64,000 bases of DNA from Perkinsela sp. CCAP 1560/9 (lineage: Eukaryota; Protista; Euglenozoa: Kinetoplastea), in assembly GCA_965644495.1 (NCBI GenBank), contig CBFFSA010000001.1, positions 372,001 through 436,000 of the forward strand, written 5' to 3'. The position numbers were made by a program, and so were the translations under genes. The notes beneath the pieces were generated by a model that worked only from the letters and a program-made list of their open reading frames with translations, was not told the origin of the DNA and made no database searches. Of the stretch, positions 1 to 64,000 are shown in pieces (positions within the stretch are counted from its first letter, which is position 1; each line of letters opens with the position of its first letter).

Positions 1-59
1 AGGGATATTGTCATTTTCCAAGTAGCTCTCTATATTTTTCCTATTAGCACATCAAACAA

Positions 60-1286
60 ATGTTTCGAGCACGTCCGAAACCAACTTTCCCGTGTGTGTA
101 CATGATGTCACAATATTCAGAAGCATCAAACATAACATGTCATACCCTCGGGGGATTTCGACCGAAGATACCACTTTTCGAGTCCAATTCTCTGAATATG
201 AGAAGGAGTAATCGTTACCCTATTCTGCATTTGCATATTTACACAGCTGTTCGTCGTTATTGCACAGAAACCGATTCTGATGAGCATGTTGAGGAAGTTG
301 ATTTCTCGCAAGGCGTTCTGAATGACTTACAAGTGCAGCACGAGATGCAAAGAAGAGCAAAAATGATTCCAAGTCCTTCGCAATATGAGCAAATGATCAG
401 CAATATTCTTCCGTCGGATCAGAAAAATAATCGAGCTGCGTTAAGCGCTCTTCGCGAGTATTTTCGTAAAACACCGATTAATGAGTATATTCCTTGCGAG
501 AGGGTAGTTATCACTTCAGTAGAGACGCCAGATGGGAAAGACATTAAACCCGATGCAGACAAACGGAAGTTTTCGATTCAAGACGCGATTGTATATGCTA
601 GGTCACGCGATCAAGATGTGGTTATGCTGGGTGAAAATCAAGGCGTTGGGTATTGTAAAATTCGAAATGAAGTTCGCCGTGCTTTAAAACAAATTGACAA
701 TCACTTGACAACTGGAAATTCTCCCTCTGGAAATATAATCAAATCACAAGGAAAGCCCGTGGAATACAGCATTCGGGATGTCATAGCCCACAACGATTTG
801 GTGTGGCGATCTCAGAGAATACGTGATGATCTTTCGAAGCGAAAGCAAGTACGCATTGTTTGTGCAAAATTTCTTTCCCCTCCAAGCGCAGTGAGCAAGA
901 TACGTGAGTTTTTAGATTTGATTAAAATAAAAACCGCAGAGGTTGGCGTAGGTCACAGCGCTATGCAAATCGTTATCTCTGAAAACGAATTGGGTGTCAT
1001 TCTGCACCCCACTGGAGGAAAAGAAACTAAACATCCAAGTGATAGCGATTGGGTGAAACATCAGCAAAGACTTCAAAAGGCCGTTGAAAATTCAGGAAGA
1101 GATATATCAGGAACGTACGTACGTTCGAAGGAAAAGAAATTGTTCTCTACCGGAACACGGTTTACTCGTCAAAATAGGTACGGTGAGGCACTTGACGATA
1201 GGAAAGTTGAAGTTTTAAAATACGATTCTGAAGACGTTCTTAGGAGAAAACTTCGAGAAGTTGATGAAAAGCTTCAGAGGACGTGA
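60..1286 (+). CDS. Mitochondrial translation initiation factor IF3-like protein (true start may be a downstream Met)
   Basis: IF3-N-like segment FSIQDAIVYARSRDQDVVMLGENQGVGYCKI and IF3-C-like segment KPVEYSIRDVIAHNDLVWRSQRIRDDLSKRKQVRI; Arg-rich N-terminus compatible with a presequence. Confidence 0.7.
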   Translation: MFRARPKPTFPCVYMMSQYSEASNITCHTLGGFRPKIPLFESNSLNMRRSNRYPILHLHIYTAVRRYCTETDSDEHVEEVDFSQGVLNDLQVQHEMQRRAKMIPSPSQYEQMISNILPSDQKNNRAALSALREYFRKTPINEYIPCERVVITSVETPDGKDIKPDADKRKFSIQDAIVYARSRDQDVVMLGENQGVGYCKIRNEVRRALKQIDNHLTTGNSPSGNIIKSQGKPVEYSIRDVIAHNDLVWRSQRIRDDLSKRKQVRIVCAKFLSPPSAVSKIREFLDLIKIKTAEVGVGHSAMQIVISENELGVILHPTGGKETKHPSDSDWVKHQQRLQKAVENSGRDISGTYVRSKEKKLFSTGTRFTRQNRYGEALDDRKVEVLKYDSEDVLRRKLREVDEKLQRT

Positions 1287-1496
1287 CAGCAGGGTCGCTG
1301 CTGTGAATGACTCTGAAATCAGGTTCTGGAGTTTGATTCATAATCTTTACTATATTTTTAGCTATCTTATAGCTAACAGTATAGTTTATGAAATAGCCAT
1401 CAAAGTTACGTCTAAAATTTGTACGATTTTGCTGAAGGCGAGCTGCAAATATTTTAATTATGTCGTCATTGACACCTAGAACTCTTCCCTCTATTA

Positions 1497-3749
1497 ATGG
1501 AACGTTTATTTTCTTCAGAGTCGTGTAGTTCAAAGTCCACACCTCGGGAGAAAGCGTTGTCTGACGACCATTTGATTGAGACTATATTATCTCCTCCTGA
1601 CCTATCTTCAATAGACTCGGAGGAGGATTCTCGTCGGTATCTTCTCCGTGAGGCCGCTGAAAAATATGAGACTTATTGGGTACCTGGAAAATATATGAGT
1701 CCTTCTCACTTCTTTTCTAGTAGTTTCGCTGCCAAACAAACACGTACCGCCAATAAAGAGAAAAACTTACGAATGAGCAAAGACAAACCTCCCAGTAAAT
1801 TACAAGCGATTCGATACTCAGATTTCATGGGATCGCCTTGGCATCGAAACGCGATTAAACATTTTTCAAAACCAATAAAAGCAATAGCTCCACTTAACAG
1901 TGGCAGTACAGACACTACCGAGTCTGAGATATCAGAGGAGGAGCCGTGTACGAATATTTATGCCGTTTACCGCTACATTATCAACCCCTGTTTTGGTTCA
2001 CACCAGTGGGAATGGTCCTCGATTCAGACACAAAGACTACTCGAACTTGTTACAGAAAATGTCTATCTCGTGTCTAATTTATCGACAGCTACCTCAGCAC
2101 TTACCGAATCGATTTTAAAGCACGCTGAATCAGATTTACAACCCAGTCATTGGGAGTTGATGGGACGCCATTTGAAACGTCCTGGCTTTGCTTGCTACGT
2201 GCATTTCAGACATGCGATTCTCTTCGGTTCAAATTTGACACCGTGGACTGAAGATGAAATAAAACTACTTCTTGCGCTTGCAACTAAATTCGGCATAAGT
2301 TTTAGTGTTGCAGAAGGTTTCACTGGATCTAAAAGACACGATTTGAACTCCGACGAATACATGGCGAAGTTTTCAAAATTCGGTGTGTGGGATCATATTT
2401 CCGATGAGCTGGGCACAGGCCGTTCTTCCTGGCAATGTTTCTCTTGTTTCAGACGTCTTCTACTTGATTCTGGATATCGAACGAAAGAGTACAGTTCAGA
2501 ATGCATCGTATCTGAAATGAAGGATAATCACTTTGCACAAGATGAAGCCGGCAAGCCAGCAGGTCTGGTCAAAAGGTTTCAAAATACAAGTCAATTTGAA
2601 GGGACAGAGCAGTTTGATTTTTCTTCTGAAGAAGGAGCATTAATTTTAGAGGCTCATTACAGAGATCGATACGTCGACTATGCTAGCCTTTGTAGTGCCT
2701 TAAGAAGGCTTCCAAGAAAGTTGCCACAAATTTCTGTGTATCACACTAAGGTTGTAAGAGAGAACCTCCGACAGGGTTCAAACTACAACTCCCATGCATC
2801 CTTCAAAAAGCTACGCCAAGAATTCAGCTCCTCTGACGATGCAAAAATTTTATTTTTATTCCACATATACGGAACGGATGATCCCAACAGCGTTGCTATA
2901 CATTTCCACGACATTTCTCCTCGAATTCCATGTTCGTCAAAATTTGCAACAAGGTCATCTCGTCATTTACAATCACGATACTGGACCCTTTTAAAGGGGG
3001 GACGCTTTCGACGGGCCTGGACCACTCTTGAAAATGAGAGGCTTTGGGCAATGTACACGTGGGCGCAGGAGAAGTATCTCACTCAGAAAGAAACAATGAA
3101 TATCTTGTACCGCACGATGGCCGGAATAAGAACGCGAAAAGATATATCGGAACGTCTTCGCCATTTAGTTTTGAAAAATAATCTTCCTTTCCCTAGAAAG
3201 ATCAAAACCTCGAGCACTACGTTCACTAACTTTTTAATGATAACTAAGGAAATGCCTTGGTCCCTAACTAACTGCACTCTTCCTTTAGATTTCCTACAAA
3301 GCCAACTGGATATTCATGCGTACTCTGGTACTGAGACTAATCATGAAAGATTTCCCCCCATTGCAAAAAGGGGCTGTAGGAGCACATTCGCAGTAAGCGT
3401 TCAAGAGCATTCTGAGCTTTATGGCTCTCCAAGACAACGTGCCTTTGAATGTGTCAATTCCCGCGACACTGTCACTGTGAACTCTCAGCAAATTTCCTCG
3501 ATTCTTATTCCCCCGTGCTATGTCGTTGAAAGTTCGGTTGCGTACCCATCACTCCCAGCGACGCATCCCTCTGTGAGGGAAGCCTTGTATCGCCTTCAAA
3601 CTCATCTAAATGATTCTGCAGTCGTAGATGAGGACGCCGAGGAGAACGACACAATGATATTAGCGACCTTAGAAATTCGACATCTGATGGCAAGTATGGG
3701 GGCTCTGTTTGGCCACGTTTTTCGTACGTCTCGTAGCGCTGGGAGTTGA
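1497..3749 (+). CDS. Multi-Myb-repeat protein, SNAPC4/SNAP190-like
   Basis: About 4-5 Myb repeats (PWTEDE, FSSEEG, FSSSDDAK, AWTTLEN); WDHISDELGTGRSSWQCF closely resembles the SNAP190 repeat WQKIAEELGTSRSAFQCL. Confidence 0.72.
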   Translation: MERLFSSESCSSKSTPREKALSDDHLIETILSPPDLSSIDSEEDSRRYLLREAAEKYETYWVPGKYMSPSHFFSSSFAAKQTRTANKEKNLRMSKDKPPSKLQAIRYSDFMGSPWHRNAIKHFSKPIKAIAPLNSGSTDTTESEISEEEPCTNIYAVYRYIINPCFGSHQWEWSSIQTQRLLELVTENVYLVSNLSTATSALTESILKHAESDLQPSHWELMGRHLKRPGFACYVHFRHAILFGSNLTPWTEDEIKLLLALATKFGISFSVAEGFTGSKRHDLNSDEYMAKFSKFGVWDHISDELGTGRSSWQCFSCFRRLLLDSGYRTKEYSSECIVSEMKDNHFAQDEAGKPAGLVKRFQNTSQFEGTEQFDFSSEEGALILEAHYRDRYVDYASLCSALRRLPRKLPQISVYHTKVVRENLRQGSNYNSHASFKKLRQEFSSSDDAKILFLFHIYGTDDPNSVAIHFHDISPRIPCSSKFATRSSRHLQSRYWTLLKGGRFRRAWTTLENERLWAMYTWAQEKYLTQKETMNILYRTMAGIRTRKDISERLRHLVLKNNLPFPRKIKTSSTTFTNFLMITKEMPWSLTNCTLPLDFLQSQLDIHAYSGTETNHERFPPIAKRGCRSTFAVSVQEHSELYGSPRQRAFECVNSRDTVTVNSQQISSILIPPCYVVESSVAYPSLPATHPSVREALYRLQTHLNDSAVVDEDAEENDTMILATLEIRHLMASMGALFGHVFRTSRSAGS

Positions 3750-3926
3750 AATTCAACTCCGCTTTCTTGCGTCGTATTTTGTTCGCTTTAATTGTGAAAA
3801 AAACATGTGAAATACATGTATATGTAGCACGTAGAAAAGCCCTACGCGTGACATGACCTCCTAGGTCATAAACTCTTAGTCTCATTAATTTGCATAAAAC
3901 GCTTAAGTGGTTTTTCATACATCTAT

Positions 3927-4072
3927 TGAGGGGCTGCGGGTGAGGCCCAAGACGAGATCACGCGAGATCATGTGATATCACGCGAGATCACGTCAGATCA
4001 CGCGACATCCCTCGCGGGCGGTTTTGGCTCGGGAGGGTGGTTGGACGGCCTCAAAACGAGATCAGCCCCTCA
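3927..4072. repeat. Small element with 10-bp inverted ends and internal 10-bp tandem repeats
   Basis: TGAGGGGCTG...CAGCCCCTCA ends; about 6 copies of CGCGAGATCA-like units at 3952-4009; no TSD seen. Confidence 0.35.
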
Positions 4073-4238
4073 TGTACTGTAGTATACATGTATGTGTTTC
4101 GTTTGTCGAGTGGAGAAGAGGAACTGGAAGCAAAGTTTTTAAAACGTCGGTATAGAGAATAATATTTTTCTCTTTTCTGTGCTTTTCTATTTCTTCCATC
4201 TAGAAATTGGAATTTTCCTCCAAAAAGGATAAAAAACA

Positions 4239-5135
4239 ATGGATCTCCTGCAGTATTCTGTCTGGGTTTTCGACTGTGATGGAGTTCTCTGGAGAGATGG
4301 TGCAGTTATTCGAGGAGCCGTCGACCTGATTCGGACTCTGCGTCAATTAGAGAAGCGCATCCTTTTTGTTACTAACAACTCTACTCTCTCAAGACTTCAA
4401 TATCTGAACAAATTCACCTGTTTAGGGTTTCCTGAACCAAGGAAAGAAGACATCATAAGCAGTGGTTTTCTCTGCGCTCGCTTACTTCAGCAACGTCGTT
4501 CTAGCAGCATTCCACGCGCACTGGTGTACGTTATTGGCGAGAGCGGCCTCCACTGTGAACTACGTAGCGCCGGATTCACTACTTTAGGGGAAGAGGATAA
4601 AAATCAGGCATACACTGCATCTAAATTTTTAAACAAATATCTGTCGGACCGGAGAGAAAATAATATTGCAGCAGTAGTCGTTGGAATGGATTCAAGAATA
4701 AATATGTACAAAATAGCCTACGCTTCGCAATGTGTGCAAGACGGCGCTTATTTCATTGCAACCAACAGTGATCCGCAGCTCCCGTCATCTCGTGGCTTGG
4801 GAACCCCCGGTGCTGGGGCGATTGTGGCTGCAGTGAGTATGGCAGCTGGAAAGCAGCCGGATGTTATATGTGGAAAGCCGAACTCCTTGGGTATTCGTTC
4901 GTATCTGGAAGAGCATAACATACAAGTAAGTCCCGTTAGTTCTATCGTTATAGGCGACCGTCTTTCTACTGATATCGCGTTAGGTAAAAGTATGGGGTGT
5001 AGTACAATATGGGTGCAGACAGGATCAGAGAGGCTCGAAAACGGATTTGGTACTGATCGTCATCTAGACCCTACTTACATTTTTTCCTCGGTATATGAAA
5101 TCAATCAGTCGTTAGCTATAATTCCTTCTATATAA
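4239..5135 (+). CDS. HAD class IIA phosphatase (phosphoglycolate / p-nitrophenyl phosphatase, NagD family)
   Basis: Motifs FDCDGVLW, FVTNNS, CGKP, IGDRLSTDI. Confidence 0.92.
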   Translation: MDLLQYSVWVFDCDGVLWRDGAVIRGAVDLIRTLRQLEKRILFVTNNSTLSRLQYLNKFTCLGFPEPRKEDIISSGFLCARLLQQRRSSSIPRALVYVIGESGLHCELRSAGFTTLGEEDKNQAYTASKFLNKYLSDRRENNIAAVVVGMDSRINMYKIAYASQCVQDGAYFIATNSDPQLPSSRGLGTPGAGAIVAAVSMAAGKQPDVICGKPNSLGIRSYLEEHNIQVSPVSSIVIGDRLSTDIALGKSMGCSTIWVQTGSERLENGFGTDRHLDPTYIFSSVYEINQSLAIIPSI

Positions 5136-5378
5136 AACTATCAAGATTTGAGATGGGCTGAATGAGATGGGCTTGCATGGGATCCTAATGATCCCAACGA
5201 TTTGCTGATGCGAAGGCGGTGAAGCATACGTAGGGTGAAGTGGAATGCGTTACCTCTGAATACAACCCTTCGTACTTTTGTCTCGTTGCACCTGTCAGCG
5301 AGCAGTGCCACTTAAAGGACCAATAAAAGGTTCCAAGTTTGTTAAACTGCGTTATCGAGTCGTTTGCGAAGGCCTATA

Positions 5379-5642
5379 CAGGGGGGTGCAGCTAAATCTG
5401 GGGGGGTCTAAAATTTGTAAATGTTGTCCAATTTTAGAAAACAATAGCGCATTCGAGAGCTCTCTCGAATCCTTCTGGTAGAAAGTGCCATTTTCGCTAT
5501 AAAAAAGTAAGGCTCAAAACGGCAGGAAACGACGTATTTTCCACCAGAGGGATTCGAGAGAGCTCCCGAATGCGCTATTATTTTCTACAATTGGCTAAAT
5601 TTTACGAAATTTTGACCCCCCAGATTTAGCTCCACCCCCCTG
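5379..5642. mobile_element. Tc1/mariner-type MITE
   Basis: TA-CAGGGGGGTG...CACCCCCCTG-TA; inverted arms of about 100 bp. Confidence 0.85.
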
Positions 5643-6047
5643 TAGCTCCGTTGCGGGAGCCATGCGTAGTGTATAAACCCTCAATTTATACCATTTGACA
5701 AAATCAAGTACAATGAAGAAGCGATAAATTCACCTTTGGCTTTAGCCCTCCAACTTGTATTGCTTAGATGGAGTTCTCAGCTAGGGTGATTGCGTTTTCC
5801 AGTGCATTTCCAGTACGTTTTCCAGTTGTAGATATCGGTATCGGGAAAAAAAAAAGATATCGGTAGCAAATGCTTGTGGATGCATTGGGGCTTCCCAATA
5901 TGCGAAGGTTGCCATTTCTTTTCTTATTCAGACCTTGGATATCTGGGGAAGTGCTGAGTACGTGGTTCAACGCGCATCGAAGATCAACTTTACAGCATAC
6001 AAAATCCTCATCGCCACCGTGCTCCGCCATGGTGAGTCTATATACTA

Positions 6048-6285
6048 GTTGAGGGAGATACTACTCCCTCGCTATCCTATATTAGTAAAATTGTCCCGAA
6101 ATTTCGCCCGAAATTTGGTCCGACGAAAACTTTGGCCCGCAAAAAGTATTCTTCGCAAAGAATCAAGGACAACACCATAAACTGATAGTTTTAAGAAAGA
6201 AAATCGTACCTTTGGAGGACTCGAGACCGCCTTCTTCGGAAACGATTTGCAAACCCCAAATTGCCACATCTTTTCTTCGTACAAC
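6048..6285. repeat. Dispersed repeat starting TTGAGGGAGATAC; inverted copy at about 53605-53823
   Basis: Visual alignment with the reverse complement of 53605-53823; related start at 7604. Confidence 0.6.
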
Positions 6286-6349
6286 GAGGCTTAGGGGGGT
6301 TGCGGCACCACTTTCCCAATGCGCGCCAAGACCCCGGCTACCCCTTCTG

Positions 6350-7331
6350 CGGGTTTGTTTCGAAAAATAATTTTTTCAAAAAAATTTCGTGCGTTATGCC
6401 CCCCCCTAGACCCCCCATTTTTTTCAAATTTTTTTTTCAATTTTGGACCACCGGAGCCCCCTTATACACCCATGGACAGAAGTGTGCCCCCGGCCTGGTA
6501 AATGCCATTTTTTTATCCGTTTTTTCTCATTTTTGCAGCATTCGAGCGATCTCGTTCCCCTAGCGAAGAGCTTGGCCGCCTTTTTTTTTATAGGGACCCC
6601 CTGGTGCTCTGGTGGTGACCCCAAAGTAGACCAAAAACAAAAAATGGTACATTAGACATCTAGAAAAAAATCACCCTTTCAATGAGAAAATGAGAAAAAA
6701 GGAAGAAGTATCAATATCCGCAATGCTCCCCATTGGTCTGAATAACTATTTGCATACGTTTAGGAACAGATTTGATGGAATTCAACACTTTCTATCTGTG
6801 TATGTGGTGCACGTTTTAGAGCATTAAACGCCTTTTCTGTGGCCTTTGTCAGGGTTACAGAGTTGTGTGGCTTAAAACTACAAAGTTGTGTGGATTTATG
6901 CTGTTTGACTATCTCTGTTCGCTCCGAAATCGACAAAACACGATGTTTCGTTTATGATTTATACGAGGCGGGGTCCTCATGAAGAAAAAAAAGGGAGAAA
7001 AAAAGATAATATACTAGAGAAATTGACTGTGTTCCAAAAAAACGGGCAATAAAACCATGTTTTTTGGAAACAGGGGGTACCAGGGGGTCCCTATGAAGCA
7101 AAGGCGGCAAAGCTCTTCGCTAGGGGAACGAGATCTCTCGAATGCTGCAAAAATGAGAAAAAACGGGTGAAAAAATTGACATTTGCCAGGCCGGGGGCAC
7201 ACTTCTGTCCATGGGTGTATAAATTTTTCTTCTATAATACTACTGTGTTCCTCTTTGTATTTTCACTGTTTTTGTTCACTTTTTTTTCACTAATCGAGGA
7301 TAGAGCGGTAGTTTTCCAACCACCGTAATAA
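6350..7331. mobile_element. Hairpin-ended non-coding repeat (element X), split by the 6467-7217 MITE
   Basis: 6350-6466 plus 7218-7331 match the reverse complement of 52508-52700; third copy at about 60060-60583. Confidence 0.6.
6467..7217. mobile_element. Tc1-like MITE with ~140-bp TIRs
   Basis: TA-CACCCATGGACAGAAGTGTG...CACACTTCTGTCCATGGGTG-TA. Confidence 0.87.
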
Positions 7332-7339
7332 GTTTGCAG

Positions 7340-7600
7340 CTAACAGAAAGAGGGGAGTTCCAGATTCATTGAAGCTTTTCGGAATCCCTTCAGAACCATA
7401 GTTGGCGAACACGACGAATTAAATATCGTAGTTGGAGCCCCATACACATATGAGGTCACCCCGTAGAGCTCCTGAAATTCTTCATTTCCCCTTAGATACT
7501 GAAACACCGCGTTTCTTTCAATTGAAGTGAAGGCGTTACGGATGTCTACTGTCAAGAGCAAAAAGTCCGCTTTTTGACGAAATGCGTTTCTTGCCCTTAA
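7340..7600 (-). pseudogene. CRE/SLACS-like reverse transcriptase fragment
   Basis: LLTVDIRNAFTSIER matches the D-x-x-N-A-F-x-S-I-x-R motif typical of CRE-clade RTs. Confidence 0.6.
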
Positions 7601-7852
7601 TATTGAGGGAGATACGGAGTATCTAACTCGCTTACTAAGGTTAATTCCAAAAATTGAAAAAGATCGTCAAAGAAGCGTAAGATCGAGTTTTTTCAAAATT
7701 CCGAAACGTTGCAGTAGGTCATTAGATGAACTCTTCAATACTCTAAAAATCACCTCAAAAACAACCTTATTTCCCAAATTTTAGAACATTTTTCGTAAAA
7801 AGAAGTGCGTGTGCAAAGGTCTGCGATACGACAAACTGGTTGACTAAGGAGC

Positions 7853-7933
7853 GTCCTTTGAGTAGTCCAGTTGGTAAAGGGTTTCCATTTTGACGCTGGA
7901 CGTCCGCGGTTCGATTCCCGACATCGACATTTT
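7853..7933 (+). pseudogene. tRNA-derived sequence (pseudo-tRNA or orphan SINE head)
   Basis: A-box-like TAGTCCAGTTGG, B-box GGTTCGATTCC, ends ATCGACA like the SINE-B head, then TTTT; acceptor stem does not pair. Confidence 0.4.
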
Positions 7934-8001
7934 ACTAAAAAAATCGAAAAAAAAAAAATTGCTGCAGTGACACGTGCGAGAGTAAGTGCACTGCCACTAT
8001 A

Positions 8002-8090
8002 AGTACAGTGGTACGTGAAAGAGTAAGTGAAAGAGTCACGTACAGAGTACGTGAAAGAGCGGTACAGTGGTACGTGAAAGAGTAAGTGTG
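8002..8090. repeat. Short imperfect tandem repeats
   Basis: Reiterated GTACAGTGGTACGTGAAAGAG. Confidence 0.6.
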
Positions 8091-8171
8091 AGTAAACCCC
8101 GTCTGTGGGGTTTATACCTGTGACATCATCATCATCAAGTGCCACGTGCATACCTGTACGCGCGGCGGGGG

Positions 8172-8545
8172 AGGAGGTGGCGGAGTGGCAAGGAGGTGGC
8201 GGAGTGGCAAGGAGGTGGAGGAGTGGCAAGAATTCAAAGTTTCAAGCACATGGTGCTCAGACAGCGAGTTCAAACCCGCTCATCGCAATATTCCTGGCGG
8301 CTTCACTCGGAGGACCGTCCCGGACCCTCCCCTCAGGGAACCAGCTCCCTTACCCGGCTTACACCTCTTGGGTGAGCCGTGTTGACGTACAATTCGTCGA
8401 CGCAGCGTGTTGGCAATAGCACGTTGGTGCCGCCTTGGACAGGCGGAAACTGGTAGAGGACGTCGGCCTCGGAACTTCCAAATCTGTCTGTGAAGGTTCG
8501 GGCTTGCCAGTGACCATCCGGAGCAATCAGGAATGATTTGGATTT
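8172..8545 (+). mobile_element. SINE-A (tRNA-type head, GATTTG tail) with triplicated 5' end and internal deletion
   Basis: A-box TGGCGGAGTGG, B-box GAGTTCAAACC, 3' hairpin then GATTTGGATTT; colinear with 48495-48877. Confidence 0.8.
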
Positions 8546-8554
8546 TTTTTGGTC

Positions 8555-8680
8555 AGCTGGACATCTCGTGGAAGAGTGGCAAGCTGGCCATGTTGTGGAA
8601 GGGTGGCAAACTCGCCATGTGGTAGGGTGGCCAGCTGGCCATGTTGTGAAAGAGTGACCAGCTGGCCACGTTGTGAAGGA
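8555..8680. repeat. ~22-25-bp imperfect tandem repeat
   Basis: About 5 copies of GGCCAGCTGGCCATGTTGTGAAAGA-like units. Confidence 0.6.
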
Positions 8681-8718
8681 ACCAACCGGGTCTTCACCGC
8701 CTCGAAGGGCCCGCCGTA

Positions 8719-9527
8719 TAACCCAGATTGAAAGGGTCGAGGGAGATACGAAGCAACAACAACAACAACAACACTGATATAATCAGTTAAGGGGTTAATA
8801 TTTTCCCTTAAACATCTTCACACCTTAGATTAAAAACACTGACCACACAACTGTTTACCATATCTCAAATTTAGTGTTTGTTTTAATGAGCCCTCGCATA
8901 AGGATGAGTCTTTTCATTACAATAAACCAGGAAATGGAACCACCAACGCCCCTAGAGTTCAACGTAAATTGAAGGTATCAACTACTTGAGCGCTAAAATA
9001 AAACAATACAACTAACATATAAATATGAACATAAAACTTATAACCTTATATATCTACGATAAATAATAAATATAGTAATAAGAATAAAAACAATCTGACA
9101 GAAAAAACATGAATAAGAACTTCTCGCCTTGTCCGGGCTACAAAAGCACTACTCAAAATTTGAAATTAGGGGGGGGGAATATATTTCACAAGATTTCAAA
9201 TACCATTAGTCACGTGAAACGCGTTCTGTAGAATGCTTTCTTTTTATTTGTGGGCTTCGCAGCTTTGGTTTAATTTCACTTTTCCCGTCTATATTTGTCA
9301 GAACCTTTTGGTTCTTGTTGTTTCGTTGAAGTTTTAGACGTTCTGGATACGAAGCAACAGGCGTGGCAGATTCCCACTGAAAAGAAATGGAATCTCCCCG
9401 CACGAGAAAAGCCTTAGCGCTTGCTGGCTCGGAGACAAACTTGGTACGGGGAGATACCATTTCTTTTCAGTGGGAATCTGCCACGACTGTTGCTTCGTAT
9501 CTCCTTCGCCCCTTTCAATCTGGGTTA
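8719..9527. mobile_element. ~200-bp foldback element (GGGAGATAC family), interrupted by a LINE tail
   Basis: TAACCCAGATTGAAAGGG...CCCTTTCAATCTGGGTTA; long palindrome once 8759-9359 is removed; related to 53282-53461. Confidence 0.75.
8759..9345 (-). mobile_element. 5'-truncated LINE 3' end with (TTG)n tail
   Basis: 14-bp TSD GATACGAAGCAACA at 8745-8758 and 9346-9359; ORF end, AT-rich UTR, hairpin CTGATTATATCAG, (TTG)n; related tail at 22948 and in array copies. Confidence 0.8.
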
Positions 9528-9661
9528 TTTTAGGTCCTCCTATTTCTATTTCTTGTTCCAACACCAAATTGTGCATCTCGGAAAAGTCTGCCCGTTGCTT
9601 CTGCTACCCTGTCCATGGTGATTCGGCTAGCCAATTTAAGAAAGATTTTACCCATTGCTAT

Positions 9662-9770
9662 ATCCAATCCAATCCAATCCAATAGACCGACGTAAGTCGG
9701 TTAGAATACATAACATTGTTCTCTCAAACTTATATTCTTCCACCTCCAAATTCAGAGTTTATATACATCC
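9662..9770 (-). mobile_element. Retroposon 3' tail fragment with (ATTGG)n; related copies at 19755-19860 and 38953-39050
   Basis: (CCAAT)n next to a CCGAC-loop-GTCGG hairpin and a shared CACCTCCAA motif in three places. Confidence 0.7.
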
Positions 9771-9804
9771 CAGTCAAATTTTATTGTCGCTAATATTCAT
9801 GGTA

Positions 9805-12118
9805 CAAAAATTATTGAATTTTTAATTAAAAATGGTCGTTTTTTGCCTGCGTTTTATTTATTATTTATTTTTTGTCAACCGCTCGAGATGGTCAACCAGG
9901 ACATTGCTCAGCATTTTTTGGTAGCGAATTCGATCCATCAGACGAAGAAAAGTCAGCCGTCCTCGAAAGATTTAGCGCCGGACGAGCGCGAATGGCTTTT
10001 TGACAACACTTGAGGTGCATGTAAAAATGCACTAGTTATGGAGAGATTTTTGGATCAATTTGGACGAGTAATTTCGGCTGCTTGCGTTTCGCAATATAAG
10101 GGCATGCGCTCGCTAGAAAACATCGGTAGTCGCGGCCGGCGTGGCCTACTTACGGGAAAGGAATCTTCACTTGTCCTTCAAGCTTTCGATAAAATGAGGG
10201 AGCAAGCTGTCCCAGTGTACGCGGCTCTTGTAGCTAGTGTGGCCCGCGGTATCAAAGAGCAATCTTCCCCGAAATCCACATCCCTAAAGGGGGGTCCTCT
10301 GAAGTTTTCGCTATCATGGGCAAAGGACTGGATGAAGCAAAATAACATTCGTGTCCGCCACGCTACTAGCGATCGAACTGTTACGCCGAATGAAGTTGTT
10401 GAGGCATCTAAAACATTCTTTTCACAGCTTGAAAGCTATAAAAATCGTGGTGAAAAAGAGCTTGTGTTTAACACAGACGAATTCTTTGTGTGTCTGGGAT
10501 TAGGACAAGCAAATGCCACTTGGACCTGGGAACGCATTAATCCAGGCGAGTCCCGCACAATTTCAGTTCGTCGTGAAAAGCAGGGTTTCACTTGCAACGT
10601 TCTTTCATCTGCAGCTGGAGAAATCAAAATGTTACAGTTCATATTCCAGGGAACGAGTCGCGTATTCGTCAATGTTGGTAGCGACCCACGTGTTCTACAA
10701 TGTGCCCGGAAAGGATCTCATTTTCAAGACGCCTCGACGTGGTCAACTTTTTTGAGTCGCTTTAAGGAGATACTTGCCTCCGAACGTGAAGCTATGAAGA
10801 AGCCCGCTGCCCCCGCCCTTTTGATTATTGATGAACCACTCAGCATAGTGGTACTGATGAGATTCTCCTTGGTTCTTCTTGCGAGGTAGTTCGTATTCCC
10901 AAGAAAATGACGCATGTCTTTCAACCTGCAGATCAGTTTGTAATCTCTGGCCTAAAACAACGCGCTATTCAGCTCTACAACGATGATGTATCCCGCATCT
11001 TTGCGCGTTCCGACCTCAATTCAGCCATCTCCAACGTTATTTGCACATCGCGAACACTTTGCCGAGAGAAAAAGTGTCGTACATTGTGCAGGCTATGCAA
11101 GAACTTCCCCAAGCTCAGATTATGGCCTCCTGGGAAATAACCGAAATTCCAGTGGTGTTATTTGGCAGCAAAAAAAACCGACCGTCACGTCTCGATGCCT
11201 ACAAGCTTTTGCAAACTCATTTACATACGTCTAGTGGTGCGATTTTCTTGGACGATGAAGGTTCCGACGAAATTAACACCTCATCCATTGGGAACGCAGA
11301 AGGGGACATCAATATAATAGAAGAGAACGAAAATTCGACAGCAAGCGCCACAATCGAAAGAAGCGCACCTGGAGAAAAGCGAAAACGCGGCTGACCTCGT
11401 AAGGTACTCTCAACTGAAGAACTGGAACTCCAGAGACGAGAGGCTGAAGATATCACGAATCTACGCCAGCGACTTCGTGGAATGACGCGAAGACAAAAGG
11501 AGCGCTATAAATCCGCTCAGAGTCTGACGTTTACTCCTCTCTCATCGTACGGAATCGGTCCTAAAGTTTAGGTGCTGTGACTCCCCCTTTGATGAGCACC
11601 TCCAAAATATTTTTGATTGTATTGAATTTTCTGATGGTATTGAATTGTGAAAGTGCGCAATAACATTTACTCAGATTTTATGCTGATATTTTGTGGGGTT
11701 TTTTCCATGTTTTGTTCTATCGGTCTACACTTTTTCCCCGCACTAGATATTAAAATGAAATATTTTAACGCGCGCTCTTTTTTGTTATTCACCTTTGTAC
11801 GCAACATTAGCTGCATTGTTTTAATACATGCATTGCTTTTATCTACCAATAAGAGTACAATGATAAATTCTCTGTTGGAATGCACCCTCGCACCATTTCA
11901 CTCCACCTGACGAAGGCCATGAGACGAGCAACCCGCCAACCCACGGTAGTCAATAAGAACGTGAAAACACTACGACGGGCGCTTAATTTCCCGCAGCCTA
12001 AGATTTGCGCATGTACACATTTCTACAAAAATTATTGGCACAAAAATTATTAAATTTTAAATTAAAAGTTGTCCGGTTTCGACACCAATTAAAAATTCAA
12101 TAATTTTTGGCGGCAGTG
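9805..12118 (+). mobile_element. Degenerate pogo/Tigger-like DDE DNA transposon
   Basis: 23-bp inverted repeat CAAAAATTATTGAATTTTTAATT at 9805 and 12087; right end GGCGGCAGTG-TA; contains a transposase relic. Confidence 0.7.
9888..11571 (+). pseudogene. DDE_1 (CENP-B/pogo-family) transposase pseudogene
   Basis: HTH-like FSLSWAKDWM; catalytic motifs FNTDE, LIIDE, FQPAD; in-frame TGA at 10011 and 11392 plus frameshifts. Confidence 0.85.
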
Positions 12119-12204
12119 TATGTGTACTACTGAAAACACGCATTACTTTTCGTTAATCTTACAAATATTCCTCACCAGCGGAGAACACTTCCGTCTTATC
12201 ATAC

Positions 12205-15200
12205 CTACTCAGAGGGCTTCCTCTTGCCACCAGTTCTCGCTACTTTCCCTCGGGGTCTCCCTTTTGCCTCAGCCCCGCGCTTGGGTGCTAGCAAAGTTTT
12301 CGCCTTTCCCTTTTCTAAGGCTCTATTTTTAATCAGATTTTGCAAAGATTTGTCTGTCTGAGACTCCTCGGTGTCTTCACTTGTCTTTCTCCTTTTCTGT
12401 ACAGGAGGTCGAGATATTTTTCGTGCTGCCATGAGTGCCAACCCATCCGCCTCCTCATTCCATTTGTTCCCACAATGACTCTTTACCTTGCACATAAAAA
12501 TTGAAAATGATTCATGTTTTAGTTCACGGAGTTTTCTGTCAAGTTCATAAAATAAATCTCCGTTTGTGATCCCCTTATATCCAACAATGCGCCTCTGATG
12601 ACGAAGAATGTGAAAAAATTCCCAAAGATAGTACGAATCTGTATGAAAAAGACATGCGCAAAGTTTTTCCGGGAGCTGACGCAAGGCCTGCTGAAAGGCC
12701 ATTATTTCGACTCGCTCAATTGTTTCAGATTCTAGAGGCACAGATATTCGTAGAGGTTTTAATCTAGGTTTTAATACTACAACTCCGATACCGCTTCGAA
12801 TTTCATCCGTGCCCCGCATCGGCAATACTGAACCGTCTGTATGAATTTGCATAGTTTTATATGCTGGAAAAGGGATGTCTGACTCCTCAACGAATTGTAA
12901 CTCGGAAGGACTTTTGTGTTTTTTCGCCCTTGCCAGGGCATTTTTACATCTAACGGGCCCGCACTTTTCATATTGAATAATAGGCTCGAGCTCTCTTCGC
13001 AACTTTTCGGTTAGTTGATACCAATGTTCGCGGTCAGTTGCATACACCAAGGCTTATTCAAGGGTGATGTACAAATCCTTCAAGCAAGCCTCGCTTGGGG
13101 AAGGTTGTCGTGCGTTGGTCCGCTGTTTCCACTTGACGAGCTCTTGGAAATCAGATGAGTGACGAAGCATGTGTCCAACAAGCTTAGCTCTTTGTACCCT
13201 GTGAATTGTTGAAAATTTCTCCGTGCCAAGATATAAAGATGCATTCGGGTAACACATCCCATATTCATCCAATTTGTCGCATTGACATGCAATTCTCCTC
13301 ATATTATTTACCTCAACGTCAATTCGTCGGAGCATTGTTTGCGATATTGAGAGGGCCCCCGTTCCGAAATTTAACACCGGATAAACAAGGGAATCGTATA
13401 GTCTGAGCTTTGTCCCTGCACTCAAAGACGACGGCCAAATCCCGTTCAAGCGAAAAAGAGAACCCCAAGCCAACTTTAAACGTTCCTTCATTGTTGATGT
13501 AAAGTCGTTTTCCTGGTGATGCCCTAAGTGTTTGTATGTTTGAACTTTCGGAATGCTCCCGACAACATTGCTTTGAATGTTGTCACTGTTCTTTGTTGAT
13601 TTTCCGAACGTTAGTCAGGCTGTCTTCGTTACACCAATGGCTAGCTGTAGATTTGCTTTGCTGGCTTCTGTGGCTACATTGTCTATCATATTGTTTAATC
13701 CGCTTTTTGTGTCGCTAAACAATGCTATATCGTCTGCATAGTCAATATCAGTGAGGCGTTTTTCATAAGGACCCCTTTTCCTAGTACCTCTCGAACTTAA
13801 AAGAACACCGTCGGAATTGTCGTCTAGTGCTTTGTTCAAAATACGATCCAATACCATTACAAAAAGATAAGGCGCTAAGACGTCGCCTTGAAGTATGCCC
13901 GTTGCAATAGGGAAAGGTTTGGTAGTGCCAAGCTGAGTTCGAACGGTGCCTTTCAAATTACTGTATATTGACATGATAGTTCTGAATAGACAAGGTCCCA
14001 CACGGAATGCATCTAAGCTAGCTTTTATCGCTGCGAAGGAAACCGAGGGAAAAGCTTTCGCGAAATCTATGTGGGCTACCGAAAGGCCTTCTCCTCTGAA
14101 TCCTTTAGTTTTGACTTCGTTCATGATGATCTGGGCGCCTACAGTAGCGGTTGGATCGAAAGTCGGTTGGGTCGAAAACCATATTGGTTATCCCGAAGAG
14201 ATTTTTCTATGTTAGGCCTAATGCGGGAAAGTATCATATGGTTCATAAGTTTCACTATACTGTTTACCACGCATATGGGCCTCCAATTTTCGATCTTTGT
14301 TAAATCTCCCTTTTTTGGAATGGGTATCTGTAGCGTGATTCGCCAAGCTTCCTCAGTAACCCCCGTTGCATGGACTTCGTTTATGATTTCTAGGAGTTGT
14401 AATCTGAGATCTGGGTGCCCTGATATTGCCTGTATGGCTTCCATTGGTATCCCGTCACTTCCTGGAGTTTTTCCTTTCTTGAAAAGAGACAAAGAAGTGA
14501 TCAATTCCTCGCCCCTAAATGGTTCGTCTGAAATTGGAACGAGCGGTGGCGGAAGCATCTCGAAGCTAATATCCGGATTTCCCGAGTCATAACCACTGAA
14601 CCGCATGAAGTGATTTCGAATTTCTTGTAGCTTCTTGTTTCGTGAGCCCCCGCTTGTGTTAAATGTGTCTCTATACCGCCCACAAATTTGCCGAATAGTT
14701 CTCCACGGATTCGCATGATTTTTACGAAGTTGATTTTCAATCTCGACGCATTCGTTTGAAATAGTTTCTTCAATTTCTTCCTTATGCTCTCTTAATAGCG
14801 CATTGAATGTGGTTTTATTTCTGCTTTTTTGATATAAACCGCGCAAGTCGTGTATCTTAAAGTCCTTTACCGATTCCTTATTCGCGGTTCGTTTCGAAGG
14901 TTTTTTAAAGGTTTTCACAGCACTCACCATACATTTTGCAAGTTCTCCCCATGTCGCTCCTGACTCAGCATTCGCTAAGCGCTGACAGTGAACGTTTTTG
15001 ACGAATTCCGTTCTAATATCACTGTTTCGAAGAAGAAACCACGAAAGCTGATTATTATTCGACTTATGGGCAGTAACTCGCCACTTTATCCTGATACTCG
15101 CAATGACACAACAATGAGTGGTAGGAATAGGTGCTTTAATCACTTTGTGTCTTTGAATTGCCGATGCGAATCTGCTACAAATGAAAATGTGATCTAATTG

Positions 15201-16900
15201 CCTCAGAGCTTTGTTTGGTAATTCACACGTCCACTTCCGGCTGCTTGGGCAAAGGCTATGTGCAGATTTGCAATCTATGGAACATGATAGACCTTTGAGT
15301 CGTGCGGCTGCAAGTGGATCCTGTTCCTTATTAGTTATGTGCGTTAGCGGTGCGTTGAAGTCTCCTATGACTATGAGAGGACGACGTGAATTGTTTTCTC
15401 GCACTACCAGACAACAACGCTCTAATTCACCATAAAACTTTTTTATCTCGACGTCTGACGCGTCCCTTGTAGGAGAATAAACATTGACAACTGCACCGAC
15501 TCCATCCTCCATCTCAAATTCCCCAGACATTATCCTTTCACTGATCTTAGAAACCTTAGTCAAAGGAAGAGTGCTGACGAAACCCATACCGTTGTATGCA
15601 TCCCTTGCCCGTGCTGTAACGAGGTTTAAGTGATAATCCGTATTCCGGTAGCGCACTTTACGGTAGAGTACATCCAACTTTTCGGAAGGAGAAAATCTGT
15701 ACCGCGTTTCCTGTAAGCCTAAGATATGTATTCCCTTCGTATCCATAAAATTAATTACTTCATAAAGGTGCCCACACTTTCGTACACTAAACTCATCCTC
15801 ACCCTTCAGCTTCAGAGTAGTTACATTTAAGGTTCCAACGCTAAGCATCCTCTTCACAGCGGGGTCTCTAGGACCCACCGAGTCACGGAGATCCCGTTTG
15901 CCGGACTGAGCTCTCGGTTTGCGAAACCGCTTTTTCCTGCGACGCCAACTGTTAGGAACGAACAGGCGAACAGCACGAAGGACGATGTGAGGACTACATG
16001 GTGGAAATGGCAGCGTAAACCGCGGACACTGAACATAGCGAATACGCCAGTGGTTCAGCATCCGGCACTCTACAACCCCCTCCCACACGCTGTAGTGCGA
16101 TGAATTCGCGTACCTCCATACCACCGCCAGCTCACCACCTAACTGCAAGCCCCGCATAATTTGTCGCAACGATTTTACGCGGAGTTTGGCAGATTCTGCC
16201 CCGCCCTCTGCAGGACGAAACAAAACCCCCCGATCGAGCGTGGAATGCGCAAGAAGATTCATGATGGTCGTGGCCTCACACACACCGGACGCATCCGCCA
16301 TTTTGCGAATATTTACAAAAAACTCGATCTTTACAAAAAACTCGATCTTTACAAAAAACTCGATCTTTACAAAAACCTCGATCTTTACAAAAAACTCGAT
16401 CTTTACAAAAAACTCGATCTTTACAAAAAACTCGATCTTTACAAAAACCTCGATCTTTACAAAAAACTCGATCTTTACAAAAAACTCGATCTTTACAAAA
16501 AACTCGATCTTTACAAAAAACTCGATCTTTACAAAAAACTCGATCTTTACAAAAAACTCGATCTTTACAAAAAACTCGATCTTTACAAAAAACTCTATCT
16601 TTACAAAAAACTCGATCTTTACAAAAAACTCGATCTTTACAAAAGCTCGATCTTTACAAAAAACTCGATCTTTACAAAAAACTCGATTGCTATAGGTCGG
16701 CAGGCTGGTGATCCTTCTAAGGAAAGGCCCTCCTTGAGCAGCAAGGTCAGAGTGGAGCTGGTTAAGACGTCCCGTAGCTGAGCGTCTCGGGGGTTTCGCA
16801 GCACTGCTGTAGCTATCCAAGGCAACGATACCCTGGCCACCTAGGAGCGGTATAAGAAGTTCGCGTGTCCAGCCTGGCGGATCCTTTGGCGAGCCCTGTC
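12205..16900 (-). mobile_element. Near-full-length RTE-group LINE: N-terminal domain, APE, RT, RNase H (likely ATG at 16301; one frameshift, two stops)
   Basis: APE motifs GTLNV, GLQET, GDFNA, LDHIF; RT motifs QGDVLAPYLF, DYADD, RLKLAW..L..IW; RNase H motifs IHTDGS, HTDS, KVKSHCG..NEEAD; frameshift near 14155, stops at 13615 and 13054. Confidence 0.92.
16312..16687. repeat. 18-bp minisatellite, about 21 copies, in the LINE 5' UTR
   Basis: (TTTACAAAAAACTCGATC)n, near-identical, no spacers. Confidence 0.95.
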
Positions 16901-16915
16901 AGTTAAGTTGCTTTT

Positions 16916-17296
16916 GGTCAAAGGGAACCGATTTTGCGTCAAAAATAATATCTAAAAAATTGCCAAGAAATCTTACGCTTTTCTTATCTCACCGCTAATA
17001 GAATATTCTACCTTACTCATGGCCCATGGCTTTTAGGACACTCTACACGTTGGTATACAAACTTGTGGTCCGCTAGTCGTTGAATAATGTCCCTTTCGCT
17101 TGCCGTTGCCAAATATGTGTATGACCTGTTGTCCGTACAAGAGAAATCAGTGTACTGCCGACATCAGTGTACTGCCGACATTTCATGTCCAAAGTGGCCG
17201 AAAAAGTATCAGATAATACAAAAACACTTTTTAAAATAATTATAACTCTTTTTAGAAAAATTTAAAATTTTGGCGCAAAACCGGTTCCCTTTCACC
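16916..17296. mobile_element. MITE with GG termini and an 8-bp TSD-like flank (Merlin/hAT-like)
   Basis: TIR GGT(C/G)AAAGGGAACCG(A/G)TTTTGCG; flanks TTGCTTTT and CTGCTTTT. Confidence 0.7.
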
Positions 17297-17599
17297 CTGC
17301 TTTTCGATGTCCTTAGATTTTTGCCGGTAAATGTTTATAAACCTGAAAGACCTTTGGGTGAAGTCGATCGATGGCCTTAGCTATCTCTTCAGTAGACAGT
17401 GGTTGTCGTTCCTTTGCCTCTAGCGCTTTTGCCGCCTTCCCGATCGCATCAAGTTTAGGCAGTTCCTCTGCTCGGCCTAACGGGTTAAATTTTGCCACAC
17501 TTTTGGTTGCAGGTGAGGGGGTAAATTTTGGTTCTTTCTCGTCCATCCGCTTTCTTAGTTCATACGTCGTTCATATGGGCAAAACCCCTCTTGTTGACT

Positions 17600-17978
17600 A
17601 AATCCAAATCCAAATCATTCCGGGTTGCTCCAGACGGTCGCTGGCAAGCCAGACCCTTCACAGACAGATTTGGAAGTTCAGAGGCCGACGTCCTCTACCA
17701 GTTTCCGCTTTTCCAAGGCGGCACCAACGTGCTATTGCCAACACGCTGCGTCGACGAACTGCACGTCAACACGGCTTACCCAAGAGTTTTAAGCTGGGTA
17801 AGGGAGCTAGTTCCCTGAGGGGAGGGTCCGGGACGGTCCTCCGAGTACTGGGCCTAGCCGGTTATCAGCCCAGCCTCTTAGAGTGAGGCCGCCGGGAATA
17901 TTGCGATGAGCGGGTTTGAACTCTCCGTCTGAGCACCATGTGCTTCAAACTTTGAATTCTTGGCGACTCCGCCACCTC
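17600..17978 (-). mobile_element. SINE-A, full length
   Basis: Colinear with 48495-48877; (GATTTG)n tail at left. Confidence 0.85.
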
Positions 17979-18321
17979 CGGCATTGGACCGTTGCCGGTG
18001 GTGGGGCGTGGCGAACTCCAGCCTTCCGACGTAAGGATTTTCGAGCTAGCAAGAGGGAATTGTCCCTTCCTAATCCTGTTTTACCCTCGTTCTCGGCGTC
18101 GTTAACCGCGTTCTGGGGCAAAGACGGCGTGGCAACCCGTCGCCGAGGCATACATGTCGTTAGCGAGCGCGCTAACCTTTCCCCCTCGGTGGAGGTGGAA
18201 CGGCATTCGTGCTAGAAGTGGTTTAATCCCACCCCATCCCCCGGAGGAAGGAAGGCGTAAAAATTTTCGTTTCTCCATCCATGAGCGCTCCTGGGCCAAC
18301 GTTTTTTGTTACTCTCAAAAA

Positions 18322-20175
18322 ATGACGGACGCGTCCGGCCCGCATGAAGCAAGTGAAGTCATGAGCCTCCTTCTGCGGTCCACGCTTGGTCGGGGGGCCC
18401 TTTTCCAGCCCAAAAGGTATAGAAATGGACTCGCAAAACTCCGTGCGAATTCTCTGTCACAATTAACGAAGATGATGTACCGAGGTTCACGGATTGCTGT
18501 GGTGTGGAGATATTCCTATGCACGGGAATTCAATCTCTGGGAGGGGATGGTGGAGCAAAGGGGTGCGGATGTTCCTTTTCTGTTTCAGATGGCGAGTTCG
18601 TTATGCGCAGCGACCGTCTGACACCTTACCTTTTCCTCCTCGGGACCCGCGTATAGTTCTTTGCGCTGCACGTCTTTGCTCCTCTGGTACCCATCGATCG
18701 CGGGAAAGGCGGAGAAGTCGCAAATATAAATGGGCATTGTCCGGCAAACGCGCTCATCGCGATTCGGAGAACCTTCGAGGTTCCGCTGAGAAGGGAACAC
18801 TGAATATAGGAACACTCAACACTACTACGCTTAGGTTGGATGGGGACGACGAGTTTGCGCTCCGAAAATCAGCTCATCTGCATAAGGTTCTGCACTGGAT
18901 GACGCAGAAGGGTGTGCACATTCTTTGTATGCAGGAGACGCGATACAGTTTTTCCAAGGTTGAAAGCAAGGAGATAATTCGTCGAAAAGTCTATGACTCG
19001 GAAACCTGTTATTATCTGTATCTTTTATCAGCTGCCCCCACGGATTCGTATAACGGTATGGCAATAGTGAGTATTGAACCGCTTAATAAGGTCTGGAAAG
19101 TTAGCGAGCGAATCATGGCCGCGCACTTTCCGATGGAAGATGGTGTCGGAACACTGGTTAATGTCTACGCTCCTTTAATTCTTGATTCTTCTCCTTGATT
19201 CTTCTGAAGATGTTTTGACCGCGTTTTACGGAGAACTGACTTCTCTGCGTCAACAATTACAGGCCAGTAACCCGCGTCGTCATGGGGGATTTTAATTCGC
19301 CATTAACGCTCGTAACGAACAAACGTTTAGATCCCCCAGAGGTTGCTAGATTTCGTGGGCTTTTATGCTCGATTGTGCGTAAATCTGCGCACAGCCTTTG
19401 CCCCAGCAGCCGCAACCGGACGTGAGTATTACCAGACAAGAAGGAACGACAGCTAGATCACGTTACAATTTCGTCCAGATTTGCCTCCGCAATCTGGCGG
19501 CACAAGGTTCTCAATGCCCCTATTCCCACGAACCAGCTCCCTGTGTTTGCGCGGATTAAGATTAAGTGGCGAAGCACTTCGGCGGGAGCATCCAGCGCGA
19601 CCCCCTGGTACCAACTTCGAGATGAAACGCAACGAAAATTGTTTACCCAAAAAACTCATCAATATTTGGAGGGCTGCGAAGAGAAAGCCTCATGGGATAC
19701 GCTGTCGGTATGTATTCTCTCTGCTGCAAAGGGCATCAAATCAGCTAGCCAAGATCCAATCCAATCCAATCCAAAATACCGACAAAGTCGGCTAAAATAC
19801 TTAGCACTTTCACATCAAACACTTCCATCTCTATCACCTCCAAATTCAGAGTTTTTGTGCCTCCAATACTAGAGCACACAAACCGCATAAAGTAATGGAA
19901 TATAATAAAAAAAGCTAGCCAAGAAGATTCTTCGAAATCTGCGAATCAATTTGAGAATCCCTCAAATGATCGTCCAATCCGAGGGCTGCGAGATCTTTTC
20001 TCCTGGAGTCGAAATCCAAAGAGTTTTAACTCTTTAGTAATGCAGCACAGGAAAGCAATTGAACAATGTATTGCCGAAGAGTGCGGAGACACCGAAAGAG
20101 GACTTCGCAAAAACCAGGCAAATCCATGGCGCACCTTGCGAAACTTGTGTGGTCTGGAACGAACGGTCTTTGACA
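18322..20175 (+). pseudogene. Degenerate paralog of the LINE 5' half (N-terminal domain plus APE)
   Basis: MTDASGPHEASEVMSLL vs MADASGVCEATTIMNLL; GTLNTTTL, CMQET, GDFNSP, RKNQANPWRT; many disruptions. Confidence 0.85.
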
Positions 20176-20434
20176 TTGTTATTAGTGATCGGGTTAAATT
20201 TAGAGCTCCGCAAAGAAGGAGGAGTAATCAGTTATACCAGTAGAATGACGATCCAAGCTATGAAAGTCTGGGCCCAAAGGGGTCACGTCAAAAAACACTC
20301 GCTAAAAGAGAGATCTGCGTCAAAAAGACAGAAAAGCGTCAAGGGAAAGACGATAGATCGCGCACTAACAAAGTATTACGAACACCAAAGAAATGATACC
20401 CCCCTCATACCCCCCTTGATCGCATGTTCTGAAC

Positions 20435-20880
20435 AGAAGAAGAAGAAGAAGAAGAAGAAGAAGAAGAAGAAGACACGGAGGGCTCTGCAGCGCCAACCGT
20501 TAGGGTAGAGTCTCAGGCCACCGACCTTCATCGTGTTGCTACCCCCTTCCCAGACGGCACTCGACGCCTTGCGGCCCGAGCACGGCTACCCAACCGTAGC
20601 TACCAAGACGGGCGTCCACCCCGTTGCATCGTGTAGGCTGTGTCTCAAGCCTCCTTTGCGTAAGCAGCTCGCAATTTATCGGCTGCGCTGGAGCCTGGTT
20701 CAGCTCGGCGGTTCCGGGTCGGTCCTCCAGGGGAGCGGGGTTGGGTGTGGGCCTTGAAGGCACTCCTGATCGCTTTCCCTTTGCAGTGAGGCCGCCAGGT
20801 TGCGAGTTTTGTCGATAGCGGGAATCGAACCCACAACCTGCAGGTTGTAAGGCCCACCGTCTAACAACTACGCGAGCACC
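20435..20880 (-). mobile_element. SINE-B (tRNA-Val(TAC)-like head, (TTC)n tail)
   Basis: Head GGTGCTCGCGTAGTTG...CCTTACAACC...GTGGGTTCGATTCCCGC; structured body; CCGTGTC(TTC)n end. Confidence 0.8.
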
Positions 20881-21085
20881 GCGGGTTTAAACTCGCCGTC
20901 TGAGCACCATGTGCTTCAAACTTTGAATTCTTGCCCCTCCGCCACCTCCGCCCCTTGCAAGACCTCCGCCCCTTAGCCTGGTGCAAGATGTTTTTGAAAA
21001 GCTTCTGGTGAATATGTTAGTTTTGTGGAGACCGCCAAAGTGTTTTATGGGTAGGAGAAATTTGTGAAGCTTTCAACTGGGACAT

Positions 21086-21680
21086 ATAAAGATACAGTTT
21101 CTGTACCTTGTTGGTACATTTTGCTAGCCCTTCCTTTCTTTTCCCGGAAACGGGCATATTCTTACTTTTAAATGCCCGTTTCCGGCTGACGGTTAGCTGG
21201 AACTGTCCCTCTTTGTCGCGGAAGTAGGGGCGCACTTCGCACTCTTCACCCCTCCCCGGCTCGCTCTCTTCGAGTGAGCTTTCTTCCCTCCCCGGCTCTC
21301 TACTTCTCGTGCTTTCTTCTCCCGGGAGCTATGCGCCATGGTGGCCTCCCTTGAGGACCACTGGGCGTGCTACAGCGGGAGGACACGTTGTATGCGTGTA
21401 TAGGGGATGCGAACTTGCACCCCTCTCTCCCTACATGCTGTAGCGAGTGCGGCGGTAACGGACCTCCCCATGATGCATCTGACAGCATGAACCCACGGCT
21501 TGACCGTGTTGCAGCATGAACCATGGCTATACGTGTTGTAGCATGACCGATGGGCGTCTCGTCTCCTACCTCGCACTCCACTCTCTGTGTGACACCCGTC
21601 GTATGCGGGTCATGCGCCGATGGTATCGGCCGTCACACAGAGAGACGTATCTCTGCGCCACGAGCGTATGATCATGACCA
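21086..21680 (+). mobile_element. SL-headed non-coding retroposon (present only in array unit 1)
   Basis: Starts ATAAAGATACAGTTTCTGTACCTTGTTG (21086-21113), ends TGATCATGACCA; 21088-21679 is absent from units 2 and 3; body homologous to 39052-39510. Confidence 0.7.
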
Positions 21681-22109
21681 ATTTATTATCCCAGTGATGG
21701 TTGGTGGTTGGTCGGGTTTCTATTCTTCTCTTCTTCTTTTTGGGTTTATGCCTCGACCAATTGTACGCCAACACGGCTCACCCAAGAAGTGTGAGCCCGG
21801 TAAGGGAGCTGGTTCCCCGATAGGAAGGTCCGGGACGGTCCTCCGAGTACTTGACCTAGTCGGTTATCAGCCCAGCCTCTTAGAGTGAAGACGCCGGGCA
21901 TTCTTCTTCAATTTTACATCCCCCCCGAAAAAGGGCCCTTGCCCCTCGACAAAAAGGGGCATGTAAAACTGAGTTTCGTTTTGCGACAAAAAAAATCGGG
22001 CCTCTCGCCATCATTTGAATTTTTTTATCCACCCCCTTAAGAAGAAGAAGAAGAAGAAGACACGGATGGCTCTGCAGAGCTAGCCGCTAGGGTAGAGTCT
22101 CCAAAAAAA

Positions 22110-22622
22110 AACCAAATCATTCCGGATTGCTCCGGACGGTCACTGGCAAGCCAGACCCTTCACAGACAGATTTGGAAGTTCCGAGGCCGACGTCCTCTAC
22201 CAGTTTCCGCTTTTCCACGGCGGCACCAACGTGCTGTTGCCAACACGCTGCGTCGACGAATTGTACGTCAACACGGCTTACCCAAGAGGTGTAAGCCGGG
22301 TAAGGGAGCTGGTTCCCTTAGCGGAGGGTCCGGGACGATCCTCCGAGTACTGGGCCCAGAATGTTCTCAGCGCAGCCTCTGAGAGTGAAGCCGCCAGGAA
22401 AAATGCGTTTGAACTCGCCATCTGAGCACCATGTGCTTCAAACTTCGAGTTCTTGCCACTTCGAGTTCGTCGACGCAGCGTGTTGGCAATAGCACGTTGG
22501 TGCCGCCTTGGAAAAGCGGAAACTGGTAGAGGACGTCGGCCTCTGAACTTCCAAATCTGTCTGTGAAGGGTCTGGCTTGCCAGCGAAAGTCTGGAGCAAT
22601 CCGGAATGATTTGTATTGGATT
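22110..22622. mobile_element. Head-to-head SINE-A pair (full - copy plus 5'-truncated + copy); repeated at about 27137-27650 and 32355-32868
   Basis: About 160-bp inverted repeat of the SINE-A 3' half. Confidence 0.8.
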
Positions 22623-22794
22623 TAGTCGATAACTTCCTAAACTTGATGCGATCGGGAAGGCGGTACTTCTGTACCATCATGAGCCTGAATACACCTAGCT
22701 TGCGGACAAACCACGTCTTTGGTTGGGGGGGACAAACTACGTATGGGGGGGCTCCCCCGTGCTACCATGAAAAGTCTTATTTAATAATAAAATG

Positions 22795-22809
22795 AACAAG
22801 GTACAGAAA
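22795..22809 (-). other. SL-exon relic TTTCTGTACCTTGTT (copies at 27948, 33166, 34784)
   Basis: 15-nt match to the SL 3' end defined at 21086-21113 and 38109-38137. Confidence 0.55.
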
Positions 22810-23821
22810 GTCGTCGTCGCTGCGACAATTTGATGTTCATGCGCTCGTTGGCGCAGAGATAAAGCCCTCGATGCGACAGCCGATATCATCGGCACAATCC
22901 GTAATGACGGATGTCGCACCAAGGGGGTTAGCACGGACTCTTTCAAGAACAACAACACTGATATAGATCATTTAAGGAGGTTAAACTGTTTGCCATACTA
23001 ATTTTCACACTTAGGTTAGGTTATCGTCGCAACGTTGCCTTAGGTTAATTAGCCGTGATTATCTTCCTAGCTTTTTTTTTATCTTCCTAGCTGGGCGTGG
23101 CTAGTTTTACTGTCACTACCGAGCTAGTTTGAGATAACTTACCTGAAATTGCGAGACGAGCGGTACACCAGCTTCACGGTATACTAAATTAGTTTTCAAC
23201 CAAACCAACATCAAACACATAAAAAACGAAATGCATCTTGCAGAAAAGAAAAGAAATAAAATCGGACAATATGCTGGCGGGGGGGTGGGGGAGATGGGGT
23301 GGGGGGAGGCTTGGGGGGTTACTCACTGTTTTCTCCTTCATATTTTACAGAAGCCTTAGATAATTCCAACTCCTGGATCTCTTGAGTTGGCATTTTTCGT
23401 TTCGTTTGCATCTTCTTGGGGGTTGAAAATGCTGGTGATAGTTTTGAAGCTGGCAGTTTCTGTTTCTGTGATCTCTTTCGCAGTTTCTTTGGAGCTTCTC
23501 CTGTAGATATGGATCTCTTTTGTTCGTTTGGTAACATTTCTTTATCGGTCTTTGGAAGTGTATTTTTTGCATTTTTCTCCTGGTTGGTTTTTTCTGTTTT
23601 CTGCGACAGAGGAAGACCCCGCTACCAACAACAATGTTAACCCCCCCGCAAAATGGCCCTTGCCCCTCGACAAAAAGGGGGATAAAAAACTGAGTTTCGT
23701 TTTGAGACTAAAAAATCGGGCCTCTCGTCCTCAGTTGAATTTTTTTATCGACTCCCTTAAGAAGGAGAGGAGAAGAAGAAGACACGGAGGGCTAGCCGCT
23801 AGGGTAGAGTCTCCAAAAAAA

Positions 23822-24189
23822 ACCAAATCATTCCGGATTGCTCCGGATGGTCACTGGCAAGCCAGACCCTTCACAGACAGATTTGGAAGTTCCGAGGCCG
23901 ACGTTCTCTACCAGTTTCCGCTTGTCCAAGGCGGCACCAACGTGCTGTTGCCAACACGCTGCGTCGACGAACTGTACGTCAACACGGCTTACCCAAGAGT
24001 TTTAAGCTGGGTAAGGGAGCTGGTTCCCTGAGGGGAGGGTCCGGGACGATCCTCCGAGTACTGGGCCTAGTTGGTTATCAGCCCAGCCTCTTAGAGTGAG
24101 GCCGCCGGGAATATTGCGATGAGCGGGTTTGAACTCGCCTTCTGAGCACCATGTGCTTCAAACTTTGAGTTCTTGCCACTCCGCCACCT
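23822..24189 (-). mobile_element. SINE-A, full length (copies at about 28975-29342 and 35811-36178; partial at 34193-34472)
   Basis: Colinear with 48495-48877. Confidence 0.85.
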
Positions 24190-24194
24190 CCACC

Positions 24195-24630
24195 TCGTCA
24201 CTGAGTGCAGCAACAAAACTGCGTTTGTTTGATTGCCTCGCTTATCCAATCATGACCTTTGGTGCCGCTTCGCTTTCCATATCCAACATAATGCTTCGGC
24301 AAACAGAAGTTGAGCTCAATATGATGCGAAGATTTTGCTATAATTGTGCTAAACTGGACGAGTTTTGACACTGCTACACTATCGAGTGACTTTATTGCGG
24401 CACTCCTCGTTTCTCCACCGTACATCGCGTTAGTCGGGCTAAAATTGTTGGTCACATTCTAAGGCACTCATTCATGTTTCGAGATCTTATTCAGTGGAAA
24501 TGCAGCGATAGGAAACGAAATCCCTCACCAAGCGAAGCTTGCTTTCACGATCTGGACATTACCGAAGAACAAGCCCTCGTATACGCTCAGGATCGAGATC
24601 ACTGGAAAAAGTTACGTGAAGATTTAAAGG
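24195..24630 (+). pseudogene. LINE post-RT fragment (repeated in array units)
   Basis: LSAATKLRLFD...SPSEACFHDLDITEEQALVYAQDRDHW, homologous to the 13054-13491 region. Confidence 0.8.
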
Positions 24631-25027
24631 TACCCACTCGCACCATTATCTGTCATAAACGCGGCACCCTTATCTGCCATAGAAACTCGCACCCTTATCT
24701 GTCATACAGCACCCTTGTCTGTCATAATGCACCCTTATCTGTCATATAAGCCGCACCCTTATCTGTCATAAACCGATTAAAAAGAAGTCGACCCCTTCAA
24801 AAAAATTTCAAGGCCTAAAAAAAATTTCAACCCCTAAAAAAAAATCGACCCCTAAAAAAAAATTTCAACACCTTCCAAAAATTTACAATTTTGCCACACA
24901 GTTAACATAAAAAATAGGTAACCTCAATTGTGCTCCCGGTGAGGCCCCGGAGTTGCGAGAGGCCTCCATACCCCACAACTACCACCTTCCCCCCCTATTT
25001 AGCGGGGGTCGCGCGAGCGACCCCTGC

Positions 25028-25141
25028 TCCTCTTCCTCTTTCTTCCTCTTTCTTCCTCTTTCTTCCTCTTTCTTCCTCTTTCTTCCTCTTTCTTCCTCTT
25101 TCTTCCTCTTTCTTCCTCTTTCTTCCTCTTTCTTCCTCTTT
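25028..25141. repeat. 10-bp pyrimidine repeat (TCTTCCTCTT)n, copy number variable between units
   Basis: About 11 copies here, about 12 at 30161-30283, about 3 at 37015-37049. Confidence 0.9.
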
Positions 25142-25404
25142 GCTCCTTGTTTAGGGTGACACTAATCTGTTGCTGGCTGTATCGCCGTTCCAGAAGGCTG
25201 GTCACTAGTCCAATTACTTCGCCGTCTACTTTCCGGTGGCGGACCAAGCGCTTTGACATTGTATTCTTCGCCGTTCGTTCGGCCAAGCGAGGGTCATACA
25301 CGTAGCACTCGAACCGCTCCCGGATTACGAAAGACTCTCTTCTCCTAGATGGAAAAGTAAACATGCCTACGCCTTGAAGCAAGATACGCCTTACGATTTC
25401 CAAT

Positions 25405-25827
25405 TTGTCGAAGAAAGTTCTGATCCTTCCAGTAAAAGATGGTGAGGTTCACTTCTATATTGATGGTTCAGTCCGTGCCTTGCGGGTGACAAACGAGATC
25501 AGAGCAGGTGCTGGAATTGTTGTGCTTCAACGGTGGACAACCGATAAATGTTTTTCCTTAACACTAGATGTTGATAGTGCCGAGCAAGCTGAGGCTGAAT
25601 CTTTCCGAGAGGCGCTTAAAAGAATACCGGGCGGAGCAAAAGATATCGTAGTACACACAGATTCATTCTATGCGTGGCACTTCTTTCATCATGTTCGCAT
25701 TCGAAGACGGGTAATAGGGTATGACGGCAGCGTCAACAGAAACATTCTACAAGATATAGAGCATCAGGTGCGGAAACTAAAATCTCAGAATGTTAATTTG
25801 TATGTGTGCAAAGTTAAATCTCATAAT
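25405..25827 (+). pseudogene. LINE RNase H domain truncated at KVKSHN by a SINE-A tail (copy at 30548-30970)
   Basis: FYIDGS, AEQAEAES, HTDS, KVKSHN. Confidence 0.85.
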
Positions 25828-26067
25828 CCAAAATCCAAATCATTCCGGATCGCTCCGGATGTCCAAGGCGGCACCAACGTGCTGTTGCCAACACGCTGCG
25901 TCGACGAATTGTACGTCAACACGGCTTACCCAAGAGGTGTAAGCCGGGTAAGGGAGCTGGTTCCCTGAGGGGAGGGTCCGGGACGATCCTCCGAGTACTG
26001 GGCCTAGTTGGTTATCAGCCCAGCCTCTTAGAGTGAGGCCGCCGGGGATATTGCGATGAGCGGGTTT

Positions 26068-26497
26068 GAAGAAGAAGAAGAAGAAGAAGACACGGAGGGC
26101 TCTGCAGCGCCAACCGTTAGGGTAGAGTCTCAGGCCACCGACCTTCATCGTGTTGCTACCCCCTTCCCAGACGGCACTCGACGCCTTGCGGCCCGAGCAC
26201 GGCTACCCAACCGTAGCTACCAGGACGGGCGTCCACCCCGTTGCATCGTGTAGGCTGTGTCTCAAGCCTCCTTTGCGTAAGCATCTCGCAATTTATCGGC
26301 TGCGCTGGAGCCTGGTTCAGCTCGGCGGTTCCGGGTCGGTCCTCCAGGGGAGCGGGGTTGGGTGTGGGCCTTGAAGGCACTCCTGATCGCTTTCCCTTTG
26401 CAGTGAGGCCGCCAGGTTGCGAGTTTTGTCGATAGCGGGAATCGAACCCACAACCTGCAGGTTGTAAGGCCCACCGTCTAACAACTACGCGAGCACT
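26068..26497 (-). mobile_element. SINE-B nested in the B-box of SINE-A
   Basis: TSD GCGGGTTT on both sides. Confidence 0.85.
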
Positions 26498-29400
26498 GCG
26501 GGTTTAAACTCGCCGTCTGAGCACCATGTGCTTCAAACTTTGAATTCTTGCCCCTCCGCCACCTCCGCCCCTTGCAAGACCTCCGCCCCTTAGCCTGGTG
26601 CAAGATGTTTTTGAAAAGCTTCTGGTGAATATGTTAGTTTTGTGGAGACCGCCAAAGTGTTTTATGGGTAGGAGAAATTTGTGAAGCTTTCAACTGGGAC
26701 ATATTAATTTATTATCCCAGTGATGGTTGGTGGTTGGTCGGGTTTCTATTCTTCTCTTCTTCTTTTTGGGTTTATGCCTCGACCAATTGTACGCCAACAC
26801 GGCTCACCCAAGAAGTGTGAGCCCGGTAAGGGAGCTGGTTCCCCGATAGGAAGGTCCGGGACGGTCCTCCGAGTACTTGACCTAGTCGGTTATCAGCCCA
26901 GCCTCTTAGAGTGAAGACGCCGGGCATTCTTCTTCAATTTTACATCCCCCCCGAAAAAGGGCCCTTGCCCCTCGACAAAAAGGGGCATGTAAAACTGAGT
27001 TTCGTTTTGCGACAAAAAAAATCGGGCCTCTCGCCATCATTTGAATTTTTTTATCCACCCCCTTAAGAAGAAGAAGAAGAAGAAGACACGGATGGCTCTG
27101 CAGAGCTAGCCGCTAGGGTAGAGTCTCCAAAAAAAAACCAAATCATTCCGGATTGCTCCGGACGGTCACTGGCAAGCCAGACCCTTCACAGACAAATTTG
27201 GAAGTTCCGAGGCCGACGTCCTCTACCAGTTTCCGCTTTTCCAAGGCGGCACCAACGTGCTGTTGCCAACACGCTGCGTCGACGAATTGTACGTCAACAC
27301 GGCTTACCCAAGAGGTGTAAGCCGGGTAAGGGAGCTGGTTCCCTTAGCGGAGGGTCCGGGACGATCCTCCGAGTACTGGGCCCAGAATGTTCTCAGCGCA
27401 GCCTCTGAGAGTGAAGCCGCCAGGAAAAATGCGTTTGAACTCGCCATCTGAGCACCATGTGCTTCAAACTTCGAGTTCTTGCCACTTCGAGTTCGTCGAC
27501 GCAGCGTGTTGGCAATAGCACGTTGGTGCCGCCATGGAAAAGCGGAAACTGGTAGAGGACGTCGGCCTCTGAACTTCCAAATCTGTCTGTGAAGGGTCTG
27601 GCTTGCCAGCGACCGTCTGGAGCAATCCGGAATGATTTGTATTGGATTTAGTCGATAAGAGGGGTTTTGCCCATATGAACGACGTATGAACTAAGAAACG
27701 AATGGGCGAGAAAGAACCAAAATTTACCCCCTCACCTGCAACCCAAAGTGTGGAAAAACTTAATCCGTTAGGCCGAGCATAGGAACTTCCTAAACTTGAT
27801 GCGATCGGGAAGGCGGTACTTCTGTACCATCATGAGCCTGAATACACCTAGCTTGCGGACAAACCACGTCTTTGGTTGGGGGGGACAAACTACGTATGGG
27901 GGGGCTCCCCCGTGCTGCCATGAAAAGTCTTATTTAATAATAAAATGAACAAGGTACAGAAAGTCGTCGTCGCTGCGACAATTTGATGTTCATGCGCTCG
28001 TTGGCGCAGAGATACAGCCCTCGATGCGACAGCCGATATCATCGGCACAATCCGTAATGACGGATGTCGCACCAAGGGGGTTAGCACGGACTCTTTCAAG
28101 AACAACAACACTGATATAGATCATTTAAGGAGGTTAAACTGTTTGCCATACTAATTTTCACACTTAGGTTAGGTTATCGTCGCAACGTTGCCTTAGGTTA
28201 ATTAGCCGTGATTATCTTCCTAGCTTTTTTTTTATCTTCCTAGATGGGCGTGGCTAGTTTTACTGTTACTACCTAGCTAGTTTGAGACAACTTACCTGAA
28301 ATTGCGAGACGAGCGGTACACCAGCTTCACGGTATACTAAATTAGTTTTCAACCAAACCAACATCAAACACATAAAAAACGAAATGCATCTTGCAGAAAA
28401 GAAAAGAAATAAAATCGGACAATATGCTGGCGGGGGGGTGGGGGAGATGGGGTGGGGGGAGGCTTGGGGGGTTACTCACTGTTTTCTCCTTCATATTTTA
28501 CAGAAGCCTTAGATAATTCCAACTCCTGGATCTCTTGAGTTGGCATTTTTCGTTTCGTTTGCATCTTCTTGGGGGTTGAAAATGCTGGTGATAGTTTTGA
28601 AGCTGGCAGTTTCTGTTTCTGTGATCTCTTTCGCAGTTTCTTTGGAGCTTCTCCTGTAGATATGGATCTCTTTTGTTCGTTTGGTAACATTTCTTTATCG
28701 GTCTTTGGAAGTGTATTTTTTGCATTTTTCTCCTGGTTGGTTTTTTCTGTTTTCTGCGACAGAGGAAGACCCCGCTACCAACAACAATGTTAACCCCCCC
28801 GCAAAATGGCCCTTGCCCCTCGACAAAAAGGGGGATAAAAAACTGAGTTTCGTTTTGAGACTAAAAAATCGGGCCTCTCGTCCTCAGTTGAATTTTTTTA
28901 TCGACTCCCTTAAGAAGGAGAGGAGAAGAAGAAGACACGGAGGGCTAGCCGCTAGGGTAGAGTCTCCAAAAAAAACCAAATCATTCCGGATTGCTCCGGA
29001 TGGTCACTGGCAAGCCAGACCCTTCACAGACAGATTTGGAAGTTCCGAGGCCGACGTTCTCTACCAGTTTCCGCTTGTCCAAGGCGGCACCAACGTGCTG
29101 TTGCCAACACGCTGCGTCGACGAACTGTACGTCAACACGGCTTACCCAAGAGTTTTAAGCTGGGTAAGGGAGCTGGTTCCCTGAGGGGAGGGTCCGGGAC
29201 GATCCTCCGAGTACTGGGCCTAGTTGGTTATCAGCCCAGCCTCTTAGAGTGAGGCCGCCGGGAATATTGCGATGAGCGGGTTTGAACTCGCCTTCTGAGC
29301 ACCATGTGCTTCAAACTTTGAGTTCTTGCCACTCCGCCACCTCCACCTCGTCACTGAGTGCAGCAACAAAACTGCGTTTGTTTGATTGCCTCGCTTATCC

Positions 29401-31285
29401 AATCATGACCTTTGGTGCCGCTTCGCTTTCCATATCCAACATAATGCTTCGGCAAACAGAAGTTGAGCTCAATATGATGCGAAGATTTTGCTATAATTGT
29501 GCTAAACTGGACGAGTTTTGACACTGCTACACTATCGAGTGACTTTATTGCGGCACTCCTCGTTTCTCCACCGTACATCGCGTTAGTCGGGCTAAAATTG
29601 TTGGTCACATTCTAAGGCACTCATTCATGTTTCGAGATCTTATTCAGTGGAAATGCAGCGATAGGAAACGAAATCCCTCACCAAGCGAAGCTTGCTTTCA
29701 CGATCTGGACATTACCGAAGAACAAGCCCTCGTATACGCTCAGGATCGAGATCACTGGAAAAAGTTACGTGAAGATTTAAAGGTACCCACTCGCACCATT
29801 ATCTGTCATAAACGCGGCACCCTTATCTGCCATAGAAACTCGCACCCTTATCTGTCATACAGCACCCTTATCTGTCATATAAGCCGCACCCTTATCTGTC
29901 ATAAACCGATTAAAAAGAAGTCGACCCCTTCAAAAAAATTTCAAGGCCTAAAAAAGATTTCAACCCCTAAAAAAAAATCGACCCCTAAAAAAAAATTTCA
30001 ACACCTTCCAAAAATTTACAATTTTGCCACACAGTTAACATAAAAAATAGGTAACCTCAATTGTGCTCCCGGTGAGGCCCCGGAGTTGCGAGAGGCCTCC
30101 ATACCCCACAACTACCACCTTCCCCCCCTATTTAGCGGGGGTCGCGCGAGCGACCCCTGCTCCTCTTCCTCTTTCTTCCTCTTTCTTCCTCTTTCTTCCT
30201 CTTTCTTCCTCTTTCTTCCTCTTTCTTCCTCTTTCTTCCTCTTTCTTCCTCTTTCTTCCTCTTTCTTCCTCTTTCTTCCTCTTTGCTCCTTGTTTAGGGT
30301 GACACTAATCTGTTGCTGGCTGTATCGCCGTTCCAGAAGGCTGGTCACTAGTCCAATTACTTCGCCGTCTACTTTCCGGTGGCGGACCAAGCGCTTTGAC
30401 ATTGTATTCTTCGCCGTTCGTTCGGCCAAGCGAGGGTCATACACGTAGCACTCGAACCGCTCCCGGATTACGAAAGACTCTCTTCTCCTAGATGGAAAAG
30501 TAAACATGCCTACGCCTTGAAGCAAGATACGCCTTACGATTTCCAATTTGTCGAAGAAAGTTCTGATCCTTCCAGTAAAAGATGGTGAGGTTCACTTCTA
30601 TATTGATGGTTCAGTCCGTGCCTTGCGGGTGACAAACGAGATCAGAGCAGGTGCTGGAATTGTTGTGCTTCAACGGTGGACAACCGATAAATGTTTTTCC
30701 TTAACACTAGATGTTGATAGTGCCGAGCAAGCTGAGGCTGAATCTTTCCGAGAGGCGCTTAAAAGAATACCGGGCGGAGCAAAAGATATCGTAGTACACA
30801 CAGATTCATTCTATGCGTGGCACTTCTTTCATCATGTTCGCATTCGAAGACGGGTAATAGGGTATGACGGCAGCGTCAACAGAAACATTCTACAAGATAT
30901 AGAGCATCAGGTGCGGAAACTAAAATCTCAGAATGTTAATTTGTATGTGTGCAAAGTTAAATCTCATAATCCAAAATCCAAATCATTCCGGATCGCTCCG
31001 GATGGTCACTGGCAAGCCAGGCCCTTCACAGACAGATTTGGAAGTTCCGAGGCCGACGTCCTCTACCAGTTTCCGCTTTTCCAAGGCGGCACCAACGTGC
31101 TGTTGCCAACACGCTGCGTCGACGAATTGTACGTCAACACGGCTTACCCAAGAGGTGTAAGCCGGGTAAGGGAGCTGGTTCCCTGAGGGGAGGGTCCGGG
31201 ACGATCCTCCGAGTACTGGGCCTAGTTGGTTATCAGCCCAGCCTCTTAGAGTGAGGCCGCCGGGGATATTGCGATGAGCGGGTTT

Positions 31286-31715
31286 GAAGAAGAAGAAGAA
31301 GAAGAAGACACGGAGGGCTCTGCAGCGCCAACCGTTAGGGTAGAGTCTCAGGCCACCGACCTTCATCGTGTTGCTACCCCCTTCCCAGAAGGCACTCGAC
31401 GCCTTGCGGCCCGAGCACGGCTACCCAACCGTAGCTACCAGGACGGGCGTCCACCCCGTTGCATCGTGTAGGCTGTGTCTCAAGCCTCCTTTGCGTAAGC
31501 ATCTCGCAATTTATCGGCTGCGCTGGAGCCTGGTTCAGCTCGGCGGTTCCGGGCCGGTCCTCCAGGGGAGCGGGGTTGGGTGTGGGCCTTGAAGGCACTC
31601 CTGATCGCTTTCCCTTTGCAGTGAGGCCGCCAGGTTGCGAGTTTTGTCGATAGCGGGAATCGAACCCACAACCTGCAGGTTGTAAGGCCCACCGTCTAAC
31701 AACTACGCGAGCACC
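31286..31715 (-). mobile_element. SINE-B nested in SINE-A (array copy)
   Basis: As 26068-26497, offset 5218. Confidence 0.85.
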
Positions 31716-34472
31716 GCGGGTTTAAACTCGCCGTCTGAGCACCATGTGCTTCAAACTTTGAATTCTTGCCCCTCCGCCACCTCCGCCCCTTGCAAGACCT
31801 CCGCCCCTTAGCCTGGTGCAAGATGTTTTTGAAAAGCTTCTGGTGAATATGTTAGTTTTGTGGAGACCGCCAAAGTGTTTTATGGGTAGGAGAAATTTGT
31901 GAAGCTTTCAACTGGGACATATTAATTTATTATCCCAGTGATGGTTGGTGGTTGGTCGGGTTTCTATTCTTCTCTTCTTCTTTTTGGGTTTATGCCTCGA
32001 CCAATTGTACGCCAACACGGCTCACCCAAGAAGTGTGAGCCCGGTAAGGGAGCTGGTTCCCCGATAGGAAGGTCCGGGACGGTCCTCCGAGTACTTGACC
32101 TAGTCGGTTATCAGCCCAGCCTCTTAGAGTGAAGACGCCGGGCATTCTTCTTCAATTTTACATCCCCCCCGAAAAAGGGCCCTTGCCCCTCGACAAAAAG
32201 GGGCATGTAAAACTGAGTTTCGTTTTGCGACAAAAAAAATCGGGCCTCTCGCCATCATTTGAATTTTTTTATCCACCCCCTTAAGAAGAAGAAGAAGAAG
32301 AAGACACGGATGGCTCTGCAGAGCTAGCCGCTAGGGTAGAGTCTCCAAAAAAAAACCAAATCATTCCGGATTGCTCCGGACGGTCACTGGCAAGCCAGAC
32401 CCTTCACAGACAAATTTGGAAGTTCCGAGGCCGACGTCCTCTACCAGTTTCCGCTTTTCCAAGGCGGCACCAACGTGCTGTTGCCAACACGCTGCGTCGA
32501 CGAATTGTACGTCAACACGGCTTACCCAAGAGGTGTAAGCCGGGTAAGGGAGCTGGTTCCCTTAGCGGAGGGTCCGGGACGATCCTCCGAGTACTGGGCC
32601 CAGAATGTTCTCAGCGCAGCCTCTGAGAGTGAAGCCGCCAGGAAAAATGCGTTTGAACTCGCCATCTGAGCACCATGTGCTTCAAACTTCGAGTTCTTGC
32701 CACTTCGAGTTCGTCGACGCAGCGTGTTGGCAATAGCACGTTGGTGCCGCCTTGGAAAAGCGGAAACTGGTAGAGGACGTCGGCCTCTGAACTTCCAAAT
32801 CTGTCTGTGAAGGGTCTGGCTTGCCAGCGACCGTCTGGAGCAATCCGGAATGATTTGTATTGGATTTAGTCGATAAGAGGGGTTTTGCCCATATGAACGA
32901 CGTATGAACTAAGAAACGAATGGGCGAGAAAGAACCAAAATTTACCCCCTCACCTGCAACCCAAAGTGTGGAAAAACTTAATCCGTTAGGCCGAGCATAG
33001 GAACTTCCTAAACTTGATGCGATCGGGAAGGCGGTACTTCTGTACCATCATGAGCCTGAATACACCGAGCTTGCGGACAAACCACGTCTTTGGTTGGGGG
33101 GGACAAACTACGTATGGGGGGGCTCCCCCGTGCTGCCATGAAAAGTCTTATTTAATAATAAAATGAACAAGGTACAGAAAGTCGTCGTCGCTGCGACAAT
33201 TTGATGTTCATGCGCTCGTTGGCGCAGAGATACAGCCCTCGATGCGACAGCCGATATCATCGGCACAATCCGTAATGACGGATGTCGCACCAAGGGGGTT
33301 AGCACGGACTCTTTCAAGAACAACAACACTGATATAGATCATTTAAGGAGGTTAAACTGTTTGCCATACTAATTTTCACACTTAGGTTAGGTTATCGTCG
33401 CAACGTTGCCTTAGGTTAATTAGCCGTGATTATCTTCCTAGCTTTTTTTTTATCTTCCTAGATGGGCGTGGCTAGTTTTACTGTTACTACCTAGCTAGTT
33501 TGAGACAACTTACCTGAAATTGCGAGACGAGCGGTACACCAGCTTCACGGTATACTAAATTAGTTTTCAACCAAACCAACATCAAACACATAAAAAACGA
33601 AATGCATCTTGCAGAAAAGAAAAGAAATAAAATCGGACAATATGCTGGCGGGGGGGTGGGGGAGATGGGGTGGGGGGAGGCTGGGGGGGTTACTCACTGT
33701 TTTCTCCTTCATATTTTACAGAAGCCTTAGATAATTCCAACTCCTGGATCTCTTGAGTTGGCATTTTTCGTTTCGTTTGCATCTTCTTGGGGGTTGAAAA
33801 TGCTGGTGATAGTTTTGAAGCTGGCAGTTTCTGTTTCTGTGATCTCTTTCGCAGTTTCTTTGGAGCTTCTCCTGTAGATATGGATCTCTTTTGTTCGTTT
33901 GGTAACATTTCTTTATCGGTCTTTGGAAGTGTATTTTTTGCATTTTTCTCCTGGTTGGTTTTTTCTGTTTTCTGCGACAGAGGAAGACCCCGCTACCAAC
34001 AACAATGTTAACCCCCCCGCAAAATGGCCCTTGCCCCTCGACAAAAAGGGGGATAAAAAACTGAGTTTCGTTTTGAGACTAAAAAATCGGGCCTCTCGTC
34101 CTCAGTTGAATTTTTTTATCGACTCCCTTAAGAAGGAGAGGAGAAGAAGAAGACACGGAGGGCTAGCCGCTAGGGTAGAGTCTCCAAAAAAAACCAAATC
34201 ATTCCGGATTGCTCCGGATGGTCACTGGCAAGCCAGACCCTTCACAGACAGATTTGGAAGTTCCGAGGCCGACGTCCTCTACCAGTTTCCGCTTGTCCAA
34301 GGCGGCACCAACGTGCTGTTGCCAACACGCTGCGTCGACGAACTGTACGTCAACACGGCTTACCCAAGAGGTGTAAGCCGGGTAAGGGAGCTGGTTCCCT
34401 GAGGGGAGGGTCCGGGACGGTCCTCCGAGTACTGGGCCTAGTCGGTTATCAGCCCAGCCTCTTAGAGTGAGG

Positions 34473-34672
34473 NNNNNNNNNNNNNNNNNNNNNNNNNNNN
34501 NNNNNNNNNNNNNNNNNNNNNNNNNNNNNNNNNNNNNNNNNNNNNNNNNNNNNNNNNNNNNNNNNNNNNNNNNNNNNNNNNNNNNNNNNNNNNNNNNNNN
34601 NNNNNNNNNNNNNNNNNNNNNNNNNNNNNNNNNNNNNNNNNNNNNNNNNNNNNNNNNNNNNNNNNNNNNNNN
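34473..34672. other. Assembly gap (200 N) inside the tandem array
   Basis: Run of N. Confidence 1.
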
Positions 34673-37587
34673 CCTGAATACACCGAGCTTGCGGACAAAC
34701 CACGTCTTTGGTTGGGGGGGACAAACTACGTATGGGGGGGCTCCCCCGTGCTGCCATGAAAAGTCTTATTTAATAATAAAATGAACAAGGTACAGAAAGT
34801 CGTCGTCGCTGCGACAATTTGATGTTCATGCGCTCGTTGGCGCAGAGATACAGCCCTCGATGCGACAGCCGATATCATCGGCACAATCCGTAATGACGGA
34901 TGTCGCACCAAGGGGGTTAGCACGGACTCTTTCAAGAACAACAACACTGATATAGATCATTTAAGGAGGTTAAACTGTTTGCCATACTAATTTTCACACT
35001 TAGGTTAGGTTATCGTCGCAACGTTGCCTTAGGTTAATTAGCCGTGATTATCTTCCTAGCTTTTTTTTTTATCTTCCTAGATGGGCGTGGCTAGTTTTAC
35101 TGTTACTACCTAGCTAGTTTGAGACAACTTACCTGAAATTGCGAGACGAGCGGTACACCAGCTTCACGGTATACTAAATTAGTTTTCAACCAAACCAACA
35201 TCAAACACATAAAAACGAAATGCATCTTGCAGAAAAGAAAAGAAATAAAATCGGACAATATGCTGGCGGGGGGGTGGGGGAGATGGGGTGGGGGGAGGCT
35301 GGGGGGGTTACTCACTGTTTTCTCCTTCATATTTTACAGAAGCCTTAGATAATTCCAACTCCTGGATCTCTTGAGTTGGCATTTTTCGTTTCGTTTGCAT
35401 CTTCTTGGGGGTTGAAAATGCTGGTGATAGTTTTGAAGCTGGCAGTTTCTGTTTCTGTGATCTCTTTCGCAGTTTCTTTGGAGCTTCTCCTGTAGATATG
35501 GATCTCTTTTGTTCGTTTGGTAACATTTCTTTATCGGTCTTTGGAAGTGTATTTTTTGCATTTTTCTCCTGGTTGGTTTTTTCTGTTTTCTGCGACAGAG
35601 GAAGACCCCGCTACCAACAACAATGTTAACCCCCCCGCAAAATGGCCCTTGCCCCTCGACAAAAAGGGGGATAAAAAACTGAGTTTCGTTTTGAGACTAA
35701 AAAATCGGGCCTCTCGTCCTCAGTTGAATTTTTTTATCGACTCCCTTAAGAAGGAGAGGAGAAGAAGAAGACACGGAGGGCTAGCCGCTAGGGTAGAGTC
35801 TCCAAAAAAAACCAAATCATTCCGGATTGCTCCGGATGGTCACTGGCAAGCCAGACCCTTCACAGACAGATTTGGAAGTTCCGAGGCCGACGTTCTCTAC
35901 CAGTTTCCGCTTGTCCAAGGCGGCACCAACGTGCTGTTGCCAACACGCTGCGTCGACGAACTGTACGTCAACACGGCTTACCCAAGAGTTTTAAGCTGGG
36001 TAAGGGAGCTGGTTCCCTGAGGGGAGGGTCCGGGACGATCCTCCGAGTACTGGGCCTAGTTGGTTATCAGCCCAGCCTCTTAGAGTGAGGCCGCCGGGAA
36101 TATTGCGATGAGCGGGTTTGAACTCGCCTTCTGAGCACCATGTGCTTCAAACTTTGAGTTCTTGCCACTCCGCCACCTCCACCTCGTCACTGAGTGCAGC
36201 AACAAAACTGCGTTTGTTTGATTGCCTCGCTTATCCAATCATGACCTTTGGTGCCGCTTCGCTTTCCATATCCAACATAATGCTTCGGCAAACAGAAGTT
36301 GAGCTCAATATGATGCGAAGATTTTGCTATAATTGTGCTAAACTGGACGAGTTTTGACACTGCTACACTATCGAGTGACTTTATTGCGGCACTCCTCGTT
36401 TCTCCACCGTACATCGCGTTAGTCGGGCTAAAATTGTTGGTCACATTCTAAGGCACTCATTCATGTTTCGAGATCTTATTCAGTGGAAATGCAGCGATAG
36501 GAAACGAAATCCCTCACCAAGCGAAGCTTGCTTTCACGATCTGGACATTACCGAAGAACAAGCCCTCGTATACGCTCAGGATCGAGATCACTGGAAAAAG
36601 TTACGTGAAGATTTAAAGGTACCCACTCGCACCATTATCTGTCATAAACGCGGCACCCTTATCTGCCATAGAAACTCGCACCCTTATCTGTCATACAGCA
36701 CCCTTGTCTGTCATAATGCACCCTTATCTGTCATATAAGCCGCACCCTTATCTGTCATAAACCGATTAAAAAGAAGTCGACCCCTTCAAAAAAATTTCAA
36801 GGCCTAAAAAAGATTTCAACCCCTAAAAAAAAATCGACCCCTAAAAAAAAATTTCAACACCTTCCAAAAATTTACAATTTTGCCACACAGTTAACATAAA
36901 AAATAGGTAACCTCAATTGTGCTCCCGGTGAGGCCCCGGAGTTGCGAGAGGCCTCCATACCCCACAACTACCACCTTCCCCCCTATTTAGCGGGGGTCGC
37001 GCGAGCGACCCCTGCTCCTCTTCCTCTTTCTTCCTCTTTCTTCCTCTTTGCTCCTTGTTTAGGGTGACACTAATCTGTTGCTGGCTGTATCGCCGTTCCA
37101 GAAGGCTGGTCACTAGTCCAATTACTTCGCCGTCTACTTTCCGGTGGCGGACCAAGCGCTTTGACATTGTATTCTTCGCCGTTCGTTCGGCCAAGCGAGG
37201 GTCATACACGTAGCACTCGAACCGCTCCCGGATTACGAAAATTTGTATGTGTGCAAAGTTAAATCTCATAATCCAAAATCCAAATCATTCCGGATCGCTC
37301 CGGATGGTCACTGGCAAGCCAGGCCCTTCACAGACAGATTTGGAAGTTCCGAGGCCGACGTCCTCTACCAGTTTCCGCTTTTCCAAGGCGGCACCAACGT
37401 GCTGTTGCCAACACGCTGCGTCGACGAATTGTACGTCAACACGGCTTACCCAAGAGGTGTAAGCCGGGTAAGGGAGCTGGTTCCCTGAGGGGAGGGTCCG
37501 GGACGATCCTCCGAGTACTGGGCCTAGTTGGTTATCAGCCCAGCCTCTTAGAGTGAGGCCGCCGGGGATATTGCGATGAGCGGGTTT

Positions 37588-38017
37588 GAAGAAGAAGAAG
37601 AAGAAGAAGACACGGAGGGCTCTGCAGCGCCAACCGTTAGGGTAGAGTCTCAGGCCACCGACCTTCATCGTGTTGCTACCCCCTTCCCAGACGGCACTCG
37701 ACGCCTTGCGGCCCGAGCACGGCTACCCAACCGTAGCTACCAGGACGGGCGTCCACCCCGTTGCATCGTGTAGGCTGTGTCTCAAGCCTCCTTTGCGTAA
37801 GCATCTCGCAATTTATCGGCTGCGCTGGAGCCTGGTTCAGCTCGGCGGTTCCGGGTCGGTCCTCCAGGGGAGCGGGGTTGGGTGTGGGCCTTGAAGGCAC
37901 TCCTGATCGCTTTCCCTTTGCAGTGAGGCCGCCAGGTTGCGAGTTTTGTCGATAGCGGGAATCGAACCCACAACCTGCAGGTTGTAAGGCCCACCGTCTA
38001 ACAACTACGCGAGCACC
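37588..38017 (-). mobile_element. SINE-B nested in SINE-A
   Basis: TSD GCGGGTTT at 37580-37587 and 38018-38025. Confidence 0.85.
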
Positions 38018-38096
38018 GCGGGTTTAAACTCGCCGTCTGAGCACCATGTGCTTCAAACTTTGAATTCTTGCCCCTCCGCCACCTCCGCCCCTTTTT

Positions 38097-38137
38097 AGCT
38101 TCTCATACCAACAAGGTACAGAAATTGCATCTTTATC
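38097..38137 (-). ncRNA. Spliced-leader RNA fragment (exon 3' part plus first 12 nt of intron); a retrocopy, not a full gene
   Basis: GATAAAGATGCAATTTCTGTACCTTGTTG|GTATGAGAAGCT matches the kinetoplastid SL consensus ...CAGTTTCTGTAC....TTG|GTATGAGAAGCT. Confidence 0.8.
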
Positions 38138-38570
38138 GTTAAATCTCATAATGGGAACGAATATAGCGACAAAGCTGATGTCTTGGCTCTCTCGGCGTCA
38201 CGAAGACCTTTAAAATCACAAGCGGCAAAGAGGTTGAAGACGATAAAGGCTCCTTCTTCTTCTTCTGACCCCGTATCCTCGCCAGAAGTGACACTCATAT
38301 TGCGCCCAAGAAGGAATGTTGACACTATTTCATCCATACGCAAGAATCCAGCGCAAGAATCAACACCAGCTTGAACCCAGGACCTCGTACACTAAAACAA
38401 CTTCAAAACAATGGGAAAATCTTTTTCTAAAGGAGGTAAACAAGGGGTTCTACGAAACCCTACAGTGCATTGAAGAAGGGCGGCAACGATTTCCAATCGG
38501 GCCAAATGAAACCCACATTTATACAGATGGAGCACGAATCGTTAAAAAGGATGAAACTCACACAGGTTGT
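38138..38570 (+). pseudogene. End of one RNase H domain, linker, and start of a second RNase H domain
   Basis: VKSHNGNEYSDKADVLA then, in a shifted frame, LQCIEEGRQRFPIGPNETHIYTDGA. Confidence 0.7.
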
Positions 38571-38699
38571 GCCCGCCCATCGCAATATTCCAGGCGGCCT
38601 CACTCTAAGAGGCTGGGCTGATAACCGAATAGGCCCAGTACTCGGAGGACCGTCCCGGACCCTCCCCTCAGGGAACCAGCTCCCTTACCCGGCTCGTTC

Positions 38700-38950
38700 C
38701 GTCGTGGGCTCCAAAAGAGCCTTAGGAGAGGCAGAGCACATTGCCTGTTGAGATCTTTCAATTTCTCAGGGAAGGAGATCACTTTTGAGGTCTTAGATAG
38801 GACCCATTCTTCCTCCCTGTCCTCCGACTCCCAAATGAAAGCCCCCAGAAGTTTAACCCCCCCGGGGAGTGAATCATTCTGATTCCGGAAAACTCAGAGA
38901 AGAGGTTGTGCTCCCTCGTGGCCACTTTACATTTGGCCGCGTTTAGGCGC
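38700..38950 (-). pseudogene. Probable CRE-like RT fragment (another at about 40540-40625)
   Basis: GLRLNAAKC motif; DPMAPILFAIGIQ in the second fragment. Confidence 0.5.
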
Positions 38951-39051
38951 AACCCAATCCAATCCAATAAGACCGACTTAAAGTCGGTTGAAAAACTTAA
39001 CACTGTCACCTTGAAAGCTTTCATCTATCACCTCCAAGTTCGTTATTATAA

Positions 39052-39510
39052 GGTCGGAACTGTCCCTCTTGTCGCTGAAGCAGGGGGCGCGCTTTCACCC
39101 CTTCACCCCTCCCCGACTCACTCCCCTGGAGTGAGTGTGCTTCCCCCTCTCGGCTTTTTTCGACTTGTCTTTTTCCTCTCCGAGAGGGACATGCGTCATG
39201 GTGGCCTCCCTTGAGGACCACTAGACGTGTCCTCCGCCGACGAGACTCGGTTCTCTGCACCTGGCGGTCGCCCAGCTCTCCGCACCTCGGCTCTGTCGCA
39301 GCTCTCTGCACCCGGATTGCCCCCGAAACTGTAATATGGGGATTACGCATCCGGCTCTCTGCACCTGCACATGACAACCGAGCTCTCTGCACATGCACAT
39401 GACAACCGAGCTCTCTGCACCTGGGACGCCAGCTCTCCGCACCCGCACACCTCCGGCGAGGACGAAACCTCACGTGATCCACCCGTCGTATGCGGGATAA
39501 GGACATGGTG
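39052..39510 (+). repeat. Homolog of the 21086-21680 retroposon body, with internal tandem repeats
   Basis: Shared GGAACTGTCCCTCTT, CATGGTGGCCTCCCTTGAGGACCACT and CACCCGTCGTATGCGGG. Confidence 0.7.
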
Positions 39511-39681
39511 AGTAAATCTCTGCACTATAAGTGCATGATAAAACAAGCGTACTTAAGTATGTAATATATGTGTGTGATGCGGTACAAAAAAACAATATTT
39601 TTCCCATAACCTACAAATAATCCCTCCAAGTTTACAAAAATGCGATTCCATCAATTCTTTCCTTACTTGGACGGTTTGGCA

Positions 39682-40170
39682 CCCGCACATTTATAATGCA
39701 TATTAAGCTGCACATTGCTAATGCATATAGCACATTTATAATGCTTATAACAATAGTGATTTTTTTGGACACCTCAACTTATTTTTTTTTGCAGCATTCA
39801 CCGGTTTATGTCGCAGACGGGTAAACAAGGTCTGGGGTTATTGGCCAGGCCGGCCCGGTTCGGCCTCTCATATTCCCCAAAACAACTACCACCTTCCCCC
39901 CATTTATCAGGGGTCGCTCGCGCGACCCCCGCTAAATAGGGGGGGAAGGTGGTAGTTGTGGGGTATGGAGGCCTCTCGCAACTCCGGGGCCTCACCGGGA
40001 GCAAAGGTGAAACCCATTTGCGTCCCTGGCTAAATGTGTTTTTCGGCTAGTCCGCCTGGTGGAAATGTTTTGTGCTATATGCATTATAAATGTGCTATAT
40101 GCATTATAATGTGCCGTATTAATATGCATTATAAATGTGCCTTAATATGCATTATAAATGTGCTGATGGG
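39682..40170. mobile_element. Foldback-type element with inverted subterminal repeats and a central ~110-nt hairpin (39862-39973)
   Basis: GCACATTTATAATGCATAT repeats at left, their reverse complement at right; half-hairpin copies at 24931, 30064, 36920. Confidence 0.65.
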
Positions 40171-40629
40171 TTTCCTATTACCGCCAGTTCTCGCAACCTT
40201 ACCTCGGAGCACACTCCGTGCCTCAGCTTCGCGCTTGGATGCAGGAATGTCTCGCGCTGGCCCATTTACAAGGGATTTCCTTTTGAGTAAGGCCTTTAAA
40301 GGCCATAACGGCTGTGAATTCTCCTCATTTTCCGATTTGTCAGTTGGGTTTCTCCTTTTTGGTATCGGAGGCCAAGCCACTTTACGCGCTGCTAAAAGTG
40401 CTAGGCTCTGCCTCTTCATTCCATGTATTTCCAATGTGCGCCCTTACGTTGCACAAGTATATGGTATAAGAATTAAAATTTAGGAATCGAAGCTGAAGAT
40501 CCACATCATGCATCAAGTCACCATTTTTTATTCCACTTTATCCCACTATAGCCTGTGAACTTGGCTGCCACCTTGGAAATCGCCCTTTGAATCCCGATGG
40601 CGAAGAGGATTGGGGCCATAGGGTCCCAA

Positions 40630-41930
40630 TTTATAACCACTTTTAAAGTGGTTTGCGATTTCTTTTCAAACATAGGAAACGACGATCGGGGAAACCGAGA
40701 CATCGAATTTGACGAGGCGAGGAAATCATTGATTCCAATAAGAGATGAATGGTTTACCGAAGAAGAGTTTCAGATTAGAGCCCCCAGGCTAGCACGAAAC
40801 AAAGCCCTTGGAATTGATGAAATACCCGTCGAAGTGCTTATTATGATGGTGGAACACGGAAAATTACGGCGCACACTCCCTGATCTTATCAATAATGTCT
40901 CCGAAACTGGTGTTGCCCCCGGCTGTTGGAAGAACGTGCTACAAGTTTCAATTCCGAAAAAGGGTAATCTTACTCAAATCAACAATTGGCGCCCCATATG
41001 CCTTGTCAAAAGCGTGGTCAAACTGATGATATTGCAGCGCATTCGGCCTTCGATTGAATCAGTGCTTCGCGGGAGTCAATTTGGTTTTCGATCAGAACGA
41101 TCGACTGCAGGGGCTCAGCGGTTGCTTAATGAAACGAAGACTCGAGCATCCAGAGATAAATCGGGAATCCAAGAGGTGAGGTTGCGGGGTATTAACTGTG
41201 CTGATGAAATTGCCCTGCTGGCTCCCACAAAGGGTGAACTGTCAAAGATGATTGACTCTACCGCACACGAAGCGAAACAAGCTAATTTACACATCGCCGT
41301 TGGCCAGAATAAAACTGTTTGGTTGGCTTTTGGAAAAATTCCTGGTGGGACGCGCGATCTACGTAGTAACTCATTCGGCAAGATTCCATATGTCGACAAA
41401 TACCGTTATTTAGGGAATATGCAAGATGCGTCCAACTATTCTTCTTCTGTGAAAGATAGGCTCCGACTAACGTGGGCAGGGTTTCGGAAACTCAAGGGCA
41501 TTTGGGAATCACCACTGAGCGTGGCGACAAAATTGCCATTATTTGACTGGTATACCCCGTACTCACATTTGGAGCAGCTGCTATAACGATTCCTAATTAC
41601 ATGATTCGCTCAATTGAGGTTGAAATCAATATGATGCGGAGATTCGCTTGTCAATGCGCGAAGCTGGACGAACTTGGGCACTGTTACCCACTGGAGTCTC
41701 TGTATTTTGGAACGCCACGATTCTCAACCGTGCACCACGTGAGCCGCGTAAAGCTTGTTGGCCATACCCTCCGACATTCCCCGACTTTTCAGCACCTTCT
41801 AAAATGGAAATGCCGAGAAACACCACGCACTATGTCACCAGCTGAGGCATGCATTGGAGACTTAGGGATAACTCTGGAAGAGACCTTAGTATACCCCCAA
41901 GATCGCGATCACTGGCGCACTCTGCTATAG
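40630..41930 (+). pseudogene. LINE RT relic with internal deletion
   Basis: IPKKGNLTQINNWRPICL, QFGFRSERST, INCADEIAL, YRYLG; QG motif region missing. Confidence 0.88.
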
Positions 41931-43119
41931 TTTGCAGCAAACACTAGGACCACTGCCGAATAATACTCGCGTTATAACATCACAATGGAAGTCTCTGTAA
42001 GCGTGGCGTCGAAAAGGAAAACTTATGTGATTTACAATTCTTGGAAGAAGGTAGCGACTCATTCCCTATTAAAGATAAAGAAGCTCATATTTACATAGAT
42101 GCACCCGTAACTGAAGTTTCCTTCAGTTAAGAGTTTTACAGTTTTATCAAAAATAGTATAGTTCTTTCCGCTTCTGGCCCCGATTTCTTTACGGAAACTT
42201 TTCAAACAACGTCTCGTTTTGAAAATTTCATAATTCCTCATCAATTGTATGTGAGTATTGAACTTTAGTACTTAGCTAAAATATCCGGTTTTAAACCGTA
42301 GCAATCACGACAGCATCAACGAAACATTTCCACACTTTCCAATAAGTGAGCCCAGATACAATTATATTTTGTTAAGGCACCCTATCACTGCTTTCTTCAG
42401 ATTCATTAGCTCTCGTTTTATGTAGGACTTCTTTCTTCTTTCCCCCTTTTTTCTTTTCCCCTTTCACCGTGCATTTTGATGATGATCCACCTTTTTCATT
42501 CGTAGACAACTTGCGTGTAGTTACCAATTTTGATTTCAGAACTATATGATTGGTGTTATCATGGATTTCGCCTGACGAATGGGACCTTTTTATTTGCGGA
42601 AATCTTTTCTTCAATGCTTTATCAGTCTTGTCTTGAAGTGTGCATGGTTTTCTTCCCTCGCTGCGTAAATCTTTTTGCTTTTTCTGCGTTTCTTCCGGTC
42701 GTACGTTTCTTGAGCGCTTGTCCGAGGATGCATTGTCCTTTGATGGCCGGACAATGTTGTGCTTATTTTTTTGTTCCTGCGACGAAATTTCTTTTGTATT
42801 TCGTGTTTTATAACGCTACCTTAAACATTTAGCAGGCCGAAGTGCTACTAAATTGTCAGGGAATCCGCACTGTCATTGTAGGGATTTTCGTTTTGCGCTT
42901 TTACTTTGACACAAAAAATCCTTTTAGTAACTCGAATGCTCGAATATGTTTTCTGAAGCTGTGTAAGAAGTTCGTTTCCCTCAAAAGCTAAGAACCCGAT
43001 GAGACGATATATTTGCATGACGTTGTGGAAAAAATTCCATATGTATTCAGAATCAGTATGTAGGAAGATGTCGTTGCCATAATAATTCGCTTGATTAAGA
43101 GCCTCGATTGCCGCATAGG

Positions 43120-43320
43120 CTTCTACTGCAGGTGCTGAGTGGGAAGCTTGTGTTGGCGGTCTAGTTCCGGATGAGAAAGTACAAAATGGAAAGGTATTAA
43201 AAGACCTTGATTTTGAGATTCGTTCCCTACAAGCTAAGAATATAAAAAGTTATGCGAGTAAGGTGAAATCACACAATGGTAATCCCCACAATGAAAAAGC
43301 GGATGCGTTAGCACTTGCTC
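43120..43320 (+). pseudogene. LINE RNase H fragment
   Basis: Own translation: NGKVLKDLDFEIRSL...SKVKSHNGNPHNEKADALAL. Confidence 0.7.
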
Positions 43321-44299
43321 TCGTAAGCCTGTTCCTTCCCTATAAATTAGGAGGAAGAAAACGTTAAATAAGAATACGGAGGAGCTTGTAGACTCTCCCC
43401 AAAAGAAGGGCATATTACGTCCAAAAGCTAATGTTCAACGTGTTGCCAAAAACAAACGCAAGATATCTAACACTGGGGGAGAACCGGTCAACAACAGGGG
43501 CACATTACTTCCCACTAGTACTGGAGTAAAATCGTCGGAAGAGAGTGATGAAGCTCATAATGTTGAAAAAGATAAAAGTTATGAACAATCAAGAGTGCTT
43601 CTCTAAAAGGTGGATAATGAGAGGGAAGATTCACCTAAGAGGAAGGTGTCTTCACGAAAAACAAAATAGTAGTTTTATCAGCCAATGTAAATCGGCCTTT
43701 TTGGATTGGATTGGACTTCTGGAGGTAAAAGTCCCCGTTTGCGAGCAAGGCCCAACTGTGAGCGTAGCCCTGGGACATAATTATATTTTTTGGCGACTCG
43801 CGCGCTCCAGCGCGCGGGTCGTGCACTGAGGACCTATGTCTGCCACTTCCGCAGGATTGCGTATTTTTAATTTTCTATTCGCTTATTCATCGACGAAGTG
43901 GCAGCCACTTTTTTTTATCAATCAAAGAGGTAGAGAAGTACCCGAATTATTCATAGTTTTACCTTAGTTTGTTAGGACTCGAGGGTAAACTCGACAAAAG
44001 ATACTTTGGCCCCCCGCTCTTAGTGCCGCGGTGAACTTGTAGTGCCGCATCACTTATAGTGCCGTTTTGAAAAATGACGAAAAGAGTTGTCCGAAAAAAA
44101 ACTGACCATTTTTTTGACCAAAAAGGTTGAGTAAAAGTGGTGTAAATTTCTAATATTTTCATTTACGGAAATCATTGAAACGTTATGCTTAGTTCCCTTC
44201 ATCCATTCAATGACTGCTGATTCTCACGAAAACGAGGTGCCAGACAAAGCGCAAACTCGTGGATCGGCGATTTCAGTCCCTTTGGGGCAGCCGTCTTGG

Positions 44300-45461
44300 G
44301 GCAAATGCTATCACATGTCAATTGCTCGTCAGGTCGGATACAAGGAATTACAATTCATCGAAGAAGGAAAAACAGCGTTTCCCATCAGAGAGAATGAAAC
44401 ACATATTTACACTGACGGGTGGCTTATTTACAAAAAGAATCAACAACTCCAGTGATGCGGCATCGTAATTCTGAGAGGAAGCGAGCGCACACAGTTTAAG
44501 GGGATGAAACCTCCTCTAGAATATTCCAGCTCAATTCAATCGATCGAATCATATGCAGCAATTGAGGCCATAAAAGGTGCACAATCGTACGAGGGAGACG
44601 TCATCTTACACACAGATTTTAAATATATGGGAATTCTTTAACGAAATTGTTCACAGATACATGTATAGGCTCATAGGTTACCAATCCTTCGAAGACGGTA
44701 AGACAATGGAATTGCTAAAAGATGCTTACTTTTACATTAAGACCAACAGAAATTTTTATTGCGTAAAAGTAAAATCCCATAACGAAAATTCATACAACGA
44801 CACAGCCGACTCCATGGCGAAAGAGGCTTTTGAGCTAGCAAAACACGAGCTTTCTGTTAAGTATTTGGGAGACGTGCTGTTTCTGGAAGGGAAAAGAAAG
44901 ACGGGTCAAAACCTGGGTCCCCGCTTAGCTAAAACTCAGCGTAAGCGACAAGGTGCCAATACAGAACAATCTCAGCCAACTGAAAAAACGTTCAAGGAAC
45001 CGCTGTCTGCAAAATCCAAAATACGCGGAAACTGTCAAAAATACATATAAGAAAAACGATAAGATATTAACGATAAGATATTAAACGATAATACGTATAA
45101 GAAAAACGATAATCAGGAAAGCAGTGATCAACATACCGTCAAACGATCTAGGAATTCGACGCGCAACATGACCTCAACTGTGTTAAATACGAAAAAGCAG
45201 AAAAACAAAGATTCTGTCCCAGAGCCTCCACGAACAGCTCGACCTAATACAAATATACTAGTAAAAGCGCGTTCGAATCATCCGCAAAAGAAGAGGTTAA
45301 AAGATACAGGAGAGGAAGATACCAAAGTTTCAACAGGTGAAAAACTCAAAGAAGGTCGTCATAAGACTACGAAAACAACGCAGGTATTGTTAAGTTCGAG
45401 ATCGAATACAGGGGGGAAATTAAGTTATGTCAACAAAAGTCGTGTTAATTTCTGGGATTAA
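44300..45461 (+). pseudogene. Second RNase H domain plus basic C-terminal tail of a LINE relic
   Basis: LQFIEEGKTAFPIRENETHIYTDG...YCVKVKSHNENSYNDTADSMA; frameshifted. Confidence 0.75.
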
Positions 45462-47060
45462 CACGACTTTAAGGAGGTGCAATTTAGTTCCAATAATTTC
45501 TTTGTATCGCTGCATGATTCAGAATACAGATGAGAACTAACCCGTTTGCTGTCGTGCTCACATCGGTAAGTGCCTTACACAGCAAACGAAAGCTAAGTAC
45601 TGAGGTGTCATAGGGATCGAATGATTAGGATCCATAAAATACAAAGTCTGTTTGTTTTTGAAAAATTTTCTGTAAATTAGCCCCGCGCGGTTAGGAGGAA
45701 GGGTGTATGTTCAGAAGAAAATTGTAAATCCATTAACTGGGAAATTTTCCCAGTGTTGGCTGGTTGGTAAGCCGTGTTGAAGTACTATTCGTCAGCGCAA
45801 CGTGTTGGTAACATCACGTTGGGAGTAGTAGTAGTAGTAATACACAGGGCCATTTGTCTCCGAAGAGATATGGCCCCCTAGTTCCAGCCTAGGTCCGCTG
45901 TGCGGATGCTGATGCTCGAAGCATCTGTACCAACACAGGAGTAATCTCAACCATAGAGGGCACACACCCGACTTATCCTCCTATGAAAGGAAGCCACTAA
46001 TTAACAGCTCCAGGGCAGGAGGGGTTCGCTACCCCCCAGCGTGGATTAACAAGTTAATCCACTACTCTGCCTTAATTTGTTGCGTGGAAACTACCCTAGT
46101 TTCTTGACGTCTTGTTGTGCTGACACCGGGTAGCTCCACAACATGGGAGATAGGGGCGCCGAAGGGCGGCGAAAAGAGGCGCGGTGGAGATCGAAAGGGC
46201 GGGGGAGAGTGCAGCGGCGGGAGAGCGCGGCGGGGAGCGCGACGGAGAGAGTGGCGGTGAGAGAAGTCGGCGAAGGGGGCGGCGAAGGGGCGACGAGGGG
46301 GGCGGCGAAGGGCGGAGAAGGGGGCGGAGAAGGGGACGGAGAAGGGGGGGCGAAGAGGGCGAAGGGGGCGGTGAAGGGGCGGCGAAAAGGGCGGCGAAGG
46401 GGGATGAAAGGGGCGGCGAAGCAGGGGGTGAAGGGGGGGCAGGAGCACAGGAGGGGGGCCAGGAGGGCGGCGCTGGTGGTGGGTAAGCGGGGCGGCGAAG
46501 GACGCGCAGGAGGGGGGGGCAGGAGGGCGGCGCTGGTGGTGAGCGGGGCGGCGAAGGACGCGCAGAGCAGTGGGCGGGGAGGGCGGGGGGCGAAAGGGGG
46601 GGGCGACGAAGTCAGCGCAGGAGGGGGGAAAAGAGGCAGCGAAGAAGGGGGCGCAGGGTAAAATGGTGTTGTGTAAATTTTCAACAAGGTAATTTTTCAA
46701 TATTGATCCGATTCGCTCCCATCGGGTCAATTGGGCATCCCTTCATCATGGGGTATTTTATCTCGCCGAACCAAGTTTTTCTCAAAAAACTTGCGTAAGT
46801 GCCCGATCGCTTGTAAACCGGGGGACGGAATAATATTAAGTTGTTGAAACTTAATAATAACTTGACAACTTAATAATAACCTGTCAAACCTAATAATAAC
46901 CTGTCAACGTTGTGAAACTTAATATTAACTTGTCGGCGGGTTATTATTAAGTTTGTAATAAAATTAACAAATTGTTTTTTTATGTATGCAATCTTTAACA
47001 ATATTTTTTTTATCTGAATCTTTACCCGACTTCATAAACTTCATAAATCTTTCTTTACCT

Positions 47061-49327
47061 TTATTCGGTGGAGCGTCGTGGGTTACACCATTTATCGAGC
47101 CGTCCTTGGAATGATTTTCGTGCCTGGACGCTTTTCCCACGCTTAAAGGCATCTTCGATTCTCTTAGCTTCGTCTCTCTCATCGTCATCGCTTGGTGGAA
47201 CAAAGACATATCCTTCTAAACAATTCACATGCGACCACGATGCATCACAAGGGTCGATATACCCCAAGCTTTTGAATTGTTGAACAACGTTCATAGAAGA
47301 GGAAAGGGTCCCTGATTCATCAAGAGAGTCGTTGTCGAGGTTTATAACTTGTTCGTGCGCTCGGGCAACGGCATTATGCATCCATTGTCTTTTTTGGCGG
47401 GCGGTCCGACGGATATGTTGTTCTCTGTGCCAAATGTTTACTTGCTCGCGTTTGTACGAAGAAGCATAAAATACATCAATCCATTGGATCCAGGATGTTG
47501 TTGCAGGGGGTAATATGGCACAATAGCAGTTAGCCACAGTGGCAAACGCATCGAGAACGTCACTTGTTATGTGAGATCGGCAGGAGTCTAGATAAACTAA
47601 AGTGTGGCCTGCGTCATTTATATCCAGTTCACGTTTGAGAAAGGGAATAAAGTCTTGGAGAAAAAAATCTTTGTTCACGACACCTTTCGGAGTAAAAGCT
47701 CGAGCCGTCCTTGCATCAAATATCTCGTGACTAGATCCTTTTCCAGCTCCTTTCCACACGATAAAAGGTTTTAGAAAGAAATGACTCGTTGGACTTCCAT
47801 TTTTGTCCAGTTTCACGCCAGCACCGCAGATAAGCGTTGCGCATCGCTTCATATCATTCGGATTGCAACGCCCTCGTACATCTTCTTCTCCTCGCTGTGC
47901 AATTGTTTTTAAAGATTTCATGGACCCGCGAAATGATATGGGAATTTCATCAAAGTTCAGAACGGAACGAAACTTTTTTGTTTTAAGACAGCGATAGGCA
48001 AACGTATGAAAGGAATGAATTCTTTTCTTTATCTCTTCACTTGATAGCTGAGTTGATCTCTTTACTAATCTTATAGACCATTTGTAAGAGTGGAGGAATC
48101 TCCCTATCCTACGTTCGCTTACTCTTGTAATCCCCCGTGCTTTGTTCCGCTCTGGTGATTTGCGGTTTTCCTTTTTCAGCATGCGAAATGCCTCTTGGCG
48201 CACCATCTCGGTTGTTATCAAAGCATCGTTCTCTCGAGCTCCAAGAATAAAATAATGCAATTGTTGTTTTAACCATTTCAGTTTATGCCCCTTTACATGC
48301 CTTTTACGCTTTTGACTATGCCTAGGAATATTAGAGTATGCCATAACTTGCTTTTTGTTAAAAATGTGGACACGTTTCTTAGGGAATCGCTTGTCGATCC
48401 AAGAGTTTAACTTGCGGAGTGGTCCATAAGCATCTCGATCTTGTTGCGACCAGGAAATCCACTTCTCATATATTACACGCTTTTGTCTAGCCGTCCAAAT
48501 CATCCAAATCCAAATCATTCCGGATTGCTCCGGATGGTCACTGGCAAGCCAGACCCTTCACAGACAGATTTGGAAGTTCCGAGGCCGACGTTCTCTACCA
48601 GTTTCCGCTTGTCCAAGGCGGCACCAACGTGCTGTTGCCAACACGCTGCGTCGACGAATTGTACGTCAACACGGCTTACCCAAGAGTTTTAAGCCGGGTA
48701 AGGGAGCTGGTTCCCTGAGGGGAGGGTCCGGGACGGTCCTCCGAGTACTGGGCCTAGTCGGTTCTCAGCCCAGCCTCTTAGAGTGAGGCCGCCAGGAATA
48801 TTGCGATGAGCGGGTTTGAACTCGCCGTCTGAGCACCATGTGCTTCAAACTTTGAGTTCTTGCCACTCCGCCACCTCATATATTACACGCTTTTGTCTAG
48901 CCGTGGATTCCACTCGACCGCGCACACCCTGGTCTATATGACGCCCCGTATATACTACGGAATGTTGTTTTTTGCGCTCGTTCTTGTCTTTCCCTCCAAC
49001 AGTCAGCTCCGCTCCGTTATCTTCATCATCCGAAGTTGAATTACTCTTAATTTTACTTTCGCTCGCACTTTCAACATTATATCCTATTTCTTCTTCGCTT
49101 GAATTCACACTTTCACATTCGCTTTCACTTTCGCTCTCGCTAGCACTTTCACTTTCTCCATCGCTTCCGCTACCAATTAAGTCCGACGAGTCATCAAGCA
49201 TTTCTACCCCTTCATCATCCTCAAGGGACATAATCTCATCGTTTTCCTGAACGTAGGTTGGGTCACACTCTGCCTGAGCCAATCTATGAAGGGTCAAACT
49301 TTCGGCGAAAAAATCTCCTTCTCCCAT
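47061..49327 (-). pseudogene. DDE_1-type transposase interrupted only by a SINE-A; about 618 aa when reconstructed
   Basis: Motifs LNFDE, YLDSCRSH, IQWID; peptide TARQKRVIYE duplicated on both sides of the SINE. Confidence 0.9.
48495..48877 (-). mobile_element. SINE-A, full length, with a 30-bp TSD
   Basis: CTCATATATTACACGCTTTTGTCTAGCCGT at 48465-48494 and 48875-48904 (CTC overlaps the SINE 5' end); A/B boxes; GATTTG tail. Confidence 0.93.
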
Positions 49328-50203
49328 CGAAAAACACAAACTTAATAATAACTTGACAACTTAATAATAACTTGTCCAGCTTAATAATAACCTGTCTAGC
49401 TTAATAATAACTTGTCTAACTTAATAATAAACCGCAACTTAATAATAAACCGCATCTTAATATTATTCCGTCCCCCGGTTTAGTATTTGTCACCGTAAAA
49501 AGTTTATGTCCTTTCCCCAAAACAGTGGCCCCCGTCGCAGAAAACCCGATACATTTGCTTATGTGAAAAGTAATTTTTTCAACAAGGTACAGACACACCA
49601 ACATCACGTTGGTGCCGCCTTGGAAAAGCGGAAACTGATAGACGATGTCGGCCTCGGAATTTCAAAATCTGTCTGTGAAGGGTCTGGCTTGCCAGTGACC
49701 GTCCGGAGCAATCTGGAATGATTTGGATTTTGGTGGCCAGCCGTCCCCCCCAACACACTTGACCCCCCCCCTCCCCCCCCCCATCAGCACACCTAGGACC
49801 TCTAGAATGTGTTTGTCTAGTCTGTTTGTTCGAGCTTTCCTCGTTTCATGCGACTCGGGTCGCGCTGGGATTCATGAAAACAGCACATTTTGATCGTCCG
49901 GATACGTCCCGCATAATACTTGGACCATGCGGAGTACAAGAAGGTTCCTTCAGCAGCCCGTGATTAGGAAGCAACACTTCTACAGCCCTTGATCGGAAAA
50001 TAAGTACACAATCCTGAGGATGTTGAAGACATGGGTAAAGTGAAGGAGAATTCGCCTTTTCCGAAATATAATTAGATTTTCCGAAACACTGTTTCAAAAA
50101 GATACAAAAAAAGACGTAGTGGAAAGTAGTGTCTTTACCGATTTACAAAGAATGCCAGATATTTCCCAGCCGTTTTGGGTGCTTTACAGTAGGCTTGTGA
50201 CGG

Positions 50204-50806
50204 TTATTTTGAATTTATCTCTCTTAAATCGGTTCGATCTATATAAATTGAACGTTTCAGTTTTTCACAGAGTTTTTTTCGAGCCATATCACCCCAAAGG
50301 CCTGCATTATCCGCTAAATATAGGAAAGATAAGTCTTCTGGGAGGTTAAAAAAATTAACAGAACCGGAGAGCTCATTGTTACCTAACAGAAGCTTTTTCA
50401 TTGTTCTTGGCATAGCTTGAAGATTAATGCTTCCGGTAAAGTTATTGCTGCCTAAGCTGAGATACTCCAGGTGGGGTGGCAGATCTTCTAGCGCGATACT
50501 ACCAGAGAGCTTGTTCGATGACATTCGCAATTTAAGAAGAGTATCCGGTAAGTGTTTCCATTCTAGTGAACCTTCTAATTTGCGCGCTGCCCAATCAATT
50601 CCCATAACTTTGCCTTCTTGATTACAGGTTACTCCATCCCATTCGCAGGCTGGGGTACCGGCCTCCCACGATGCATGATGATTGGATACATTTTCAATGA
50701 ACTTCAACAGTTTATATTCCTGAGGTAATGACGCACGGACTCGCCCTAAACGTGTAGAACTGCATCTTTCGTCCTTTGTGGGAAAGGCAAACAGGGAATA
50801 GAACAT
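50204..50806 (-). CDS. Short leucine-rich repeat protein
   Basis: ACEWDGVTC N-cap; LxxLxLxxNxLSGSI repeats; paralog at 61118. Confidence 0.88.
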   Translation of the reverse strand: MFYSLFAFPTKDERCSSTRLGRVRASLPQEYKLLKFIENVSNHHASWEAGTPACEWDGVTCNQEGKVMGIDWAARKLEGSLEWKHLPDTLLKLRMSSNKLSGSIALEDLPPHLEYLSLGSNNFTGSINLQAMPRTMKKLLLGNNELSGSVNFFNLPEDLSFLYLADNAGLWGDMARKKLCEKLKRSIYIDRTDLREINSK

Positions 50807-50962
50807 TGAATAAAAATAACCAAGAAACTAAGGAGTGCGCATAAGAGAGGATACTTACGTTATGTTATAGGAAATTCTACTCTGATACAAAGCAGTGCGG
50901 GGTTGTAATCAGCTCTCTACTTTGCAGAATTCTAAGTAAACCCCTCTCACAGTTATTATTTA

Positions 50963-52131
50963 CTGTCCCCCCCTATTTAGTGTTGAGTGAAATTCAGAAA
51001 AATTCAACACTAAATAGGGGGGGGTAAGAAATCTCCTCCTCTCAAAAAAAAGCGCGCCGCTTCGCGGCGTATTGTTTTCAAAACCATGAGTATAGTATTT
51101 TTTTCACTCAGTTGGGGATACAACTTTATGAACGCTGTGGGGCATTTGTATAAAAGCCCTGTGGGGGGACATATTTTACAAACTGAACAAAAACCTGCCT
51201 TGATTCTTCTCTTGGATTGCTGCTCCGTACATACCACGCGCTTTGTACTTATCGCGCGCAACGAAGACACTTTTTCATGGTTGCGAATTGTATACATTCC
51301 AGCAAAGTGCACATGAAGACTTCAGCCTTGTGATGTGGGTTTCTTTAACCGTTTGAAACCAAACTATTAGACCACCTAATCATGGCCTTACTGAAATACT
51401 GTCAGAGTCAATACACTGAGGGAAAGCGAATCGGTGACACTCGGTCGATCGGAGCAAAAATAAGCAAAGCGCAGCTTCTTGACAGTATTATCAAAACGTA
51501 CGCCCACCTTAATGATAATCGGCAGAGGTATGCCAATGTTCAAGCGTGGAGTAAGGTCGGAATTTCGCCGGAAAGTCTAAATAAACCAGAAAACATCCTT
51601 GAAGCGATTCGCCGGGCGAGCGAACTGCTTACAGTGGTACCGGTTCTTGATGCAGCAGAAGAAAATGAAGAGGAATTTCCCCTGAAAGTGCTGATCACCT
51701 CTTTGTTTTGTAAAAGCCTTCGTAAATTTATTTACCACCAGTAGTTAATTTTTTTTAGACAAATTTGTTGTTAGGAAGAGCGCTTCTCTCGACGCATTTT
51801 CATTACTTACTCTATGTTTACTTACCGGAACTGAACTAAAACTTCTTAACTGATGTAAAAAGTCGATGTAAAAATCAGTATCCTTGGGAAGCTTTCTCAT
51901 TGATTTTTATAAACATAAATTTAAATTTTCATTTTTGCTATAAATTATAAATTTATTTATAAAAATGAATGAGAGGGAGAGTAAACAATCACAAATAACA
52001 AGCAAAGATAAGAAAAAAAGCGTTATGGAAAAAAAATCAAGCGCCGCTTCGCGGCGCCTATACGCACCGAACCCAAAATTCAACACTAAATAGGGGGGGT
52101 TGAGCACTCAATAGTAAATAGGGGGGGACAG
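50963..52131 (+). mobile_element. Internally deleted pogo-like transposon
   Basis: TIR CTGTCCCCCCCTATTTA..TTGAGTG; residual LLLDCCSVH...IPAKCT*RLQPCD DDE_1 motifs. Confidence 0.8.
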
Positions 52132-52507
52132 CACATGTAAATAATACGAGCATGCAAATAATAACTGTGTTTGTAAATATTACGTGTGTTTTACACTTAT
52201 TATTTACATTTGCGATAAAGGGCACGAAAAAGTGAAAGAAAGCCCGAAACACCGAAAAACATTCAGCGGTTAGTTCCTCTTGCTGCTCCCGTGTTCCACT
52301 TGCTGCTCCCGAAATTGAGCCTTTTCGATGAGATACCCAGCCAACCGATACTGGTAAGGCACTCAAAACGGCTTAAAACACTGGGAAAGCTGGAGAGTTT
52401 GTGAAAAACATTGAGTTTTTGTCTTAGGTCTCGCAAAAATAGTATTAATAGCATTTGCCAAGAGAAGAGTTCATAAAAGTGAACTCGCAGTCCAATATGA
52501 GCGTGGC

Positions 52508-53198
52508 TTATTGCGGTGGTTGCATAACTACCGCTCTACCCTCGATTATTGAAAGAAAAAGTCAACAAAAACAGTGAAAATATAAAGAGAAACGCAGTAA
52601 TACAATAGAAGAAAAAAATATAAAAGGGGCTCCGGTAGTCCAAAACTGAAAAAAAAAATTCAAATAAATTGGTGGTCCACGGGGGTCCAGGGGGATACAT
52701 CGCGATTTTTTTTTCGTTTTTTTTGCTTTTCAAAAAAAGCGGCGATGATTTTCCACCCCCCACCCCCACCTGGGGGTCCCCCCCCTGGTACGCGCAGGAT
52801 GGGTCCGACACGGTCAAAACTTCCGAATTTTTTGGGTGGACCCAAAAAATCTATTTTTGACGCGAAAAAAAGAAAAAATATTATTTTTCCAAAATCGACT
52901 CCTAAAACGCTTTTTAAGAGTTTGGGACCTCAGCTACCATTCAACGACGTTTTTTGACAGATTCGCCTCCGGCCCGTACTGGTAAGGCATCAAAAACGGT
53001 CCAAATTCGGGTTAAAATTTCGCAATGTTCGCCGAAAAATCGAGCTTTTTCACCCAGGAAAATAGATTACTCCTGATCTTTTGGCGATTTTTCTTTCTTA
53101 GGCTCTTCGTTAAACGCGGAGGTAGTTTTCAACGCGAAGCGCGTATCATGAGTGACTTCTATGTTGAAAACAACCACCGCGTTTAACGAAGAGCCTAA
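52508..53198. mobile_element. Element X, most complete copy, with hairpins at both ends
   Basis: Short hairpin at about 52514-52535 and long hairpin 53098-53198; homologs at 6350-7331 and 60060-60583. Confidence 0.6.
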
Positions 53199-53281
53199 AA
53201 ATCCCAATGATTAGTACGAAGGTATTTACACACATGTATTATTATGAATTTATTATATAGATTACTAGTACAGTATAATGT

Positions 53282-53461
53282 ACCTAGGGTAAAGTGGACG
53301 AGGGAGATACCAATAGTGTGTGTGCGGCAGTTTCCACAGGACAAACGGCATCTCTACCTTTTTAGGCGCTTTTCTTCATGCCATAAGGGAGATACCGTTT
53401 TTCCTGTGGAAACTGCCGCACCCACACTATTGGTATCACCCTCGTCCACTTTACCATAGGT
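53282..53461. mobile_element. ~180-bp foldback element (GGGAGATAC family)
   Basis: About 75-bp inverted arms; motifs shared with 8719-9527. Confidence 0.8.
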
Positions 53462-53893
53462 TACATAGTAAAAACATGTTCCCTAGGACTCCTTACAGCT
53501 TCCCGCGCGAGGAAGTCGTCGTCTCTGCGGCCAAAAGGCAGAAGGCTCATTCTTTTTGCCTTGCGCTTCCTCCTTCCTCTATGGTCTTGCGTACCCCTTC
53601 AAGTTGAAAAAAGAATACGTGGGGAATTTGAGTTTGCCAATCGCTTCCGAAGAAGGGGGTCTCGAGTCGTCCAAAAGGTGCGTTTTTCTTTCCTAAAACT
53701 ATCTGTTTATGGTGCTGCCTTTGGTATTTTGCGAAAAAAACCTTTTCCGGGAAAAATTTTTTCGGGCCAAATTTCGGGTCAAATTTTATTAATACTGGGT
53801 AGCCAGATAGTATCTCCCTCAATAGTACATTATTTATAACTGAGGAATGGGAGTAAAACTTGTACAAATCCAAGGCATCTCACAGGCTGTGAG

Positions 53894-54775
53894 TCACAGC
53901 TCGCAGCCAGACAACTCTAAAACGTTCCGTATGTGAAGAAGAAGCTTCGTGCGCACCTCATCCAAGGGATGTACCTCTTTGTAATTTTGAATACTCATAT
54001 CAAACAATTCCAAACTCTCTTCCTGAAAAGCCTGCGCAATTTGAGATAGAATTCGGTGTTCCCATGACTGTTGGGTAAAGAATGAATCAAGACGCTCATA
54101 ATATCGCAAAGTCTCGTAGAAAGATGACACCCCTTCCTCCTTATTTAATGGACGGATGAGCGCCAAATGGCACAAACCCGCCAGCAAAAGTTCCCTTCTC
54201 GCACACCCGCGAAGTACCCTATCATTAGCATACGTCTTTCCCACTTTCTCGTAAATCTCCAGAGCTTGGCGGTATTCCCCGGAGAGCGCGAGGAGTCGTG
54301 AAGCACGAAGAGAGATTTCGTCCGCCGTCCGTGCGCTACCCTCCCGGTGCCATAGTTTCGAACTTCGCTGATACCAATCTACAGCCCCCGTCGTGTCGCT
54401 TTGGAGCTCGCACGTCTCCCCGGCGGTGGTGCACAGCTTAGCGGCAGGCCCATTCCGCCCACGCGCCAAAAGTAGCTCCGAGGCCTTTTCCAGATAGCGC
54501 AGGGCCCGCGGGTCGCTACTTAAGTGATACATGCGAGCCGCGTTTCGAAGATCTTCTACAATGGAGTGCTCCTCATTGAGCTTGGCAGCCATGTCGTAGG
54601 CACGCGTGTACGACTCAGCCGCATCGGACCAATTTCCCGCAGCCTTATAGAGATTCGCGGCGGTGTTGAACAACGTTCTGGCCTTTTCGTACTTGGAAGT
54701 GCCACCAAAAAGAGAAAACGTTTTTACGGTTTTTTCTGCTTTTTGCGTGATCGCATGAGCTTCATCAACGGACAT
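53894..54775 (-). CDS. Alpha-soluble NSF attachment protein (alpha-SNAP / Sec17 family)
   Basis: KAEK..K.FSLFGG.SKYEKA..LF..AANLYK N-terminus; 293 aa; TPR-like helices. Confidence 0.9.
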   Translation of the reverse strand: MSVDEAHAITQKAEKTVKTFSLFGGTSKYEKARTLFNTAANLYKAAGNWSDAAESYTRAYDMAAKLNEEHSIVEDLRNAARMYHLSSDPRALRYLEKASELLLARGRNGPAAKLCTTAGETCELQSDTTGAVDWYQRSSKLWHREGSARTADEISLRASRLLALSGEYRQALEIYEKVGKTYANDRVLRGCARRELLLAGLCHLALIRPLNKEEGVSSFYETLRYYERLDSFFTQQSWEHRILSQIAQAFQEESLELFDMSIQNYKEVHPLDEVRTKLLLHIRNVLELSGCEL

Positions 54776-55174
54776 GGTAAAAAGTATTTAGGGTAGATTC
54801 CAAAGTGTACTTTCAAACCGAAAATTGTGAGATCAGTGGGGTTAAAATGTTGGCACACATAACGGCGTACAGTACTACTTATCTGACCCCACTTTTGGTT
54901 ACCTAAAAATAGACAGAAGACAACGCATACGATGGAGTACTTGGCCTACTAAATAAAAGAGAAAATTGTCGGCCAACGCACATGTATAATCTTTGCAAAA
55001 AAATCGGCTCCAAGTCGAGAAATACCGAGTCTACAAAAGGGCAACCGAATGAATTAAAGAATGCGTTGTATGTTACTAAAAAAATGCAGCAACAACAAAC
55101 ACGACTAGCGAACTTACCATAAATATGTTGAATACAATCAAAAATAAACTGAATGACTTTTTTGCTGCATGCCA

Positions 55175-55954
55175 TTATCTGGTATTTCCGATTTCTTCTG
55201 TTCCGTGTAGTTTCCCTGCTGCAGCAATGTACTCGTCCAATGCCCCTCCTTGAATCATTCGGAACCTCAGTTCAGGAGCCCCACTCGTATTTTCAAAGGA
55301 AAGCGTACTGACCTCGACCTTATCCTCCGACAGAGCCGCCACATCCAACACTCGAGAAACCGCCTTCAACGCGATCTGCACACCCTCCTGCAAACTCATC
55401 TCCTCCCTCCACTCCCCTTTCAGCACACTCTGCGCCGTGGTGCTGCCATTCCCAATCGCATGGGCTCTCCACGCGGAGTAGTTCCCACTGGGCTCCGTAC
55501 AGAACAACTGAAACCCCCCCACCTCATCATACCCAGCCAACAGAAACGACACCCCAAACGGCCGCAGCCCACCGTACTGCGTGTAGCTCTGTTTTAAATC
55601 CGCCACACGCTGGGCCATAGCATCCACTGTGATCCCCTCATGGTAGGTAGCGCGGTGGGACTGCGCCACCCGGCGGGCGTACTCCACGAGTAGGTAGCTA
55701 TCACTCGTCATCCCGGCCACCACCAGCGCAAGGTGGTCATCCAACATAAACATCTTATCCCCGGAGAGGGCACTGCGGTCGCGGTCCAGCAACGGGGACG
55801 GGAGGCGCTTCTCCGCGACGAAGGCTACCCCGTGGTGGGGGGAGACGACCGCGATCGCACAGCCTGCGTGCTCGATGGATTGTAGCGCGTACTCCACTTG
55901 GTAGACCCGCCCCTCGGGGGAGAACATGGTGGTGCGCGAGTCGTACCGGGACAT
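55175..55954 (-). CDS. PSMA4: 20S proteasome subunit alpha-3 (PSMA4/PRE9 type)
   Basis: MSRYDSRTTMFSPEGRVYQVEYA; KQSYTQYGGLRPFGVS; PSGNY. Confidence 0.93.
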   Translation of the reverse strand: MSRYDSRTTMFSPEGRVYQVEYALQSIEHAGCAIAVVSPHHGVAFVAEKRLPSPLLDRDRSALSGDKMFMLDDHLALVVAGMTSDSYLLVEYARRVAQSHRATYHEGITVDAMAQRVADLKQSYTQYGGLRPFGVSFLLAGYDEVGGFQLFCTEPSGNYSAWRAHAIGNGSTTAQSVLKGEWREEMSLQEGVQIALKAVSRVLDVAALSEDKVEVSTLSFENTSGAPELRFRMIQGGALDEYIAAAGKLHGTEEIGNTR

Positions 55955-56324
55955 GGGAAGGGGGGAGAGAGATTAAGAAAAGATTTCTTTCGTTTGCTAA
56001 AATCGTTTAATAAAAATATTTTTTTGAAGAGAATATGATATTTTTCAGAAAAGGAAAGCGGGTTGTGGAGGAAAAAAGGGGAGAAAGTGACAAGTAGTGG
56101 GAGCAGGTTGTAAGTGTGGGTGGCTGCTATATCACTGGCGTGCGAGGTTAATTCTCAGAGAATACTAAAGCAAATATTAGAACCCAATGTTGTTGTGGAA
56201 GTTAACAAACGAAGGATTGTAACGCATTCGGAGATGGGAGAAAAATGCAAAATTAAACTCTTGTGCTATAATTTCGTTTTCAGTCCATTGCAATCTAGTT
56301 ATCTGTAGATTAGAAGACGTACAC

Positions 56325-58601
56325 TTACGCTTCAATTTTTCTAGATAGACGATACTGGGGTATCTGCCTTGACATGCTTTCTCGTGGGCCTTGGCAAGCT
56401 CGGGAAAAAGCATCCGATGGAGGGACCTCGAGTGTGGCCTCCCACTGCGATGTCTGCCCAGATTTCGATAAGGTATTAAGTAGTTTGCCGCAGACTATGT
56501 TGTTTTTTATGGCCGCCTTCAAGGAATCGCTTTGTTCGAGAAATAGTGGATCAGAATTCTGGTGAGATCGTACGGTGCTAGTTACATCTTCCAACCGCTC
56601 TAACGCCTGAAAGAAGAGAGAGAGCGTCCGTTCAAGCAACTTTTCTTGTCCCACCTCTTGTATGTTTAGTAGTGCTATTTGATAGGAAGCGTATGAAAAA
56701 TAGGACGGACGAAGGAGGTATTCAAAGGGGCCAAAACGATGCTTATATTTCATTTCAAGGGAAGAAAGTGACTTTTTTATGGTAGGTGCAAGAATTCCAC
56801 TGCGCTGCAAATAGAAGTGTAACTTCAACACTGCATTCAGAGCTATACGCTGAACGTCTACTCGGAGCGCAACAGTTGGTGTAGGGAAACATAGCTTCCT
56901 TTCCCTAACGATCGGGGAAAAAAGTCTCATCGCTTTAGGACTCCTCGGAATGAACTCACGAATTCGGTAGAGAGTCGTAGAAAACTCACACATGTGTGCC
57001 AAAATATAATCCATGTATGAAAACACAAAATTCAGCTCTTCATTAGCGAAAAGCTGCAATTCGATTCCAAGGATAAGATATTCCATCATCAACCTTGTAG
57101 AAAGATCAACCACTAAAGCCGACAGAACCGCAGCTTGCTGTACTGAAGCGCACTGTTCGCATGAATTGCCATCGGACATACCCTTTCCAATGTTTTGAGA
57201 ATGCTCAACGCATAGCATGCCACCTCCTAATACGGTGGTGTCAATGTCCCACGCTTTTTGTTGCAGGCCTGCTAGCTCAGGAAATAGATTGGCAAGGCGC
57301 CGTCGATACTTTGCACGATTATGAAGAGAACAGTACATGAAATGTAGAAAAAATCTTCCGATGAGGTGAACGACTTCACTTACCTGTGCTGAAATAATTT
57401 GCTTCTCTAGGTTTATATCCAGCAATTCCTGAGGCGGAGTTCGTGCAGAATGTTTTTTAAAGTCTCGAATCCTTTGATTGCGATATTCGCAGACTGCATG
57501 AAGAGTTTTCGTCTCGCCTTGAATAACTGCCGCAATAGTAGGGCAACCATAAGTGTCGGTCAACATAGACTGAACACAACTTATCATCGGTGCAATGCTC
57601 AAAAAGATTTCTTTCTCCGGGTCGTAAGTCAGAAGCATGAGCAGTGAGCGCGCTAAAAGGCAAGGTTGACGGGAACTGAAACTCAAAACGAAAGTGAAGT
57701 ACTCTGCAAGATCTTTCCGGAGGAAATTAGTATAATATAGTATGATTTCAATATCCGAAACAATCTTTTGAAGGTAGAGAAAAATGTCATTTCTTTCCAG
57801 TGGCTTTAGCACACGCAAAGGAGTTAAAGTGGCAACCCATTTGAGAGTTACGGGGTGGAACATTTTTACCGAAGCCTCTGTACGCACGTCGGTACTGCGA
57901 AGTAAGCTTAGGCAGTTGGAAATGCTTTCCAGAGTTTGTGAAATTGATGTGGAAGGACAAACTTTGCGAGGGGGCAACTCGTTGAGTAAGCGTATGAATG
58001 ATGAATGCAAGCTAAAGTACGCAATCAGTTGTAGTGATGCCCCTTGTTTTTCTAACAACTTGGCAGCCTCATCGAGCGCTTCTAGGACGTTTTCAGTCGT
58101 ATCATTGTGTAAGAGATCAAATCCGAAGGTATATACAGGAAACTCATCGTCCTCACGAACGTCTGCTCGCATTAAAGTTTCCAATGTAAGTAGAAGAAAG
58201 CGAAGAACACCACGAAGGTAAGCATGTAAAATGGGACAAACACGTCTAAAGTCATCCATTCGAAAAAGATACGGACAGGTGTATACTGTTTGCGGTAAGG
58301 ACCGACCCTCTAACCACTGCACTTCGAGCCCCAGCATATTCTGCACAAACGATTGCATATCTTGATGAGATATACCACTCAATTCGTCGTAAGTAAGAAT
58401 GTTCCCACTCAATTGAAGTAACCTCAATGTTTTCACCTTTTGGTAGGAAACATTGCTGTCCGTCCGCGGATCAAGAATTTCTACCGCAGATATCAGATCG
58501 TGCAACTGCACACCTTCTGCAGTCGCAACTGCTCCGCGGGAAAGAGAAGCAGCTTCCGCTTTAAAGTCTCCCAACAAATCGCACGAGTTATCTTCTTTCA
58601 T
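56325..58601 (-). CDS. NAA35: NatC auxiliary subunit (Mak10/NAA35)
   Basis: SAVEILDPRTDS, WLEGRSLPQTVYTCPYL, REDDEF, HNRAKYRRRL, YKHRFGPF. Confidence 0.9.
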   Translation of the reverse strand: MKEDNSCDLLGDFKAEAASLSRGAVATAEGVQLHDLISAVEILDPRTDSNVSYQKVKTLRLLQLSGNILTYDELSGISHQDMQSFVQNMLGLEVQWLEGRSLPQTVYTCPYLFRMDDFRRVCPILHAYLRGVLRFLLLTLETLMRADVREDDEFPVYTFGFDLLHNDTTENVLEALDEAAKLLEKQGASLQLIAYFSLHSSFIRLLNELPPRKVCPSTSISQTLESISNCLSLLRSTDVRTEASVKMFHPVTLKWVATLTPLRVLKPLERNDIFLYLQKIVSDIEIILYYTNFLRKDLAEYFTFVLSFSSRQPCLLARSLLMLLTYDPEKEIFLSIAPMISCVQSMLTDTYGCPTIAAVIQGETKTLHAVCEYRNQRIRDFKKHSARTPPQELLDINLEKQIISAQVSEVVHLIGRFFLHFMYCSLHNRAKYRRRLANLFPELAGLQQKAWDIDTTVLGGGMLCVEHSQNIGKGMSDGNSCEQCASVQQAAVLSALVVDLSTRLMMEYLILGIELQLFANEELNFVFSYMDYILAHMCEFSTTLYRIREFIPRSPKAMRLFSPIVRERKLCFPTPTVALRVDVQRIALNAVLKLHFYLQRSGILAPTIKKSLSSLEMKYKHRFGPFEYLLRPSYFSYASYQIALLNIQEVGQEKLLERTLSLFFQALERLEDVTSTVRSHQNSDPLFLEQSDSLKAAIKNNIVCGKLLNTLSKSGQTSQWEATLEVPPSDAFSRACQGPRESMSRQIPQYRLSRKIEA

Positions 58602-58679
58602 GGAGGCTATTGGAATGATAACGTAATGATTTAGAAAAATGTTTTATTTACTACGTTAGTGTAATACATACATGTACCT

Positions 58680-58948
58680 CCCGCTGGAAAGAATCACCTG
58701 TAAGCGTCTTCTATACTAGCACAAAAGCACGCCGTACTTAAGATAAATGATCATACTCAAGATTGAAAGAAAAAAATATTCTCTGTGACACACCAAATGT
58801 TAATGAAGACATTCTTTTTTTTTTGAGAGACATTTTTGAAAGGCATTCTTGGTGCTTTCATCGTCAATAGAATACGACGAATAATTTTCCCCACTTTTTG
58901 TCTTATGTCCCTTTTAATCGCATCATCAATCTTTTTTTCAGTATACAT
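58680..58948 (-). pseudogene. Possible decayed histone H2B-like sequence
   Basis: Needs two frameshifts and two stops to align MSLKKKRMSSLTFGV..IF..E..V..L..IEDAYR*FFPA to the H2B core; weak. Confidence 0.2.
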
Positions 58949-59230
58949 AGGGTTTTCAATGCTTTCAAAATAGAAGAATAAAGGGGTTAATCTAAGTAAA
59001 AATGGGACAGCAAGAATGTACTTTTTTAATGTAATTGTTTTATGTAAATATTTTCCTCTTGTCAAAAAACCGATGCCCTGTTCACAAGAAGATAAATTAT
59101 TGCAGTAAGATTAATTTTTCCACTGGCCCACCGGAAGCCTACACCCCCGCCCCTCATAAATTAGATGCCATATACGTTTAATTGTTTTGTATAACATGTA
59201 CTTAACATTGATAAGATTCTGCAAAACATA

Positions 59231-59518
59231 ATGGGACCCAACTCATTGAGAAGAGACATTAAAGTAAGAAGAACGCTCGATGAGGTCATCAGAGGAGAAG
59301 TTGCCGGTCCGGCACGAATTGCAGTTGTAAGACCGTCTATTGCGAGAAAAGGAGTGCTTTGCAGAATTACACGCGCTGGAGTCAGATACGTACACAGTGG
59401 ACTTGTACTCGAGGAATTTAACAGAATGCATCGCAAGTGCCTAGAAGAAGTGATCGGAAAAGACGTACTAAATCGAGTTACTCTCGGTATTGTAGAACCC
59501 ACAAATGTTCTTGTGTAA
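59231..59518 (+). CDS. Divergent histone H4-like ORF (possibly a pseudogene)
   Basis: [30 protein letters not shown] vs H4 [39 protein letters not shown] vs RKVLRDNIQG. Confidence 0.45.
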   Translation: [95 protein letters not shown]

Positions 59519-59653
59519 AACATAAATCAACAAAAGTATTGAAAATTATTAAATAAATGAGAGTTACTACTCTAGAAAAGCTGAACGTTTGTATATAAAA
59601 CGATTGTCGCGTAGAAAATTAAACAACTGGATTGTGACCAGTAGGCTATCTTA

Positions 59654-60961
59654 GAGGGGGGGCCACGCGTCTGTGGTGATCGGCAGAATATGGCAGAAAT
59701 GGGCAATAATCTGCTGTTAACGAGGACTGCAGCGGAGAAAAAAAGTCCCATGTGAAAAAAAAATCGGTGCCGCTTCGCGGCGTAAGTCCTCAGTTACTTA
59801 ATCGTGACATCCAGCATGTACTTTGTGCTAAAAAAATGTTCTTTGCTAAAAATGTACGAAAATTATGTTAGATGTGTGTTAAAAGTCTTAATTTTTTAGT
59901 ATTTGCCTTGTTTTGATTGCAGTTCGAGAGCTTACTTCACCACATGATTTTTTTTTCAGGTGCACCAAGCCACACACCATGATACGTGATGAGGTCGAGG
60001 ATTGACTTTGCAAGCCCTTCCTCGCGAAGCGTCACCCGGCATACAACATAGTCGTCGTAGGTCCAAACATTGAAAAACAAAGTTGAAAAAAATGGGGGGT
60101 CCAGGGGGGGCATATGCTCTTTAAAAATCTTATGTTTCGAAATCCAGCGAAGGGAAGTATTAGAGTACGCCGCAGCGATAATTCCCCCCCCCCACTTGGG
60201 GGTGACCCCCCCCCCTGGTACGCGTAGGAGGGGCCCGACAAGTTCGAAATTCCAAAAAAAATCCAAAAGAAAAGTAAAAATATTATTTTTCCTAAATCGA
60301 CTCCTAAAACATATTTTAAGAGTTTGGGCTACCATTCTACGACGGTTTTTTCGTCAGGTGCGCCTCCTACCCCTACTGGTAAGGCATCAAAAGCAGCCCA
60401 AATTTGAGTCAAAATTTCGCTTTTTTGGCCCAAAAATCGGGCATTTTCACCCAAAAAATTGTATTATTCGTGATCTTTTTGGCAATTTTTTTTTTTAGTC
60501 GCTTCATTAAACGCGGGAGTAGTTTTCAACTCGAAGCACGCAACATGAGTGACTTCTACGTTGAAAACAACCACCGCGTTTAATGTCCCGTTTAATGTCC
60601 AGTAGGTGTTTGGGCGGGTGGGGGTATTTGGGCGGGGTGAGGGCGGTTGCAAGGGAGCGAATGTGGAGGGTGATTGCGGGGTTGGATGGACTGAAAATCA
60701 ACGCACTCATGAACAAAAAAGCACCTTTCTCTCCCAAAAAGTATGCCCCCTCAGTAACAAGGATTTGATCCATTTTGATCCAAAATCGATTCTATTACTG
60801 GAGGGGCATATAAGCACCAAATCAAAAAAAGCTTTCCACACAAAAAAAGCGCGCCGCTTCGCGGTGCGGGGCAGGTTCCAAAAATAAAGTACGCCTCAAA
60901 AGGACGAAACCCCTGCGATCGGCAGAATATGGCAGTGTCGCATTGGCGGTGGCCCCCCCTC
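59654..60961. mobile_element. Non-autonomous TIR element containing a nested element X
   Basis: Ends GAGGGGGGGCCAC...GTGGCCCCCCCTC flanked by TTA (or CTTAG); direct repeat GATCGGCAGAATATGGCAG near both ends. Confidence 0.65.
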
Positions 60962-61117
60962 TTAGTATCGCTGGATCATTGTTAAATAAAAAAGCTTTTC
61001 CAGAATCGCACTAATAAGTTATTTTGCTGAAACAACTTAAAACTTACATACTGAAAAAAAACCACTGTTTAGGGCTGTTTCAGAATTTTAGGCCGTAGCC
61101 CCCCATGTATCGACTTT

Positions 61118-61828
61118 CTAGAATTCTACAATTTTAGTATTTTCCCATTTCCAATCCTTTATCGACATTGGAATTTTTAGCCAAAACCAGTCGCCCTCTA
61201 GATTCGGATTGTTATGAAGATATACTTCTTCAATTTGGTCGGGAAAGAAATCCAGTTCAACAGAACCGGTAAATAAATTATCGTTCAGACGTAACACACG
61301 AAGAGTGGATGGAAAATTATAGAAATCTAGTGCTCCGGTCAGAGTGTTATGAGAAACGTCCAATACTTCAAAAGTTTGCGGCAAACCGCGAAGTCGAATC
61401 TCTCCGGATAGCAAGTTGTGATCTAATAGAATGTGTTTAATTGATCGAGGTGCTTCGGAAAACTGAATAGTTCCTGTCAAACAGTTATCTCGTGCGTTTA
61501 ATACTTCGAGTTGTGGGGGCATAATAGCGAGCGCAATGCTTCCTCGGAGAAGATTCCTGCCAATATAGAACCCCTCGATCGTCGTTGGAGCATGCTTCCA
61601 GTTTATTTCCCCCTCAAGTCTGTGATTCTCGAGATCTACGCTAACGACATTACGCTCTTCATCACATGAAGCGAATTCCCACTCACAGGAAGAAAGACTC
61701 GTATTGTACAAAGGATCTGGGCTAGTAATATTCTGTAGCATGCGTATCAAGTCATATTCTACAGGCATAGGGATATTTCGTGCTCTTCCTCGCTGGAGGC
61801 CTTCGTAAACCAAGTTTTGAAGAGACAT
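61118..61828 (-). CDS. Short leucine-rich repeat protein
   Basis: SCEWEFASC N-cap plus 5-6 LRRs; paralog of 50204-50806. Confidence 0.88.
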   Translation of the reverse strand: MSLQNLVYEGLQRGRARNIPMPVEYDLIRMLQNITSPDPLYNTSLSSCEWEFASCDEERNVVSVDLENHRLEGEINWKHAPTTIEGFYIGRNLLRGSIALAIMPPQLEVLNARDNCLTGTIQFSEAPRSIKHILLDHNLLSGEIRLRGLPQTFEVLDVSHNTLTGALDFYNFPSTLRVLRLNDNLFTGSVELDFFPDQIEEVYLHNNPNLEGDWFWLKIPMSIKDWKWENTKIVEF

Positions 61829-61855
61829 ACTTACTGTAAACTCAAATTTACACTA

Positions 61856-62812
61856 CTCCCCCCTACACAAGTAATTATAAGTATAAATTATAATTTTTTT
61901 GAATTTATATTTATAATTATAATCACTTATGGATGTGAATCTAGTGAACCTGGAGAGGGGTAGAAATTGGAATTTCATGTGATGTGATGGTATACATGTA
62001 TGGTCATGGTCAGCCGCCCATTTGGCCTCGAAAGGCTGTGGGCCCTCAACCATCCAGATGAGGTGGCTGACAGCTCAGGTATATTCCGAGCCGTCACCGC
62101 TCCTTTCGGAGCAGTTTGCATAGCCAATCGCAGATCGCCGCGATTGACCTTCATTCAGGATGGGAGCAAGAGACGCAGTTTCTTGACGTCTTGTGCTGAC
62201 GCCGGGTAGCTCCATACTCGGAAAATGCGGTGGGGAGAGCTACGGGTGGCGCGTCGGGTGGCGAGGCGGAAGCGCGGCGGGTGGGGCGGGGGGAGCGCAG
62301 TGGTGAGCGTGGCGGGGAGAGCGGCGGGTCGCGCGGTGGCAAGCGTGGCGGGGAGCGTGGCTGGGAGAAGGGGCACATGGGGGGTGTCAACAAGGTACAG
62401 AATAAAATACCAGCCAACAGGGTGATGGTATATACAGTGTATAGCACTAAAATTGTTACGCTAAATATTTCACTCATTTCGAATATGGAGTGAAACCAGA
62501 GAACCTTTTTCTCAACCCACCTTTTTGATGGTCTACCGCCAACCGAGATAAGTCGGCTATTGAAGAAGACCCGCTTGATGACCTTTTTCGAGATATCTTT
62601 GAGAAGGATTAAGTGAAGTAGTGACAGGACACTAAAAATAAATAGAAATGACAAAAAAGAGAAAATAAAAAAAAACGCGACAAAAAAAAATATCGATCGA
62701 ATCGATCGAAGTTGTATTTATAATTACTTATGAAAGGCATAGGAATTATAAGTCACAAGGGAGTAAAAGTGCTAGTTCAAGGTGTATTTATAATTACTTA
62801 TGGAGGGGGGAG
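61856..62812. mobile_element. Stowaway/mariner-like MITE hosting an SL-headed retroposon
   Basis: TA-CTCCCCCCT..AAGTAATTATAA / TTATAATTACTTA..AGGGGGGAG-TA. Confidence 0.7.
62000..62402 (-). mobile_element. SL-headed non-coding retroposon related to 45823-49599
   Basis: Starts TTCTGTACCTTGTTG; C-rich body; shared box GGAGCTACCCGG.GTCAGCACAAGACGTCAAGAAACT; TTCG hairpin; (TGACCA)2 end. Confidence 0.72.
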
Positions 62813-63020
62813 TAATTTGGTGTAGAACAAGAGAATTACACTATCATGGACCATTGATGGTATGAAAGAAATCTATGAATTATCTTTCTTCGCTTCAAAA
62901 TGACTTTACATTAAAATTACTTTGGTAAAAACAGTGCGTACCACGAATGAGATATCAATCGGCCGAAATGTAATGTAAGCGTACAACTGACAAATAATGT
63001 GCGGTGCACGACGTTTGTTT

Positions 63021-63992
63021 TTAGAGCTCCGTGTGTAGTAATGGGAAATTGTTATCATCCCTCAAAACTGTACCAGGAGCAGTTTTATTAAGCAAGTTCT
63101 TTGGAATCCATGTACTCCTTAAACCGGTGAAAGTAGAACCTTCTGGAATTAAACTATATGATACGGCTGACCAACGATGAGAAGTAACGTTAGCTCCTAT
63201 GCCCATGAGAGTAGAGTGATCCACCAGTAAAATATCACCGGATTTGGGAAATATCGGTTGAATGTTTGTTTGAGAAATATCGTTGTCGTGCGGTATTATT
63301 TTTTGTTCCCCAAGCTTGTAATGTCGGTACCACAGACCGAAATCAAAGCTGACAGGCTGAGTGCGTTGCCTATGGATATCTTCCATTGTGGGAAACTCAT
63401 TTCGCATCACTTCCTGACTTCCTCGGATCAAACACGGGGCGCCATTCGTCATTGTAACGTCTTGAAGAAACAGCCACATAGTACATCCCCTTGACTCCAC
63501 CTCCCCTCGTGTATTGCTAAGACCAAGATAAGGTAAAACGCAATGCAAAGGTAGTGCATTGCTAAAGGGTTCTTTTACGAATAAGTCTTCACACCAGAGA
63601 CGTAGACCGACACAGCCGGTGAGTTGTGCCGCAGTGACGAAAGGAAGTACGGATGGGTTCGCAAGAAGAACATGCCTTCGAATGGTGTCGCAAGATTGAA
63701 ATAGGTTATAATGGTGAGTTCCCATGCTACGAATATACGCATGGAACTCGTCATAGTAATATCTTTTTCTCATCTCTTCATAAAACTTTGGATTATTCAT
63801 CCAATTCTTATCCTGCATAGTAGATTTCGCTTGCTCTTCGGTCATCATACGAGGACCAAATTTCTTTTGAAAGCGCTTTATCAAACGATCACGATGCTTT
63901 TCAGAGCGGCACTTAACATAATAAGTACGATTTCCTCGTGAGGGCACAGACGAAGTTGAGCCTCTGCTGAGTCCATCGTCGGTGCTGTTCAT
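63021..63992 (-). CDS. PhyH (phytanoyl-CoA dioxygenase)-fold protein, probably non-catalytic; may start beyond the window
   Basis: MWLFLQDVTMTNGAPCLIRGSQ and KSGDILLVDHSTLMGIGAN; HxD and distal His not intact. Confidence 0.78.
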   Translation of the reverse strand: MNSTDDGLSRGSTSSVPSRGNRTYYVKCRSEKHRDRLIKRFQKKFGPRMMTEEQAKSTMQDKNWMNNPKFYEEMRKRYYYDEFHAYIRSMGTHHYNLFQSCDTIRRHVLLANPSVLPFVTAAQLTGCVGLRLWCEDLFVKEPFSNALPLHCVLPYLGLSNTRGEVESRGCTMWLFLQDVTMTNGAPCLIRGSQEVMRNEFPTMEDIHRQRTQPVSFDFGLWYRHYKLGEQKIIPHDNDISQTNIQPIFPKSGDILLVDHSTLMGIGANVTSHRWSAVSYSLIPEGSTFTGLRSTWIPKNLLNKTAPGTVLRDDNNFPLLHTEL

Positions 63993-64000
63993 CGCACCAG

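What the first reader, a model, noticed from the sequence alone, without database searches (positions are those of the whole stretch)
45810..49612. Spliced-leader-headed retroposons: a promoterless cycle using trans-splicing, with stacked SL scars
Seen: a 13-bp TSD bounds a ~1.1-kb apparently non-coding insert. Its 5' end is 6 extra nt plus the last 14 nt of the SL exon, with no intron. About 220 nt further in (transposon removed) is a second, 10-nt SL remnant, then a C-rich tract, a conserved 35-nt box, a TTCG hairpin and a (TAC)n tail. The relative at 62000-62402 has SL directly before the C-rich tract. No A/B boxes are evident. Known: kinetoplastid mRNAs are cut from polycistrons by SL trans-splicing, and relict SLs mark retrogenes in dinoflagellates. 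Inference: the element is read through by Pol II, SL-capped and copied by a LINE RT. Each new copy loses its acceptor and must use an upstream flanking AG, so it captures host DNA and adds one SL scar per round.
Basis: partly seen in the sequence, partly recalled or inferred. Interest (0 to 1): 0.9.

Follow-up and report, generated by a model that had tools for sequence, protein, structure and literature searches.

The report
Retroposon carrying two spliced-leader scars
A short non-coding jumping element of a kinetoplastid-type protist starts with a DNA copy of the cell's own spliced leader and holds an older copy 221 bases further in, so its lineage was most likely copied back from trans-spliced RNA twice, picking up foreign sequence on the way.

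Summary
A 1,110-nt non-coding insert lies on the minus strand at 45823-49599. It is split by a later DNA transposon and bounded by a perfect 13-bp target duplication. A paralogous repeat copy shows the uninterrupted empty site.

The insert begins with 6 extra nt plus the last 14 nt of the spliced-leader (SL) exon, without the intron. A 10-nt SL relic lies 221 nt further in, at the place where relatives carry their relics.

- **The SL is real.** Exon plus kinetoplastid-type intron start occurs at 8 sites, two of them in tandem beside a 5S rRNA gene.
- **Relics are enriched.** There are 693 intron-less relics against 37 in the control, and 91 stacked pairs against 0.
- **Relics mark 5' ends.** All seven target-duplication-defined 5' ends I examined abut a relic.
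- **Relics are re-spliced.** Eleven stacked pairs restart exactly after an AG inside the SL.
- **A LINE partner exists.** LINE copies share the element's 3' hairpin module.

Not supported: the general rule that every round captures flank. Long spacers are rare, the source of the 221 nt is not in the assembly, and no RNA data exist.

This scan had already reported SL-headed retroelements and stacked relics on other DNA of this genome. I found no published report outside dinoflagellates and perkinsids.

The parts
45810..45822 (.). Target-site duplication, copy next to the element's 3' tail
   Evidence: Identical 13-mer at 49600-49612. It is present once in the paralogous empty site.
45825..45839 (-). 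(TAC)5 microsatellite tail
   Evidence: Relatives end in other simple repeats after the same hairpin.
45847..45876 (-). 3' stem-loop with a TTCG loop, the presumed RT recognition hairpin
   Evidence: Conserved in 10 copies, including a LINE 3' UTR. Two of 14 pairs show compensatory changes.
45845..45974 (-). 3' module shared with a LINE 3' UTR
   Evidence: 81% identity over 131 nt to L035/L045. There the module starts 55 nt after an RT C-terminal ORF.
46083..46140 (-). Conserved box, a three-helix RNA structure
   Evidence: 21 genomic copies against 0 in the control. Six of 18 pairs covary. Two box-like modules sit in the 3' UTR of an SL-headed LINE fragment.
46148..46658 (-). C-rich tract of degenerate short repeats (57% C, 79% pyrimidine)
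   Evidence: Its length varies among copies.
46682..46691 (-). Inner, older 10-nt SL relic
   Evidence: Exact match. It sits at the family's canonical 5' edge.
46692..46815 (-). Spacer, 3' part (124 nt), unique in the genome
   Evidence: Only a self match.
46816..49480 (-). Later insertion, not part of the retroposon: a TIR DNA transposon with 25-bp inverted ends and TA flanks
   Evidence: A 485-aa ORF resembles DDE_1/pogo transposases by atlas features only. There are no Pfam or PDB hits.
49483..49579 (-). Spacer, 5' part (97 nt), unique in the genome
   Evidence: Only a self match.
49580..49593 (-). Outer, younger SL relic: the last 14 nt of the exon, without the intron
   Evidence: It matches the SL RNA gene exon end.
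49594..49599 (-). Six extra nucleotides at the 5' junction
   Evidence: Three of them could extend the relic to 17 nt with one mismatch.
49600..49612 (.). Target-site duplication, copy next to the element's 5' end
61998..62412 (-). Relative: a shorter family member with a 15-nt relic, a 12-nt spacer, a degenerate outer relic and a (GACCAT)n tail
   Evidence: Aligned to its sister copy L067. Both have their own target duplications abutting the outer relic.

Best explanation
The insert is a non-autonomous, non-coding retroposon moved by a LINE reverse transcriptase that recognises its 3' hairpin and microsatellite tail. Its RNA template was not made from an internal promoter. It was part of a Pol II read-through transcript that received the cell's spliced leader by trans-splicing, so the DNA copy begins with the 3' part of the SL exon.

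This lineage went through at least two such rounds.
1. An earlier copy kept only 10 nt of leader. That is too short to contain either AG of the SL.
2. In the next round the leader was spliced to an AG 221 nt upstream in flanking DNA.
3. The composite (new leader, 221 nt of captured sequence, old relic, element body) was reverse-transcribed and inserted as one unit, with a 13-bp target duplication. This amounts to 5' transduction by trans-splicing.

Later a pogo-like DNA transposon landed in the spacer, and an abundant short repeat landed in that transposon.

Shown:
- a single-unit insertion
- the identity of the SL
- the two relics
- the LINE-shared 3' module
- recurrence of stacked relics
- re-splicing at relic AGs elsewhere in the genome

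Inferred:
- Pol II read-through
- the flank origin of the 221 nt
- which LINE supplies the enzyme
For: - **Single insertion.** The 13-bp duplication is perfect and the empty-site alignment has no gap.
- **SL RNA genes.** The exon end plus GTATGAGAAGC occurs at 8 sites, two of them 297 bp apart beside a 5S rRNA gene. Its CAGTTTCTGTAC core is the one printed for trypanosomatid SLs in 55 papers.
- **Relic enrichment.** 693 against 37.
- **Family pattern.** Of 19 independent box-bearing copies, 11 carry a relic at the C-rich 5' edge, and 9 of these (this copy included) carry two or more.
- **Relics at 5' ends.** Seven of seven target-duplication-defined 5' ends abut the outermost relic, including a 5'-truncated LINE fragment with two relics.
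- **Composite heads are inherited.** Copies L060 and L067 share the same inner relic and 12-nt spacer, but their outer relics are truncated independently.
- **Repeated splicing of DNA-encoded relics.** Nine stacked pairs restart at TTTCTG, right after the SL-internal CAG. Two restart at ATACAG, right after AAAG.
- **LINE link.** The 3' module lies next to an RT C-terminal ORF. The hairpin covaries.
- **No Pol III head**.
- **Orientation.** The element and its relative lie in sense orientation within or downstream of the minus-strand gene cluster at 53.9-64 kb.
Against: - The 221-nt spacer has no second copy in the 21-Mb assembly, so no parent locus and no acceptor AG can be shown. Two other unique leaders in the family (L071, L020) could not be traced either.
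- Spacers of 31-60 nt are absent, and those of 61-300 nt are few. Long flank capture is therefore the exception.
- No RNA run covers the region.
- The closest intact LINE relatives are only about 40% identical in protein to the partner fragment. No active partner was identified.
Confidence: 0.6

Rival explanations
1. One-round chimera. While copying the SL-capped element RNA, the reverse transcriptase stopped 10 nt into the leader. It then switched to an unrelated SL-capped mRNA 221 nt from that mRNA's 5' end and finished on its leader. The two RNAs were fused in one insertion event.
For: - It fits a single target duplication around both relics.
- LINE enzymes of the L1 type, to which the related RT is closest, are known to make such chimeras (established knowledge of L1 chimeric retrocopies).
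- Extra nucleotides at 5' junctions show untidy 5' end joining.
Against: - The donor mRNA's gene should be in the genome, but the 221 nt are unique.
- The genome independently shows true re-splicing of DNA-encoded relics and inherited composite heads. Multi-round cycles therefore do occur.
- The spacer holds no sizeable ORF.
Confidence: 0.2
2. Composite parent. At the parent locus the single-relic element lay just downstream of another, older SL-headed retro-fragment. Read-through RNA was re-spliced at or near that fragment's relic, so the 221 nt are a piece of another retrocopy and not host flank.
For: SL-headed elements often pile up head to tail. Re-splicing at relic AGs is documented.
Against: The 221 nt match no other repeat or gene in the assembly or in 351 kb of family loci. 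They have no 3' tail or hairpin of their own.
Confidence: 0.1
3. Two independent neighbouring insertions, or the inner 10-mer is a chance match.
For: Ten nucleotides is short, and neighbouring SL-headed elements do exist.
Against: - One perfect duplication brackets the whole unit, and the empty site is collinear.
- There is no tail or duplication between the two parts.
- The chance expectation is about 4e-5 (my arithmetic).
- Relatives carry relics at the same position.
Confidence: 0.03
4. The leader piece comes from insertion into an SL RNA gene, as with the SL-gene-specific retrotransposons SLACS, CZAR and CRE of trypanosomatids.
For: Those elements are flanked by SL exon fragments (established knowledge).
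Against: - The flanks here are a dispersed repeat, not an SL gene.
- The relic lies inside the target duplication and is the exon's 3' end with no intron after it.
Confidence: 0.01

Closest known systems
DinoSL relict retrogenes of dinoflagellates (Slamovits and Keeling 2008, as reviewed in PMC6050394; PMC5585692)
   Same: - DNA-encoded leader remnants mark copies made from trans-spliced RNA.
- Several remnants in a row are read as several rounds.
- Re-splicing at an AG inside the old leader is also seen here.
   Different: - Here the tagged units are mobile elements (SINE-like and LINE), not protein-coding genes.
- The host has a kinetoplastid-type SL.
- This copy shows 221 nt of captured sequence between the tags, not directly abutting tags.
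Stringent-type LINE/SINE pairs with a shared 3' stem-loop and microsatellite tail (CR1/L2/UnaL2-like partnerships)
   Same: A non-coding element shares the LINE's 3' UTR hairpin. Tails are variable simple repeats and target duplications are 10-15 bp.
   Different: There is no tRNA, 7SL or 5S Pol III head. The 5' end is defined by trans-splicing.
Trypanosomatid Pr77-bearing retroposons (L1Tc/NARTc, ingi/RIME, SIDER; PMC1874656, PMC8190864)
   Same: They are kinetoplastid LINEs with short non-autonomous derivatives.
   Different: Those elements carry an internal promoter that yields unspliced transcripts (abstracts). The elements here carry the spliced leader itself.
L1 5' transduction and L1 chimeric retrocopies
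   Same: Upstream flanking sequence, or a second RNA, is carried along at the 5' end of a new insertion.
   Different: There the cause is an upstream promoter or template switching. Here the proposed cause is choice of an upstream trans-splice acceptor.

Membership tests
SL-relic-tagged retrocopy (DinoSL-relict type) | The 5' end is a DNA copy of the 3' part of the organism's own SL exon, without the SL intron | tested here: met
   A 14-nt relic is followed by AAAAAATTAC and not by GTATGAG. The exon end was defined from SL RNA genes.
SL-relic-tagged retrocopy (DinoSL-relict type) | Retroposition hallmarks around the tagged unit | tested here: met
   A 13-bp duplication, a collinear empty site and a microsatellite tail.
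SL-relic-tagged retrocopy (DinoSL-relict type) | More than one relic, showing repeated rounds | tested here: met
   This copy has two relics. Relatives have up to five. Genome-wide there are 91 stacked pairs against 0 in the control.
SL-relic-tagged retrocopy (DinoSL-relict type) | The live RNA carries a fresh SL upstream of the relic | not testable with these tools
   No RNA run holds the region.
SINE (LINE-dependent short retroposon) | 3' end shared with a partner LINE | tested here: met
   L035/L045 and L046 carry the module after an RT ORF. The hairpin covaries.
SINE (LINE-dependent short retroposon) | Pol III head derived from tRNA, 7SL or 5S, with an internal promoter | tested here: not met
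   No A or B boxes and nine runs of four or more T. No Rfam or ARAGORN hit.
Pr77-type trypanosomatid retroposon | Pr77 hallmark with an HDV-like ribozyme at the 5' end, and a poly(A) tail | tested here: inconclusive
   No ribozyme family hit, and the tail is (TAC)n and not poly(A). I had no reference copy of the Pr77 sequence to compare.
SL-gene-specific retrotransposon (SLACS/CZAR/CRE) | Inserted within an SL RNA gene, with SL gene halves as flanks | tested here: not met
   The flanks align to a dispersed repeat. No intron follows the relic.

The most novel reading that the evidence does not exclude
In this protist, trans-splicing serves as the 5'-end-forming step of a promoterless retroposon life cycle. 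Any copy that lands in sense orientation in a polycistron can be re-capped, even a 5'-truncated LINE or SINE. Re-capping happens either at an AG inside its old leader or at a flank AG. 'Dead on arrival' copies then stay heritable, and host sequence can be carried along, as with the 221 nt here. That would be a route to 5' transduction and exon shuffling peculiar to SL organisms.
Probability: 0.45. Interest if true: 0.8.

Novelty: new variant of a known kind. Interest (0 to 1): 0.7.

Why it matters
Leader relics give a built-in record of how often, and from what RNA, an element was copied. So far this record has been exploited only for dinoflagellate genes.

Finding it on LINE and SINE-like elements of a kinetoplastid-type genome suggests these elements rely on the host's polycistronic transcription and trans-splicing in place of their own promoter. 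The Pr77-bearing retroposons of trypanosomes use the opposite strategy.

It also makes three things directly countable from sequence:
- the number of retroposition rounds
- rescue of truncated copies
- capture of flanking DNA

Tried and rejected
**Source of the 221-nt spacer.** I searched with both halves and with a sensitive local BLAST and found only self matches. Two other unique leaders (L071, L020) and the master of the L060/L067 pair were not found either.

**RNA evidence.**
- The five listed runs are kept as contigs.
- Four appear to be DNA runs (kind not on record).
- One small possible RNA run laid a single contig, on the nested transposon and not on the retroposon.

**C-rich tract as a splice signal.** I tested whether the C-rich tract acts as a pyrimidine tract feeding the AG at the start of the box. 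No leader-to-box junction exists in the genome.

**The 5-kb tandem array.** The array at C1:2.477-2.493 Mb carries the 3' module, but its ORFs have no Pfam family. It is not the LINE partner.

**SL RNA in Rfam.** Rfam has no hit for the SL RNA gene itself. Only the neighbouring 5S gene scored.

**The host repeat.** I first took it for tRNA-derived. ARAGORN and Rfam do not support that, so I call it only a SINE-like repeat.

**Further genome fetches.** Full-length LINE copies and their 5' ends could therefore not be read.
Full report
**What is there.** The interval holds three nested mobile elements.
- The outermost runs on the minus strand from 49599 to 45823 and is bracketed by a perfect 13-bp direct repeat.
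- A DNA transposon sits inside it at 46816-49480. It has 25-bp perfect inverted ends and TA on both sides.
- An abundant short repeat sits inside that at 48495-48874, flanked by a 30-bp duplication.

The outer element landed in another copy of that same short repeat. Joining the left flank, one copy of the 13-mer and the right flank gives a gap-free alignment to the copy at 48495-48874. The insertion boundaries are therefore exact.

**Anatomy.** With the transposon removed, the element is 1,110 nt. In order it contains:
- six extra nucleotides
- the last 14 nt of the spliced-leader exon
- 221 nt of ordinary-composition sequence
- a 10-nt leader relic
- about 30 nt of leader-proximal sequence
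- a tract of about 510 nt that is 57% C
- a 58-nt box
- two further 3' modules
- a hairpin with a TTCG loop
- (TAC)5

It has no ORF with a known family, no A or B boxes and nine runs of four or more T. Rfam and ARAGORN find no small-RNA head.

**Is the leader the real leader?**
- The exon end followed by GTATGAGAAGC occurs at eight sites. That is the intron start typical of kinetoplastid SL RNA genes (established knowledge). Two of the sites form a 297-bp tandem next to a 5S rRNA gene.
- The exon is about 38 nt. Its CAGTTTCTGTAC core is the string printed for trypanosomatid leaders in 55 papers.
- The 369 hits of the 14-mer plus GT are mostly not genes. In the sample I read, they are a retroelement family whose body happens to start with GTAC, headed by leader relics of varying length.

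**Enrichment.**
- Intron-less TACCTTGTTG occurs 693 times against 37 for the reversed control.
- The box has 21 copies against 0.
- Two pairs of these copies are duplicates, which leaves 19 independent copies. Eleven of the 19 carry a relic at the 5' edge of the C-rich tract. Nine of those eleven, this copy included, carry two or more.

I could define target duplications for seven elements, and in all seven the duplication abuts the outermost relic:
- this copy
- L066 (11 bp)
- L060, which is the window relative
- L067
- L079
- two neighbours in L062, one of them a 5'-truncated LINE fragment with two relics

**Repeated rounds.** Relic pairs 30 nt apart or less number 91 against 0 in the control. 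I sorted the listed pairs by eye.
- Nine restart at TTTCTG, the base after the leader's internal CAG.
- Two restart at ATACAG, the base after AAAG.

These are the only two AGs in the last 25 nt of the leader. This is the signature of a new leader being spliced onto a DNA-encoded old one, as in dinoflagellates.

Copies L060 and L067 share an inner relic and a 12-nt spacer, but their outer relics are truncated independently and their target sites differ. Composite heads are therefore inherited and re-capped.

Thirty-three pairs have a zero spacer and a 10-nt inner relic. No AG precedes that point. The junction forms a perfect period-10 repeat bounded by TG, and one copy repeats a mutated unit. 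I read these as slippage, but that is an inference.

**The 221 nt.** The inner relic of this copy is 10 nt and contains no AG.

I could not find the source. The spacer is unique in the 21-Mb assembly and in 351 kb of family loci.

Long spacers are rare overall: none of 31-60 nt, and 15 of 61-300 nt against 2 in the control. Of these 15, one is the SL gene array and most of the rest look like neighbouring elements (inspected only for L071). Flank capture of this size is therefore an exception and not a rule.

Two observations fit smaller captures following 5' truncation:
- Different short leaders precede the conserved start of the C-rich tract in different subfamilies.
- Unique leaders of about 45 nt (L071) and about 57 nt (L020) are joined to the C-rich tract, which in L071 is clearly truncated.

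A template-switch chimera remains possible.

**Who copies it.**
- The last 131 nt match the 3' UTR of a LINE fragment at 81% identity. There the module begins 55 nt after an RT C-terminal ORF.
- The nearest protein relative (43% identity) carries a similar module after an RVT_1 ORF.
- A longer relative's RT is closest to L1 ORF2p among solved structures.
- The hairpin is conserved, with compensatory changes.
- Tails differ from copy to copy: TAC, ATCC, AAAAC, AACC and others.
- The box is a three-helix structure with six covarying pairs. It occurs twice in the 3' UTR of the SL-headed LINE fragment in L062.

**Context.** Plus-strand ORFs end near 10.9 kb and minus-strand ORFs start near 53.9 kb, with a repeat-rich stretch between them. 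The element and its relative lie in sense orientation downstream of, or within, the minus-strand cluster. That is compatible with read-through transcription, although no RNA data exist.

**Novelty.** My literature searches found leader relics only for dinoflagellates and perkinsids. For trypanosomatid retroposons they found an internal promoter that gives unspliced RNA. The exact leader string is in no indexed paper.

Earlier agents of this scan reported SL-headed LINEs and SINEs, and a note on stacked relics, on other DNA of this genome. This report adds:
- the AG-restart classes
- the spacer-length distribution
- the seven-of-seven target-duplication test
- this 221-nt composite

Noticed in passing
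window 46816-49480: TIR DNA transposon with 25-bp perfect inverted ends, TA flanks and arrays of a subterminal motif of about 18 nt. Its split ORF (485 aa plus 164 aa) has no Pfam or PDB hit, but it resembles DDE_1/pogo transposases by protein-atlas features (score 0.96). This is a lead only.
   Followed up: partly
window 48495-48874 (also 49613-49740, and 45745-45822): A very abundant short interspersed repeat. In two DNA runs, contig depth here is roughly 100-400 times that of the neighbouring sequence. This copy has an unusually long 30-bp perfect target duplication. ARAGORN and Rfam do not see a tRNA in it.
   Followed up: partly
window 38098-38140 (-) and 21070-21113 (+): At about 38.1 kb there is an SL exon with its true intron start, cut off after about 12 intron bases by a repeat. 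It is a broken SL RNA gene or retrocopy. At about 21.1 kb a 28-nt leader relic heads a member of the large family whose body starts GTACATTTTGC.
   Followed up: partly
genome-wide, e.g. L062 (oriented) 1138-1185: Thirty-three loci carry leader relics stacked with an exact 10-nt period and no AG at the junction. Up to five units occur, some sharing the same mutation. Slippage is my guess, but the cause is unexplained.
   Followed up: partly
G000:C1:2477257-2492768 (L013-L016, L043): Four 5,093-bp tandem units each contain a 5'-truncated copy of the element's last 234 nt (96% identity) with an (AAAAC)n tail. The unit's 484- and 514-aa ORFs have no Pfam family.
   Followed up: partly
L071 (oriented) about 1577-1613: A nearly full-length leader relic of about 38 nt, with two differences, heads another element inserted into a family copy. 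Relics in the abundant GTAC family stop 8-12 nt short of the leader's 5' end. That might reflect the modified cap region blocking the RT.
   Followed up: no
window 11000-53800: A stretch of about 40 kb between converging gene clusters has almost no long ORFs. It is packed with retroelement and transposon copies.
   Followed up: no
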